In this document: positions 1 through 64,000 of the stretch, piece after piece | How positions within the stretch are numbered: position 1 is the first letter of the stretch | How the letters are laid out: each line of letters begins with the position of its first letter | Assembly (NCBI GenBank): GCA_001179505.1 | Contig: CDMY01000218.1 | Coordinates: 100,985-164,984, forward strand | Source: Vitrella brassicaformis CCMP3155 | Taxonomy: Eukaryota > Protista > Chromerida | Direction: 5' to 3' | Length of the DNA stretch: 64,000 nt | Translations under genes and position numbers: made by a program | The notes under the pieces: model-generated | Seen by the model: only the letters and a program-made list of their open reading frames with translations | Databases searched by the model: none | Told to the model about the DNA's origin: nothing

Positions 1-292
1 CGATTTTCATGTGTGCACCGGCACATGGCAGACGTCCAGAGAGAGCGGGTCCCGGCCGCGTCGATTCGTTCGAACACAGCAGGAGAGGGGGTGGAGGGGA
101 GCTCGTGAGGGGTGAACACACGCATGCAGAAAGACACACGGACATAGACAGACTGCTGCGTCATCCATGTCTGTGTGTCTGTGTGGGGGGGTCATGTGGA
201 CTCATTTAGGACTCATTCATGTGTTGTGTCAGTGATTAGGCCTCTCAATCAATGCATTACTCTGTGCGCGTGTGCGTGTGTGTGTCATCTGT

Positions 293-3200
293 TCACCCGC
301 AGGCGTCATCCACCTTCCGCAGCCGCCTGCGGGCTGTGGTCTTCGGCTTCACCTTCGCACGCACCTAAACCGCACAAACACACATACATGCAGTTCGACG
401 CGTCGCATGTCGTGTGCACGTCTTTTCTCTCACCTTTGGCTTTGGCTTTGGCTTGGGTGCGTTCTCGTGGGCCGACGAAGAGTCCGATGAGGACGGCTCG
501 CTGATGTCACTCTCGCTCACAGATGAGTCGGACGATGAACCACCATGACGATCATCCTCGTTCGTGCGCTTGGCAGGCCTGCGCTTCGGCTTGGCCTTGG
601 CCTTGCCCCTCGCCGGCTGCACCCTCTTGGCCACACCGCGGTCCTGCAGAGGGACCTGCACACGCACACACACACACAGAGACACTGCATGAGCGAGACA
701 CGGCGTTTGGTATAAGAAATCTGCTGACCATTTCCTCATCCGAGGAGTCCATGATGTCGCCCCCATCGCTGTGGTGTCGTCCGATGTCCTCTCTATCTCG
801 CTGCTGCTTCTTGATCTTGCTGGCAGCTCGGGTGGTGGCCGCCTGGCGTTTCTTGCTCTTGTTGGCTGCGGGTGCTGCAGGTCTGGGTGGTGGGAGTATG
901 GCGCTGCCGATGGGGATGTCGTTCATCGACTGGATGGTGTCGAGGAGCTTCACCAGCGCTGAGGCTTGCTGCTGGAGGGTAGACGCTGTGGCCTTGGGGG
1001 CGGCTGCTGCTGCTGCTGATCGGGTGAGGAGGGAGACACATCATGGATTCATTGTCGGTTTGTGCACTGGTTTATTCTGCTTCTCACTTCCGTCGTCATC
1101 TTGGTCGTCGTTTGCCCGTGCTTGCGGTCCAGCTGCCTTCTTGACGGCATTTTTCAACGCCGTAAGCACCTGAAACATACACCAAAGATGGAAGAGCGGC
1201 CTCTCGTGTGATGCCATCCACAAAGAGGCACACACACACAGAGATACGGACCTGTTTGTGTTGCTGTATGATGCTCTTGAGCAAAGCTTTGTTTGCGTGG
1301 CTCTCGAGCTTGGCTTTTGTGGTTGCGATGAAGTCGTGAGTGACCTGGCAGCTGCTCAGCAGCTTCGCCAGCCGGTGCGCGTGCTCTGGGTGGGCCATCA
1401 ACATCTCAAACAAGACCTTATCCATACCGCACTCTGACACACACACAAACACGGACGAAAAGATATCCACTGGAGACACACACACACACGCCGGCAGACA
1501 GCGCCTGACTGACCATTGCAGAACTTGCTGATGAAGGTCACGAGCCGTTCCCACTCGGAATCGTCGAGGTCGTCCATCGCAAGAGCAGTCGACAGCTGCG
1601 TGCACAGCACACGGACAGCCAGAGTGTGTCGATATGTACCGCCTCCCGCATTCACATTCATTCATACCATTTGGTTGAGGTACACGAGCATGACGTTGCC
1701 GCCTCTTGCCCTGCCCCCGCCCGCTGCGGCCCGTCGGCTGAGTGGATTCTCCATGCTGCTGGTCTTGAGCTTGGACAGATACAGCGACAGCTGGTGCTCC
1801 GTCGCACTCCGCAGACCGCCGTGGCTGCTCACCACACCACTCACCAACTGCACCAAGCCATGATTGTGCACTCATGTCGTGTCTGTGGGTGTGTGGGTGT
1901 GTGGGTGGGTGGGTGTGAGAATGGCTTTCTGCTTACCGCACAACAGACGCCCGAGTCGAGTCGCAGGTGTCCGCTTCTGAGCATGTGGATGAACACCGTC
2001 ATGAGCTGGATCTTGAGCCGCGCAGGCGTGTCATCGGTCGACGCCAACTGGGAGAGCGAGGAATGACATATATGACCGTGTCTCACTCAACCCCCCCGGG
2101 ACCCACCTCCAGCATTGACGGCAGCAGCGTCTCGAGGACCTGCCCATGCGACTGGCCGATGGTGAGCACGAGCCGCACACACATCATCTTGACATCCAGC
2201 AGGGCTGACGAGTCGGCCCGGCGCATCTTGTGGCTGGGGCGGGCACACAGCAGCGAAACAAAGAGGGGCACCACACGATCGGCGAAGTGCGATGACGGCA
2301 GGTGCATCAACTTGGCTGAGAAAGTGGGAAAAGAGACACAGCAGGGGAGGAGGATGGTGTGTTAGCATTTCTGTCCGTCCCTGTGTGCGTGACGGTACCT
2401 GTCGCGTAGATGGCTGCGTGAAGGATGGGCTGTGGGGGCATCTCGGCATTGATGGACTGGACGACGGTCGTCATGACACGGGCAACCAAATCGGCAAAGT
2501 GCGACAGCGGACCTGACGGGGAAAACGATGTCACATCCGTGGCTTCTCTTCTTCTGCTGTCCCACTGACCTTGTTCGATGCACTCGGCCATGACCTTCTG
2601 CAGTGCCCTTTCTCGCATCTGTCTGTGGTTGTCCTGTTCGATGGTGTCCATCTCCTGCTCGCCGTCTGCCGCCACATCACCCTGATCCTCGTTATCCTCC
2701 TCACCCAACACCTCAAGGGGGCAAAGGAGACAACACACACATGATGTGTGTGTGGTGTTGGTGGTGCGCTTGTAATATTTGTCCTGTCGGCTCCTTACTG
2801 TGACGGAGCATTTCTCGTAGTGGGCCTTGCTGGAGTGTGCGTAGAACAATACAGACTCGCCGATGAGGTCCAGAAGCGAGGGCAGCGATGCACTGCACTC
2901 GCCACCACCAAGAATGGCCTGTGCCAGGGGCAGTGGGGAGATCCCCCCCACATACACACATGAACAAAAGGGAGTTTCGCTCCTACCGAGATGTGTTGGC
3001 CGGCATCGATGAGCGTTTCCATGAGTTTCTGTCTCGGCCTCTTGTAGACGAATAGCAGTGACAGCACATCCCTCACCGCAGCACATGGCAACGAACCATC
3101 GACCGCACTCAACCTGACACATAACACAATGTCATCCCATCAGCTCCCCTCTGTGTGCCCGTCTGTCATTGGCTTACTTGTTTCGGATCAGTGTGGGTAT

Positions 3201-6200
3201 GTCTTGGTTTGCGAGAAGGTGTCTCCTGCAGGAGGGCAGCAGGCTCGCCAGGACGACCACACCCGTCACACAACACCTGCACACCAGTACGCAGATACAC
3301 AACAGTACGCACCACATCGTACACGCCTCTCTTAAGAATAGCTTGTGGTCGTCATATCGTCATCCCTTACCGCAGAGCGAACACAGATTGCGTCTCGGTA
3401 TGCTTCAGCAACTTCACGAGTCTGTCGACCATCTCGGCAAACACGTTCTGCATCGCCGCCTTGTGCCGGGCTGCGCGGCGCTGCACCTGTGCACACGCAC
3501 ACACACACACACAATACAGACGCAGGGCCGGATATACTGACACGAGGCCGCCGGCCTGTGTGTGGTTGCCTACCTCCTTTGCGATTTCGTCCACAGATGC
3601 GGACGCGCTGGCTTGTGTCTCGGATGTGTTGCTGTTGGTCGTCTTCTTTCGGGTGAGGGCCTGCTGTGCGCCCGACACGAGTGATGTGACGAGGAGAAGG
3701 GTGTGCAGGGCGACGCCGTCGTGCTCGGGCGGCTCCTGGTCGTCGGGGGACGCTGGGGCGACGCCACTCTTGAAAAGAACCTGACACTCAAGACAAGGCA
3801 GGATGTCTTATTATGTGCACACGCGCGCGTGTGTGTGGTAACCCGCAGTTTGCTTCCACTGGCCTCCTCCTCTGTCTTGGCAGCCGCGTCGAGAGCCCCA
3901 CCATCATCCTGCTGCAGAGAGGTGTGGGCATGGAGGATGATGCACAGAGGGAGGTCGTGCATGTGGGGGGGATTAGCTCACCTGTGCGGCGAGTCGTTTG
4001 AGTGCCTCGGCCGATGCTTTGTGTATGACGTCTCCGGGCAGCCCTTCATCGACTGTCGACAGCACGCGGATCAGCAGATCGCACGGCAGGACGCCATGGC
4101 CGCAGCCTGTCAGCAACAACAATACACAGATTGGTCGCTAATCTATGTGCATTCTGTGTGTCTCGTGTGTGACCGCTGTGTGGTGCGATGTGGTCTAGGC
4201 AGATGTGAGGGGAATACTGACACAGGCACCAAATTAAAGGCAGGCAGTGTGAGTGGCGAAGCGGTGGACGTCTGTGTGGAAACCGCGCATACGAATTCGC
4301 TGGACAGCAGAACTTCGGTGGCACTCCGGATCCCCCTGACACACAGAGACACGGATGTGCGTGGCACATAGAGTGTATGCACTCATTGTGCTAGTGGCTT
4401 ACCACTGGTTGAGTAGAGTGATGACGCTGTCAGTGAACTGCCGCACGTTGCTCCACTTGGGCAGCAGACCGCTCATCAACAGCTGACCACACACACATCC
4501 ATGAGACACACATGACTTATGGCATCGGATCGGTGCGCCCACTTTGACGATGCGCCGCAGTGAGGGAGATCCGAACAGCTCGCCGATGAAGAAATCCAGC
4601 CCCAACTCACACGACAGCACACCTGCATTGAGGGCACACCCACACACGCATGGATGGATTTCCCTCTGTCTGAGGGTGTTGTGTCCCACTTGCGAATCCT
4701 TCAGATGCCTGGAAGACCGCCAGCAGCTCCTGCTCGACGCCCTTGAGCAGCGTGACGTCCTCGGGGGCCGCTGCGACGGACTTGAGAAGCGACAAGAACC
4801 ACATGTTACCCAAACTCGACAACTGCATATGCACACACACATATGCACATCGACAAGCGTCTTCATGACGGCCGCTCTCCCCGCTGCCCTTACCCTTTGT
4901 GTGTCCTCCTCTGCCCATCCTTGCTGCCCATTGTCGATGGAGTGTATGGCGATGATGGTCTTGCGACACGCAGTCAGGGCGGTCATTTTGGCCTTCTTGG
5001 AAGTGTCGGCGCAGCCCCGCTCCAGCAGGGCCGACAGCATGTCGAGCACTGCCGATGGGGGCAGGTGGTGGACGACTGGCTCGATGGCTGATGAGAGTGT
5101 GGTGAATGCCTTGCTGCGGGTGAGGGCGTCGCCGTCGCAGCACAGCAACTCAACAAACGACTGAGGCAGAACAAGGAGGGAGGGAGGGAGGGAGGGAGGG
5201 AGGGGAGAGGGGAGAGGGCAGGTGCAATTCGTCCGTCCCATGGCGATTTACCAGGTCAGGTTCGGTCTCGTCATCGATGTCCTGCAGCTGAACACACACA
5301 CAGGCGCGCGCGCGATACACATGCATGAATACCCTCATATTCTTTGGCCGACTTGTTGGATGAGTATGGGGATGCATCGCGCCACGAGCAGCTTCCGGCC
5401 GGCAGCCTGCTTGAACAGCGAGGGATGTTTCGACAGCACACACGCCAGCGCCGTGGTGAGGTGCTCGCCATGCCGGCAGCGCTTCTCGAGGCCCGTCAGG
5501 AAATCAAACACAGCTGCAACGAACGGACGCACACTGCAGGATACGTGTAAGGGAAGGAGCGGTGTGTATGTTGGCCGACCTTTGTAGGACACGTCTGCGA
5601 GGCAAAGGGATGCGATGATGGTGGCCGCGCGGGAGCCGTCGAGGATAGAGTTGGTCAGGGGCAGCAGTTGCTGGACAAGGCCGACCTTCTGCGCCACACT
5701 GAACGCTGTGGGCAATCCGACACTGACCAACACGACCCCCCCCCCCGCCCCCCCACACAAAGGACACTGATGCAGGCGACCGATCCCTGCCTGTGCACAT
5801 ACGCGGGTACAGCTGTGCAGCATGCTTTGATGGCGGCCACTCCCATTTGGGAGTCCACGCCCACAACCGACAACACACGCACACACGAACTGCACACACC
5901 GACACCAACATAATGACCAACGGAGAACCATCCTGTTGTCACGATACGTCGCCTGCATGCCTCGCCCACCTGACGCAGAGCGCCACGGCGGCCTCTCTCT
6001 CGTTGGGCACGAACCGCTCTGCCGCGAGTGCGAGGGAAGTGGACGTGATGGTTGAGATTGCCTTGAGGCAGTCCAGCAGTGCGCTTGGCGCGTTGGTGCC
6101 GTCGTCACCCTCCATGAGGTCGTCGTCGGCTGGCCGCTTCTTGCCCCTGCCCTTGGCCTTGGCCTTGGCGGCGCCGCCCTTCTTCTTGCCTAGTGCATTG

Positions 6201-6813
6201 GATGCAGACACGGCACCATCTGCGGAGGAGAGGGCCGCAAGGAACACTGAATTGCGTCATTTGTCTGTGGCTTGTCGTGCTGCTCACCGCTGCATCTCTT
6301 GAGGGCCTCGTCGAGCAGCACCAACACACAAAACAACAGCTGCATCACACACACACGAAGGAGGAAACCAAGCTTGAGGTTCTGACTGTCTTGGAAGACA
6401 CGAATCGAAGCTCAGCCACATAGATGACGGCGGGCTGTTCGGTCTCCCGACACATTGCACTGCAGCCGCCTTCGGTGAACCGACACACACGATGAGCCAA
6501 CTGCAGCATAAAACACAGAAACGGCGAATCCCTTGTCATAGCCTGCTGGAGTCATGAGGCGGGGACTTGCCTCGTAGATGCCGTCCATTCCCTCCTCCTC
6601 GCACCGCCTCACGATCAGCACATGTAGGGCAGCGAAGTCGGCGGCGCTCTTCTCCTTGCCGCTCCTGTTGCCCATGGCCGTCGTCACGTGATGGTTCAGC
6701 GCCGTCAGATCTTTGCTCATGAGGCTGGCGTGGGTTGAGGGGGAGATCCATTCTGGCGAAAGGCTGAGGTCACTGAAGATGACCACGCGCTCGCCCGGCT
6801 GCTCGCCCTCCAT
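293..6813 (-). CDS. NCAPD3: Condensin HEAT-repeat subunit, NCAPD3/Cnd1-like (multi-exon)
   Basis: Starts MEGEQPGERV at 6813. Spliced exons around 2450-1700 read ILHAAIYAT.KLMHLPSSHFADRVVPLFVSLL...DVKMMCVRLVLTIGQSHGQVLETLLPSML...RLKIQLMTVFIHMLRSGHLRLDSG..LVQLVSGVVSSHGGLRSATEHQLSLYL, which aligns by eye with the NCAPD3 Cnd1 region (IRAHAIITLGKLCLQ..IPALVREL..VRNNVIIVMCDL..IRKQTLILLTNLL). DGDALTRSKAFTTL matches DKAPTVRSKALSSF. Lys/Ser-rich disordered C-terminus ends VDDACG* at 293. Identity recalled, not searched. Confidence 0.62.
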
Positions 6814-7005
6814 TTTTGTCGGGGAAGCGAGAGGTAGTGTTTACAGGTTTGTAAACACTGTGTGTCCAGAAAACATATACCATTATTTAGAATTCGTGAT
6901 AAAGGAAGAAAGGACGAGTTTGCCTGATGTTGCCGGACCTTCCACCCACCGCTCCCTCCCTCCCGCCAGCTCGGACATCTACCTGCGCATCCGAGGGTAC
7001 GTCAG

Positions 7006-10000
7006 TCATGTGATTGCCCGCGCGGCCCACTTCCGCACCTCCTCGCGCGACCCGGCGAAGACCACCCTCTCCTTGCAGTGCTCACACAGGTACTCCGGCT
7101 CGTCCAGCAGGTCCACCAAAGCTATCCGGTCCTCCCTCTTGCGGCCCTGGTTCTGCCTCTCGATGTCCTCATTCTCCTTACCCCGCCGCACATTCTCAGC
7201 CCGCACTCTCTGGAGGTCCCGCTGCACCTTGCTGCATTGGTCGTCGTAGCACTGCCGGCACACCCGGAGGTGTCTGCAGGGCATGTACATGACCGACGGG
7301 GCCGCGTCGAAGCAGATGGAGCACTCATGCCCATCTCCCTCTTGCTGGGCCGACGGCAGTTGCTGCTGCTGGTAGTGGGGCTGCTGTGGTGGTGGTGGGG
7401 CGGATGAGCTGCTGGACGATGAAGGGGGCTGTTGTTGGACGCTGAGGGCAGCCAGCCTGAGGCAGACAGGACACCGTGCGTGACGATTAATTCGGATGTG
7501 ACACTCGTGTCATTCCTACTTGCGATTGGTCTCCTCGAGTTGCTGTAGGTGGTGCAAGAGGGCCCTCTCGCGTTGCTGCTGCTCCTCCCGCTCCCTCCTC
7601 AGCGCGTCCCTCTCACGCTGCACCTCACACTCAACAGAGGACGGCCCAACCGGCGACCTGCACACCACACCCACAGCACTAAGATATGGATGTGTGGAAG
7701 GATGCAGGCGTTGCTTCCTTCACCTACCCGTGAGCAGACGTGGCCGACTCGGTACCCTGTTGGTCGGCCGAGCAGCTGCGGTCTGCTGCGTAAGTCTCGT
7801 CCGCAGCGAACAGTGGGAAGGGAGGCGGCGGTGGTGAGGGAGGCCCAACTTCGCCGCCAAACTACTCACCATAGTCGCTCCCATCGTCAGCAGCGGTACA
7901 CGGTCCCGCCGACCAGTCGCCACGTAATGCACTGCCGCTCGATGTTGTGGCAGCTGCAGCTGCGGCAGCCGCCATGGTGTGACGGGGGCTGGGAGTGCCA
8001 TTGTAGTTGTGTGTGTGGTGGTGATGGCCGCCAGGTGGGCGGGGCGCGGGCAGCATTGGGGGAGGGGGTGGGGGGAACGGTGGGGGGGTGAGAAGCGCCA
8101 GAGGGCTGAGCAGGAATGACACGTAGATGGTGGATGGAGAAGGTCCTCGTTTGCATACAAGCCCACCTGTGTTGTTTGGCTGACGGGGCTGCCATCGACA
8201 CCGCTTGATGCTCACCAGCTAACCCATTCGATAGGGAGAACACATTGCTCCGACGACCCACAGAGCTGCAGGAACACGGAGAATGATTCATGGTCACGTC
8301 AGCGGTATGGTGCGGCGTGTGCGTGTCTTACGGGGAGGGCATGTTGGCTGCAGCCACTGCGGCAGGACCTTCTACCACACATGGGGATTGATAGGTGGCC
8401 TTGCCGAGGGCACTCGGTGGCGACGAAGTCGAAGAGAGTGGCAGGAGACGGCCATCCGGCGGCTGCTGGGTGGCCACGGGCTTGTTGATGGTCTCCTTTT
8501 TGGGGTTGAATGGTCCGCCGCCATCGTTGCCCTCGTCGCCAGAGACGATGTTTGACGGCACGCACGCCGTCAGCTGCCTGCACCAAGAGGGCAACAACGA
8601 ATGATGTCGTGTGTAGTGTTGCCTGGCGTTTGTGTGTGTTGGTGTGTGTACCCCTGGTTGACAAGGTCATTGGATGGAGCGGCCGCAGATACCGAGGGCA
8701 GGGGTTGCTCATCGGCCGACCCACCGTCGCCCTCCTCCTTGGCCGGCATGGCGCCGTTCTCGTCATCAGACAACTCACCACTGAGAGAACAACAGGAAGG
8801 GGATGGCACACACTCCTCTATGCTCCTCAGACTTACCCTGATTGGTCTACAGGAGCGCTCGACGATGACGCAGCAGCGGGTGCACTGGCTTGCCCCCCTC
8901 CCCCTCTACCGCCCTTGTTCTTCTTTCTGTTGTGTCGCTTCTTCTTCTTTGCTGTGCCACTGCTGGCTGGGTGGGGCGCCTGCGGGTCGTCGTCGAAGGA
9001 CATGTTGGCGATGGCTTTGTTGTAGCGTTCGGTCTCGGCTTTCTCGACGCCATCAAAGATATCGCGCAGCTGCATGGAATGTCAGCCACACCACGGACAG
9101 AGAGAATGACTTATCATGACATCGGCGAAGGGGGCGTGGCGTGTCTGTCCTGGCTGACCTTTGTCAACACGTTGGTGTGTTTGCTCTTCTTGCCACGCCG
9201 CTGCATCTCGCGGAGCGACTTGACAGAATCGAGCTGACCACACGCGCACACAAAGAATACAGAACGCTCCACAGTTTCCTCAATTCCGTCGGCGCCGTCG
9301 ACCACCGTCTCCACGGCGCTCTCAATACGAAGCAGCGGTGCAATGGATGCAGCGGCGCCAGTGAGCGAAGTGGTTGTCAACACGTGCACACGCAGCACGG
9401 CCCTGCATATGACAGAGGCGAACCCAGCCCTGTCGGCGACCTGACGAAGGCCCAAGCACCAACCAATACAGGCAGGGAGAGATTGTATGCCACGCAAAGG
9501 AAGGGCGCCGGCTCCCCACATGCCTACCTACCGGCGGTGAGACGGCCGCAATCCTAGCCATCAGGTCCGTCAGATTAGCGAGGATGGCCAGCCCCACTGA
9601 GGGTGTCCGTGTCAGTCTGTCGTCGTTGACGAGCTTGACACAGATGGCGGGCAGCCCAGAATCGATGAGCGAACCAATGTCATCTGCACACACAGAGACA
9701 CAGCGGATGGCGTCCTTCCTTTCGCTCCCATCTCCCCTTCTCCCCGGCCACTCACCCGTTATGCAGCACTGGAATGGCGTCGCGAGGACGATGCTGATCT
9801 GCGCGGCTCTGTTTACGTCTGGCATTGTGTGCCCGTCGACGAACAGCGGTGGAGGTCCGTCGTTGACGGATGCAAAGATACCCCTGAAGACCTCTGGACG
9901 GAGCACTCTCTCTACGAAGGGCCTGCAGTCGTCCGCTACACACGATGCACCTGCACTCACCACACGTTGGCGCCACACAGCCAGTCGGGTATGTACCGGC

Positions 10001-11146
10001 GCCCTATTTGTTGTCTACGACTCACTCGTTCATAGGTATGCACCTGGGAGATCCTTGGCCGCGGCCATCGGTCGGGAGACGAGCTCGCTGATGAGGCCTA
10101 GCTTGAGCGATGCCGCCCACTTGTCTTCGGCTGTGGCACTCTTGGATCCGATGACGCCCACGAGCTGGTCTACATGGACAAAGGCGTGCTTCTGAAGCGC
10201 ACCACACACGGCCGTCAGCGTCTCAACCGTCGGCACTGAACCACCAAGCATCACCACACACACACATTTGTATGCCTGACGATCTGGACCGACCGACTCG
10301 CGCTCACCGTTGCCGAGCACTGCCGATAGGAACGCGAGCATCGAAGCGCGGTGCGAGTGGTAGGGGTCCATCAAGTTGCTGTGCGACACCGCAAACAGTA
10401 CGTGCAGCAAGGAGAGCCGCAGCCACACCAGGGCCGCCGACGGCTCCACGTCAGCCAGCAAAACCTCGACTAACGACTCCACCATGGTGGCAAGACTATC
10501 GAAGCCATCCCTGACGAGATCAACAACAATATGCAGGCAAGACAAAGAGCGACTCAGGCAGGGGTCACTCATTCTTTGCTGTATGTATTGTTCGTCCAGA
10601 CCTGAGCGCGGCGATCCCAGCGTCCTCCATCATGCCCAGGCAGTCTCCGTGGTTGGCCACCAGATGCTCGTGGAAGTCTCGCGTGTTGCCGATGGCCTTG
10701 CCATATCGGAGGATGCCCAATAGGAGTATGCAGATGACCGAGATGGACTGACGACGCCCCTGGAGTGCCAGCATGAGGTCGACCAGAACGGTCACGAGTC
10801 CCTGCGGCGACCCCTGGCGGGCGATGAGCTCCTGGATGAACGCATCTCTCCTCGCGGCTGGCTCCATCAGCTGTGCCGCCATTGCCAGGCTCATCTCTCT
10901 GATGGCCCAGGGCGCTCCAGGGTCCGTGACGATCACCCAGAGAAATCTCGCGGCACGGGCGACGTTGCCGCACCGAAGGACGAAGCGGTTTAGAATCGCC
11001 AACTTGATGCCTTCTGAGCCGGAATAAGTGGCAAGGCAAACGAGGTGTGTTGCGAAGGCCTGGACATCACTTGCTGCCAGAAGAGCGTCGACTTCAGCCG
11101 CAACGTCATCAGGAAGGGTCAACAAGGGCACGGCCGGGGTGGTCAT
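7006..11146 (-). CDS. ARM/HEAT-like helical protein with C-terminal RING-HC finger (putative E3 ligase)
   Basis: Begins MTTPAVPLLTLPDD at 11146. GT-AG spliced leucine-rich helical exons, low-complexity middle, coiled coil (QRERDALRREREEQQQRER), last exon CSICFDAAPSVMYMPCRHLRVCRQC...CEHC ending RAIT* at 7006. Confidence 0.75.
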
Positions 11147-11499
11147 CGCTACGGACGGGATCTACCAGGGGGCTGCTACAGGGGCTGCATCTGCGCCGCA
11201 AAGAAGAGGCCTGAATGAATTGAATGCAAGATGCAGCCATGTGTGCATCAAATTTTCAATTTTCCTCTCAGCTCTTGCTCACCGCGACAGTGCCTCTTGC
11301 AAACAGCCACCACAGTCAAACGCTTCCGGATCCCTTTTGCTCGCCGCGAGCTTCAAGCTCGCATCCGTCGAGGAGGAACGCGAGGCGGTTTTTGGTTTTT
11401 CTGGAGCGGCGCAAGCGTCGGAAAGCCTCCTGCAAGTGTGTCGCTTGGCAGTGGCCAGTATTGCTGGAGATGCGCACAAGGCCTTGACACCAACTCACC

Positions 11500-13317
11500 A
11501 TGGAGGAGGACGGCGGCGGCCCTTCAGGTCAATACCGAACCACACGCACCGAGTCGCGCCGCATCTGGCGAAAACAGCCCTGTGATCCGTTGTGGTCTCT
11601 ACCATCCTCTCCTCTGCTGGTGTGCTCAGGTCCGTCGACGAGTCGTTCTTCAGGGTTGGGCGATGGGGAGGAGACCGTGGCGGCTCTCAAGGAGAGATAC
11701 GCCGCACAGATGGCAGAGATGCGCGAACGGCTCGCAGAGCTTCAAGCCGACTGGGAAAACCAGGTCAGGCAGGCGCGGGCGTGCACACGCCTCACTGACC
11801 AACGAGGAGAGATGAAGCACAGCACGGCCCCTGTGTTTGCTTCCCTCCCTCCTGTCTGTCGTTAGATCCGTATAGTCAACGACCTGCGTCGGCAGCTGGA
11901 GACAGCGTCGTCGATATCGTCCTTCTCGCCCCGGTCCATGGTGGCCTTCCCGCCATCGCCACGCAGACGGCCGTCATTCTTCGGACTCTCCAACGGCGAC
12001 GTCAGCGACCGCGACAGAGCTGACGCCGCCACGGACAATGGCAATGACGACCTGGGCACCGGCAGGGCCACCGACGATGGGGGGGCGACGGCAGCTGGTG
12101 GTGGTGCCATGGACGAGGCGCAGGCACAGCTCGTCGAGTCTCTGCAGCAGCAGTGAGTGTCGCCTTTCACGACACTAAAGGACATGGCTGGAGCGGCAGA
12201 TGATGTGCTTCCTGTGTGGGTGTGTGGTGTGGTGTGCGGCTACTGTGTGTGTGTGTGTTCAGGATAGTGGAGGTGTCAACGGTTGTAGCGACTCGCGAGG
12301 CGGAGATCCAGAAGCTGCAGGACGGGCTGGACCAGCTGACGTGCGAGAGCCAGCAGCTGCGGGGCCAGCTGTCGGAGAAGGACCAGATGCTCATACGCCT
12401 GCAACACAAAATCATGTGCCTCGAGGTATGCAACACAGGCAGGCGCAATGGAAGCAACCACGCACTGTCTGTCTGTCTGTCTGTGCTGTGCTGTTTGTCA
12501 GGCGTCTAAGAACAGCGGTTCTCCGGTGACGTCTGACTGGTCCATCACTCACGCGTTCCCCCCGGCGCCCATCGGCCTCCCCGCCAAGACCTACCGGCCC
12601 CCATCCACCCCCTCCATTGACCACCCCCTCCGCCCCATCTGCTCCGACCACGACCTCATGATGCGCGAGAACGCCACTCCCAATGTCATCCCCTGGTCGC
12701 CACAGCTCGTGCGCCCATTCGCATGTCGCACCACAGCCAAGCGGAGCAGCCCCCCCTCGCCATCCGCGGCCCACCACCATCACACGTATCGGTCGTTCCA
12801 CCGGGGGTATTCCCTCACGCTGCCCCGGGAGCCGGAGCCGCTGGGCGAGCAGACGCCGCCCGGAATCAGCCGGGTATTTGCGGCCATCGAGAGGATAGAG
12901 GAGCCCGTCAGCCCCCCCATGCGCGGCTACGTCAAGAGGTCCTTCTCGATGCCCGTCAACCACCCTTCCATGATCGTCAGCCTCCCCCCGCTCTCCCAGG
13001 AACCGGACACCGTCTTCGTCCTCAGCAACATGCAGCACCAGCAGCAGGGCGAGGAGGGGGAGGGCGAGAGCAGCAAGCTCCACGCCACCACCAATGGCAT
13101 TGACGGGGGGTGCGGTGGCGGTCTGCGGATGCGCGAGATGCCCACTCACCACCACCACCACCACCATACCGAGGCGACGTCGACCGAGGCCGAGTCGCGT
13201 GACAGCGGGGGGTCGCCATCGTTTTGCGTCAAGGTGGTGGATGAGGCCATCCCTGTGGTGGTGGATGCGGGCACCTCAGACCGACTGATGACGCCGCGGG
13301 GGGACCATGACATGTAA
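11500..13317 (+). CDS. Hypothetical coiled-coil protein with Pro/Ser/His-rich C-terminus (4 exons)
   Basis: In-phase GT-AG exons: ETVAALKERYAAQMAEMRERLAELQADWENQ / IRIVNDLRRQLE..QQQ / IVEVSTVVATREAEIQKLQDGLDQL..CLE / ASKNSGSPV..DHDM*. Start codon uncertain. Confidence 0.7.
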
Positions 13318-13399
13318 GCGCACAGGGGAGAGAGGCGAGAGCAAGGCGGCGCATGACATCGCTCGGTCATCCGCTGTGTTGTGTTGTCTCCGTTCATCC

Positions 13400-16300
13400 A
13401 GTGCGGTTTTGCCGTGCCCTCTGGTGGCCCTCGGAGATCAGGCGTCAGGAGGCAATTGATGGATCGGGGGAGGGAGGGAGGGAGGGAGCAGAGAGGAAGC
13501 TGTTGTGTCGGTCAGTGTATGGCTGGGGTCGGTCTGTCCGTATCAATCAACGAAGCGAGCCAATGGTCCGTCAGGTGGTGTGGTGTTACGCTATTTATTT
13601 GTCTAGCCATCCGATCCACTCATTCCATCACATACCATTACCCGTCCATCTCTGTCCCCCCACACACGCAATGAACACCCGCACCCACTTTTATGCACCA
13701 TCCACAGCTGTGCACACGGGCCGATTTGTCCCGCTGTGTCAGTGAGTGAGAGGGAGAGAGAGATGTTGGTTGGTCTTGCGTCACGGACCTCAAGCACACA
13801 GACAGAGCAACTCTTTCCCCTTCCCCTCACAGACAGACAGACAGACAGACAGCCAGGCGCACTATCGTTTACCCTTTCTCCCCCCCAGCCCATCCCTCCC
13901 TCCCTCCCTCCCTACTCGCTCCATTCATTTCTCTCTCTTTCTTTCTTGGTTCGTCTTTGACCTGCGTGGCTGGCTGGCTGGCTGGCTGCAATGGTCGATA
14001 GATCAGCAATTTTGTCGCCGGGGGCTGGGGGGTGGGGGTGTGGGGCTGACGGATGCCTGTTGGTTGGTTTGTTGGTTGGTTGAGGTTGTGGCGGGCCGAT
14101 CGATCGGCTGCGTGCGCACTTTGAACAAGAGCAAGAGACGCACATCTATAGACACAAGGTACTTACGTATGGACACATACTCCGTGCCTGCCTGCCTGCC
14201 TGCCTGTGCGTAAGATCGTTTCTCTTCTAATTCCTTTCTGGTGTGTGTACGATCGACCGACTGACCGACTGACTGACCGACCAAAGCAAGCCCAGCCAGG
14301 CCAATCACTGCTCTCCTTCGTGCGACTCTGCTCTGCCCGTGCCTGCATTGCATTCCATGACGCCTGTCTGTGTTTCTGTGCGTGCGCGTAGCCAGCTCGT
14401 GTACAGCAGCAGCAGCAGCAGCAGAGAAGGGAGGGATCATTATATATCGCTCCGGTCTCTCATGTGGCTGTGTGTGTGTGAGACTCCGTCTGTGTGAGGG
14501 TGGGCGGTGGCCTGTTGGTATGGGGTGTTGGGGTGTGTGCGTGTGGGGGTGGGTGGGGGGCACGTCTGTCTGTATAGCGCTTGTGGTCGGTCGCCTCTTC
14601 TGTCTCTCTCTTTCTTCTTTGCATGTCTACACGTGTGTGTGTGTGTGTTGCGTATATGGATGGTTTGTCCACATCCATTTTTTCGCACGTGAGAGCTGTG
14701 TGTTTTCATGTGAGTGACCCACTCTCTCTCTGTGTTTTGATTGACTCCTCACTCACTCACTCACTCACTCACTGAACGAACGAACGAATGAACGAACGAC
14801 TCCCTGACTCCTCCATGGCTGCACTTGCATACAGCTGCATGTCATCGTGTCGGTCGGTGCGTGTGGGGGGAGGGGGGGAGGGTGTTGGGTGTTGGGGTGA
14901 CTATGTATGGCTTAGTAAATAGATCCTGTTTATCTACCGGGACAACAAAGGGACGCCTGGCTATCCATGTTTGATCAATGAATGGTGGGTGAATGGGGAG
15001 ACTTTTCTATCTCTCGGCGGCGGCGGCCTGGGAGGGATTTTGTGATGGCCATGGCGGTCGGTCGGTGAGTGAGTGTAGGGATGCGTATTTTTGTCATCTG
15101 CCGTGTTGTGTGCGTCGTGTGGGGTGCGGTGGGTTGCTTCTTCTCTCTCTATTGTCGCCATTCATTGCATGCCATCGATCAGCCAGTCAGCCCACCGACG
15201 ACTACTGACTGCATACGCTCCACGGCAGTTTCAGACAAACGCCGTTTGTTTGTTCGTTCGTTCGTTCCCCTCCCCTCTCCGCACACACACACACACACCC
15301 ACGCCCTCATCCACCCACTCACATCCACACACTGCATGCCATCGATGCCTGCATGGCTAGTATGAGTCCATGTGTGTCTACCGCCAGCGAGCGAAAGAAA
15401 AGTCGTCAGATGGCTGGCCGGCCGGCTCCTCCGTTTTCATACGTTTCATGATACGCTCTCGTGGGTGCGCGTGTGTGCCTGTGGGTGGATGGATGGATGC
15501 GTGTGTGTGGGGAAGTGCCCATGGATGCTGGTGCGTGCGCGTGCATTGCGTGTTGATGCCTCCTCACCTCACACCATGGCTGGCCGGCTGGCTTCGGCAC
15601 TTACGAGGACCAAACGAACAAAGTATTTTTTGTATCCACCTACCGCTGCGAAATGGGACGGACACATGCACACACACACACACACACGAGAGGGAGGACA
15701 CACGAGAGGGAGGACGACTGATGGATGTCGCGGGGTGGGTGTCTATGCTCCGTGTCTGTTGGTGACGGAGGGGCCGAGTGGGTGGGGTGTGCGCGCGCGT
15801 GTTCATGGCTGCTCTCGCGTCTGCATGTCTGTCTGTCCGTGCCGCTCGCTTTTTACTCTGGGGTGCGATGATGCGTGCGTGATGCATACGGGCAGTGCAC
15901 ACGAGAGGCTGCTTTGAAAGAAAGAAACAAAGAACGAACGAACGGGGAGTATGTACGTATGTGATGGATCGATCGCTGTGTACGTGTACGCAACGTCCTG
16001 CTGCTGCTGTTTGGAGAGAGAGGGCGTGTATACGTAAGTCTGTCTGCATACTTATACAGTTCCACTACAGGCAGGGGCGTCGCGGTGTGTGTGTCGTATT
16101 ACCTGCTATCTACTTTCTGCGGATGTCTATCTGCTACCTGCTGTCTACCTACTGCCTACTGATGGATGGATGGTCTTGTTTGAAAGTCCAATGCAATGGT
16201 GCGTACTACTCTCTCTGTCTGTAGGCCCGTACACACACATACGTCATGCGTCATGCGTTCGTCCGTAGAGACTGTCTGCCTGTGTGTTGCCCTGTGACCT

Positions 16301-16500
16301 TTGCCTTTATATTTATGTGACATATCTATCAGCCTATCATTCAGCGAGCGGATTGGTCCATCCATCTCTGTCCCGTACGTATCTCGTGTGTCTCTGCGAC
16401 TCGAGTTAACACATCCTTGGATGAAAGATGCTCATGCCCATTGCCCAATCGTCAACATCCCCTCACAACCATCTCACATGGCCCGACGCGAGCTGAGACG
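13400..16500. repeat. Non-coding tract rich in simple repeats ((GGAG)n, (GACA)n, (CACT)n, (GAAC)n, (GT)n, (CA)n)
   Basis: Visible tandem 2-4 bp repeats. No coherent spliced reading frame found. Confidence 0.6.
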
Positions 16501-16596
16501 GCATTGGTCGCGACCTGCCCCCAAACTTGTAAAGATGATGTCGCTCGATTTTTTTCCGAGTCGTTTCCCCCGTCGCGTTCTGTGAGGAAGGCGTGA

Positions 16597-19500
16597 ATGC
16601 ATCATTTCCCTAGATTCGAAGATAGAAGGCCGGTCATCATGTCCGACACACCGTTCCGTGACGGTCACAGTGACGCCGCCGAAGACGGCATGCGTCCGCA
16701 CCCTCCCGCCCCTCCCGCACACCCCTCTGCGGCCGCATCGCTCCTCCTGGGCCGTCTGGCGGGTCAGGGCGGCTTTCCGGCGTCACTTATGGGTCAGTTG
16801 CCGTTGGGCTTCGGTCGGGTGCCGAGACGCTTCGTAGAGTATGATGACGCAATGGAGAAGTGGCTGGCTGTGGAGGAGGGAGGTGAGGGAGGCAGTGAGG
16901 GAGGCAGTGAGGGATGCAGCTAAGGGGGAAGGAAATGGCAAGGAGCGACTCGTTCATATATGGTGTCTGTTGTGTGTGTCTGTGTGTGTGTGTGTTGTTT
17001 GGCATGCAGGTGTGCCGTACGTTCGCAGCGCGAAGCCATTCGCTGACAGTCAATATGGCGGCAAGGAGCAGGTAAAGCATGGAAGAGAAAAACGATAAGA
17101 GTCACATTGTCTGTCCACCCCTCTCTGTTTGCATTCCTGTGGCTGACGGATGGCTGCATTGCATTGCGCTGCATTGACAGGCGAAGGAGGCGGCCATCGC
17201 GTATTTGAAGCAGCTGCCCGCCCCTTCGCGTTTCATGTACCGCCCTCCCGCCGCCTACCACCACGCCAGTCATTTCCCCTACCATCACGCCCACCACCAC
17301 CACCCCGCCATGTCGTCGAGTGTGAAGCAGCGCGTCATGACGGTGTCAGTGCCCACTGAGCTCGAGCTCAGGGCTGCGTTGGCTGACGGCAGAGTCGGAT
17401 ACGATCACAGGAAGGTCAGCAGGCCAAGTCAGACAGGGGGAGAAGGGTGTGAGTGGGTCGGATGGACGTCATGGTGTTGTTTGCCTATGGCGTTTCACCC
17501 ATTTGCAGAAGTTGGTAGTTGGGACTTTGTTTCACGAAGGAGCACCCGTGCTTAGACAGTGGTTCGCCCCCGGCCAATACCGTAAGCAAGCCAAGAAGAA
17601 ACGCCGAAACCCACACATGCAGCCGGAATGAGAAGCTTCGGATCACACCTTCCTCTGTCGTATTTCTTTGCCTCAGGTAACTTCGTCGCGGCGCAGCTGC
17701 GGGCTCTCATGTGGGTCAACGAGCAAGAGCAGCTACTGCAGCGGCCCCGCTCCACCCACAGACAGCGACGCCAGGCCAGCACCCCGCCCCAGCAGACCGA
17801 GACACAAGAGTCGCACGAGGACAGGGAGGCCGCGTCGCTGCATGCCGTCATCGAGGCCAAGAGGCGGGTGCAGGAGATCCGCAAGAAGAAGGCCGACGCG
17901 ACGGTTCCCAGGGTGGATGTGGACCTCACCCTGACCAACGGGCATGACGCCGGTGTGCATGGCTACATCAGCAAGAAAGACGAGGAGCTGATGGACCTCC
18001 TCGACGAAGCCGACAGCCGGCAGCAGCACCAGCAGCAGCAGCAGCAGCAGCGTGAGCGTGAGCGTCCCCCCCGTCCGTACTCGTATGTGCCCCCCACCAA
18101 CCCCACACCCTTCCCACGGCGGCCGCTGCAGTTCCGCCCGTTCAGCTTCGTCCGCCACCCCAACAGCGGCGTGCCGATGCCCTTCAACGCCCCGTCACTC
18201 GTGCAGCGCTTCCACTACCCCTTCAGTCCTCTCATGCCCATGAGTGACACAGGCGGCCGCAGACAGCAGCAGTCGACCAGGGGGCGCAAGGGCTCCTCTC
18301 CCCTCACCCCATCCCCCCCACCCACACCCACACCCCGTAGACACAAGAAATCCCACAACGACACAATCGACGACAGCGGGGTCGTCAGGCGCCAGACGCA
18401 CGAGAGGAAGAGACGGAGCGCGGGGGCCAAGGCACCACATCAGCGCGGGAAGGTCGCCCTTAAGGGGCAGCCCCCGCACCCTCACACACATCGCTGCTAC
18501 CGCACCGCCCGCTTTAGCAACCCCTGCGGCCGCGCATTCCTCCGCTTTCTCGGGCCCCCCACCGGCACGCGACCGGACGACGGTGAGAAGGACGGCGTGC
18601 GCGCCAAGGATGAGGGCGAGATGTGCAAGGAGATGACGGACGAGGTGCTGGCTGAGCTGCTGCTCTCTCTGCGCAAGGGCGGCTTCTACCAGCGTGCAGA
18701 CAAGACAGAGGAGGGGGCGGAGGGGGCGGAGGGGGCGGAGGGGGCGGAGGGGGCGGAGGGGGGNNNNNNNNNNNNNNNNNNNNNNNNNNNNNNNNNNNNN
18801 NNNNNNNNNNNNNNNNNNNNNNNNNNNNNNNNNNNNNNNNNNNNNNNNNNNNNNNNNNNNNNNNNNNNNNNNNNNNNNNNNNNNNNNNNNNNNNNNNNNN
18901 NNNNNNNNNNNNNNNNNNNNNNNNNNNNNNNNNNNNNNNNNNNNNNNNNNNNNNNNNNNNNNNNNNNNNNNNNNNNNNNNNNNNNNNNNNNNNNNNNNNN
19001 NNNNNNNNNNNNNNNNNNNNNNNNNNNNNNNNNNNNNNNNNNNNNNNNNNNNNNNNNNNNNNNGGCGGAGGGGGCGGAGGGGGCGGAGGGGGCGGAGGGG
19101 GCGGAGGGGGGGGAGGGAGAGGGCAAGCGAGACGGGAGTGGCAATGACGACGACCACCAGAACGATGGCGACCGGCCCAAGGACGGCGGCCCGCAGCACT
19201 CGGCTCACCACCAGGAGACACCCAAGTGCGGCCACGCCCATCCGCCACCCACGCGGCCGGCCGATCAGCAGCAGGGCAGCACACCCACCAGCACCACAAC
19301 GCAACAGCCCCACCAGCACGCTCCTACTCCCGTGATCCCCCTGAGCCATCTCACGACTCTTCCCCTCCCATCCTTCGACACACATGGCCGACCCAAGCGC
19401 AAGCGGGACAACATAATGGTCTGCCACGCTGGACGGATTGGCGACCCCTTCCCGCCACAGCACACACCCATGGTCGCTCTCCCGCCCTTGATGCAGCCAC

Positions 19501-19793
19501 AGGGGTGTGCAGGCGGCGAGACTGGCAGCGAGGGCCCGGCCCACAAGAAGAGGAAGGTTCGCGTCGTGCCGGTGCAGTCGGACCAGTATGTTTCTTCAGA
19601 GGGCAGCCATGAGCAGCAGGAGGGCATCGGCCGGCCGTTCGCAGGGCTGCTGCAGGACGGCTTGATCTTCAAGAGAGTGAACGGGTCGGAAGAGCTGGTT
19701 GCCATAGGCAGACGAACGGCATTTCAACCTGTTTGTGTGTGTGCAGGTGAGGTGAACGGATTGGGGGACAGAGCCAAGGCAGTCGACCCATGA
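16597..19793 (+). CDS. ApiAP2-family transcription factor with two AP2 domains and a long disordered tail (spans N gap)
   Basis: Spliced AP2-1: RFVEYDDAMEKWLAVEEGGVPYVRSAKPFADSQYGGKEQAKEAAIAYLKQL. AP2-2: GRVGYDHRKKLVVGTLFHEGAPVLRQWFAPGQYRNFVAAQLRALMWVNEQ. Both follow the V-YD...W-A...F....YG...A...A pattern. Final exon open to 19793. Confidence 0.7.
18711..19108 (+). repeat. 9-bp coding tandem repeat (GAGGGGGCG)n encoding (EGA)n, interrupted by a 300-N gap
   Basis: Units visible on both sides of the gap at 18764-19063. True copy number unknown. Confidence 0.85.
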
Positions 19794-20174
19794 GTAGTGT
19801 TCTTTACACCACAGCACGACAAGACATATCTTTTTGTGTGTCATGAGTGAGTCTGCACACCCACCCCATACGCACCCACTCGTTGACATGATCGAACCAC
19901 ACACAGTGTATGTGTGTGCGTGTGTGTGTGTGTGTGTGAGTGGAAGCGTATCTGTTTGTGTGTGCGTGACGGACGACTCAGAATCCCTTCTCCCCTTTGA
20001 TGCTGAAATGTTCTGGAAACTTGTTCCTCCGCCTCTTCTCCACTGCCATCCTGTCGGCAGAAGCCCTCGCGTCCTCCAACCTGATCGCATCACACGCAGC
20101 ACACCACACACGTGTCTCGTGCCACTTGTTGGCCTTGTGCTGTGTGTCTGCTTACTGCCACTTCTTGGGATTGA

Positions 20175-21347
20175 TCAGCCGGTCTCTGGCCTGCTCGCGA
20201 AGCCATATCTGCAGCCATCCATCCATCCAGCCATCCATCCAGATAATCCCGGCCATGAGTGACAGTAGCCAAGAGTGACCTCTCTAGGATTGGGCAGCAC
20301 CACCCCATAGCGTCCCTTGGTGGTCGTTCGCAGGAGTGCCGCCTCAATCTCTCCTGCCTCATCACCTTCCTGTTCTTCTTCTGCTGCATCCTCCCCCTCC
20401 TCGGCTGACGCAGCCACTTCATCCGCCTGTGTGGGCGATGCCTCAGCGGCCTCAGGCTTGTGACGACGAATCGTCGAAGCGCCCATCACCCTGGCCACAC
20501 AGAGACACGAGGTTGAGAGGGCGTCTTTGCTGTGTCATTTCTCTCTGCCTGCCTACGCGGCTTTGGCTGCCAGTGCGGCCAGCCCTCTCTCCGTCTTGGC
20601 CTCGCGGCATATGTCCACGAGCTCGGTCATCCGGATGCCGCCCTCTGAAGATGTGGGCACCGGCAAGACATGGAGTGCTGTCGACAGGAGCTTGGGCGGC
20701 AGGGGGGCGGGGAGTGATTGTGTCTGTCTCTGCAGGTGCCTCTTGGTCTGGCCATTGGTGTCCTCCTCTGCTGGTGGGGGCTTTCTCTTGTAAGCCGTCC
20801 TCTCCCTTTCAAGCACCTTCCGTCGCTTCTCGAGCAGAATCGTGGCTGAAGTCGTTGATGATACAAACAGACACATGAGAAATGATGAGCCCATACAGAT
20901 GCTTGTATGCCGCATTTGATTCATGTGGCTGGCTGACCGAAGTCAGGTGCGTCTTTCCTCTGTGTGGGCGGCAGCAGGTGTGCGGGGAGTGCAAGGGTGG
21001 ACGGTGCGTCAGGTCTCGTCGACACCGGCGGCCGAGGGCAACTCGCATATCCCACAAACTTCTCTGCAGGGAAAAACGGTATCCATATGCACACCAATCG
21101 CTAGCGAAGAGGACACAAAAAATGGCGTTCATGTGTGTGCGCACGGATGTACCTGGGAGCACGACATTGAAGAGGAATGAGTTGGCCGTCTCCTTTGCCT
21201 GGTGTTCGGCCTCTTCCTCGGGCGTGTAGAGCTGCGTGTATGCAACGAACATGACGCGACCAATCCATACGCAGGCACGTGAGTGCAGGTGTGCTTACGA
21301 TGCCAAAGTGCCGTCGCATCTTCGTGTCGATGAAGCCTTCACGCACG

Positions 21348-21433
<86 letters not shown>

Positions 21434-21699
21434 GAGCGAGTGTGCCATACTGGATGCATGTCTAAGCGCCTGCTGACCTGACACGTCCGGAACGAAGCAC
21501 GGCACTCGCCGCCCCCTGCGAGAAAGAATGAAGACACCGACACGCGAGAGTAGGAAGGAGGGGGCCGCTTTCAGAGCCTTGTCAGCGTGAGTGTCCTTCC
21601 TGACCTTGGGTCGCATGTGATGCTCTTGCCCGTGCGCTGGTCTATCTTGTAGAAGCCACCCGTGAGGGCGTTCTCGCGAACTGACAACGCTGTCGCCAT
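20175..21699 (-). CDS. Hypothetical protein (about 6 exons)
   Basis: In-phase spliced exons MATALSVRENALTGGFYKIDQRTGKSITCDPR / GGGECRASFRTCQ / GFIDTKMRRHFGI / LYTPEEEAEHQAKE..HLTS / ..LLEKRRKVLERER..AAKA / VMGASTIRRHK... 3' end uncertain. Confidence 0.55.
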
Positions 21700-21981
21700 A
21701 ACGAGGACAACTGCAAGATAGCTGAGTCACGTGGGTGGATGTGGGTCTTGTTTCGTGGCGGCTGCTGCTGGAAAAACCCTTGGTTTCGTCCCTGATCCTG
21801 TCCGAGACGGTATGGCCATTACCGGCCCGGCCGGGATAGTGCAAGCTCAATTTTCCTTCCTTCGAGGAAAAGATCTTGGGACTTGAGAGTGCTTGGGAGC
21901 CTGATCTGTGTCGCACGCGCTTTGGGGAGCTTGGGAAGGGAAAGAGGAAATTGCTCCTGCCTCCGACGAAAGCAAGCGGCG

Positions 21982-22020
21982 ATGTCTGGTCCGTGCTCGC
22001 TTTGCGGCAAGTCGACTTGA
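21982..22020 (+). promoter_or_regulatory. 12-codon upstream ORF that copies the start of the downstream MYND gene
   Basis: ATG TCT GGT CCG TGC TCG CTT TGC GGC AAG TCG ACT TGA (MSGPCSLCGKST*) versus true start MSTSGPCSVCGKSTQF at 22120, with similar 5' context (aagca.gcggcgATG). Confidence 0.6.
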
Positions 22021-22119
22021 GGGTGCTTGTCGGAGGAGCTTTGGAGTGCTTTGGCCCGGCCGATCCGGGGAGGGGGGCGTTGAAAAAAGAAAGGGGGACG
22101 ACCAGGGAAGCACGCGGCG

Positions 22120-22935
22120 ATGTCGACGTCGGGTCCGTGCTCGGTGTGCGGCAAATCGACGCAGTTTCGGTGCTCTCTCTGCAAGGTAGGTATATATAGA
22201 ACGCACGGGGAGCGGTGATGTGGATGCTGCACGTGTCGGTTGCTTGCTGTCTGTCTGCAGTCACGATACTACTGCGGAAGCGCATGTCAGAGGCAGGATT
22301 GGCGGAGCGGCCACAAGGAGGAGTGTTCCCGCGATTGTGAGGGCTCACGGGAGACCCATGCCACGGAGATCAGGTCGACATCGGAGGGCGAGGTCTTCGG
22401 TCGCAGCTTCATGTCCTCCAAGCCACCACATGCTCAAGAGGCAATGGAGTACATCTGGGACGCCTTCGACTGTGGGGTGGACACACAAGGCTACATAGAC
22501 AGACGCCGACTCGCCAAGAAGGCCCTCAAGATCGACCCCAACTGCGCCGATGCCCACTCGACACTGGGCTGGTGTCGAATGCAGCTGAAAAAGCTGTATG
22601 ACGAGGCGCTTGTGCTGATGGACCGTTCGATTGAGGCGGCCTATGCGACGGAGCCCGGCCTCAGGGAGGCCTCGCAGAAGGAGGGCGTCCAGCTCCCTTG
22701 GGGCATCATGGAGAACAGGCCGTTCCTGCGGGCGGTGCACGGCAAGGCGATGGTGCTGCACAAGCTGGGGCAGGTTGACCCCGCCATTGGTGAGTGCCGC
22801 AAGATCCTCAAGTGGAACCCGAGCGACAACCAGGGGGTGCGGGTGCTCATCTATGACTGGCTGAAGGAAAAGGGCGCCCACCGAGAGGCCGAGGAGTTCA
22901 AGACGAGCTGGAAGAACAGCTGGGGCGGCTTCTGA
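22120..22935 (+). CDS. MYND zinc finger fused to a TPR domain (2 exons)
   Basis: Exon 1 CSVCGKSTQFRCSLCK (intron 22187-22260) + SRYYCGSACQRQDWRSGHKEEC gives a complete MYND finger. It is followed by TPR helices (KIDPNCADAHSTLG, WGIMENRPFLRAVHGKAMVLHKLGQ, KWNPSDNQGVR). Confidence 0.85.
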
Positions 22936-23100
22936 AAGCAACAGAGCGGCCTCTCGGTGTGTGTGTGTGTCAGTCAGAGAGCGGTGCAATTAATGCTGTC
23001 TTCTGCCTAACAGAAAGGAGGATGGGATTGCCAGCTGATAATCGATCAGTGAACAATCGATTGAATGAATGGAACGGAATAAGTGAGTTCATATTCAGGG

Positions 23101-23539
23101 ACAAATGATGCTGCAATACAGGATCGGTGTCAAGACAGACGACTGCACACAAGATGGCCACTTCTTAATTTCATCCAAGTGAGTGTAGCTGTCTGTCCGC
23201 ATCCATCCATCCATCCACCCATCCATCCACCAAGCGTGTCGTTTCGTCCAGTGGAGATGCACTCCCAGTCAGTATGTCATGCCGAGTGCCAAGTGAATGC
23301 CAAACGATATGGGCCCAACAAGATGCTGCACAGATACAGACAGGATTGGTGTCAAGACAGACGACTCAACACACATGCCTACACACGATGGCCACTTATT
23401 CATTCATCCAAGTGAGTGAAGCTGTCTGTCCGCATCCATCCATCCACCCATCAATCCATCAATCCATCGTATCCTTCACTCAATCCATCCATCCACCAAG
23501 CGTGTCGTTTCGTCCAGTGGAGATGCTAGTCCCAGTCAG
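23101..23539. repeat. Diverged tandem direct repeat (about 23101-23272 and 23318-23539)
   Basis: Shared blocks GGTGTCAAGACAGACGACT, GATGGCCACTT, TCATCCAAGTGAGTG, CACCAAGCGTGTCGTTTCGTCCAGTGGAGATGC in both copies. Confidence 0.85.
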
Positions 23540-23545
23540 AACTAA

Positions 23546-24985
23546 CTAGTAAGAAGTGTATCTCTGCAGTGAGGGCGGCGGCAGGGTGATGCCGCACTCA
23601 TGACGCAGCTCGTCCTGACACACACACCAACATGTATACGAGCGAAAGAAGGCCTCCTCGCCTCACTCACCAGTGGTCTGTCGAGCCACTTCTCAACATA
23701 GACTAAATGCAGCGGCCTCTTGACTTTCCTCGCAGCATCAAACGCCTGCAGCACATCACCAACAGGGAGCACCAAGCACGTGTGTGAACGTTGATCGAAG
23801 CCACCATCTTCTCATCGCTGCCTGCCTGCTTACCCATGGCAGCAGCTCATTGAGTAGTATCCTTCTGGGGTAGAAGACCTCCCTCTTCTGGTACTTGAGG
23901 CCCTCAGCGGGACGCAGCGGCACCTCCAGAGGAGACGAAGCCGCCTCACTACTGCTGCTGCTGGTGGTGCTGGCGGGGGATGTTGACGGCTGAGATGGCT
24001 CGCTCGGCTGGCCTCTGCTCGATGGCCCTGCAGCTGTGGTCTCCCCCTGAGGCGCATTGGTGCTGCTGTCGATTGGTTCTTGCCGCACCACTGGTGCTGT
24101 GAAGGCCCCGACAAATGTGCTCAACACCGTCATCTGAGTGACGCAGGGGAGAAAGAGGTGGTATGCGTGTCTGTGTGCGCAGGTGTCCGTGTGTGGGCGT
24201 CACGCCACTCACCGGCAGCTTCGTTTGCGTCATTTCGATGGCCTTGAGGGCCACTTCGCACTCGACAGACGTGTTGAGGCTGAAGGCCACGTGCGCAAAG
24301 TCGTGGAGCTGAACCGCACAGACATCAACACGAACACCGCGACAGCCAGAGACGAAGTGGGTGAGTGCGTGTACTCAATGGATGGATAGCACCTACCCGA
24401 CCTGTCTGTATCGTGTCATGACGTATGCCAGGTTCTCGTCGTCGACATACTTAACAGGGTCACGCTCATGCGGGTGGTACCCAAACGTGTCCAGGAAGCG
24501 GACGTACTCGCGACTGACCACACACACACACAATGGCTGCTTATGACTGCCCAGCAACGAATCTGGTCATCTCACTCATATTAGTACCCCAGTGTGCCGC
24601 GTGGCAGCTCTCTAAGCCGGTCCAGCCTGATTTCTTCTTCCCTTATCAGCGGCCTGTCGTCCAAAACACGCCTGCCCTCTGAATCAGCACTACAACCACA
24701 CACAGACAAGGAAACACGCACCTACATAAATGCAGTGTACTTGCACCTTCTCCCCTTAGTGTTGCGTACGTACCTCATTTGTTTGTGCATTGCAATGAGG
24801 GCCTCCCTGCCAGTCACCTCCCCCAGACAGGCCACCAGGTCGGCCCGCATGGGATCATTGAATGCGCCCAGTGCGGAGCTGACGGCCAGCGAGAGCTTGT
24901 CGAACACTGTTGTCTCGATGTGGTGGTGGCTGAATAGTGACGTGAACTCACGGGCGCTCCGGCAGGCGAGTGTCTGGCGCAGCAT
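23546..24985 (-). CDS. COQ4: Ubiquinone biosynthesis protein COQ4
   Basis: Spliced: LFSHHHIETTVFDKLSLAVSSALGAFNDPMRADLVACLGEVTG..LPRGTLGREYVRFLD..VDDENLAYVMTRYRQLHDFAHVAFSLNTSVECEVALK..LLPW..VYVEKWLDRPLDELRHECGI. HDxxH...E metal motif present. Confidence 0.93.
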
Positions 24986-25245
24986 CGACGCTGAGGGCGG
25001 GATGATGAATCAGAGCAGCACTACATGGACAGGGATCTCTTCCCAGCTCAGTCAGATCAGCCTTTTTTGAAGCGCCTTTTGCCAACTCCCTCAGCAGCAG
25101 CGCTTTCATGCACCCTAGGCGGGCGGCTGCGAGCTTGCTTCGAAGAGAGAGGAGATCTTCTCTCAGATGCATCGCTGTTGGTGAATCGATTGAGTGCAGT
25201 GAGCCAGGCAGGACAGCCGCAGCCGCAGCCGCAGCAGCAGCCGTC

Positions 25246-28108
25246 ATGATCTTGCTGACGACGTTGATCAGCGTCATGATGGTCTTCATCTGCCTGACAG
25301 CATCCCCGGTGGCTCATGCAGCATCCACTGCACCCATCCTGCAGCCGCCGGCATTCCTCACGCCATTGCACCCCGCCGGCTCGTCGCAGTCATCGTTAAG
25401 ACGGCTGCGACGAAACAGATCTGTGCCGCTGCCGTCTATTGCGATGACGAGCAGTGTCAAGGAGGCTGGGAAGGATGCCCACGAGGCTATTGTGGCTGAC
25501 CGGGACCGCCAGGCTCACTCGATGGGGGAGCACATGCGGCGCTTTCGAATATGGAAGTTCACCAGAACCAAACAGGTCAGCCACACACAAACAGGCAGGC
25601 AGGCAGACAGACAGGTAGCACATCGATGCCCATGTTTCCCTCTCTCTCTGCGTGGTTAGGTGGCCACCCTGGGTCCGGCCACGGACACCTTTGACACGAT
25701 TGAGGCGCTCTTTTTGAACGGCGCTGACGTGTTTCGTTTGAACTTCTCCCACGGCACACACGAGGAGAAGGCCGAGTTCGTCCGCATCATCCGCGAGATC
25801 GAGAAGAAGTGGAACCACCCAATCGCCATTCTCGCCGACCTGCAGGTGGGTGAGCAGCGGCCACACACAGCAACTGTGAGCACGTGTACCTGGGTCGTGT
25901 TGTGTGTTGAAACAGGGCCCCAAGCTGCGTATAGGGCTGTTTGACAAGGACCCGATACTCGTGGACGGCCAGCACTTCCGCTTCGACCTGCAGGACGACA
26001 TTGGCGACGCCGCGAGGGTCAAGCTGCCGCACCCCGAGATCCTCGAGACACTCAGGGTGGGCGACGTGCTGCTCGTCGACGATGGAAAACTCAGAATGAA
26101 GGTCACAGACAGCCAAGCCATGAAGGCGTCCATCTTTGCAGACACATGGGGAAACGAATGGATGCGTGTGTGGGGGGTCCAGGTGCGTGAGGCCGGCGGC
26201 ACGTATGTGTCTTGCACTGTGGAGGTCGGGGGCAAGATATCGTCTAGGAAGGGCGTCAACACGCCCACTGTCGTGCTGCCCATCAGCGCCATGTCTGACA
26301 AAGACAGAAAGGACGCCGTCTTCGCCAAGTCATTGGTCAGTGGTGGGGTGCACGAGCCAGCCCACATTTGTCCATCTCTATGTGTGTGTGTGTGTGTGTG
26401 TGTGTAGGGTGTCGATTGGATAGCGCTTTCATTTGTTCAGCGGCCCGAAGACATCGCAGAGCTGAGACAGCTGGTCAGGCAGGGAGAGAGTATACCCCAC
26501 ATCTGGGTATGTGCATGGTGTGTGTATACTGTCAGGTTGATGGTGACGTCAAGCTGATAGCCAAAGTGGAGAAGCCGTCGGCCGTCGAAAAGATCGAAGA
26601 CATCGTCAAAGTAACAACCAACACACACAAATCCCCCACACACAGATCATGAAGCATGAGTGTGTGCTGTGTGTGTGTGTCTGTCAGATAAGTGACGGCA
26701 TCATGGTGGCCCGCGGCGATTTGGGTGTTGAGATGATGCCCGAGGATGTGCCCATCATACAGAAACAAATCATCGACAGATGCCGACGGGTAGGTAGAGC
26801 CAGCCAGCCATACTACCAACCACCCACACGCGGATGTGCTCTGGCATGGGCGTGTGTGTGTGTGGTGGTTGCAGGAGGGACGACCGGTGATAGTTGCGAC
26901 ACAGATGCTCGAGTCAATGATCGACAGCCCCACACCCACACGAGCGGTGGGTGCACTACACACACAACACACTGTATGTCACATCAGCTGACACGGGTGT
27001 GTGGGTGTGGGTGTGTGCGTGTGTGTTCAGGAGGCGTCTGATGTGGCGACGGCGATATACGACGGCGCCGATGCGGTGATGCTGAGCGGCGAGACGGCGG
27101 TGGGCAAATACGCCACTGAGACCGTCAACATGCAGCAGAGAATCATCGAACGGTAACCGCACAGACACAGCCACACAGAGGAAACACACGCTTGCTCATG
27201 TGTGTTATATATACATCAGTGTGGAGGGCGACCCTCTGTATCGCAAGCGCATCGACGCGCAGGTCTACGACCCGGCCCGCACAGCGACCGACGCCATCAC
27301 CGTCGCTGCCAGACAGGTCAGCAAGCCGCACAACACCCACCTTGGCTGCTGTGACCCCTCTCTCTCTCCCTCTCTCTGTGTGTGTCTTCCTGCAGGTGGC
27401 CGACTTGACGCGTGCTAAGGCGATAGTTGTCTTCACATTGGGCGGCACGACGGTGATCCGTTCGTCCAAGGGCCGCCCACACATACCCGTCATAGCCGTC
27501 ACACCCAAAGTCAAGACGGCTCGCACACTGCAGCTCTACTGGGGCGTTTACCCCATCGTCGGTGCGTCTGTCTGCACGGGCATTGCCTTCATGTGTGTGT
27601 GTGTGGATGGATGGTGTGTCGCCTGTGTGGTTGTTTGTCTTTCTCCTGTCAGAGGAGGACACAGACACGTTGGAGCAGTCGATTGACCACATGTTTGAGA
27701 AGGGGTGTGAGGTGGCCAGACAGGAGGGCATCTGCCAGTCCCCTGACGACCTGCTCGTCATCACCGCTGGTAAATCCACACACACACGGGCCGCCAGCAA
27801 CGCACAAACACTTCTCCTTCCTGGACGTGTGTGCACAGGTCTGCCCTTCGGCACACCTGGCGCCACCAACATCCTCCGGTACCCATCGCACAGCACAGCA
27901 CAGCACAGCCTGGAATGCAACATCAGATAGAGATGGCATGGCTGTGTTGGTGTTGGTGTGTCGCATGGCATGCAGTGTGTGCCAAGCGGCGGGTCCCAAC
28001 GTGTGGGATGTGGACAGCGAGCAGGCCCACGCCGGGCCGCCACAGCAGCTCCGCATCGAACCCTTGATGGAAGACAGCAGCGAACCAGACGGGACGGCAT
28101 TCTACTGA
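25246..28108 (+). CDS. PYK: Pyruvate kinase with signal peptide plus transit peptide (plastid/PyKII type)
   Basis: Leader [25 protein letters not shown] followed by a Ser/Arg-rich stretch. Catalytic motifs [86 protein letters not shown]. Confidence 0.96.
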
Positions 28109-29140
28109 ACGACCTGGCTGCTGTGTTGGGGACGGGATGGGGCGGGTTGAGGCAGCAGGGAGGCAGATGTGACGCAAAGGTGTGTGGGGTCATCACCTAC
28201 TGGTGAGTTTTGACACCTGGCCCACTCGACACACAAGACAGGATGGGAGGGAGGGAGGGAGGGAGGGAGGGAGGGGAAAGCCACCCAGCCGTGTATTTAT
28301 CAGACCTATCGCTCGGAAACAAAGAGGGAGAAGGCATTGGTGGTGGTATGTACCCACCCGGTCACGTTTTGGCTTGCTTCTGGAGGCAGGCAGGCAGGCA
28401 GGGAGGGTGCATCCATACGTACATACGTACATGTGCTGTGTGCATGTCATGTACGTGTACATGTGCGTATGTATACATTTGAGGTGAGGGGGGGATCGAG
28501 GGTACATGTACATGTACATGTACGCGTGTGAACCGTACATCGACCCATACAGACAAACAGACAGACGTTGACCAAGGCCTAGAGGCAGGGACATCGATGG
28601 CTCTCTCCGTGACTGACTGATCGACCCGATCCCGTTCCCTCTGTTTTCTTTATCACCATTGGTAGGGTTGGCCCATTGCTGGCTTGCTTGCTTGCACTGA
28701 GTGAAGGGCTTGTACATAGATAGATAGGCTGTTCGTGGTCCCTGGTATGGTATGTGGCTCGAGAACCCTTCGAGCCATGCATGCATGTTTGATGACGCTG
28801 AGTGACAATTTTGCGAACCTGATAGATAGATACACGCATCCCTCTCTCTCTCTCTCGGCCTGCATGTCTGATAGATGGTGGACATTTGTTCCTCTGCTCG
28901 ATCGACCACCATTGTGGGTCACACAAGACTACTGATTGAAGAATGCAATTGATGCGCAGATTGATCACTGAGGTATTCGATAAACATCACAGACACGCAT
29001 GCGTGCCGTCAAAGCTAAACCTCACAGTGAGTGAGTGAGTGAGTGACACACAAAGCCCGACCCCGGCCAACTCTCTCCCTGAAAACAGAGACACCCAAAC
29101 GGCTCAAAACGCCAGCTACCCTACACGCCTCTTCTCTGAT

Positions 29141-30328
29141 TCACTCGTCCTCTTCCTCGTCGTCCTTGTCGGCCTTCTTCTTCCTCTTCTTCTTCTCCTT
29201 GGGCGGCTCAGGCTGCTTCTCGAGCGAGAGGATGAAGCTCCACTCATCCGCCGACACGGGCGACACCGACAGGCGAGCCCTGTGCGCAGGGCAAGGGAGA
29301 GGAGGAAGCAGGGCACACCACACAAACAAACATTGCAGATGGGTGGATACTCACTGGCTGGTTGCTGAGGCGCTCACAGACTTACCGTGTGAAGAGGTGC
29401 ATGTCCTTGAGCTCCTTCTCTTTGTAGCGCTTCAACTCCTGACACACACGCAGAGGCAGCTCAGCTAGGTGTCCTGACAGTTGTCACCGTCTCCTGCCTG
29501 CCCGCATTGCCGTCCGTATACTTCGAGTGAAATCATGCGCTCCAGCTCACGCTCAAACTGCTCAGACAGACAACACGTACACAGAAAACCTGTTACCTGT
29601 CTGTGTGTCTGTGTGACGCTCACCTTGACATCGACCATGTCCCACCGCGGGTCCTCCTTCTTGCTCTTGGCGTCGTAATGGGGGTTCTGCGCATGGGATG
29701 GGTGCGTGCAGTCGTATGCGCGTGAATGAATGGGTGAGGTCAGGCCACCTTCTCGTCGAACTGTGTGTGGTCGGGGTACGCCTCACGGACAATCGTCGCG
29801 ATACCGACGATACCTACACAACACACACACACACACACACAAAGGGATAGGCCGGGCCCCCTGGACCAGCCGCCAGCGTACCTGGCACCTTGCAGTTTGA
29901 GTGATAGAAGAAGGCTTTGTCGCCGACCTTCATCCCTCGCATAACATTCCGCGCCTGGAAGTTGCGCACGCCATCCCTGAGCAAGCATTTGCTGATAGAC
30001 ACTTGACCCTCCCTCCCCTCCCTCCCTCTCGGCTGCTGCTGACCACTCGGCCGTTTGGTCGGGGGACTCCTTCAGGTCGTCGATAGAGAACTTCATGTCC
30101 ATGCCCTTCTCCATGCCTGCAATGCATGCGCCACACATACACAGACGCAGAAGAGAAGACGCCGATGTCACTGCATGACGTGTGAATGAATGAATGATTG
30201 GCTGGCTTACGAGAATCAGGTTCAGACTTCATGAGAAAGTACCGCGGTCCGTCCGCGGCAGCTGCAGATGAGGAGCACTCGCCTGCCTGGCCCTCTGCAG
30301 CCTCATCCCGCTTCCTCTTGGCTGGCAT
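29141..30328 (-). CDS. THYN1: EVE-domain protein, THYN1 orthologue
   Basis: YFLMKSEPDSR, KFSIDDL, WDGVRNFQARNVMRGMKVGDKAFFYHSNCKVPGIVGIATIVREAYPDHTQFD, YDAKSKKEDPRWDMVDV, RLSVSPVSADEWSFILSLE. Confidence 0.93.
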
Positions 30329-30599
30329 CAGGTGCACCCTCCGAGCCCTCGGCAGGCGATGCTGGCTGCTGACAGTGCCGTCGAGCGGAGATCTGTCGAT
30401 GAAGGAAAGAGATGCCACAGAGTTACGCCCCAAAAAGGCGGCGAAGATAAGGGTGAGCGCCACGTTTCAGCTCGCGATCATTCTGGGGCCGGTTCGGGGG
30501 GGGCGTCATTGGTCCCTTCGGTACCGAGAGCGGCCAATCTACGGCATCCTTGTCCTCATTGACGGAATGGCGCTCTTCCCCACCTGAAGGAGCCGTGTG

Positions 30600-33500
30600 A
30601 TGATGGCGCTGAGGGCCCTCTTCCGCCGTCATCCAATTTGGGCCCTGGCGGCTGTGTGGCTTGCCGCCAACTTGGTGCCCATGGCATTCTCGAAAGGGAA
30701 GGGGGGAAAGGGAGCGACCACAACCACAACCACAACCACAACCACAACCACAACCACGACCACTACGACGCCTGCGCCGACCGGAACCAACCACTACGGC
30801 ACGCCAGGTAAGCACCAGGCTGAGTAATGGATAGATGACACATATGTGCGCATATGTGCGCATTGTATGCAGCCGCCGGTGACTGGGTTCACCGGCCCCA
30901 CTCATGCTCTTATTACTACAGTACGCACACACGGCCCGACGGACAAACACAGGCATCTATAATGATTCTGTTCGTTGCATATGTTGTGGTCCAAATGTGT
31001 TGGTGTCCTTGTTCTCCGCACTCAGTCGACACGACGGTTACGGAGAACTACGTGAGCTCGCTTGCTCACTCAGAGAGGACACTGGACGCACTGCAGCCCC
31101 ATTGCACTCATGCGCTGTGGTGATGTCTTGTGAATTAAGGAGGACCTGAGGTACTCCTGCCAGCAGGCCAAACCGGAGTGGGACGGTTCGCTCGTGGTCA
31201 TCGACGATGGCTATGAGAGCCAGTGGCTGGCGGACCACCTGCGGGCCGAAGGCGACGAGGACAAAAGAATGTGGGTCCGATACACGCGGGTAAAAGATAT
31301 TGTGTGTCCACACAAACAAGATGTCTCTCATAAGCCTATCTGTTCACATGTCATGACATCGAATGCAGAAAGGTCCTGATCCCGGTGAGGTACCCAAAAA
31401 CATGCCTGATATCGGGGGCTCATCGGCGGAGCGGGGTGGGTGGGAGCCCAACGAAACAGCATTCTGGGGCTGGGACGCCCCGAGCACTGGCCTGTGGGAC
31501 GTCTCGTGGGACGTGTCTTATCCCTGGGACAATTTTGATGGCGACGGGGCCCTTGCTATCGTCAAGGGGCCTGAGTATGAGGTCCCGGTAAGTATGCAAA
31601 ACGATCTTCAAGAGACGGGCATGTGCACATATACTGGACTGGGTATGGGTGCTCCACATATGTCGATCAGTGGCACCTGGTACTACAGACTAAGGACAGG
31701 ACCCAAACCTACCGGGCAATGGTATATGGCAGCCAGACAGGCAGGGGCAGGCGAATTCGCCCTGTTCTCTCGATTGTTGAGCACTTCCCCTCTTTTCTTT
31801 CCGTCATGCTATGTATGTATCCTGTCAGTGTGAGAAGCACGAGCCCAGCTGCGGTGCGTGACCATGGCCAACCAACCACACTGGACCACAGCCAAAACAA
31901 AGAGATCATTTTGCAAGTCTCGTGTTTATTTGTGCAGTGGAGCCCCCATCGGTGCAAGTGCTGATGCCATCTGTCTTCCCCGAGGATGCTGAAGCCAACT
32001 ATTTCGAGGTCACCATCCGGTTTTCAGAGGACATTTCTGGTCTGGCCTTCAACAACTTCACCAACCTGACGAGCTGGCAGACACTCGGCGGCGTCAACGG
32101 AGTTATCGCATTTGTTTCACAGCCAACCAACAGAGAGATTGTCGAGTGGATATGGCCCATACAGAAGGGACGCGTGACGATTCAGGTGCCGGAGAATGTA
32201 TTCTCACGTAACTACGGAAATTTGGACCACAACAACCCGTCGAATATCCTAACAGTGTACCATGGTGCGCTAGACGAAGTAATGTGAGACATGAATCAAT
32301 CTGTGTTTGTGTCCTGTGCACGTCGTCAGGCTGCGGGATGCTGTGGGGGAAAGGTTTAAGTCATACCGCAATTGACAATACAGACGCTTACTCCTGGTGG
32401 CACTGTGGCCGCCTTTGTTATGAGACCCCTAGCTGCAGATCGTTCAGCTTCGACGCCCGGAATGGCCAGGTGGGTGGCGGACCGGTCCCAGCTCCCTGTC
32501 GCCTCTATGATCAAGCCGAGCTCAGTGGCTCAGTAAACCCCGCTCAGGTCAGCTCCGCGAGAGCCTGCGCCGTGAATGAGGGTAAGATAATTCCATCGAT
32601 CTCGTCCCATCCCATTGTCCCCTTCCGTGCTTGAAGATGTGGAGGCACCTGAGGTGATGATAGTGCGCGGCGTTGACGCGAACGGGGGCCCCTTACCCGG
32701 CGGGAGCATCCCCCACTTCTACAACAATCCGAACTACATCCACCTATTTGCTGGTATGTGACAAAGAATGGAACACAACAGGACAGAATCTGACCCCAGT
32801 CAGCATCCATCACATCAAATGCATCACCAGAGTTTCACTTCACCGAGCCAGTGAATCACGTTGACCCCTCTGATCTGGATATCCAGTGCACCAACTGCGC
32901 TTTCGACGGGGGCATTGGCTGGGTCAAGGTCGGGCCTGTGGACAAGGAGAACGTCACATGGCCATTGTGGAGCGATCAATGGCGAGTGGAGGTATGTAGG
33001 GAGGTAGGTCGGTCGGTCGGTCAGTGCGTTGGTGGGGAGGTGGACTCTCTCATGTCTCTGTCCTTCAGATCCATCTGGATGAATTGCCACCCGGGTTCAC
33101 CACCGGCAAGGTCGTGATTGGACTCGATCCTTCCCACGATGTGGCGGATTTTTCCGGCAACCTTGTCAGCAATACTCCTGCGACACTAGAATTTGTCATT
33201 CAACCCGCAGGTCACACTCATACACACACGCACGTCACCCACCCAGTATACAGAAAATCATCATTCATCCTGTTGTTTCTCGCTGCAGATACTACAACAA
33301 TAGGGCCCCCAACATCTCCCGTCAGCCCACCAGGTAAGCGTCAATCACAGCCACCAACCAGATATGCCTCCTTCTACTTGTGTCAAGATGAGCCTACCCC
33401 TACAAACGGGCCACCAGACCGCCGAATGGACCGCCAGATGGGGGCACAGGGGGGACGTCTCCGCCTCTCCAGCCAAACATACCATTTGACCAGGTAGAGA

Positions 33501-34485
33501 TTTCATCTGGCGGCTCGGATGATGGCGATCCAGCAGAAGGATGTGAGATTTCTGGCACACGAGGTATAAATGCAGACATGTGCCTTTCAACTGCCTTCTT
33601 GTGACTGATGCCTTTTTGCTTGCAGATGTCCGTTTGGCCTGTGCGGCATCACAGAGAAGAAAGTTCATCACTCTCGTGGAAGGCAGCTATATAGCTATTG
33701 TCGAGGGCTCGACACACGATGACACTCTGCGGGGCAACAGCCAATCCAACACCCTCATCGGTGGCGACGGCGCAGACATACTCGATGGCCGTGGCGGCAG
33801 CGATGAGCTGGTGGGGGGCGGCGGAGCCGATACCTCTATCATCGGTTTAGAAGAGGGAGACGTGACGATACAAGACTTCGATACTGGCACCGTTCACGAT
33901 CAGCTCAACCTCGCCAGCTTCCCCTCAATCACGAGCATGAGCGATCTTCGAGAGAGAATGACCAGCGGCAGCGTCATCATTGACATTGACAGAACCCACA
34001 GAGTGCGCATCCTCTATCGCACGCCGCAAGAAATGTTGAATCCCAAGTATTTCCTGCTTTGGACTCCTGAAGGAGACGATGCAAGCGATGAAGCAGGCGA
34101 CGACGAATGCGGCTGGTTTTCTTACGCGAAGCCCGAGTGTGTGGACACAATCCTTAGCATCGTCGGGGGTATTGTTTTTGTGGCTGGTCTTTTTCTGGGG
34201 GCATGGCAATTCCTCGTCAAATGCGTCTGGAAGAGCTCGGCTCCCGCAGAGACAGAAGAAGAGCAAGTCAAGGTCGAGGCGAGAAAGCGCTCGATCTCTG
34301 ACACACGCGACTCACGTGCCAGAAGCTCCCTCGCGACCAAGTCCGAGCGGAAGGTAGACAGAGATGTAACGGACATCGCCCGGGAGGAGCAGCATGATGT
34401 GGGCCCCTCTCACGTGACGCTGTATGAATCGAAACAAAAGGCCGATTCAAGTACACGAATTCATGTATCTAAGCACGTGTTTTGA
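30600..34485 (+). CDS. Type I membrane mosaic protein: signal peptide, poly-Thr, C-type lectin-like, Ig-like, PAN/Apple, Ig-like, RTX Ca-binding repeats, TM, cytoplasmic tail
   Basis: Signal-like IWALAAVWLAANLVPMAFS. CTLD-like W..SCSYYY..CQQAKPEWDGSLVVIDDGYESQWLADHL..MW..CEK. Ig-like FEVTIRFSEDISG..VTIQVPENVF..GN and FHFTEPVNHVDPSDL..VADFSGN. Six-Cys Apple domain at 32330-32580. Nonapeptides GGDGADILD GRGGSDELV GGGGADTSI. TM ILSIVGGIVFVAGLFLGAWQFLV. Most splice phases checked as consistent; one junction near 31740-31830 unresolved. Confidence 0.8.
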
Positions 34486-34616
34486 CGGATTTTTGTTTGA
34501 GACATTTTTACATGACGATATGTCAATTGCCTCAATCGTCATGTGCAAACAAAGGGATGTCTCTGTGTTGGATTTTAACTGCATTCAACACATTTCGATC
34601 AACAAACCCTGCTCAG

Positions 34617-34936
34617 ATGCTGTGGACATTCCTTAGCTACTGGTGTTCCTCTTCGCTGGCACCGTTGTTTTCGCCATCCATCATTGGTACGTGTCCGGGA
34701 GGGAGGGAGGGAGGGAGGGAGGGAGACGGCTTGAATGGGACTCGTCTCTGTCGTACGTCTTTGTTTGTGTCTGTGTGTGTCAGGTATGAGTGCCGTGTTG
34801 GTGTTGGGCCACGCCATCTTCCACAAGGGCAAATGCGAGGAGGAAGACGAAGAAAGTACGGAACACTAGAACGCAATGCGTTCAGTCTTCCTCTCTGTGT
34901 TCGTTTCTGTGTGTGTGTCCTGCAGCTGGTATCTGA
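34617..34936 (+). CDS. Possible three-exon 50-aa micro-ORF with a hydrophobic segment
   Basis: GT-AG joins give MLWTFLSYWCSSSLAPLFSPSIIGMSAVLVLGHAIFHKGKCEEEDEETGI*. May instead be UTR introns. Confidence 0.3.
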
Positions 34937-35950
34937 GTCACCATGACTTGTGACGGGGGGTGCTTTCAATCCTACCGACCGACATGTGTGGCTGGCTAGC
35001 GTCTCTCTCGTGTGTACAAAAGGCGGCTGCCTTTTTCCCAGCGAGAGAGGAGAGCTGTGTGTCCTTGTACAGTCTAGCAGAGGGTATCCCCCGGAGAAGC
35101 CTCTCCCTTTTTCGGTGTAGTTTTGCTCCTAATGTATCGATCAATGCATTCACTAAGAGATTTCTTCTTGTCTCGTTGGCTGCCGCTGACGCACGGATGT
35201 GACACCTCCGCCTCGCCCTCCATGCCTTGGGGGCGTAGCGAGGGTGTCATGTCCATCGCCAGAGACAGTGACAGACAGGAGATGGAAGGAGAGTCGTGTT
35301 GGTACGTCGTGTGTACATCGGGTGGCATGGGTGAGTATGTCTTGATGACGACGTGAATGTCTGTCCTCCTTCCTTTCCAGCCAACGGGTAGTGCGTGCGA
35401 TGCCTGCCGTCGGCTGTCGCACACAATGCCACGGGCGTCGCAAGCATAAGGGGCAGCCACATGCATGAAGGTCATAAAGTGATCGCTTTCCCACGTCACG
35501 AGAGACCGAGACCTCGACGTGTACGTAATGTCATCGACAGCCCGTCATCCCGCGTGTGTTTTGCGTGTCAGAGGTGGGAGGGACATTTGTCACCCGCCGT
35601 GAACATTGTGTGCGCATTTGAATGGGAGAGTGCTCAAACACATCCAAGCGTGTTGGTGCCTGTGCGATCTTTGAGGCCCCGATCCGCGTCTCCGTCCACC
35701 CAGCTCGCGTCTCTCCCTTCGGTTCCAGTCGAGTTGCGTCAAGTGCCCCGAGCGTCCTCTGTCGCAGCCAATTGGTCGCAGCTTCTTTGAGTCGTTTCGC
35801 TTTCCCCTGAGCCCGCCGCTCCTGCCTGCCCCGGCGCGTCCCCTTGCAGCTGCAAGTCACTCTTCCCCCCTTCTCCTCTCGCCCCCTCGCTGCATCGAGG
35901 GGCCCGGCCGCTCTTGCCTCCAAGTCACTCTCTTCCCCCCTGCCTGGCTG

Positions 35951-36151
35951 ATGGTGCTTGCCGAGCTGGTTGTGGGGGCTGTGTTCTGGTGGGGTCTCGG
36001 AGGGGCGGTGTTTCTGCGTGTCTGGACCGACTCCAAACACGCAGCCCGTCACCGCCGTGAAGCAATGAAGGCCTTGGAGGACCTCATTCAAAAGGTATTG
36101 ACTGAGGGGAGACGAGAGAGGGAGGAAGGAAAGATGGCAAGGAACGGAACA

Positions 36152-36189
<38 letters not shown>

Positions 36190-36973
36190 TGTGTGTCGTC
36201 CGTCGCAGTTCCAAGCCTGTTTAGACGAAGATCTGATGGACGCCGTGACAACATACAAGCAGATGAAGACACTCTTGGTGAGTACAAGACGAAGGCAGGC
36301 AGACAGACCCAGACATGCGAGAATGCCATTCAAGGAGATGGCTGTATGTCTGTGTGCATATCTTTCAGGCCGAGATATGTCAGACTCAAGAAGTTCAAGA
36401 AGGCCGGGGATGGACAGTAGGCACCGCACAGCAAGCATCTGTCTACCGACATCAACCATTGTCCTTCCGGCGTCTCTCCTCTTGTATCCGTGCAGTGGTC
36501 CCCGAAGGATATTGAACGGCTGGCGAAGCTCAAGGACATTGTCACCACAACAATCCCGACACACGTAGATTAACCACAAACGATAATACTCACCGCTCAC
36601 TTCTCGGAAGATTGATGTGAGCGTATGTGCAGGTGAAAATCTTGGAGAGTGTGATGGACCAACACGGCACAAACTCTATTATATCGGCCACCGCGAAGCG
36701 TGACAACACCAAGGCATATCCCTGAGGAAACACACGAGCTGACTGATGGACAAACACGCACATTTGCCAATGTGTCTCTCCGTATGTAGGAGGAGCTGAA
36801 GATCTCAATCACCCTTCGAGACGACAACACACAGCGGAAGACGGTAGGTGGTTATCCTAACCCATCAACGCGCGCGTGTGTGTGTGAATGAATGTTCGCA
36901 GCTGCTTGAGCACCAAGAGACGACCACCACAACGGCACCTAGCGGTAGCTCAGAATCTCTCAACAATGCCTGA
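35951..36973 (+). CDS. Hypothetical protein with N-terminal membrane anchor (multi-exon)
   Basis: MVLAELVVGAVFWWGLGGAVFLRVW..LEDLIQK / FQACLDEDLMDAVTTYKQMKTLL / .. / WSPKDIERLAKLKDIV.. / EELKISITL.. / LLEHQETTTT..NNA*. One donor appears to be GC. Confidence 0.55.
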
Positions 36974-38041
36974 TCGATAGCGCAGAAGTGGGTGTAGATG
37001 TCTCTCTTTGCACCATACTTGATGGATCCACATTATCGTGAATCTCTCTGTATGTGCCTGTAGGTACGCGCTGTGGGTGGCTGGCTGACAAGTCCTCCGT
37101 CTGGCTGCTTTTTTCTACCTGCAATCGCTCACGTCTTTTCTTATCTTCCTGGCTGCCTTTTCCTACCTGCAATGCACGGCACGTGCGTTTGCTCCCTTCC
37201 TTCATTTATGAGTGCCTTCCTGCCTGGTTGGCTGGTGTGGTGCATTCATATCTGACGTGTCGCTTGGCTGGCTGGCCAGCTGAGCGCTTGGGTCTTGCTT
37301 TGAGGGAGTGAGAGGGTGAAGAATGGCCGGCGGGTGGGAGATTATTTCTCGTCCTTAGGCTCTGTCTGTTTCGTCAATCGTGTCTTGCTGCACACGTACG
37401 GGTGCATTGCATCTGTTACGTGCGCCCCTCCCCTCTGAATCCTTCCCTCTCTGGCTTGACCAATCAATTGCATAGTTTCTTGGCAATTGCTTGGTTAGGA
37501 CGTCATGGGATTTGCTGCGTTTTGGGCAGGTGTGCATTGGGTCGTCTCGGATCTCTCTACCCATGGATGCGCCTCATGGCTGCCTTGTCTTGTCCGCGAC
37601 TGACTACCGCACGCACGTGCGTTGGGCTCTTTTTCCGTGTTTGCTAGGGCTATCTGTTGCTCGCATTTCCATGTGCATACCCGAATTAATGGCCGATTCA
37701 ACTAATGGCGCTGCCTTGCTTCCTTTCCGGCCTCTGCCTTGGCTGCAATGCCGCTGCATGCGTGTGGAGCTGACTGTTCGTTTGCACCTGCCAATCAATA
37801 CAGCCATTATCTCCCTCTCTATCCCTCCCCTTGTGTGTGTGCGTGTCTTCTTTCTCGGCCCCGTCGATTGTTGAAGGTGAAGGTCTCGCTGCCTGGTTTG
37901 TATCCTTCATGGATGGATTTACGACTGACTGCCTGTCTGCTGTGTGCTATCACAGCCTTGCGGCAAACTTCCCCCGGCTCTTGCTAGATAGACAAGCCCA
38001 AGCTGCCTCTCCCTCTTTGTCTTTCGGTTTCTCTTTCGTTG

Positions 38042-39162
38042 GATGTGTGTATGTTGTGTCTCTCGCTGCGTGTGTGTGTGCGGCTCTTTTTTCTTGTTGC
38101 GTACAACACGCACATAGTCGTGGACGAATACAGAGATAGCGAATTGACAGAGAGGTCTGCTCACAGTAAGCGGGCCGGGCATCTGTCCACCGTCACAGCC
38201 AGGCACACTGACTACTTTCTTTTCATTGAGACACGAGGCTCCCGGCCATGGACGGCCGATTCTGATTGTGATTGCAATCTCATCGATTAGAATCCATCCA
38301 TCCATCCATCCATTGGTCAATTTAGGGGTCTCAACATTTGGAACCGTGCGAAAGATGGGGATGGGGATGGGGTGGGTGGGGGTCTCCGGCAGTTGGTTAG
38401 TGCATGAAGGACAGGCAGGTGAGAACGAAATCACGATCTGTCTTGCTTGATGAGGGGAGGGACTAGTTGCTGTTTTTGGTGGACATCTCATGCCCTCATG
38501 ATGCCTACGGGTTCGACTTCCCTTACCAACCTGTGCGCGGCCGTCGTCTGGCTGCCGCGTGCACATGTGTGGCTCTCTCTCTCTCTCTCTGTGCGTGTCT
38601 CTCTCCTTCGGTGTTTGTGTATGTATGGTGTGTGGCAGCACCATCCCTCTTTTCAACGGCTGCATGTGTGTTTTTGTTTCCTGGCCGCCTGGTGTCTGAC
38701 TGAGTGCAATGCATCGACTGACCGGACGTGTTAATGCATACATGCATTTCTGAGTGAGCATGTTCTTGTTCTGAGTCGGTAGAGGTGTCGATATGAATTG
38801 ATCTCTTACTGTACACGTAGGGCGCATGGATGGCTGGCGGTGTTGGAGACCAATGAGCGACTGGCTACTGATTTTGCTGTCTCATGGCCCGCGTGTCTCA
38901 CTGTCGCGTGCATGGCTGTTGTGTGGTGCTCGGAACAGCCGCCATGTCAGATGTGTCTATGTTGTGCCTCTTTTTCCCTGGGTGTGTATGTGTGCGGCTC
39001 TTTTCCTGTTGCATACAACACGTACATACTTGCGGACGAATACAGAGATAGCGAATTGACAGAGAGGTCTGCTCACAGTGAGCGGGCCGGGCATCTGTCC
39101 ACCGTCACAGCCAGGCACACTGACTACTTACTTTTCATTGAGACACGAGGCTCTCGGCCATG
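38042..39162. repeat. About 210-bp direct repeat pair (38042-38250 and 38950-39162)
   Basis: Near-identical core GGACGAATACAGAGATAGCGAATTGACAGAGAGGTCTGCTCACAGT.AGCGGGCCGGGCATCTGTCCACCGTCACAGCCAGGCACACTGACTAC in both copies. Confidence 0.9.
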
Positions 39163-39308
39163 AACGTATGTACACCACATGCACATACATAGTGTGCCTT
39201 GGCTTACACCGTGCCCCCACCGTGCCCCCACGAAAAAACTTTGAACGACAGCTTGCATTCTCTTGCGAAAAACGGATTGAGTGTATTAGTGTGCGCAACG
39301 GCAGTCCA

Positions 39309-41601
39309 ATGGAGGCGGTCTGTGAAGTCACCATCAGTGACGGCATCATAGTCGCAGAACACACCGCCCCGCAGGCAGATTCCCCATCGCGGGAGCATCA
39401 TGTTACGAAGCTCAGTGACGAGAGCACGGGCGCAACAGCTACTGCTGCCGTGGAGACCTGTTCAGAGAAGGGGGCCGGGGACAATGAGGCCGGAGAAGAG
39501 GGTGGACAACCATTGCGGAGGGAGGAGCGCGAGTTGGCGGCCATGGTGGCTGAGTTTCGACTCTGTGCGGGACCTGCAGTCTCCTTTCAGGAGTTTGAGA
39601 CTCACTTACGCTATGAAGGGGATGTTTTTATTGGTGCTGTATTCACCCCGGAGCCCTTTTGGAAGGCAGTGAGGCGGACGGCAAAGGTGCTCGTCTCCCA
39701 AGTGGCCGGTGCGGCAACAATCGCGTTTCTCTGGGCTCTGGTTTGGGTGGGATACTGGTGGGTCTGTGCGAGAGGACGGTGGATTGTGCTTGATGTTGCT
39801 CGCCGCATTGTCGCTGTCCTATGCTTTGTCACTATGGTGCTACTTACCGCTGAGGGTAGCCTTCGTGGGGCCCTCCATCGCTTGACAACCACGTGGCCCT
39901 TCTTTGCTCCCACCATGATCATACACGTCGGCGGTGCTGTGTTCTTCCACGTGGAGGCCTTGTGGCCTTACCGCATTATAATTGCAGGTTGTTTCTATGT
40001 GTACGTAGGGCTTGTCCAGCCAGTGATGTAAGAAAGGGAAGAAATGAAGGACACTCTTACAATGGCAGCTCACACTCCTGTGTGCTCCCTGCAGGGTCTT
40101 CCGCCAAGTGGCTCTCACTTCGAGGACGGTCGTAAGAAAACGTCTTTATGTCATGCAGATGGGGCTCGTATTTTTGCTGATAGTGACTTATGCGTCTTCA
40201 ACACGATCCTGCTTCCTACCGCTTGCCCAAGACGCGGCGAGCGGTGGCGAAAATAAAAGCATTGTCGTCATCACGTGGCTGGTCGCAATGTCGCCCCTTG
40301 TTGCACTCTGTAAGGACATCATAATGCACCATTCTCGTAGCCCTTCAATTGTCTTTCAGTGATGGCGCTAGTACGCTCATTACGCGACGGTCCCGCACTA
40401 CAAACGGGTCTAGCGATTTCTTATCCGGCGGTAGCTTTCGTTCTGTAAGATCAGACGTTCTCTATGTATTCCCTCACTGACCAATGTTTTGAATCTTCTA
40501 TTCTCAGCTACCCACGGATCGTACAAGCAGAGATGCAGCATCCGTCGTCTCAGGTCAGTTGAACTATGCTGTCTGTGCCTTGTTTAAATTCCTCTTGCTT
40601 CTCTCGTCTCTTCCCAGGTTCTGACTTCGCTTATCTTCGCGTCGTTCGACTTGTTGACCGACATGGCCATCCCATATTGTTAGTACATATATGCACACAT
40701 GAGACGTATATGCGACCATCGCGGGATTAATGCTGTCTGTCTGTATGTATGTCTGTCTCCGCATGCAGTGATGCTTGTTAGCGGTGCGGCTAAGAGAGCT
40801 TTGGTGCGGTGCCTGTCCTCATGGAAAGCACGCAGGAAAGTCCGACATCAGCATTCAAATGACACGTCCCACACCATCGCTGCCGAAGACACCGCGGAAA
40901 ACGCTGAAGAAACAATCACCGACAAGCAGCTGCCGGCCAAACTGCTCAGCCGTCTGTCCACTACGGTATTGAGCTTCTACACAGGGAGTCGCACAGGTGC
41001 CAGCGCTCTCTTCAGCCGCCAATCGCTGAGGTCCCTGAGCTCATTTCTCGATGTCCCCACACGAGTTGTCCAGTTCAAGCTTCACCCGATATTCCTCAGG
41101 AGGCTCAGCGACGTAAGGGAGGAGCATGTGAATTGTCTTTATACCTTCAAATCCCACGTCTCCCCCATGTTCTGGCTGATTTCCGTCGATGGACGATGAA
41201 TGCAGCAGATGCACGCTTACGGCTTGGCGGAACTAACGGTGCTCATTCTCACCAACGCATCTTTCATCACTCTCGACCAGGTGGTGTCTCCATCACTTCC
41301 GCAGCTGCTTGAACGAGTGGCTGGTCTGCTGATCATGGTGCTTATCGAGGTGGTCTTTGAGGGCGTACTATTCGTTTGGCTGGTCCGGTCCGCCAATTTG
41401 CCTCTCCTGAGAAGCATGGCGGAGCCTGGGTTTATGAGAATGTATGTACTCGGACTGGCGATCGGCGGCGGCATAATTGTGCTTCGTGGAGGGCCATACT
41501 TTGTCCTGTGGCACTTGAGCACTCTGGACGAGAGCAGGTATGGCCAAATGGGGACGCAGGAGTTCTGTCCGTACCACTCGACCCTGCAAGACCTGCCATA
41601 G
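39309..41601 (+). CDS. Hypothetical polytopic membrane protein
   Basis: Long first exon with acidic N-terminus then hydrophobic helices (AATIAFLWALVWVGYWW, IVAVLCFVTMVLL). Further spliced TM exons (VLTSLIFASFDLLTD, VAGLLIMVLIEVVFEGVLFVWL) end QDLP* at 41601. No family recognised; start uncertain. Confidence 0.7.
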
Positions 41602-42186
41602 GCTGCATGAGACTTGTGTATGCGGGGAAATTAGAGATGAGTGGTAAACGACTGACAGTGTCTGGTCTGCCTTGCCAACATACCAACGGTATGGCATGGC
41701 ACAGGGGCCTTTTGCTTACGTCAATGTGTCATTTGTGGCGATCAAATGTGGACGATGCTAAGACACTTCTGACGGGAGTGGCCTTGATGTCTCTGTCTTT
41801 GAAATCTGTATGCCAGGCCGTCTCGCTGATGTTAGCTGAAGAATTTCTTGATGTCTGTCGTGTCTCTCCTCATTCGCAGGGGCCGTGTCTCGTGGACAGG
41901 GGCATGCAGTGTGCGGCTGTTAAGTCACCCAGGCTCGTTTGCCAAAGCGGACCAATCAGTGTGCACGTCGTAATGGGGTGCAATGCGCTTAAATGACGTC
42001 TCACACATACAGACTTGGTGCTACACCACACACACACACACACGCGCATACACGAGGGACAGACAGGCAGACGTGATTCGGCCATCGACAGACACGGCAG
42101 AGGAGCCAGCCAGGAAGGCCGGCCAGCCCATCCTCTCAAACATGACAAACAAAACCTATCTATGCATCCACCCATCTCTGTGTGCA

Positions 42187-44363
42187 TCAGTGTGCCTCCT
42201 CCTCTCTGCTGGTTGTCGCCTCAGAGTCTCGCTGGCTCGTCGGCTGCGCGGCCATCTCGACAGCCACTCGCCCACCATTCCCGCTGCCGCTCCCATTGCC
42301 GTTGGCAGCAGTGCCACCAGGTGGCTCATCCATTTCGACCACCGGCTCGGTGGTGAGGGTGAGGCCGTTGATCTGCCCCCTGCCGACGGATGTGACGCGC
42401 TGGTGTGTGTGGCCGACGTGGATGACCTCGCCCTCTCTGGGCGGGTGGGAGAGCCGCCGGTGGGTCTTGAACTTGAACGACACGAAGCACTTGTTCACCT
42501 CCTCCAATTGGATCACCTGAATGCGGCCAGTCAGTCGTTCGAAAGGAGACACGCGGCGGTCGTCAGTTGTGTGTGGGTCCCGGCTGACTGGCAAACCTGT
42601 CCTTTGAGGTTGTCGAGCAGTCCATATGCCTCTGTGATGGTGACGTCGTTTTCCAGGATGACGTCGAGCTCAACCAAGAAGCGGGGGCCGAAGTGGTAGG
42701 CGCGAATGGCGTCCAGCTGACCCCTATTCGTCAATCAATCAACACGCCCACACACACGGGAAGAATGTCTGTCTGCGTACGGGCGCCGCGCCTGTATGTG
42801 TGAGAGCACACCACACACCCACCGGTCTGTGAGGCTGCTGTGTGCCAACGCAACGGCACGGTCGTAGAACTCCGGTTCTGCAGTGTAGCCCGACAGATAC
42901 CTGAGTGGACACACACACACATGGATGGATGGATGGAAGAAGGGACTGGACGGACAGACCTGATTTGTTCCTGCAGTGTCAGGATCCAGTTGAAGCAGAT
43001 GTAGGCGGCGATGCAGACGGCCCCGCCGTCGTCCAGCCACCACAGGCCCCACGACGACTCAGCCGCCATCACAACCACCAACGCAAACGCATTGCTGCAC
43101 ACACACACATCGCCACACAGCTGCTAATGTCCGTGCTCTGTGTGGTGAGCCCCTGATTCATTCACTGGCTGACCTGATGGCGTCGTTGCGATGGTCGTCC
43201 CTGAGTGACTTGACGGAGTCAGACTCCCTCGCGAAGACCGAACAGTAGCCATACAACACCAGCTTCAAAGCGACAGTCAGGGCCAGAATGACTCCGACGA
43301 ACCATTCGTGAGGCTCGGCGGGCTCCTTGGGAGGGCCGTTCAACAGATTCTGGATCGAAAACACTATCAGCTGCAAGCACAACACACACACACACACACA
43401 CACACAAACAGACTCATTGGCGAAATCCATCCATCTCTTGATGCGTTAGTTACTGTTTGCCGACCTGCAGTGCGGATGTGCACATGAAGGTCGCGAAGAC
43501 AACGAGGGAGATGGGCTCGAATTTGGTCTTGCCGCCGGGGAAGCTCTTTTCTGGCTGGTGCGTCACCATGCTGACACCCAATCGACTCTGTGTGTGTGCT
43601 CTCCTCCATCAGCCCTACCCCCCCTCCCACCATGAGGTGAAGAAAATGATGAACAGCGCGAGGATGTCGAGCATGCTTTCGATGCACGATGCTATCACCG
43701 TCATTGACTGATGCGATGCACCACATGACATGACACACACCACAACAGACAGACGATGGACCGACCCCTTCCTCCTTCCCGCCCTCCCATCCATCTCTCC
43801 ACCAACTCACTCACCCCGGTGGTGAGTGCTGCCGTGATTTTGACGCAGAAGAGGAAGACGTTTCCGATGAAGCTGGCCTTGATGCCGATGTCCACAAAGG
43901 TGTTGGCCTTGCCGCCCTCAACCACACCGCTCTGCACCAGATGCAGCTCGCCGTGCGGCCGCTTGAACGGGATATTGTCCTGCACACAGCACATCACATA
44001 CATACACAGACGCAGACACACACACACACACATACGGATGAGTGAGTGAATGAGCGGATGATGTGTTGTGTGGCATATCGGCGAGAGAGAGGCGACCTCC
44101 TATATTACCTCGATGTAGATCCATTCGATGGGCCCATGGTGTGAGAGTGTGGGGTGGTCCACATTGACGGTGTACACCTTGCCGCCCAGATCTATCTCGT
44201 AGTCGTGCTGCCCTTCCCTTCCAGGCGGCATGCGAGAAGAAGAAGAAGAACCACCACCAGCAACAGCAGCCGTCACCGTGGACTCCGAGCCGCTTGCGGC
44301 CTCCTGGACAGCAGAGTCGATGAGTCCACGGCGCCCTTCATCTCTCCCACTGCCGTACTGCAT
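42187..44363 (-). CDS. Cation diffusion facilitator, Mn-CDF / MTP8-11-like
   Basis: KASFIGNVFLFCVKITAA, ASCIESMLDIL, FPGGKTKFEPISLVVFATFMCTSALQ, SLRDDHRND, RAYHFGPRFLVELDVIL. Confidence 0.88.
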
Positions 44364-44544
44364 GCCGACTCTGAATGAGTGATGTGTGCGCAGAGCCGCC
44401 GCACAGATTATAGAAGTTGCCGACTCTTCAGATCTGCCCAAATGCTTCACCAAACGGGCTCTCGTCTTCCCCTTTCTCCTTCAACCCTCCGACCCTCCCC
44501 TTGCGAGCTTGGAATGCAGATCTCCGGCAGGCGCTTTCGCAACG

Positions 44545-44988
44545 ATGTCAGCCTGTGATGTGCCAGCAGAGGAGCGGCCGCAGCAGGTGCAGCAGCACGC
44601 TGCCGACAAAGATGAGCAGCGGCCTGGTTCGAACGAGGACCACCAGATGCAGACGACAAGTGAGGAGGAGGGGCACGTCAGCGAGGGCATGGAGCAGTGG
44701 TGGCGGACGGTATGTACTCATATATACGGGAAAACGGCACACATGTATGTGCGGGAGTCCAGTCATGAACGACGCTGCTGGCATCGCGCGTGTGTGTTTG
44801 CAGATGGAGGAGTTACCGATGGATTTCGACAAGTGGATGACGGCCATCAAGGCCGCTGAACAGACGGTCAGCGGCAGATAGATGTACAGACAGACAGACA
44901 TGCATGCCACGAACAGACAGAAAGGCAGTTACTGTGCGCATACTTGCATCATGTGGCCGTGCTGCATGACAGACAGACACCGCACTCA

Positions 44989-45019
<31 letters not shown>

Positions 45020-48000
45020 GTGTGTTGATGAGATCAGGAGAGGGCAGACGACGTGCGGGAAACATACAAAAGGGTACGGCGTGCCATTCCACACACGACA
45101 GACAGACAGACAGACAGAGAAGCGGCATGCGGCTTGCACGCGTTTGTTTGTTTGTTGTGTTGTGTTCATCAGTTTCTGCACGAGTTCCCCCTATGTTACG
45201 GCTACTGGAAGAGGTGGGCTGACCTCGAGGGCAATACCAACCCACAAGAGGCACTCAACGTACGCACACACACACACACACACACGACACACACGACACA
45301 CGCTGCGTTGATTGCGTGTGTGTACCTGACTAAGGTGTACGAGAGGGGTCTTGAGATGATAGGTCAGAGTGTCGATCTGTGGCTGCACTACATCACATAC
45401 GTCATGGACTTACACCAGCACACCACCACCACCACCAGTAGCACACCCGAGGCGCAGCAGCAGCAGCTACGCGACCTCTTCGAAAGGGCCGTGCGGCGGG
45501 TCAGTCAGTGAATACACACAGACAGACAGACAGACAGACAGAACAGACGGACGGTGTTTACTTGTGGCGGCTTACAAGCGTGTGTGTGTGTGTGTTGTGT
45601 GCAGGTGGGTCTTGACTGGTCGTCCAAGCCACTGTGGGACAAGTACATCCAATTCGAAACGGACAACAAACAGTGGAACAAGGTGGGTGGGTGGGTGGGC
45701 ACAGATTGCGCAAGGGTCAGTCAGTCATCACAGGTGTGGTGTGTGTGCATCAATCTCTCTCCTCCAGGTCAGCGGCATCTTCCGTCGCATCTTCCAGTCG
45801 CCTATAAACGAGCTGGACAAATATAGGCACGCACCCTGACCTGACACACACACTCGTGTGTGTATCTGCGCGCGTGTGTCTGTCTGTCTGTGTGTCTGTC
45901 TGTCTGTCTGTCTGTGTGTCTGTGTGTCAGGGAGCGCTTCCACGAGTGGGCGACTGGCCGTTCCGTGGAGGCCTTGGTGGCGGAGAGTGAGCAGCCGATG
46001 CTCAAGGAACTCAGACACAGGAGACAACGAGAGGTACGCCACGCCAGTCAGTGACAGTGACACACAGAGAGACCCCTCTATGTCTGTCTGTCTGTCTGTG
46101 TATCTGTGGTTGGTAGGAGGCCAACAAGGAGCGCAAGGCAGCCGAGAAGCTGCAGAGAGAGGAGGGCGAGCGCATGAAGAGGGAGGACGAAGCCTCCACC
46201 AAGTGGGAAATGGACCTGCGGAGGAAACAAGAGGCCGGTACGCCGTCCGTCCCCACACACCTGCTGGACCCCACCACACATGGAAGGGTGCATGGATGGA
46301 TGGATGGATGGATCAGATCGGCGTGAAGCAGAGGCCGCCCGTGCGCAGGCGGCTCTGTACGCAGAGGAAGAGGAGGGCCAGCTCGACGAGGAAGACGACA
46401 AACCTGCTTCCACTGCAGCACAGCCACACACGAAACCGGCTGAGGGCCACACCGCCGCATCCCAGACAAGCCAGGACGACCCACGGAGCAGGCAACGGAG
46501 AGAGGAAATGGTACGCACACCCACGTAGAGCCCTTCCCCTGTGTGTGTGGGTCCATCCATCCATCCGTCCATTCCGTGACTGTGTGTGTCAGGACCGTTG
46601 GTGTGCAGAAGTGGCTGAGAGTCAGGTCCGTCGGCTCGCCGAGGAGCGCCAGGCGAAAGAAGAGGCCGCGCGCAGGGCCGAGGTCGAGTGGCTGATGCAG
46701 CTACGGTACGGACGGCAGCACCAAGCCATCCATCGCACCCACTCGGCACCGATCGACTCATCAATGACACGTGTGTGTTTGTGTTTGTGTGGGTCAGTGA
46801 GGACCTGTACCAGGCGACGCTCAAGCACGCCGAAGCGATATGGCCGTTCGAAAGACAGGTACCTAGCTCACGGGCGTGGTCCTGCACTCACGCCGTGTGT
46901 GTGGTCATGATCACATGTATCAGATTCGGCGCACCTACTTCCACCCTAAGCCGCTCGAGTCGGCCCAGCTGCAGATATGGCGCGACTACCTGGACTTCGA
47001 AATCAACAAAGTGAGAGAGGCCGGGAGGAATATATATAGGGAAGGGATCGTTCCTCTGTCTCATCTGTGTGTGTGTGTGTGTGTGTGTGAATCAATGGTC
47101 TGTCAGGGTGACGCCAACCGCATCACAGCCTTGTTCGAGCGCTGCCTGGTCGCCGCAAACAATTACGTCGAGTTCTGGGTCAAGTGAGCCGATACAGACA
47201 GACAGACAGACGTGCCTGCCCACAGCGGCACATTGATGGCTGGATGACTGACTGGATGGATGGATGGATGGACGCGTGTCCTGTCGTGTCGTCTGAGTGC
47301 CTGCAGGTATGCCAATTGGTGCGAGAGCACTGGTGACATCGGCGGGGCGCGCCGCGTCTACCTCAGAGGCACGCAGACACACGTCAGAAGACGGTCAGCC
47401 ACCCACACTCCCACACACATACACACGGCATCTCTGTCGTGTGCTGTCTTCGTTTGTTTGTATGGGTGTGATTGCTTCAGCCCGGAGCTGCATCTGTTGT
47501 ATGCCGATTTCGAGGAGAGCCACGGCAATCCAGAGGCGGCCAGGCGGACACTCAGCAGCGTGCTCGAGTGAGCTGAGCTGCCAATGTCACATAGGTGCAT
47601 CCGACAGAGAGAGAGCGTGTGTGTGTCCGTGCCGTGCAGCCCAGTGCCATTGGTTGAGGGCTACTTGCGGCTGATCCAGCTCGAGAGGCGCCAGCGGAAC
47701 ATAGCCCAGTGCGTCAAGCTGTACGAAACGGCGCTCGCCGTATACGTAAGTAGGCGGTGGCCACACACCCACACGCACATGACATGCATGGGTGGGATGT
47801 GCTGTGCTGTGCTTCCAATACATACGTCTTTCATGTGTGTGTGTGTGTGTGTGTGTGGCCAGAGCAAGTCCTCGATGGGCGAGCTGACGACCTTCCTGAC
47901 CATCTCATTCGCGCGGTTCCTGGCTGACTGGGCGGCAAGTTGGCCGCGGGGTCGCCAGCTGCTCGAGGAGAGATGGCGGCAGCAGCCGGGCAAGCTCGAG

Positions 48001-49083
48001 GTGCCCCTGACGCTCATACAACTGGAGATGATGCACGCCAGTAGGCGCACACACACACACAGGATGATGCAATCCCTTTGGATGGATGGACGATACACGT
48101 GTGTGTGTGTGTGTGTGTGTGTTCAGGGGATGATGCCGCCAGTGAGGACCGCATCTGCCGGTGGTTCGAGGCGCTCGTCGGCCCACAGCCTGGAAGCAAC
48201 CAATCGGTGGGTTGGTGAAGTCACGCGATTGTTTGCTTCATTGATCCCTTCCTTGGTTTCTGTCGTCCGTCATCCATCCATCCAGCTGACTGTGGTTGAG
48301 CAGTCTGACATGTGGACACGCTACGTGGACTATCTCAGCGGCTACGGATCGTCGATGCTCAAACTCAGACGCGTCAAAGTAAGCAAATGGTCGACAGACA
48401 CACTCACTGTGCTGCTGCGGCTCCCATTCTACTCTACCTACATCTCTCTCGCTGCTGTCTGTCTGCCTCCGTGACGTCATGCCATGCAGGACCGTGCGCG
48501 CGCCTTCCTGACCACACACCATCGTGAGCTGCAGATGGAGTTGGGCGGCCCCGCGGCAGCCAAGGCGGCCAAGGGCGCACGTGCAGGCAACGTCAACCTG
48601 TCTCTGCTGCTCAATGACGGCCGCAAGCGCGCCAAGCGCCATGACGCCGACCATTCCCCGCTGGATGCGGCGCCGCCCAACAAGCGGGCCAAGACAGCCA
48701 TGGTGGAGGACCAACATGGTGGCCATACCACCACCACCAGCACAGATGATGCCGACGCAGCAGCGTGGAGCGACTACCAGAAACAGCTGGCGTCCTACCT
48801 GCAGCAGCAGCTGCAGCAACAGGGGAGCCAGCAGAGCACCAATGGCGTGACTGGCGATCCCGACGAGGAGACCATGAAGGATGAGGACGGGGAGGGAGAG
48901 GGCGAGGGGGGGATGAGTGCCGAGGCGCAGGCCGCTCTGGCCGCCATAGCGTGCATGCCGCAGCTGCAGCAGCACCTCCAGCTGCTCCAACAACTGCAGC
49001 AAGGCGGCCATCTGGAGGAGGGAGGGGAGCAGCCACACGACAGTAGCGGACAGATGGACGAAGGGATGGAAACACATTCATGA
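44545..49083 (+). CDS. PRP39: Pre-mRNA processing factor 39 (HAT repeats, U1 snRNP)
   Basis: [107 protein letters not shown]. Gln/acidic tail ends at 49083. Confidence 0.93.
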
Positions 49084-52000
49084 ACAATTAGAATACACCG
49101 CGAGAGACGAAAAGGATACTATATCAATCGAACAGCGAACGTTTGCGTGCTGCGTCCGCGAGGTGGAGACAGCAAGCTTTGGCCATTTCACGTCCAGACC
49201 AGCTTCGAAGCGGCCGGTGTTCAGAAGATGCCTTTTGCCCCTGATGACGTACAGGGGTTCCTGAGGGCTGAGACGGCTTTTGCTGTCACCCGCTGAAGGC
49301 GGGTCAACTTTTGTCTGGTTTCTTTCCAGTTCCCTCAAAAAGGCTTTGTTTGCCAATGTCCCTTCCGTCTCTTCCGTCTCTTCTGTCTCTTCTGTCTCTC
49401 ATACATTTCTCTTCGTTTCTCTTGATTGAGAAGAGTGGGAAGAGTGGGAGACTGCAGAGCAAAAGCGGCGAATATAGAAAAAAAAAGTCAAACAAACAGC
49501 TGCCAGTGCGTGTGTGTGAGTGTGTGTCCCTGTGTGTGTGTGTATGCAGGTGTGTGGCCACAACTTGCCCGTGGGACATCTTATCATCCCCACGTCCATC
49601 AGAGATCCCAGCTTCCAGGTTCCGCCTCCCGTTCTTCTTCATGATTGACAGACAGGGACACACACACTCACGTAGACAGACAGACACAGGGCGAGAGAGG
49701 AGAGAGGGAGGGGGACAGATCTGCTGACAGCGTTAGATAGCTGACCAGCGGGACACACACATGGGGGACACACAGAGTTTTATTGGTCATTTTGGGGTGT
49801 GTGCGTGTGTGTGCGTGTGTGATTTGGGTAATCCCATCGGCTGTCTGTGTGTGGCTGGGCATGCGTGTTGTGTGTCGGTGGATGGATTGCCTGTCTGGCA
49901 TGTGTGGTGGTGGCCGCGCATGTCCATGTCCATGGCCCGGCTGCAGCGTTGCATTCACATACCCATGGATGGATGGATGGATGGACCATTTTCGTTGCTT
50001 TACACCATCAAGCGAAGCGCACCACGGACAGGTTGACGTACATGCAGAGTTGGGCCTCTTAGACACACACACACACACGCACACGCACACACCACACACA
50101 TACATGTTCACCCAACCCGCCCAACCCCACACCCGTCCCTTACATCCGTTCTTGTCCAAGCGCGATGACACGCCTCACGTCAGCAACTGGCCTGCCTTGT
50201 TAAGCATCCACATCATGACGGGCTGTTTGCCCACCAATGATAGTTCAGGACCACAGAAATGCAAACAACACTGTCTGCGTACCGAAATCTAGCCGGCATC
50301 AAATCCGAAAAGGTCATCAAAAATGCCATCATCGAATCGGGCTCAAAGTAGTCATCTAAAGCGCCTGGATCGGGTCGTGGACCGGGCTCCGCAGGAGCGG
50401 GCACTAGTGGCTGCCGTGCCGTCGGGGCCGGGGAAGAGATCGGACGATGTGGCTACGGGACTGACGCACACCTCACCCAGGGGATACCCTGAACCCACCA
50501 ACCATACCGACACCTCCTGAACACGGCCACACACACAGAGACAGATGGGAAAAGGGGATGGGGTTGGCTAGCTAGTTGGCTGACCACGTCTGCGTCTTGA
50601 TCAGTGACTGGGAAGATGGCGATGGGCAGCTCCTCATCGATTAGCGGCACGATGGCTAAATCCTCATCCACGTTGGGATCGTCATCGCTCTCAGTCGCTC
50701 TCAGCATCGCTGCCGCCCACAATGAAGCTGCATTCGTGTGTGCATGACCCGACGCACAATCAAATGAGTCTCGCGCTATCCGCTAGCCCCGGCCCGACTN
50801 NNNNNNNNNNNNNNNNNNNNNNNNNNNNNNNNNNNNNNNNNNNNNNNNNNNNNNNNNNNNNNNNNNNNNNNNNNNNNNNNNNNNNNNNNNNNNNNNNNNN
50901 NNNNNNNNNNNNNNNNNNNNNNNNNNNNNNNNNNNNNNNNNNNNNNNNNNNNNNNNNNNNNNNNNNNNNNNNNNNNNNNNNNNNNNNNNNNNNNNNNNNN
51001 NNNNNNNNNNNNNNNNNNNNNNNNNNNNNNNNNNNNNNNNNNNNNNNNNNNNNNNNNNNNNNNNNNNNNNNNNNNNNNNNNNNNNNNNNNNNNNNNNNNC
51101 GTACATGCAGAGTTGGGCCTCTTAGACACACACACACACACGCACACGCACACACCACACACATACATGTTCACCCAACCCGCCCAACCCCACACCCGTC
51201 CCTTACATCCGTTCTTGTCCAAGCGCGATGACACGCCTCACGTCAGCAACTGGCCTGCCTTGTTAAGCATCCACATCATGACGGGCTGTTTGCCCACCAA
51301 TGATAGTTCAGGACCACAGAAATGCAAACAACACTGTCTGCGTACCGAAATCTAGCCGGCATCAAATCCGAAAAGGTCATCAAAAATGCCATCATCGAAT
51401 CGGGCTCAAAGTAGTCATCTAAAGCGCCTGGATCGGGTCGTGGACCGGGCTCCGCAGGAGCGGGCACTAGTGGCTGCCGTGCCGTCGGGGCCGGGGAAGA
51501 GATCGGACGATGTGGCTACGGGACTGACGCACACCTCACCCAGGGGATACCCTGAACCCACCAACCATACCGACACCTCCTGAACACGGCCACACACACA
51601 GAGACAGATGGGAAAAGGGGATGGGGTTGGCTAGCTAGTTGGCTGACCACGTCTGCGTCTTGATCAGTGACTGGGAAGATGGCGATGGGCAGCTCCTCAT
51701 CGATTAGCGGCACGATGGCTAAATCCTCATCCACGTTGGGATCGTCATCGCTCTCAGTCGCTCTCAGCATCGCTGCCGCCCACAATGAAGCTGCATTCGT
51801 GTGTGCATGACCCGACGCACAATCAAATGAGTCTCGCGCTATCCGCTAGCCCCGGCCCGACTGCTGCTCTTCCTTCTTACTCATCGATGAAATCAGCGTC
51901 GCCTGTAGACTGCTAGCAGCGACAACAATAGCCCCAGCGCGCTCTGCACCAACCAGCATGCAGACGTCCAACCAGTGACTGACCAGTGAAGGACAATTCG

Positions 52001-52380
52001 CCCTTTGTGCGTCCCACCAGCCCGATGGCGATTGTCCGCACGCCGTTGGCAGGAATCACCTCACATTCGTCAATCACCTCACATTCGTCCCCTTCGTCCT
52101 CGCCAGCTGCAATCACACCAACCCAGACGTCGGTGTGACTCGCGCACCTGGTGGAAAGAGCAGCCTGGACAGGTCTGGCGCTCCCTGAAACGAACAGGCA
52201 CTCAGAGAGCATGTTCAACATTGCGTTGAGCGTCTGTGTCAGCGTGTGTGTCAGCGTGCGGACGTGTGTGAGCGAGCTCAAACTTACCCAGGCCCGCCTC
52301 TGCGAACACGCTGTCTGGCTTCCTCCTGCCGCTCTCCCGAGCCGCCTGGATTGCCCGAAGGATATCATTGATTTGGGGCT
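49078..52380 (-). CDS. Poorly resolved hypothetical gene or repeat-family member (exon-like blocks)
   Basis: Exon-like blocks with GT-AG flanks: QINDILRAIQAARESGRRKPDSVFAEAGL, AGEDEGDECEVIDECEVI.., MLRATESDDDPNVDEDLAIVPL.., TLANKAFLRELERNQTKVDP... A single continuous frame could not be established. Confidence 0.3.
50037..51862. repeat. 763-bp apparently identical duplication flanking a 300-N gap (50037-50799 = 51100-51862)
   Basis: Offset 1063. All ORFs recur identically and the copies abut the gap; probable unmerged contig overlap. Confidence 0.9.
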
Positions 52381-52840
52381 GACCTTGGCAGATGCCTCGC
52401 TGGCCTGTTCACGCGCACCATGCCTACTTATCGGCGAAGTAAACACGTATGTACGAAGGTCGTTCAGGCGTCGAATCGTGCCTTGACCATTCGTGGCTGC
52501 AGAGATCGACAAACAGGCAGACAAACGGGCAGGGAGAGCCAAGAGGGTGTTGTGGTGTTGGGGATGGATGGATGGATGTGTGTGTGTGGTACCTGCTGCC
52601 CGTTGCTTTACGCCAACGATGGCCGTCGACGTGTGGTCTGCATGGGAGAGATCGACACATTGTCGATTAAGTGCGTCCTTATGGACTCCTCACAAGTTTA
52701 CAACGTACAGGCCAACGGTTTCCGGCCCTCTGTCGGTCATTTCTCGGTTATTTATTCTTCAAATACCTCTTCCCCTCCCTCTTCTGCTTCCCTGTCGCTG
52801 GTGGGGCACTCCCCTTTGTCTGCCCAGCATCGTCACCACG

Positions 52841-53353
52841 ATGAGGACCCTCTTCGCCCTTGCCCTTGTAGGCCTGCTCGCCTTGGCGGCAGCACAGGAA
52901 GTGCCTCGCGCCGGCGTGCCTGCACGTCGGCTCCAGTATGGTCCAGCTCCAGCCGATCCGCCAGAGACGCCGCCAGAGATGCCTCCTTACGTTGTGCCTC
53001 CTTACCCCCCATTCTTCGATACGCCGCCAGAGGCGCCGCCAGCTGAGGAGCCGCCAGTTGTGGAGCCGCCAGCTGTGGAGCCGCCAGCTGTGGAGCCGCC
53101 AGCTGTGGAGCCGCCAGTTGAGCAGCCGCCAGTTGACGACGGCACTGACGGTGGTGACGACGACATGCCCGACGACGACGATGATGACGATGATGACGAC
53201 GACGATGATGACGATGATGACGACGACGACGATGACGACGATGATGATGACGACATTCCCGACAACGGCCCTGCTGACGACGACAGCTCGGCTGACGACG
53301 ACGGCCCATGGCTTCTGCTGGCGGAGACCTTTGGAGGACTTTGGCGCCTGTGA
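52841..53353 (+). CDS. Secreted Pro/Glu-rich, poly-Asp protein (single exon, 170 aa)
   Basis: Signal peptide MRTLFALALVGLLALAAAQ, (VEPPA) repeats, uninterrupted run of 28 Asp encoded by mixed GAC/GAT (53171-53254), ending PWLLLAETFGGLWRL*. Confidence 0.85.
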   Translation: MRTLFALALVGLLALAAAQEVPRAGVPARRLQYGPAPADPPETPPEMPPYVVPPYPPFFDTPPEAPPAEEPPVVEPPAVEPPAVEPPAVEPPVEQPPVDDGTDGGDDDMPDDDDDDDDDDDDDDDDDDDDDDDDDDDDIPDNGPADDDSSADDDGPWLLLAETFGGLWRL

Positions 53354-53708
53354 CTGACTGATAAGTGAATGGCTTCTTTCTTCGCTATGTTGAGCGAGCG
53401 AGCGAAGAGGGCTGGACTGCATGTACGTTATGTGGAATGGTACATACTCACGTGTGTGTATTTGTATTTGGCGCTGCGTTGGTCCATTTGGGGGATTTGT
53501 GAGTGCTGAGACAAAGGTTGTCAGATTCTTTTTGTTGTCGCGTGCCCGGGAGGACCGCGTGCGTGTCGTTCGCTGCGTGTCGTGACCGACTTCCTGACAC
53601 ACATGATCCCTTTACCAGTACGATGCACACACAGTCCACATAAACTTCGCATCAGCAGCAGCCAACGCATCGCGACTTTCCCTTTCAGTCAGCTCATCTC
53701 AGGTCATA

Positions 53709-54907
53709 TCAGGTCTTGCCAGCTGAGGCCATGATCCAGTGCAAGTGTGCCCTCAGCTGCCTGGCGGCCGGGTACGTCATGTCTCGCGGAACACCCACAC
53801 GCAGCCTGCACACACACACACACACATGGTCACGCAAGCACACAGATGTGATCCGACCGACACACCTAAGATACTGCAGAGCCTCGTTGACGGGCGGCGA
53901 AAGGTCCGACAAGCCACGCTGCTCTGTACAGACACACACATCCAGCCACATCGACATGTGTCTGCCTGCACGTGTGTGTGCTTGTGTGTTGTGTATTGCC
54001 GACTGACTAACTTACGAGCAGCGTCGGTGCCTTCCAGCAGTGCGTGGCAGACGTGGCGCAGCGCACAGTCCACCTGCTGCGTCCAGTCCTCGTTGCTCTG
54101 GGCGTTCGGATCGGCCAGCGGGGCGCTCACAGGGGGAAAGCCGCCGCTGCCCAGCCCCCGGCTCGCGAACTTGGTGACGGCCGCGTGGTTGGCAAGCAGC
54201 CGAGAGGCCGCCTCTCGACTGATCCAGCGGACAGACCAGCGGACAGACAGACAGACAGACAGACAGACATTCGCTCACACATTGATTGCATGGGAGAAGG
54301 AAGGCTTCCTTCCCTACCTACCTGGCCTGTTTCTCGTTGTAGTCTTTGGGCAGTGGCTCAATCATCTGTGTGTCTTGCTGCTTCAGGGGCCAGTCCCACG
54401 CGCCGTTCTGGCCGTCGATGGTCGCACGGAAAGGGGCACCTGCCATGCACACCAACGCGTCCGTCCACGAAAGAAAGAATGCCTGCCTGCCATGCGTGTG
54501 TGCAGGGAGGTAGTACCTTCCAGCAGCTTGCCGCAGGGGCCTGTGTGTGGGTGGATGGAGCACACGAAACGTTCACAGACAACACATCCGTCCATGTGTC
54601 GAGTTCCTTTGCTCCGCTCCTTCCGTTGCGTACCGACTTGTGGAGGCAGATCCTGACAGTGGGTGTAGTCTGTGTGATGGACACACATCAGGTGCACACA
54701 CACATAGCTCTACAGAGCACTTTCACAGAGCCAGTGGACTGACTCACAGTCGCTCTTGATGTATTTGAATGTCGGTCTGCTCTCCATGGCGTCGAACCAT
54801 CGCTCCACATTCGGCCACCGGCCCTCGCCCCGCACCACCAAGCCCTTGAAGTAGGGCAGCGACGCCGCCATCCGCTGACACATAGACACAAGCACACGTG
54901 CATGCCT

Positions 54908-54943
<36 letters not shown>

Positions 54944-56586
54944 TATGTGTGTGCGCACCGCACCTCCAGGAAGCTGGTATACATGAGATCGACGAGTGAT
55001 ATGTCGTCGCCGAGGAAGTAGGGGCCGTCGTCGAACTGATCGAGCGCCTTGTCCACACTACACACACACACACACACATGGCAGGCAGCCGTGTAAGTTC
55101 GCCGTCTCACGACTGACTGACTCCCGGGTGCGCTGCGCACCTGTCCATCGTCTGCACAAATTGCGCCTTCATTCGGTCGCTCGGACCACTACCTGCCGCA
55201 GACACACACCACACCCAATCACACACATCAAGAAGCGTACGTATCTCATATATTGGACACTCACTTGTGAGCCAGCCCAGCCATGCGCTGAACAGCTGAC
55301 GCTCCAGCCGCAGCAACGGACCCACTGACACACAGACACACGCACGGGCGCACGCACACATATTGGAAAAGAAAGTCGATACGAATCCTGTGTGAGCACA
55401 CACACCTGCGCTTGATTTCTCTGTGCCCGGTTTGGGCAGCAGGGGCTTGTGGTCGGGGAAGCGCTCCTCAATCGCCTGCATGATGTCGTTGGACTCGGTG
55501 ATGACTTGGCCGTCGATCTTGCACACGGGCAACATCCCTGTGTCCGCACACATAATGCGCGCAGGCTCGCGCACGCAAAGTGCTTCTCCCTGCGTACCTC
55601 CTGGACAGATGTCCAAGAACCATCGTGGCTTGGCGCCGTAGCACCTGACGACCCAGCACATGATGATCAGAGTGCCTACACCACACCGCTGACCCGCACC
55701 TGAGAGGCACTTTCTCCACCCTGTAAGGGATCTGCTTCTCCTCCAATTGCAGCCACACCTGAATCACCCCATCAATCCATCCACGCACACGTGCGCATCG
55801 CATGCACCCCCTGCTCATCTGTGTGTTCTATGTTGGTATGTGTTGAGCGACCTTTTCGCAATAAGGGCACCATGCGGCCGAGTCCCTGTAGAGCGTCACG
55901 CGATCGGCCGCCTTCTCGTCGGTCGAGTCGAACAGGCGGATGGACGCCCACGGGGTCGGGTAGGGACCTAAACGAACACACACACACGCACCCATATGCA
56001 CACATCTCGCTCACACACTGACTGCGTCATTCATCATCACCTCTGCCCTGGTCCCTCATCGCGTTGAAGGCTCTCTCTTCCTGTGTCAACATTGACGACA
56101 ACTCAGCCCATGAGGGAGCCCTTCACACGACACGACACAACACAGCAGACAGACATTCCCATCTGTGTCTGTGTGTTCTCTCCATGGGTGTGTACTGTAC
56201 CGGTCATTCTGCAGTGTGGGCGCGTTCGGTGCGCTCTTGCCGAACAGGAGGGAGGAGACCGCCTGCATCGGGCTGCTGCTCGACAGGGAGGTGCGCTGCC
56301 CTGGCAAACCCCAAACAGACAAACAGACAGGCAAACATGCGCATCTATGACTGCACGTCATTTTGGCTCCTCAGACAACATGCACAGATTGGCATGAAAC
56401 ACACACAATGAACACACATGGACAGACACACTGTGCGCCTGTCTGTGTGTCTGTCTGCCTGCGGTGCACAGCCCGTCCCGTACCTCTGGTAGATCCGATC
56501 TGCTTGGTGCAGGTGTATGTGTAGCCGCACACACCCAGGAACAGCAGGGGCGACGAAAGCAATGCCGCGCGCCGGATAAAGAGCAT
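53709..56586 (-). CDS. Glutathione S-transferase-like protein with CPYC motif (algal/cyanobacterial type), probable bipartite plastid leader
   Basis: Spliced [140 protein letters not shown]. Leader MLFIRRAALLSSPLLFLGVCG joins in phase to GQRTSLSSSSP. Confidence 0.88.
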
Positions 56587-56625
56587 TGGAGAGGCTCCCA
56601 CGGGTGCGAGCTCAGAAGTGAAGCA

Positions 56626-59600
56626 ATGGTCCCAAGCAGTCAGCAAATGCGAAGGAGCCGGGAGCACATGGAGAAGAGCGGACTCACTGCGTTGACAGTT
56701 CGAAGAGATAGAGCAGCGTATGACATGGAGGTGCGTATGACATTGTACGTGTGTGTGGTTTGCTTGTGTCACTCACGCCGTCTGCTGTGTGTGCTTGTGT
56801 GTTTATGCTTGTGCTTGTGCTTGTGTGTGTGCAGGACGACGATGTGTACATGGAGCGGTCCGAATCTGCTCCAACCGGTCGGAATGGTGGCGCTTCATGG
56901 AGAGTCTGGAGGTCAGTCAGCCATACAGCGCAGCAGAATTCATATGCACCTTGTACGCTCTTGTGTGTGTGTGTGTGTGGTTTCGTCAGGCCTGTGTATC
57001 GGTGTGTGATTGGGTGTATTGGCTTGTTGGGTTTGGGCCTTAGCGTATACCTCACAGTCGGTCATTACAGGCACGTCGGCTGTCTGTCATCAACACGTGC
57101 AGTGCGGTGCTGTGCGACCGCCATGCTCTCTCTCTTTGTGTGTGTGTGTGTGCAGGGAAGAAGAGGGCTCATCATGTCCCACAGGGGGATGTAACACAGT
57201 GACGACAGGTAGGTAGGTATGTGTGTGTGGATGAACACTCACACCGACTGTGTGTGTACGGGACGGCGGGGGATGCATGTCTGTCTGTCTGTCCCATCCA
57301 CGACGCGAACACACACAGGTCCCTACTCCCACATCATGTCTGTGCCCCTGTCTTCCCTCGGCGCGCTGGCGTACCTCGTCGTCATTGCGCTCTCACTCGG
57401 GGCATTCCCATGTGTGCCGACGGTAGGCGCCCAGGTGCTCGCGGGGGTGTGTGCGTTACGATCTCTGCATGTGGATGCGCGCGTGTGTGTGTGTGTGTGT
57501 GGTTTGGTTTCAGGTGTGGCGCGTTCCTCCGAAGAAGGATGTCAACATGACTGGGTGAGTGGTCATGGTATGCATCATCTGCGGTGCACGCCCTGCATGG
57601 TCTATACTCGCTGCTCATGCAGCCCTGTGCGTCACCATGTGTACCGCAGGACGGGCGACACCAACGGCAGCGACAGCCGGGCAGAGAGGGTCAACAGGGT
57701 GCTCCTGCTGGTCGTCATCGCCAGCATGGCCACCTTCTCGTACGCAATACAAAACAACCGAGCGTACGCGATAGGGCGTCTGCGTCTTTGTGTGATCAGT
57801 TCGTATCTGATGCTTCTCATGTATGGGGTCATTCACGAAATTTGCCCCTGGTGATGCAATGCAGCAGACAGACGTGTGTGTGTGACTGAACAAACGAAAC
57901 GTGCCGTTTGTGTGTGTGGCTGTGCGTGTGGTGTGTGTGCAGGTGCCTCACTTCGGCCGTTTGCTGCTTTTCGATGTTCGTGATTGCGGTGTGCACGAGA
58001 CTGGTGCCGCAGTACACAAAGGTAGGGAGGAAGGGAGGGACGCGCACACAGACCTACCTACCTACCTACACAGCGCATGCACATACACGTCCTTGTGTGT
58101 GCGACAGATGGTGACGATTGTGCTGTCGACAATGCTGGTCATCGCCTTGGGCGCCTGGGGCGTCTACCAGGTCTGTCTCACAGACAGACAGACGAACGAG
58201 AATGCACGTCACGTCTATGTGTGTGTGCAGGTCCAGAGGCACCAGGAGAGGGTCGCTCTGGGCCTGCATGGGCCGTCGACCGACGACGCAATGGCGCTGG
58301 CTGAACACCTGAGAGACGAGGGTACGCACACGCATTGACACACAAGACTGGATCGATGGACATCTGTGTGTGTGTGTGTGTGTGAAGGGGTGACGATGTA
58401 CGGCAGCCACTACTGTGGCCATTGCCTGGAACAGAAGGAGGAGTTTGGCAAGGACGCCTTCAAGGTCATCGACTACGTCGAATGCGCGCCGGGTACTTCA
58501 CTGACTACTTGCCCTGCCCTGCCCACACATAGAGACAGACCTGCGTTGGCACATTTCGTTGCTGAATTGTGTGGCGTCTGCAGACCAAAAGGACAGCCAA
58601 AGCAAGAAGTGCCAGGACAAAGGAGTAAGCGGACAACAAACACAAACACGTGTGTCATGCCTCCACCACGTACGTGTCTCTACCTCTCTCTCAGCTGACG
58701 GGCCTCCCCGCGTGGGAAATCGACGGCAAGATCTTATACGGCGACAGATCCCTCTCAGAGGTGTGCTCACACTTCCACACACGGCATAGCATACACACGT
58801 CTGTCTGCACAACTCACTCTCACCTCCCTTTGTCTCGCCCTTCAACAGCTGGCCCGGCTGACAAAGTTCATCCTGCCCTCTCAACGAGCTGGGCAGATAC
58901 AGCAGCAGCGGGATGAAAAGCCTGCTGCTGCTGCTGCTCCTGCTGCTGCTGCTCCTGCTGCTGATGCCCCCGCTGCCGCCGCCCCTGCTGCACCAGTATC
59001 TCCTGCACAGGCAGAGAGACAAAACCAGGGAGGCCTGTGGGCGGGGGAGCTCATGGACAGAAAGGGGCTTGCAGAGAGGTGAGCAAAGGTGGGTGGATGG
59101 CTGTGATTTGACGGCGGTGATGTGATGTGATCTGGTGTGTGTGTGTGTGTGTGTGTGTAGGGTGGCCCTGCAGCTGGCGTCGATAGGCAGCGTGATGTAT
59201 GGCTCCAACCACTGCGGGCACTGCAAAGACCAAAAGAAGGTGCGCACGTGTGTGTCCGCGTCGTTTCCTGTGGATGGATGGATGGATGGATGGCTGGATG
59301 TGTTTGTGGTTGTTTGCGCCTGTCAGGACTTCGGCGAGTCGTTCGAGCACCTCTCGAGGAACGGTGGGTGGGTGGAGTGCAGCACGATGATCAGAGGCCA
59401 CAATGCCAGCCTCTGCAAGAAGAAACAGGTAACACACCAGTGAGGGGCGTGGCTGGTGCACGGACCTGCTGTTCCACACACAGGTGCGTGTACTCATGCG
59501 GGTCTGTCGCCGTGTGTGTGTGTGTGCGGACAGATTCAGTCGTATCCCACGTGGGAGATTTTCGGCAAGTTCTTCAGGGGAAGAAAACCCATGCAGCAGC

Positions 59601-60648
59601 TGGCGACACTCGGTAGGTAGTACCCACCCCGTGCGCCCGCTGTCCATGTGTGTGTTTTTTTTTGTGCGTGTCAGCCGGTCTGGAAACGATCGACGAGCTG
59701 AGAGAAAGAGGTGACGTGACATACAGACCACACACAGCAGCACACACAGAGCGCGGCTGTGCATTCCTCTCGGTGNNNNNNNNNNNNNNNNNNNNNNNNN
59801 NNNNNNNNNNNNNNNNNNNNNNNNNNNNNNNNNNNNNNNNNNNNNNNNNNNNNNNNNNNNNNNNNNNNNNNNNNNNNNNNNNNNNNNNNNNNNNNNNNNN
59901 NNNNNNNNNNNNNNNNNNNNNNNNNNNNNNNNNNNNNNNNNNNNNNNNNNNNNNNNNNNNNNNNNNNNNNNNNNNNNNNNNNNNNNNNNNNNNNNNNNNN
60001 NNNNNNNNNNNNNNNNNNNNNNNNNNNNNNNNNNNNNNNNNNNNNNNNNNNNNNNNNNNNNNNNNNNNNNNNNNNGTGTGTGTGTGTGTGTGTGTGTCCA
60101 CGTGCAGGTGTGACGCTCTACACCTCATCGGACGCCTCGTGCGAGCCATGCGCCGAGCAGAAAAAGATGCTGGGGACGGCCGGTGCGCAATCCAATCCAA
60201 TGCACTCTCTGCAGCTGTCAACCGCATGAATTCTTGTGGTGAGTTGTGTGCAGGCAACGAGGCGATCCACATAATTGAGTGCCCACCATCCAGCCGCAGC
60301 AATGGTGATGACGACAGTGTTGCGGTTGCTGCTGCGGGCGACAAGAGTGGGCCACTAGATAGGAAGAAGCAAAGGCGGCGGCTGCAGCAACACGACGAAC
60401 CTGACGAGCCAGATGACGATCCATGTGTAAAGGTATGGCTGACTCACAGACATAAACAGAGAGCCGTCAGCAGAGAGAGCTGTAGCGCATGTCATGTGTG
60501 GGTGTGTTTGCCCATACTGCAGGTGTCTGGCCACAGCCTGCCCGTGTGGGAATTCCCATTAACCCCTGTGGCCTCATCCGAGCCTCGGCTGCTGGACGGT
60601 CCTCTTTCACTTGAGCAGCTGCAGAAACACCTGAGTGACACTGACTAA
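56626..60648 (+). CDS. VKOR domain fused to three thioredoxin-like domains (LTO1-like)
   Basis: VKOR: SCPTGGCNTVTTGPYSHIMSVPLSSLGALAY and ICPWCLTSA. Trx1: MYGSHYCGHCLEQKEEFG..YVEC..C..LPAWEIDG. Trx2: MYGSNHCGHCKDQKKDFG..WVEC..C..YPTWEIFG. Trx3: LYTSSDASCEPCAEQKKMLG..IIEC..PC..LPVWEF..GPLSLEQL. Start codon uncertain. Confidence 0.85.
59776..60075. other. Assembly gap (300 N); other gaps at 18764-19063, 50800-51099 and 62353-62391
   Basis: Runs of n in the sequence. Confidence 0.99.
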
Positions 60649-61831
60649 TGGGGAGAGAGAGCTCTCTCCTCGCGCGTCTTTTTCGTTCGTTCCGTCCTTG
60701 TTCACATTATGATGTATAGGCGGATGGGATGCGTGCAGGCATGTGTGTCTTTTGGTGGCTCTTTTTCCCTCGAGGCTCTGTTTATCTATCGGTGTGGCAG
60801 AGGGTGTGGTGTACATCCTTCCATGTGTGTGCAGCGCTGCGGGCTGGTGTGGTGAGCAGAGGCCGCCACACCGCACATTTTGCCCTCCTCCTTCCTTCGT
60901 GTCTTGTACAGCCAACCAATCGTGATGCGTGTCGTGCGTGAATGTGTTGTGTCATTTGCTCGCTCGTGAGTCAATCAGTCAGCGGAATGAAGCGAGCGAT
61001 GTACAGGAAGGACAGTACACGAGACAGACGCGAGTACGCCTTTGATCTGACAAAAGAAGTGAGTCCATGCGCATCGCATACGTAAGTGCATGTTTGTGTG
61101 AGGGCACATGAGCAGTGCACGCCCCCTCCCACCCTGTTTGCCTGCCTGCCTCCCTCCCTCTCTGCACACACAGCCCACCCCTGCGCACATCCGTGTGTGG
61201 GAAGGTGCCTGCCCGCGTGCTGCGCACTCCTGCACAACCGCATTCACGAAATTCGCAAAGCCTACGCGTAACTAGGGTTTGGCTGAGCACATCAGCCGCC
61301 TCTCCGCCCCCCTGCAATGGGAAAAAGCCTCCCAGAAGAGAGTGTTTACAGTTGCGAGCTTGAGTGGTGCTAGGGGTCGCTAACGGCACATGCCCTCTCC
61401 GCAAACACAACAGCACCAGAGAGGCTCACACACAGAAAGGCCACACACGAAGCGAGAAGCAGCCACAAGGCCCCCCAGCTGACATTTCCCTCTGTCTGTC
61501 TGCCTGTCTGCTCAGGAAAAGGGTGATCTATCTCAAGGAATCGGCCATGCCGTCAAGGGCCCTAGCAAGGCTTTTCTGACCTCTTGATGAAGGTGCGATT
61601 CTGAGCTGGAGAGGCCTATATGTTCTTTACTTCGTCATTCTTCGGGTGGGATACCTTTTCAACAACTTCGGTTTCTTCTCATGACCCGCACACACAACCT
61701 CATTCCCTCTCCTTGGTAAGGCCTCATAGCCCATAGTCACATTATCTTGCACACACGCCCTCAGCTTCTCGCCTGCACCTTTTTTCTGTAGGCGTCTTTC
61801 TCTCACTGAGTGCCGCCCCCAGTCTGCATGT

Positions 61832-62459
61832 GTGTGTGTGCGTCGTCTCCTGTGGATGGATGGCTGGATGGCTGGATGTGTTTGTGGTTGTTTGCGCCTG
61901 TCAGGACTTCGGCGAGTCGTTCGAGCACCTCTCGAGGAACGGTGGGTGGGTGGAGTGCAGCACGATGATCAGAGGCCACAATGCCAGCCTCTGCAAGAAG
62001 AAACAGGTAACACACCAGTGAGGGGCGTGGCTGGTGCACGGACCTGCTGTTCCACACACAGGTGCGTGTACTCATGCGGGTCTGTCGCCGTGTGTGTGTG
62101 TGTGCGGACAGATTCAGTCGTATCCCACGTGGGAGATTTTCGGCAAGTTCTTCAGGGGAAGAAAACCCATGCAGCAGCTGGCGACACTCGGTAGGTAGTA
62201 CCCACCCCGTGCGCCCGCTGTCCATGTGTGTGTTTTTTTTTGTGCGTGTCAGCCGGTCTGGAAACGATCGACGAGCTGAGAGAAAGAGGTGACGTGACAT
62301 ACAGACCACACACAGCAGCACACACAGAGCGCGGCTGTGCATTCCTCTCGGTNNNNNNNNNNNNNNNNNNNNNNNNNNNNNNNNNNNNNNNGAAAGAGGT
62401 GACGTGACATACAGACCACACACAGCAGCACACACAGAGCGCGGCTGTGCATTCCTCTC

Positions 62460-62492
<33 letters not shown>

Positions 62493-63488
62493 ACGTGCAG
62501 GTGTGACGCTCTACACCTCATCGGACGCCTCGTGCGAGCCATGCGCCCAGCAGAAAAAGATGCTGGGGACGGCCGGTGCGCAATCCAATCCAATGCACTC
62601 TCTGCAGCTGTCAACCGCATGAATTCTTGTGGTGAGTTGTGTGCAGGCAACGAGGCGATCCACATAATTGAGTGCCCACCATCCAGCCGCAGCAATGGTG
62701 ATGACGACAGTGTTGCGGCTGCTGCTGCTGCTGCTGCTGCGGGCGACAAGAGTGGGCCACTAGATAGGAAGAAGCAAAGGCGGCGGCTGCAGCAACACGA
62801 CGAACCTGACGAGCCAGATGACGATCCATGTGTAAAGGTATGGCTGACTCACAGACATAAACAGAGAGCCGTCAGCAGAGAGGGCTGTAGCGCATGTCAT
62901 GTGTGGGTGTGTTTGCCCATACTGCAGGTGTCTGGCCACAGCCTGCCCGTGTGGGAATTCCCATTAACCCCTGTGGCCTCATCCGAGCCTCGGCTGCTGG
63001 ACGGTCCTCTTTCACTTGAGCAGCTGCAGAAACACCTGAGTGACACTGACTAATGGGGAGAGAGAGCTCTCTCCTCGCGCGTCTTTTTCGTTCGTTCCGT
63101 CCTTGTTCACATTATGATGTATAGGCGGATGGGATGCGTGCAGGCATGTGTGTCTTTTGGTGGCTCTTTTTCCCTCGAGGCTCTGTTTATCTATCGGTGT
63201 GGCAGAGGGTGTGGTGTGGTGTACATCCTTTCATGTGTGTGCAGCGCAGCGCAGCAGGTGTGGCGGCCGGCCTCGGCTCGCACATTTTGCCTTCCTCCTT
63301 CCTTCGTGCCTTGTACAGCCAACCAATCGTGAAGCGTGCCGTGCGTGAATGTGTTGTGTCATTTGCTCGCTTGTGAGTCAATCAGTCAGCGGAATGAAGC
63401 GAGCGATGTACAGGAAGGACAGTACACGACACAGACACGTGTACGCCTTTGATCTGACAAAAGAAGTGAGTCCATACGCATCGCATAT
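61832..63488 (+). pseudogene. Partial duplicate of the 3' exons and 3' flank of the VKOR-Trx gene (copy of about 59249-61081)
   Basis: Same exons with a few substitutions (CEPCAEQ to CEPCAQQ, longer Ala run). Frames and splice sites intact; lacks the VKOR, Trx1 and Trx2 CGHC exons. Confidence 0.75.
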
Positions 63489-63614
63489 GTCTGTCAATGT
63501 GCCCCGGCCGCTTTATCCGCAAGGCAGCCACAAGCAAGCAATCCCCATCCATCCATCCATCCATAGCAACCAGCATACATCAGAGCCTTGGCCGCGCGAC
63601 AGCAAGGCAGACAT

Positions 63615-64000
63615 AGCTGTTTGTTTGACTTTTTTTTTGCTATATTCGCCGCTTTTGCTCTGCAGTCTCCCACTCTTCCCACTCTTCTCAATCAAGAGAA
63701 ACGAAGAGAAATGTATGAGAGACAGAAGAGACAGAAGAGACGGAAGAGACGGAAGGGACATTGGCAAACAAAGCCTTTTTGAGGGAACTGGAAAGAAACC
63801 AGACAAAAGTTGACCCTACACGGGCATTGGGTATTTCTTAATGCATTGTCCCGAATGTATGACAGCCACTCACTTCAAAATTACACAGCGCTGACAGCGC
63901 TCCTCTAAATTACCTCAGATTCCCATCCCCAAATCAATGATATCCTTCGGGCAATCCAGGCGGCTCGGGAGAGCGGCAGGAGGAAGCCAGACAGCGTGTT
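63615..64000 (+). repeat. Inverted copies of two blocks from 49301-49501 and 52305-52378
   Basis: 63615-63816 is the reverse complement of 49301-49501. 63927-64000 is the reverse complement of 52305-52378. Confidence 0.9.

Follow-up and report, generated by a model that had tools for sequence, protein, structure and literature searches.

Adhesion-type exons and a bacterial-type RTX module on one mRNA in Vitrella brassicaformis: a probable chimeric gene, out of frame in the transcript found

A nuclear gene of Vitrella brassicaformis, comprising 15 exons on the forward strand (positions 30600–34485 of the 64-kb window, i.e., the whole stretch of DNA analyzed), carries an RTX repeat array together with its capping segment, a module of bacterial type set in an intron-rich gene and borne on an mRNA shared with adhesion-type exons. 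The explanation that we favor, and consider fairly probable, is that of a chimera formed by recombination within introns and later broken in frame, the mRNA of which would encode a secreted 626-residue protein and leave the RTX exon untranslated. An earlier note on this DNA had read all modules as a single continuous open reading frame (ORF) encoding a surface receptor; the sole transcript found, however, places the RTX exon out of frame. Because this transcript reads the two halves of the gene in different frames, the proposed four-module receptor is probably not the main product.

Sequence searches and the assignment of intron phases were carried out exon by exon (Table 1). A signal-peptide-like stretch and the run of about 18 Thr, both described previously, are present in exon 1, the product of which is hydrophobic at residues 16–30 and contains exactly 18 consecutive Thr; for this exon, we infer a GT donor and phase 1. 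Mini-exons 1b and 4b are additions to the previous gene model and are kept in paralogues, with a stretch homologous to exon 1b recovered in those on C511, C323, C27, and C539, while each of exons 2–5, including 4b, has its counterpart in five or more paralogues.

Table 1. Exons, domains, and other features of the gene, in coordinates of the window
Feature	Position	Strand	Description
Exon 1	30600–30807	+	Start codon, signal-peptide-like hydrophobic stretch, run of 18 Thr
Exon 1b (48 nt)	30873–30920	+	Opens the N-terminal domain earlier called CTLD-like; CAG/GT sites, phase preserved
Exons 2, 3, 4, 4b, 5	31026–31051, 31140–31289, 31369–31587, 31671–31721, 31829–31853	+	Remainder of the Trp-rich N-terminal domain, ~175 aa
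Exon 6	31938–32264	+	Predicted Ig-like beta-sandwich, bacterial Big_12/Big_5 type (moderate support), phase 1-1
Exon 7	32330–32581	+	PAN/Apple domain, six Cys, phase 1-1; kept in paralogues
Exons 8, 9, 10	32637–32753, 32831–32991, 33069–33210	+	Predicted second beta-rich unit (second Ig-like unit of the earlier note), divided among three exons; conserved in paralogues
Chimera breakpoint	33229–33288	+	Within the exon 10–exon 11 intron
Exon 11	33289–33333	+	Thr/Pro linker exon, RTX-family origin; spliced in L017 as predicted
Exon 12	33388–33563	+	Linker; start 33388 is the observed acceptor, a hypothetical rescuing acceptor would give start 33393
Exon 13 (860 nt)	33626–34485	+	RTX through tail in a single exon; contained in transcript L017
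RTX nonapeptides; cap	33706–33840; 33841–34062	+	Exon 13
Acidic stretch and Cys pair; TM helix	34063–34140; 34150–34218	+	Exon 13
Basic/Ser-rich conserved tail; stop	34219–34482; 34483–34485	+	Exon 13

The RTX module lies in exon 13, where HemolysinCabind (PF00353 in Pfam) scores 43.7 bits against a cut-off of 23 (E 2.7e-11) over residues 27–61 and a second stretch, with the five Gly/Asp nonapeptides occupying residues 27–71. Against solved structures, a profile of the RTX family recovers CyaA at 5e-22 and protease C at 2e-11 (profile positions 14–129), and its positions 40–135 align to CyaA block V (5cvw, 6sus) and HlyA (9p0c). The segment behind the repeats aligns with these solved RTX proteins up to profile position 129–135, and a bacterial repeat protein likewise aligns right through it; the five repeats and the cap-like segment of the serralysin, CyaA, and HlyA type are thus confirmed as first described. 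The same holds for the single TM helix (exon 13 residues 175–197) with the charged tail of 88 residues after it, and for the placement of RTX through tail in one exon of about 0.9 kb, measured here as 860 nt. In place of the free C-terminus of type I secretion, the RTX region is followed by this helix and tail, and the gene is spliced and nuclear. An AF2 model of exon 13 built from 6 sequences was too low in confidence for use (mean pLDDT 33.8). Bacterial contamination was considered and excluded, since the RTX exon is flanked by spliceosomal introns, appears spliced to its neighbors in the transcript, and matches the remainder of the gene in GC and GC3.

Among the upstream modules, the PAN/Apple domain of exon 7 is confirmed: PAN_1 (PF00024) matches at 23.0 bits against a Pfam cut-off of 21.4, the six Cys are all present, and PAN_4 scores 21.9 bits, under its cut-off of 27. 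The first Ig-like unit, exon 6, is predicted with moderate support to be a bacterial-type Ig-like domain. Its protein-atlas features reach 0.94 to Big_12 clusters with 184 shared, and the best 10 clusters all belong to Big_12 or Big_5, members of one clan; its AF2 model is an all-beta fold of seven strands with a mean pLDDT of only 64, and its best Foldseek matches are Ig-like domains from the bacterial proteins LdtMt2 and SbsC (E 3e-3, TM ~0.5). Pfam, which includes Big_12 (PF19078) and Big_5 (PF13205), shows no match to this exon at E up to 1.

The Trp-rich N-terminal domain, which spans seven exons, had been called a C-type lectin. By eye only, it shares with CTLDs a Trp, a Cys-Tyr-Tyr strand, a hydrophobic Asp-rich strand, and a terminal Cys-Glu-Lys at long-form spacing; it differs in that the EPN tripeptide of this gene is not kept in the paralogues. 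Exon-by-exon Pfam searches gave no Lectin_C (PF00059) match in this gene or in the paralogue exons, although in the same mode a genome-wide scan detected the profile in 12 other exons, all outside this locus and its paralogues. The paralogue exons of the domain matched nothing in Pfam, exons 3 and 4 met PDB sequences at chance level only, both singly and as paralogue profiles, and the atlas features of exon 4 paired with unrelated clusters only (at most 0.90). The lectin assignment is accordingly left with neither profile nor PDB sequence support.

The transcript evidence consists of one assembled contig rather than individual reads (L017; JGI sample 3300017297), which is 100% identical to the genome and joins exons 9, 10, 11, 12, and 13. 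The exon structure is thereby corroborated at the RNA level from exon 9 onward, and the RTX exon belongs, as had been proposed, to the same transcription unit as adhesion exons. Exons 1–8 are without transcript support, and metagenome contigs searched with exon 4 protein patterns and an exact exon 6 27-mer yielded no transcript of the 5′ half. That the RTX exon instead forms a gene of its own, lying downstream of the one with the adhesion modules, is extremely unlikely: a gene caller did assign it a separate 269-aa ORF on the transcript contig, but the start of that ORF is a GTG picked by a prokaryote-style caller, the RTX frame contains no ATG until the RTX/cap region ends and encodes no signal peptide, and the spliced transcript joins the exon to exons 9–12. 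In every paralogue, the corresponding exon comes last in a gene of greater length.

Comparison of the two halves with their respective paralogues shows that this chimeric gene combines two Vitrella families, one represented by exons 1–10 and the other by exons 11–13. Exons 3–10 have paralogues of their own, all of which continue into a second PAN and Cys-rich repeats, and none into RTX. The last exons of this gene follow instead the order of an RTX-anchor family of at least six genes, in which linker, RTX, cap, Cys pair, TM helix, and a conserved tail succeed one another over the final two or three exons. Five paralogues match exon 13 at 55–60% identity, and these share only exons 12–13 with this gene. 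Nucleotide similarity to a near copy of the first family (C269 plus C728) stops at 33229, and from exon 11 onward the gene matches the RTX-anchor family, with exon 11 homologous to linker exon ‘a’ of the paralogues on C217 and C1045. As both parent introns at the breakpoint are of phase 1, the fusion would have been in frame when it formed, and recombination within a phase-1 intron amounts to exon shuffling. Elsewhere in the window, we found no remains of the Ig exons of the RTX parent or of the second PAN and Cys repeats of the other parent. These comparisons point to a paralogous Vitrella family, already equipped with linker, RTX, TM, and tail, as the source of the graft, rather than to direct bacterial insertion at this locus. 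Of the earlier proposal that an RTX stalk of bacterial origin was grafted on by exon shuffling, the bacterial type of the module and its joining through a phase-1 intron are upheld, while the donor was a gene family of Vitrella itself.

The frame break lies in the linker. The contig joins exon 11 to 33388, the ancestral acceptor, homologous to that of the paralogues, and a 1-nt deletion falls near 33420–33423, flanked by GPPD units spaced 20 nt apart, where this gene shows a one-base gap against the C217 transcript. In this splice form, the upstream ORF has 626 aa, lacks a TM helix, closes with 26 out-of-frame residues, and stops at TAG 33495–33497, and the RTX frame is closed upstream by TGA 33389–33391. 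The deletion and the use of acceptor 33388 together end translation before the RTX exon, and the module is not read in frame with the upstream ectodomain and signal peptide. It is very unlikely that the break is a sequencing or assembly artifact masking a gene that is in frame with the ancestral acceptor. Single-base errors do arise where sequence is of low complexity and resembles a repeat, as in this Pro/Gly linker; the transcript contig was nevertheless assembled separately from the genome scaffold, and the two agree at 1364 of 1364 bases, deletion site included. The paralogous copy on C217 is likewise frame-broken, in the sequenced culture strain.

An alternative splice form would rescue the frame. 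An AG at 33391–33392, placing the exon start 5 nt downstream at 33393, would offset the deletion exactly (minus 1 nt plus minus 5 nt) and yield a 933-residue type I membrane protein built as the earlier note proposed, with the N-terminal domain, Ig-like, PAN, and second Ig-like units held on an RTX stalk and a TM anchor. We regard this product as possible, though doubtful. The RTX–TM–tail frame is wholly open, with exons 12 and 13 running over 343 codons, and its conservation is on par with that of the paralogues: all family-invariant motifs are retained, and private changes occur at 7 of 86 otherwise-invariant columns, no more commonly than in other members. So open and well conserved a frame implies either a very recent break or an in-frame isoform under selection. 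Use of the rescuing site is, however, unobserved, and the sole transcript takes 33388. The site is a GAG, the least favored kind of 3′ splice site, and none of the 14 acceptors in the gene model is of this kind; with it, the first 12 codons of exon 12, which span a conserved GPPD unit, would no longer be read in the ancestral frame. No protein in the searched collections links exon 13 to upstream exons: among 1.84 billion representatives, exon 13 turned up in no protein longer than the 269-aa ORF from the transcript contig, its sole holder, and the public gene model of the locus, sought by a word search covering proteins of 0.55–1.75 times the query length, appears to lack exon 13.

In the explanation that we favor, a chimera later broken in frame, exons 1–10, with the signal peptide, Thr run, Trp-rich domain, Ig-like domain, PAN/Apple domain, and second beta unit, derive from a family that continues into a second PAN and Cys-rich repeats, and exons 11–13 from type I membrane proteins of another Vitrella family, which terminate in a Pro/Gly linker, bacterial-type RTX beta-roll and cap, Cys pair, TM helix, and conserved cytoplasmic tail. 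The initial fusion would have been in frame, and the 1-nt deletion in the linker exon probably came later. The mRNA spliced at the ancestral acceptor would then yield a 626-residue protein, presumably secreted, without RTX, TM helix, or tail, with the RTX exon remaining as an untranslated 3′ part of the message and any in-frame isoform likely being minor at most. In intact family members, the RTX region is predicted to fold with calcium into a stalk close to the outer face of the membrane.

RTX beta-rolls are known from bacterial proteins that leave the cell by type I secretion. In the literature searched, we found no description of a eukaryotic family of spliced membrane proteins carrying a whole RTX module, repeats plus cap, near the membrane. 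The module has moved between Vitrella genes by recombination in phase-compatible introns, at a breakpoint that can be placed within 60 nt. A bolder reading, which we put forward tentatively and think rather improbable, is that an in-frame isoform made via the downstream acceptor displays the Trp-rich, bacterial-type Ig-like, and PAN/Apple domains at the cell surface on a calcium-folded RTX stalk, a domesticated bacterial type I secretion module serving as a juxtamembrane stalk that can be shuffled between eukaryotic receptor genes via phase-1 introns; if true, the swap seen here would be one recent case. Frame-broken copies, comprising at least this one and that on C217, caution that DNA alone may mislead as to which receptors work, and the 933-aa model should not enter annotation without junction-level RNA evidence.

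Among known systems, the chromerid genome paper reports numerous extracellular architectures of the sugar-binding and adhesion types and leaves RTX or hemolysin-type repeats unmentioned. A six-Cys PAN domain within a modular secreted alveolate protein is shared with the PAN/Apple surface and microneme-type proteins of apicomplexans and chromerids, although this gene shows no orthology to characterized microneme proteins. RTX-plus-TM proteins of Vitrella are already present in public databases as unnamed proteins. The RTX-anchor paralogues (CEM18028.1, CEL94344.1, and two unnamed proteins of 617 and 669 aa) are 55–60% identical to this gene over exons 12–13 and share the order of Pro/Gly linker, five-unit RTX, cap, Cys pair, TM helix, and basic/Ser-rich tail, again with RTX through tail in one exon. 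Their ectodomains, in contrast, consist of SbsA/Big_5-like Ig units with a Cys-rich repeat, or of FG-GAP, where this gene has the Trp-rich domain and PAN, and a further difference is that the mRNA found for this gene places the RTX module out of frame. Bacterial type I RTX proteins (CyaA blocks, serralysin-family proteases, HlyA) have the same tandem Gly/Asp nonapeptides and capping segment, but continue into a C-terminal secretion signal and are exported unfolded by an ABC system, whereas in this spliced nuclear gene the signal peptide lies at the opposite end and the module leads into a TM helix and a cytoplasmic tail.

The gene was modelled exon by exon from GT-AG boundaries and reading phases and checked against paralogues, and single exons or natural transcript contigs served as search queries. 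This yielded 15 exons (Table), with the majority of the domain exons in phase 1-1, in a window of even GC content (0.48–0.62). The codons for the run of 18 Thr form a near-perfect ACC/ACA trinucleotide repeat (30716–30769), whose length probably differs among strains.

Table. Exons of the studied gene, in window positions
Exon	Position	Strand	Remark
E1	30600-30807	+	
E1b	30873-30920	+	recognised only through conservation of the short exon in paralogues on contigs C511, C323, C27 and C539
E2	31026-31051	+	
E3	31140-31289	+	
E4	31369-31587	+	
E4b	31671-31721	+	recognised only as for E1b, in the same four paralogues
E5	31829-31853	+	
E6	31938-32264	+	
E7	32330-32581	+	
E8	32637-32753	+	
E9	32831-32991	+	
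E10	33069-33210	+	
E11	33289-33333	+	
E12	33388 or 33393 to 33563	+	
E13	33626-34485	+	

The earlier note had proposed a single receptor combining lectin, Ig-like, PAN/Apple, and RTX modules. Its RTX assignment to the last exon, E13, was borne out by a Pfam HemolysinCabind match (43.7 bits; E 2.7e-11) and by NCBIfam alignments of residues 14–118 with RTX segments in serralysins, EglC, and RTX hemolysins. Against solved structures, a profile built from six Vitrella copies of this exon recovered the CyaA RTX region (5e-22), the serralysin-family enzyme protease C (2e-11; profile positions 14–129), and, over positions 40–135, CyaA block V with its cap as well as HlyA. Because these matches extend over both RTX and cap structures, the whole bacterial module is present in E13. 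The predicted beta-roll fold derives from sequence profiles only, the AF2 model of the exon having a pLDDT of 33.8. Beyond the cap lie an acidic segment that contains a Cys pair, a transmembrane helix (residues 175–197; mean hydropathy 2.29), and a basic, Ser-rich tail of 88 residues.

The six-Cys PAN/Apple domain was likewise recovered, in E7 (PAN_1; 23.0 bits against a cut-off of 21.4). E6 had no Pfam match; its language-model features placed it with the Big_12/Big_5 bacterial Ig-like clusters (0.94; all 10 of the 10 best matches), and its low-confidence, seven-stranded AF2 model (pLDDT 64) matched Ig-like domains from the bacterial proteins LdtMt2 and SbsC (E about 3e-3). E1b–E5 encode a genuine N-terminal domain of ~175 residues that is kept across paralogues, for which the C-type lectin call found no support: every exon-wise test lacked Lectin_C/CTLD support, and the same Pfam Lectin_C model, run genome-wide, matched 12 other exons, with no match at the studied locus or in its paralogues. 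The EPN tripeptide of the studied copy is not kept in the paralogues. Conserved Trp, Cys, and hydrophobic strands are spaced in a way that resembles a long-form CTLD, and on this pattern the domain may possibly be one.

Transcript evidence comes from L017, a 1364-nt contig of JGI sample 3300017297 that is 100% identical to the window and contains E9 (from 32891) through E13, ending 40 nt past the stop codon. As L017 splices E13 onto E9–E12, the RTX exon belongs to the same transcription unit as the adhesion exons. At the E11–E12 junction, 33333 is spliced to 33388, which follows an AAG; this site and the CAG acceptor used in the paralogues on C217 and C1045 are homologous. From 33388, the linker's first GPPD unit (33408–33419) is read in the ancestral frame, and the second (33428–33439) and everything downstream lie in a different one. 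The unit starts are 20 nt apart here and 24 nt apart in the paralogue, and alignment with the C217 transcript places a one-base gap at about 33420–33423. The upstream ORF accordingly ends, after 626 residues, at a TAG (33495–33497); on the upstream side, a TGA (33389–33391) ends the RTX frame, which has no ATG ahead of the cap end. E9–E13 share one mRNA, and the upstream ORF in L017 stops before the RTX part. We lean towards the reading in which the RTX part is out of frame in the mRNA, and the locus is probably disabled.

An in-frame isoform giving the 933-residue protein of the earlier note is the less likely reading. E12–E13 stay open for 343 codons with every family-invariant residue kept, and private changes are not in excess (7 of 86 otherwise-invariant columns, against 0–15 in other copies). 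However, only an exon start at 33393 would yield this protein, which demands a GAG acceptor (AG at 33391–33392); L017 uses 33388 instead, and the 14 acceptors of the gene model comprise 11 CAG, 3 AAG, and no GAG. Among 1.84 billion representatives, no protein links E13 to anything upstream, and the sole protein containing E13 is a 269-aa ORF called on L017; this ORF comes from JGI and has no NCBI record. The well-kept E12–E13 frame indicates either a very young deletion or a minor in-frame isoform under selection. Overall, the observation in the earlier note is partly confirmed and its interpretation partly supported.

The C217 paralogue transcript (L043) also has frame breaks within its Ig-like region (about 530–731), and the 502-aa public model of that paralogue begins at an internal Met and lacks a signal peptide. 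The C499 paralogue transcript (L018) has a run of N where two called ORFs meet (about 1172–1271). In a near copy of the gene's N-terminal half, the E4-like exon contains an in-frame TAG.

The two halves of the gene have separate relatives. E13 has five close paralogues of 55–60% identity (on C217, C1045, and C349, and two on C499), besides more distant RTX loci; the close ones share only E12–E13 with the studied gene. In public models of this RTX-anchor family (1266, 502, 617, and 669 aa), the same linker-RTX-TM-tail cassette is preceded by SbsA/Big_5-like Ig units, a Cys-rich repeat, or FG-GAP repeats. E3–E10 have their own paralogues on C511, C323, C27, C539, and C492, together with the near copy, which lies in two pieces at the ends of C269 and C728 and has 81–85% nucleotide identity. 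In all five N-terminal-family paralogues examined past the E10-like exon, the gene runs on into a second PAN, several repeats rich in Cys, and a long region that is conserved, and into RTX in none. Nucleotide similarity with the near copy ends at 33229, 19 nt into the post-E10 intron, and E11 already has its homologue in the RTX-anchor family's first linker exon. Judged from these comparisons, the gene is a chimera of two Vitrella families joined between E10 and E11; since the intron has phase 1 in each parent, the fusion originally preserved the reading frame. Elsewhere in the window, neither parent gene has left a remnant. The graft source is a resident Vitrella gene; a graft directly from a bacterium is not upheld, given the paralogous cassette-bearing family and an E13 GC3 (0.62) equal to that of the other exons (0.63–0.67).

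Past the second PAN, N-terminal-family members (L039, L040, L041, and L042) contain three to five CGDG...CDDGN...GDGC-type Cys-rich repeats, a Thr/Pro-rich stretch, and then the conserved region, and look like large receptor-type proteins. The near copy (L038, C269:1-1016; L037, C728:25040-26487) covers E1–E10 and continues as a second PAN and Cys-rich repeats in place of RTX. Just downstream of the studied gene, a 920-nt non-coding segment (34636–35555) shares 96% identity with C269:1691-2606, a stretch that precedes the near copy's exon 1 by about 700 nt. Only two copies of it exist in the genome, and they resemble each other more than the gene halves do (81–85%), a hint that the surroundings of the chimera underwent a complex duplication or gene conversion.

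RTX or hemolysin-type repeats go unmentioned in the chromerid genome paper, and a literature text search for Vitrella with hemolysin returned a single paper, on an unrelated subject. In intact members, the signal peptide would direct entry into the secretory pathway, and the RTX and cap would fold upon calcium binding into a rigid stalk just above the membrane, some two and a half turns of beta-roll long and pinned by the adjoining Cys pair. The conserved basic, Ser-rich tail may be a sorting or phosphorylation site, and the ectodomain modules would differ from gene to gene. Following L017, the studied locus would yield a soluble secreted product comprising the Trp-rich N-terminal domain, the Ig-like unit, the PAN, and a second beta unit.

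What the first reader, a model, noticed from the sequence alone, without database searches (positions are those of the whole stretch)
56626..60648. VKOR fused to three thioredoxin-like domains (CGHC, CGHC, CEPC) with no obvious plastid leader
Seen: VKOR loop cysteines (CPTGGC), active-site CPWC and three repeats of the LTO1-type Trx unit, each keeping all four Cys. Trx3 emerges only after splicing (ELRER|GVTLYTSSDASCEPC..MLGTA|GNEAIHIIEC) and carries a long acidic/basic insert. Known: plant LTO1 and cyanobacterial VKOR fusions have one Trx-like domain, and CGHC is the classic PDI motif. The predicted N-terminus (MVPSSQQMRRS..DDDVYME) is hydrophilic, not a signal peptide. Inference: a multi-Trx disulfide relay, possibly retargeted from the thylakoid to the ER or periplastid system, acting like a membrane-bound PDI with its own quinone oxidant.
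Basis: partly seen in the sequence, partly recalled or inferred. Interest (0 to 1): 0.72.

Follow-up and report, generated by a model that had tools for sequence, protein, structure and literature searches.

The report
VKOR enzyme with three thioredoxin-like domains
This is a real, expressed gene of the alga Vitrella brassicaformis in which a membrane quinone-reducing enzyme (VKOR) carries three disulfide-exchange domains instead of the usual one. The layout is unusual, and the protein is already in public databases under a generic name.

Summary
Window 56626-60648 (+) holds a 22-exon gene for a 650-aa protein. It has a hydrophilic N-terminus, a 4-helix VKOR core (CPTGGC loop, CPWC), a fifth helix, and three VKOR-type thioredoxin-like units (CGHC, CGHC, CEPC).

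The N gap lies inside intron 19 and hides nothing. A second genomic copy reads through it, and transcript contigs join exon 19 directly to exon 20, in frame. Two full-length transcript contigs match all 22 exons.

The organism is Vitrella brassicaformis CCMP3155. The protein is public (CEL94418.1 / A0A0G4EG13, "VKOR domain-containing protein").

All three units belong to the VKOR-associated Trx family, not to PDI, and they share intron positions, which points to intragenic duplication.

All 78 VKOR-type Trx reading frames recovered from 80 prokaryotic loci, 69 of them VKOR-Trx fusions, carry one unit. Two reviews describe the fusion as bimodular. My search of eukaryotes was weak. It found only separate two-unit soluble proteins in marine picoeukaryotes.

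No signal peptide or upstream exon is seen, so retargeting to the ER or periplastid space stays plausible but untested. The family-invariant VKOR serine is glycine here.

Verdict: a new variant of a known kind, of moderate interest. The scan had not noted it before on other DNA.

The parts
56626..60648 (+). Whole coding region of the VKOR-3xTrx gene: 22 exons, 650 aa from Met1, 643 aa from Met8 (= CEL94418.1).
   Evidence: Gene model. Transcript contigs L001/L002 match all exons. P0002 is identical from Met8.
56626..56911 (+). Exons 1-2: hydrophilic N-terminal extension (about 54-61 aa) with no hydrophobic stretch. In-frame ATGs lie at 56626, 56647 and 56668.
   Evidence: Hydropathy. Transcript contigs start at 56633. 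Predicted disordered, pLDDT 40-50.
56990..58021 (+). Exons 3-9: VKOR core, TM1-TM4. Loop Cys pair CPTGGC at 57175-57192. Active-site CPWC at 57843-57848 plus 57944-57946, split by intron 8.
   Evidence: Pfam PF07884, 84.5 bits, E 9e-24. Aligns to Synechococcus VKOR 4NV2. Cys columns are 26/26 invariant.
57208..57320 (+). Codon for Gly106 (Gly99 of P0002), split by intron 4. This is the position of the family-invariant Ser of the VKOR lumenal half-helix.
   Evidence: 26/26 prokaryotic homologues have Ser here; Vitrella has Gly, with Thr at -1 and -2. The junction is confirmed by RNA.
58108..58170 (+). Exon 10: fifth transmembrane helix, which carries the chain back to the side of the loop cysteines.
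   Evidence: Hydropathy. Aligns with TM5 of cyanobacterial fusions. Helix 218-251 in the AF2 model.
58270..58872 (+). Trx1 (exons 11-15). CGHC at 58414-58425.
   Evidence: E 9e-19 to PDB 3KP8. Up to 53% identical to cyanobacterial units. pLDDT 88-98. TM 0.86 to a cyanobacterial VKOR-Trx cluster over residues 44-354.
58873..59058 (+). Ala/Pro-rich linker of about 60 aa, lying inside exon 15. No splice is therefore needed to join Trx1 to Trx2.
   Evidence: Continuous open frame within one exon. Predicted disordered, pLDDT 35-47.
59059..59688 (+). Trx2 (exons 15-19). CGHC at 59213-59224.
   Evidence: Its best PDB hit is 3KP8. Pfam Thioredoxin scores 23.4 bits, E 6e-5. 35% identical to Trx1, E 1e-18. 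pLDDT about 80-86.
59776..60075 (.). Assembly gap (300 N) inside intron 19 (59711-60107). It most likely replaces a (GT)n run.
   Evidence: Copy 2 reads through at 62392-62510. RNA contigs join exons 19 and 20 directly.
59689..60645 (+). Trx3 (exons 19-22). CEPC at 60140-60151. Structural Cys at 60280-60282 and 60424-60426. Charged insert at 60286-60423 (46 residues between the two Cys; 36 extra columns relative to the other units).
   Evidence: Keeps all invariant family columns. AF2 pLDDT 76.8 with the insert disordered. Best PDB match is 3kp8, E 3.4e-4, TMt 0.69.
61826..63490 (+). Second copy of the segment 59244-61083 (exons 17-22 plus 3' flank). It is a truncated paralogue annotated as CEL94419.1 (P0003), and has its own 39-N gap at 62353-62391.
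   Evidence: (98.3% and 95.6% identity). Its 3'UTR variant is present in transcript contig L001.
56483..56593 (-). First exon of the head-to-head neighbour: a GST-N-domain protein with a signal-peptide-like start, ATG at 56587. It bounds the space available for an upstream VKOR exon.
   Evidence: (X1 record 1 ends at 56593).

Best explanation
This is a quinone-linked disulfide-generating membrane enzyme of the cyanobacterial/plastid VKOR-Trx (DsbAB / LTO1) type. Its thioredoxin-like module has been triplicated by duplication inside the gene.

Shown:
- One mRNA encodes the whole protein.
- There are five transmembrane helices.
- The loop Cys pair, the CPWC site and three Trx units are all present. 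Each unit has CxxC, the second Cys pair and the cis-Pro.
- The VKOR+Trx1 part is colinear with cyanobacterial fusions and superposable on them.

Inferred from the Synechococcus structure and mechanism (PDB 3KP9; established knowledge): electrons pass from substrate thiols to a Trx CxxC, then to the VKOR loop cysteines (C88/C93 of P0002), then to CPWC (C192/C195), and finally to a membrane quinone.

Trx1 is held next to the loop by TM5 and is the fixed entry point. Trx2-Trx3 form a tight tandem on a disordered Ala/Pro tether of about 60 residues. They most likely act as extra, longer-reaching oxidising or isomerising heads, re-oxidised by Trx1 or directly by the loop cysteines. All three units lie on the exoplasmic (lumenal) face.

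The compartment is not resolved. With no signal peptide and no upstream exon in the RNA, I lean slightly (about 55:45) to signal-anchor insertion into the ER or outermost plastid membrane rather than the thylakoid.

The confidence given covers the architecture plus the general relay mechanism. The architecture alone is about 0.97.
For: Gene and mRNA:
- Model.
- Full-length contigs L001/L002.
- Read contigs.
- Public proteins.

VKOR identity:
- Pfam.
- PDB 4NV2, E 7e-28, with aligned Cys.
- Invariant columns 26/26.
- TM 0.86 to a cyanobacterial cluster.

Trx units:
-.
- In the full-length AF2 model all three fold, while the linker and the insert are disordered.

Intragenic duplication:
- A phase-0 intron sits just before the [GS][LY]PxWE motif in all three units.
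- Trx1 and Trx3 share a phase-1 intron in G|VT[ML]Y.
- The tree with the three units held together has a log-likelihood 10.5 higher than the free search, p-AU 0.70.

No leader:
-.
- The Chromera velia VKOR EST was scored 'plastid targeted: No' in PMC3516247.
Against: - No enzymology has been done.
- The family-invariant Ser of the VKOR half-helix is Gly here, so quinone reduction could be impaired or altered.
- CEPC in Trx3 is not seen in any other family member sampled, and Trx3 is very divergent (branch length 8).
- The unit tree is unresolved and prone to long-branch attraction.
- Trx1 and Trx2 are each closer to outside sequences than to each other, so shared introns are the main support for duplication within the gene.
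- The 5' end is defined by assembly contigs, not by RACE.
Confidence: 0.75

Rival explanations
1. It is the thylakoid LTO1 orthologue of Vitrella. It sits in the thylakoid membrane with three lumenal Trx heads and uses phylloquinone, and its targeting information is non-canonical or not yet seen at the 5' end.
For: The gene has cyanobacterial affinity: Trx1 is up to 53% identical to cyanobacterial units, and the nearest clusters are cyanobacteria and Streptophyta. The Chromera VKOR was inferred to be a red-algal endosymbiotic transfer (PMC3516247). LTO1 is needed for photosystem II assembly in plants (PMC4400859 and PMC13452876). No second Vitrella VKOR appeared in the one exhaustive search, though that search was weak.
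Against: Full-length transcript contigs show no signal peptide plus transit peptide. The neighbouring gene and the picoeukaryote two-Trx proteins do show recognisable leaders. At most 40 nt separate this gene's 5' end from the neighbour's.
Confidence: 0.4
2. One reading: the enzyme has been retargeted to the ER or to the outer/periplastid compartments. There it works as a membrane-bound, PDI-like oxidase that carries its own quinone-linked oxidant.
For: The RNA-supported N-terminus has no leader, and VKOR TM1 is the first hydrophobic segment, so it could serve as a signal anchor. The CGHC motifs are of the oxidising type (established knowledge). Mammalian VKOR works in the ER with membrane-anchored Trx-like partners (Schulman et al. 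2010, cited in PMC13486548).
Against: There is no ER retention signal: the C-terminus ends in ...HLSDTD. The units are VKOR-type, not PDI-type. Which quinone would be available outside the plastid is unknown. No localisation data exist.
Confidence: 0.45
3. The three-Trx architecture is an artefact. On this reading, the repeated 3' segment was wrongly attached to a normal one-Trx gene by the genome assembly or the transcript assemblers.
For: The 3' segment is duplicated in the assembly and has about 4x the word depth of the 5' part. L001 mixes copy-1 exons with a copy-2-like 3' end. RNA differs from both assembled copies at three bases.
Against: The Trx1-to-Trx2 junction lies inside a single exon (58849-59078) of single-copy DNA and needs no splice. 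The duplication starts only in intron 16, after the CGHC of Trx2. Independent contigs from two read sets and from a JGI assembly all run exons 15 to 22. Exons 16 and 17 are joined in RNA.
Confidence: 0.03

Closest known systems
Synechococcus sp. VKOR-Trx fusion (PDB 3KP9, 3KP8, 4NV2, 4NV5, 4NV6) and cyanobacterial 'DsbAB' fusions
   Same: Four-helix VKOR core with a loop Cys pair and a CxxC, then TM5, then a C-terminal Trx-like domain with CxxC, a second Cys pair and a cis-Pro. E 7e-28 over TM1 to Trx1. TM 0.86 over residues 44-354.
   Different: The Vitrella protein continues for about 297 residues past Trx1, against 6-22 in 26 prokaryotic fusions, adding a linker and two more Trx units. Its motifs are CGHC, CGHC and CEPC instead of CPHC or CSHC. 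The invariant Ser is Gly. The N-terminal extension is about 54-61 aa longer.
Arabidopsis LTO1 / AtVKOR (thylakoid lumen thiol oxidoreductase 1)
   Same: It is a eukaryotic, nucleus-encoded VKOR-Trx of cyanobacterial type, and the presumed lumenal disulfide catalyst of a phototroph (PMC13452876, PMC4400859).
   Different: LTO1 is bimodular (375 aa, one Trx-like domain) and has a chloroplast transit peptide. The Vitrella protein has three units and no recognisable leader.
Mammalian VKORC1 with membrane-anchored Trx-like partners (TMX, TMX4, ERp18)
   Same: A VKOR core that takes electrons from Trx-fold proteins on the lumenal side of an endomembrane. This is the functional analogue if the Vitrella protein sits in the ER.
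   Different: The partners are separate polypeptides, there is no TM5 and no fusion, and the enzyme has epoxide reductase chemistry tied to gamma-carboxylation. Only VKOR-domain homology links the two.
Protein disulfide isomerase (PDI) family
   Same: Several Trx-fold domains in one chain, and the CGHC active-site motif in two of them.
   Different: The units are not PDI-type. PDI chains score only E 0.2-1.6 against exon 12, while the VKOR Trx domain scores 2e-7. There are no b or b' domains, no signal peptide and no KDEL.
Marine picoeukaryote proteins P0005, P0006 and P0007 (ENA/TARA contigs)
   Same: They carry tandem VKOR-type Trx-like units in one chain and are 42-45% identical to Trx1.
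   Different: They have two units, no VKOR domain, an N-terminal signal/transit-like leader, and CSYC, CGYC or CSFC motifs. Their two units form a clade of their own (support 98), so that duplication was independent.

Membership tests
VKOR family (Pfam PF07884) | Profile match above the curated threshold | tested here: met
   84.5 bits against a cut-off of 27.5, E 9e-24, profile positions 2-133 of 134.
VKOR family (Pfam PF07884) | Four-helix bundle, with the loop Cys pair and a CxxC at the lumenal end of TM4 | tested here: met
   Hydropathy and AF2 helices. C88, C93, C192 and C195 of P0002 fall in columns that are Cys in 26/26 homologues.
VKOR family (Pfam PF07884) | Conserved Ser/Thr six residues after the second loop Cys (human S57; recalled from Goodstadt and Ponting 2004, as summarised in PMC4555120) | tested here: not met
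   The aligned column is Ser in 26/26 prokaryotic homologues and Gly in Vitrella, with Thr at -1 and -2. The RNA confirms the codon.
VKOR family (Pfam PF07884) | Quinone reductase activity | not testable with these tools
   This needs an enzyme assay or E. coli dsbB complementation.
VKOR-Trx fusion (cyanobacterial DsbAB / plant LTO1 type) | TM5 followed by a C-terminal Trx-like domain with CxxC, a second Cys pair and a cis-Pro | tested here: met
   TM 0.86 to a cyanobacterial cluster.
VKOR-Trx fusion (cyanobacterial DsbAB / plant LTO1 type) | Bimodular: exactly one Trx-like domain | tested here: not met
   Three units in one mRNA. All 78 VKOR-type Trx frames recovered from 80 prokaryotic loci have one unit.
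VKOR-Trx fusion (cyanobacterial DsbAB / plant LTO1 type) | Plastid (thylakoid) targeting presequence in eukaryotes | tested here: inconclusive
   There is no hydrophobic segment before VKOR TM1, and the transcript contigs start at 56633. No targeting predictor, RACE or localisation was available.
Protein disulfide isomerase family | PDI-type catalytic Trx domains (PF00085) with CGHC | tested here: inconclusive
   CGHC is present twice. PF00085 reaches 23.4 bits (cut-off 23.5) on Trx2 only. The best matches of all three units are VKOR-type Trx domains.
Protein disulfide isomerase family | Signal peptide, non-catalytic b domains and a C-terminal ER retrieval signal | tested here: not met
   None is present. 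The C-terminus is ...HLSDTD, and the only segments between units are a disordered linker and an insert.

The most novel reading that the evidence does not exclude
A chromerid alga has moved a plastid-derived VKOR-Trx enzyme out of the thylakoid into the ER or outer plastid compartments and triplicated its Trx module. The result is a self-contained, quinone-driven, PDI-like oxidative-folding machine: a route to disulfide formation in a eukaryotic endomembrane that does not depend on Ero1. The loss of the family-invariant serine might mark a change of quinone or of chemistry.
Probability: 0.25. Interest if true: 0.7.

Novelty: new variant of a known kind. Interest (0 to 1): 0.45.

Why it matters
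VKOR-Trx fusions are the textbook minimal disulfide-generating machine, with one oxidase and one carrier in a single chain. A natural version with three carrier domains on a flexible tether offers three things.
- It allows a test of how electrons are passed between Trx heads and the VKOR loop.
- It is a case of domain amplification by exon-set duplication.
- Through its missing leader, it is a handle on where oxidative folding happens in algae with four-membrane plastids, the photosynthetic relatives of apicomplexan parasites.

If it proves to be the ordinary thylakoid enzyme, it is only a lineage-specific elaboration.

Tried and rejected
- **Exon-by-exon Pfam scans.** Apart from exon 5, which hit VKOR at E 5.7e-4, only chance matches to unrelated families (best E 0.0075, all far below their cut-offs) or no hits appeared, because the exons are too short.
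- **The single exhaustive protein search.** I spent it on a stop-free genomic frame holding exons 5, 7 and 8. It returned only the gene's own product. That gave a usable protein id but no survey of relatives.
- **Word searches.** Searches with the whole protein and with residues 40-345 found only the protein itself; the tool scored only the 8000 candidates sharing most words, which I take to have been dominated by low-complexity and membrane-helix words. Absence of relatives is therefore only weakly shown.
- **Metagenome scan.** It gave only bacterial or archaeal single-unit Trx proteins and did not even return the gene itself.
- **First genome scan.** I repeated it with a tighter alignment.
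- **Tree of Trx units.** It was unresolved with very long Vitrella branches. I use only the constraint test from it. The test for Trx1 and Trx2 alone did not finish.
- **Atlas searches.** They found only single-unit relatives.
- **PDI origin of the CGHC units.** Rejected.
- **Hidden exon in the gap.** Rejected.
- **Joined spliced model.** I never typed it into a search tool. Whole-protein steps used the public ids P0001 and P0002 that a tool returned.
Full report
**What is there.** The region is eukaryotic, with short introns rich in (GT)n. I built a 22-exon model on the + strand from 56626 to 60648. All introns are GT-AG except the exon 3 donor, which is GC at 57071. The product is 650 aa and consists of:
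- a hydrophilic N-terminus of about 61 aa;
- five hydrophobic helices (aa 62-85, 110-140, 168-195, 197-222 and 225-247);
- CPTGGC in the first lumenal loop;
- CPWC, split by intron 8;
- three thioredoxin-like units with CGHC, CGHC and CEPC.

**The gap, tested first.** The 300 N at 59776-60075 lie inside intron 19. Three lines of evidence show that nothing is hidden there and that the frame runs on.
- The 3' part of the gene (59244-61083) is present a second time at 61826-63490. In that copy the intron is read without N from 62392 to 62510. It is a short intron ending in a (GT)n run and the acceptor used in my model.
- Transcriptome-like contigs of two public runs cover exon 15 through the 3'UTR. 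Their record arithmetic (333+82+36+75=526) leaves no room for an extra exon between exons 19 and 20.
- Two full-length transcript contigs from a JGI sample (L001 at 2403 nt, L002 at 2401 nt) align to all 22 exons with exactly the modelled borders, and they join 59713 to 60106 directly.

**Identity.** Operators' rules required the spliced model to be searched exon by exon and by reference, so I did that. I joined the exons only inside scripts, for coordinates, hydropathy and internal alignment, and I sent no typed joined sequence to any search tool.

A stop-free genomic frame holding exons 5, 7 and 8 went to the exhaustive protein search, which returned one protein, P0001. Its cluster holds CEL94418.1 / UniRef100_A0A0G4EG13, named 'Vitamin K epoxide reductase domain-containing protein', from Vitrella brassicaformis CCMP3155 (P0002, 643 aa). 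The same cluster holds CEL94419.1 (P0003, 219 aa, 'Thioredoxin domain-containing protein'), which is the truncated second copy. P0002 equals my model from Met8. The protein is therefore already public. What is not annotated, and not described in any paper I could find, is the three-unit architecture.

**VKOR and Trx1.** Several results agree.
- Pfam VKOR scores 84.5 bits.
- The protein aligns to the Synechococcus VKOR-Trx structure (4NV2) from TM1 to the end of Trx1 at E 7e-28.
- An AF2 model built on 26 prokaryotic fusions gives high confidence for the helices and for Trx1.
- Residues 44-354 superpose on a cyanobacterial VKOR-Trx cluster representative at TM 0.86 and 2.8 Å.
- In the 26-homologue alignment, all six catalytic or structural Cys of VKOR and Trx1, the cis-Pro and the Trp are invariant and present.

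There is one exception. The serine six residues after the second loop Cys is Ser in 26/26 homologues but Gly in Vitrella, with Thr at the two preceding positions. That codon spans intron 4, and the RNA confirms it.

**Trx2 and Trx3.** Both are VKOR-type units, not PDI domains.
- For exon 16 of Trx2, the best solved relative is the Trx domain of Synechococcus VKOR. For exon 12 of Trx1, PDI chains score more than a million-fold worse than that domain.
- In a 16-sequence alignment of family units, all three Vitrella units keep all 11 invariant columns.
- Trx3 is divergent. It has two extra residues before the CxxC, a charged insert of 36 extra columns between the two structural Cys, and 8 extra residues after WEF. 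Its AF2 model (pLDDT 76.8, insert disordered) nevertheless matches 3kp8 best.
- In the full-length model Trx2 and Trx3 fold at pLDDT of about 80 without any alignment depth. The Ala/Pro linker (P0002 375-410) and the insert (556-600) are disordered.
- The linker lies wholly inside exon 15, so the Trx1-Trx2 connection needs no splice.

CGHC is one substitution away from the family's CPHC or CSHC, so the motif does not imply PDI ancestry.

**Origin.** All three units have a phase-0 intron just ahead of the [GS][LY]PxWE strand. Trx1 and Trx3 also share a phase-1 intron in the Gly of G|VT[ML]Y. This pattern suggests that sets of exons were copied within the gene.

The unit tree is unresolved and has long branches. 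However, the tree with the three units held together is better than the free search by 10.5 log units, and monophyly is not rejected (p-AU 0.70). The units are old or fast-evolving: Trx1 is 35% identical to Trx2 but 44-52% identical to outside sequences.

**How unusual is it?**
- I recovered a VKOR-type Trx reading frame from 78 of 80 prokaryotic loci, mostly cyanobacterial. All 78 have one unit. Sixty-nine of them also carry the VKOR CxxC; the other nine are short Trx-only frames or frames with an odd motif.
- The 26 aligned fusions end 6-22 residues after the unit, against 297 in Vitrella.
- Reviews from 2015 and 2026 describe the fusion as having one C-terminal Trx-like domain.
- The only multi-unit relatives I found are three marine picoeukaryote proteins. 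They have a leader and two tandem units but no VKOR, and their duplication is independent.

My eukaryote sampling was poor. Rarity among algae is therefore suggested, not shown.

**Targeting.**
- The transcript contigs begin at 56633, 7 nt after the ATG at 56626.
- The in-frame upstream sequence has no other ATG.
- The head-to-head neighbour's transcript ends at 56593.
- Pfam places VKOR TM1 as the first hydrophobic segment.

No bipartite leader is seen, whereas the neighbour begins with an obvious signal peptide. A 2012 study listed the Chromera velia VKOR EST as a red-algal transfer that is not predicted to be plastid-targeted.

A phototroph also needs a thylakoid disulfide catalyst, and I could not check for a second VKOR in the genome. 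I rate ER or outer-plastid insertion at about 0.45 and the thylakoid at about 0.40.

**Mechanism.** By homology with the Synechococcus enzyme, electrons should pass from substrate thiols to a Trx CxxC, then to the loop cysteines, then to CPWC, and finally to a quinone. Trx1 is fixed beside the loop by TM5. Trx2-Trx3 form a tight tandem on a long flexible tether. They probably widen the reach or the range of substrates, and CEPC may serve a more reducing, isomerase-like role. The order of transfer among the units, the identity of the quinone, and the effect of the Ser-to-Gly change are inferences or remain open.

**Verdict.** This is a new variant of a known kind that is already present, under-annotated, in public databases. 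Interest is moderate.

Noticed in passing
window 59244-61083 and 61826-63490: A segmental duplication covers exons 17-22 plus about 435 nt of 3' flank, at 98.3% and 95.6% identity. The word depth of this segment in two DNA runs is about 4x that of the 5' part of the gene, so the genome may hold more copies than the two assembled. Copy 2 is annotated as a separate gene (CEL94419.1). It lacks the CGHC of Trx2 but keeps Trx3, with CEPCAQQKK and a longer Ala run.
   Followed up: partly
L001:1819-2380 against window 62926-63487; L002:1819-2401 against window 60521-61103: The two full-length transcript contigs differ only in the last exon and 3'UTR. L002 matches copy 1 (99.7%). L001 matches copy 2 (99.3%), although its exon 21 is of the copy-1 type. 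Either read-through splices into the second copy, or the assembler made a chimera.
   Followed up: no
window 59409, 59584, 59587: RNA contigs differ from both assembled genomic copies at three bases: G>A, which changes Ser to Asn in GHNA[S/N]LCKKKQ, and two synonymous A>G changes. All three lie in the multi-copy segment, so an unassembled copy may be the one transcribed.
   Followed up: no
window 55100-56593, minus strand: The head-to-head neighbour starts at ATG 56587 with a signal-peptide-like MLFIRRAALLSSPLLFLGVCG. It has a GST N-terminal domain (GST_N_2, E 4.5e-6) with a CPYC motif. Its transcript ends at 56593, at most 40 nt from the start of the VKOR transcript contig, so two thiol-redox genes sit on what looks like a shared bidirectional promoter.
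   Followed up: partly
window 57071: The intron 3 donor is GC rather than GT. Transcript contigs confirm it.
   Followed up: yes
P0005, P0006, P0007; L032:3001-4257: Marine picoeukaryote (TARA/ENA) intronless genes encode proteins with a signal/transit-like leader and two tandem VKOR-type Trx units joined by a poly-Pro linker, with no VKOR domain and no Pfam hit. This looks like an undescribed soluble double-Trx relative of the LTO1 Trx domain.
   Followed up: partly
window 18764-19063, 50800-51099, 62353-62391: There are further assembly gaps. The 39-N gap at 62353-62391 is flanked by identical 72-nt sequences (62282-62353 and 62392-62463), which means an overlap was left unmerged.
   Followed up: partly
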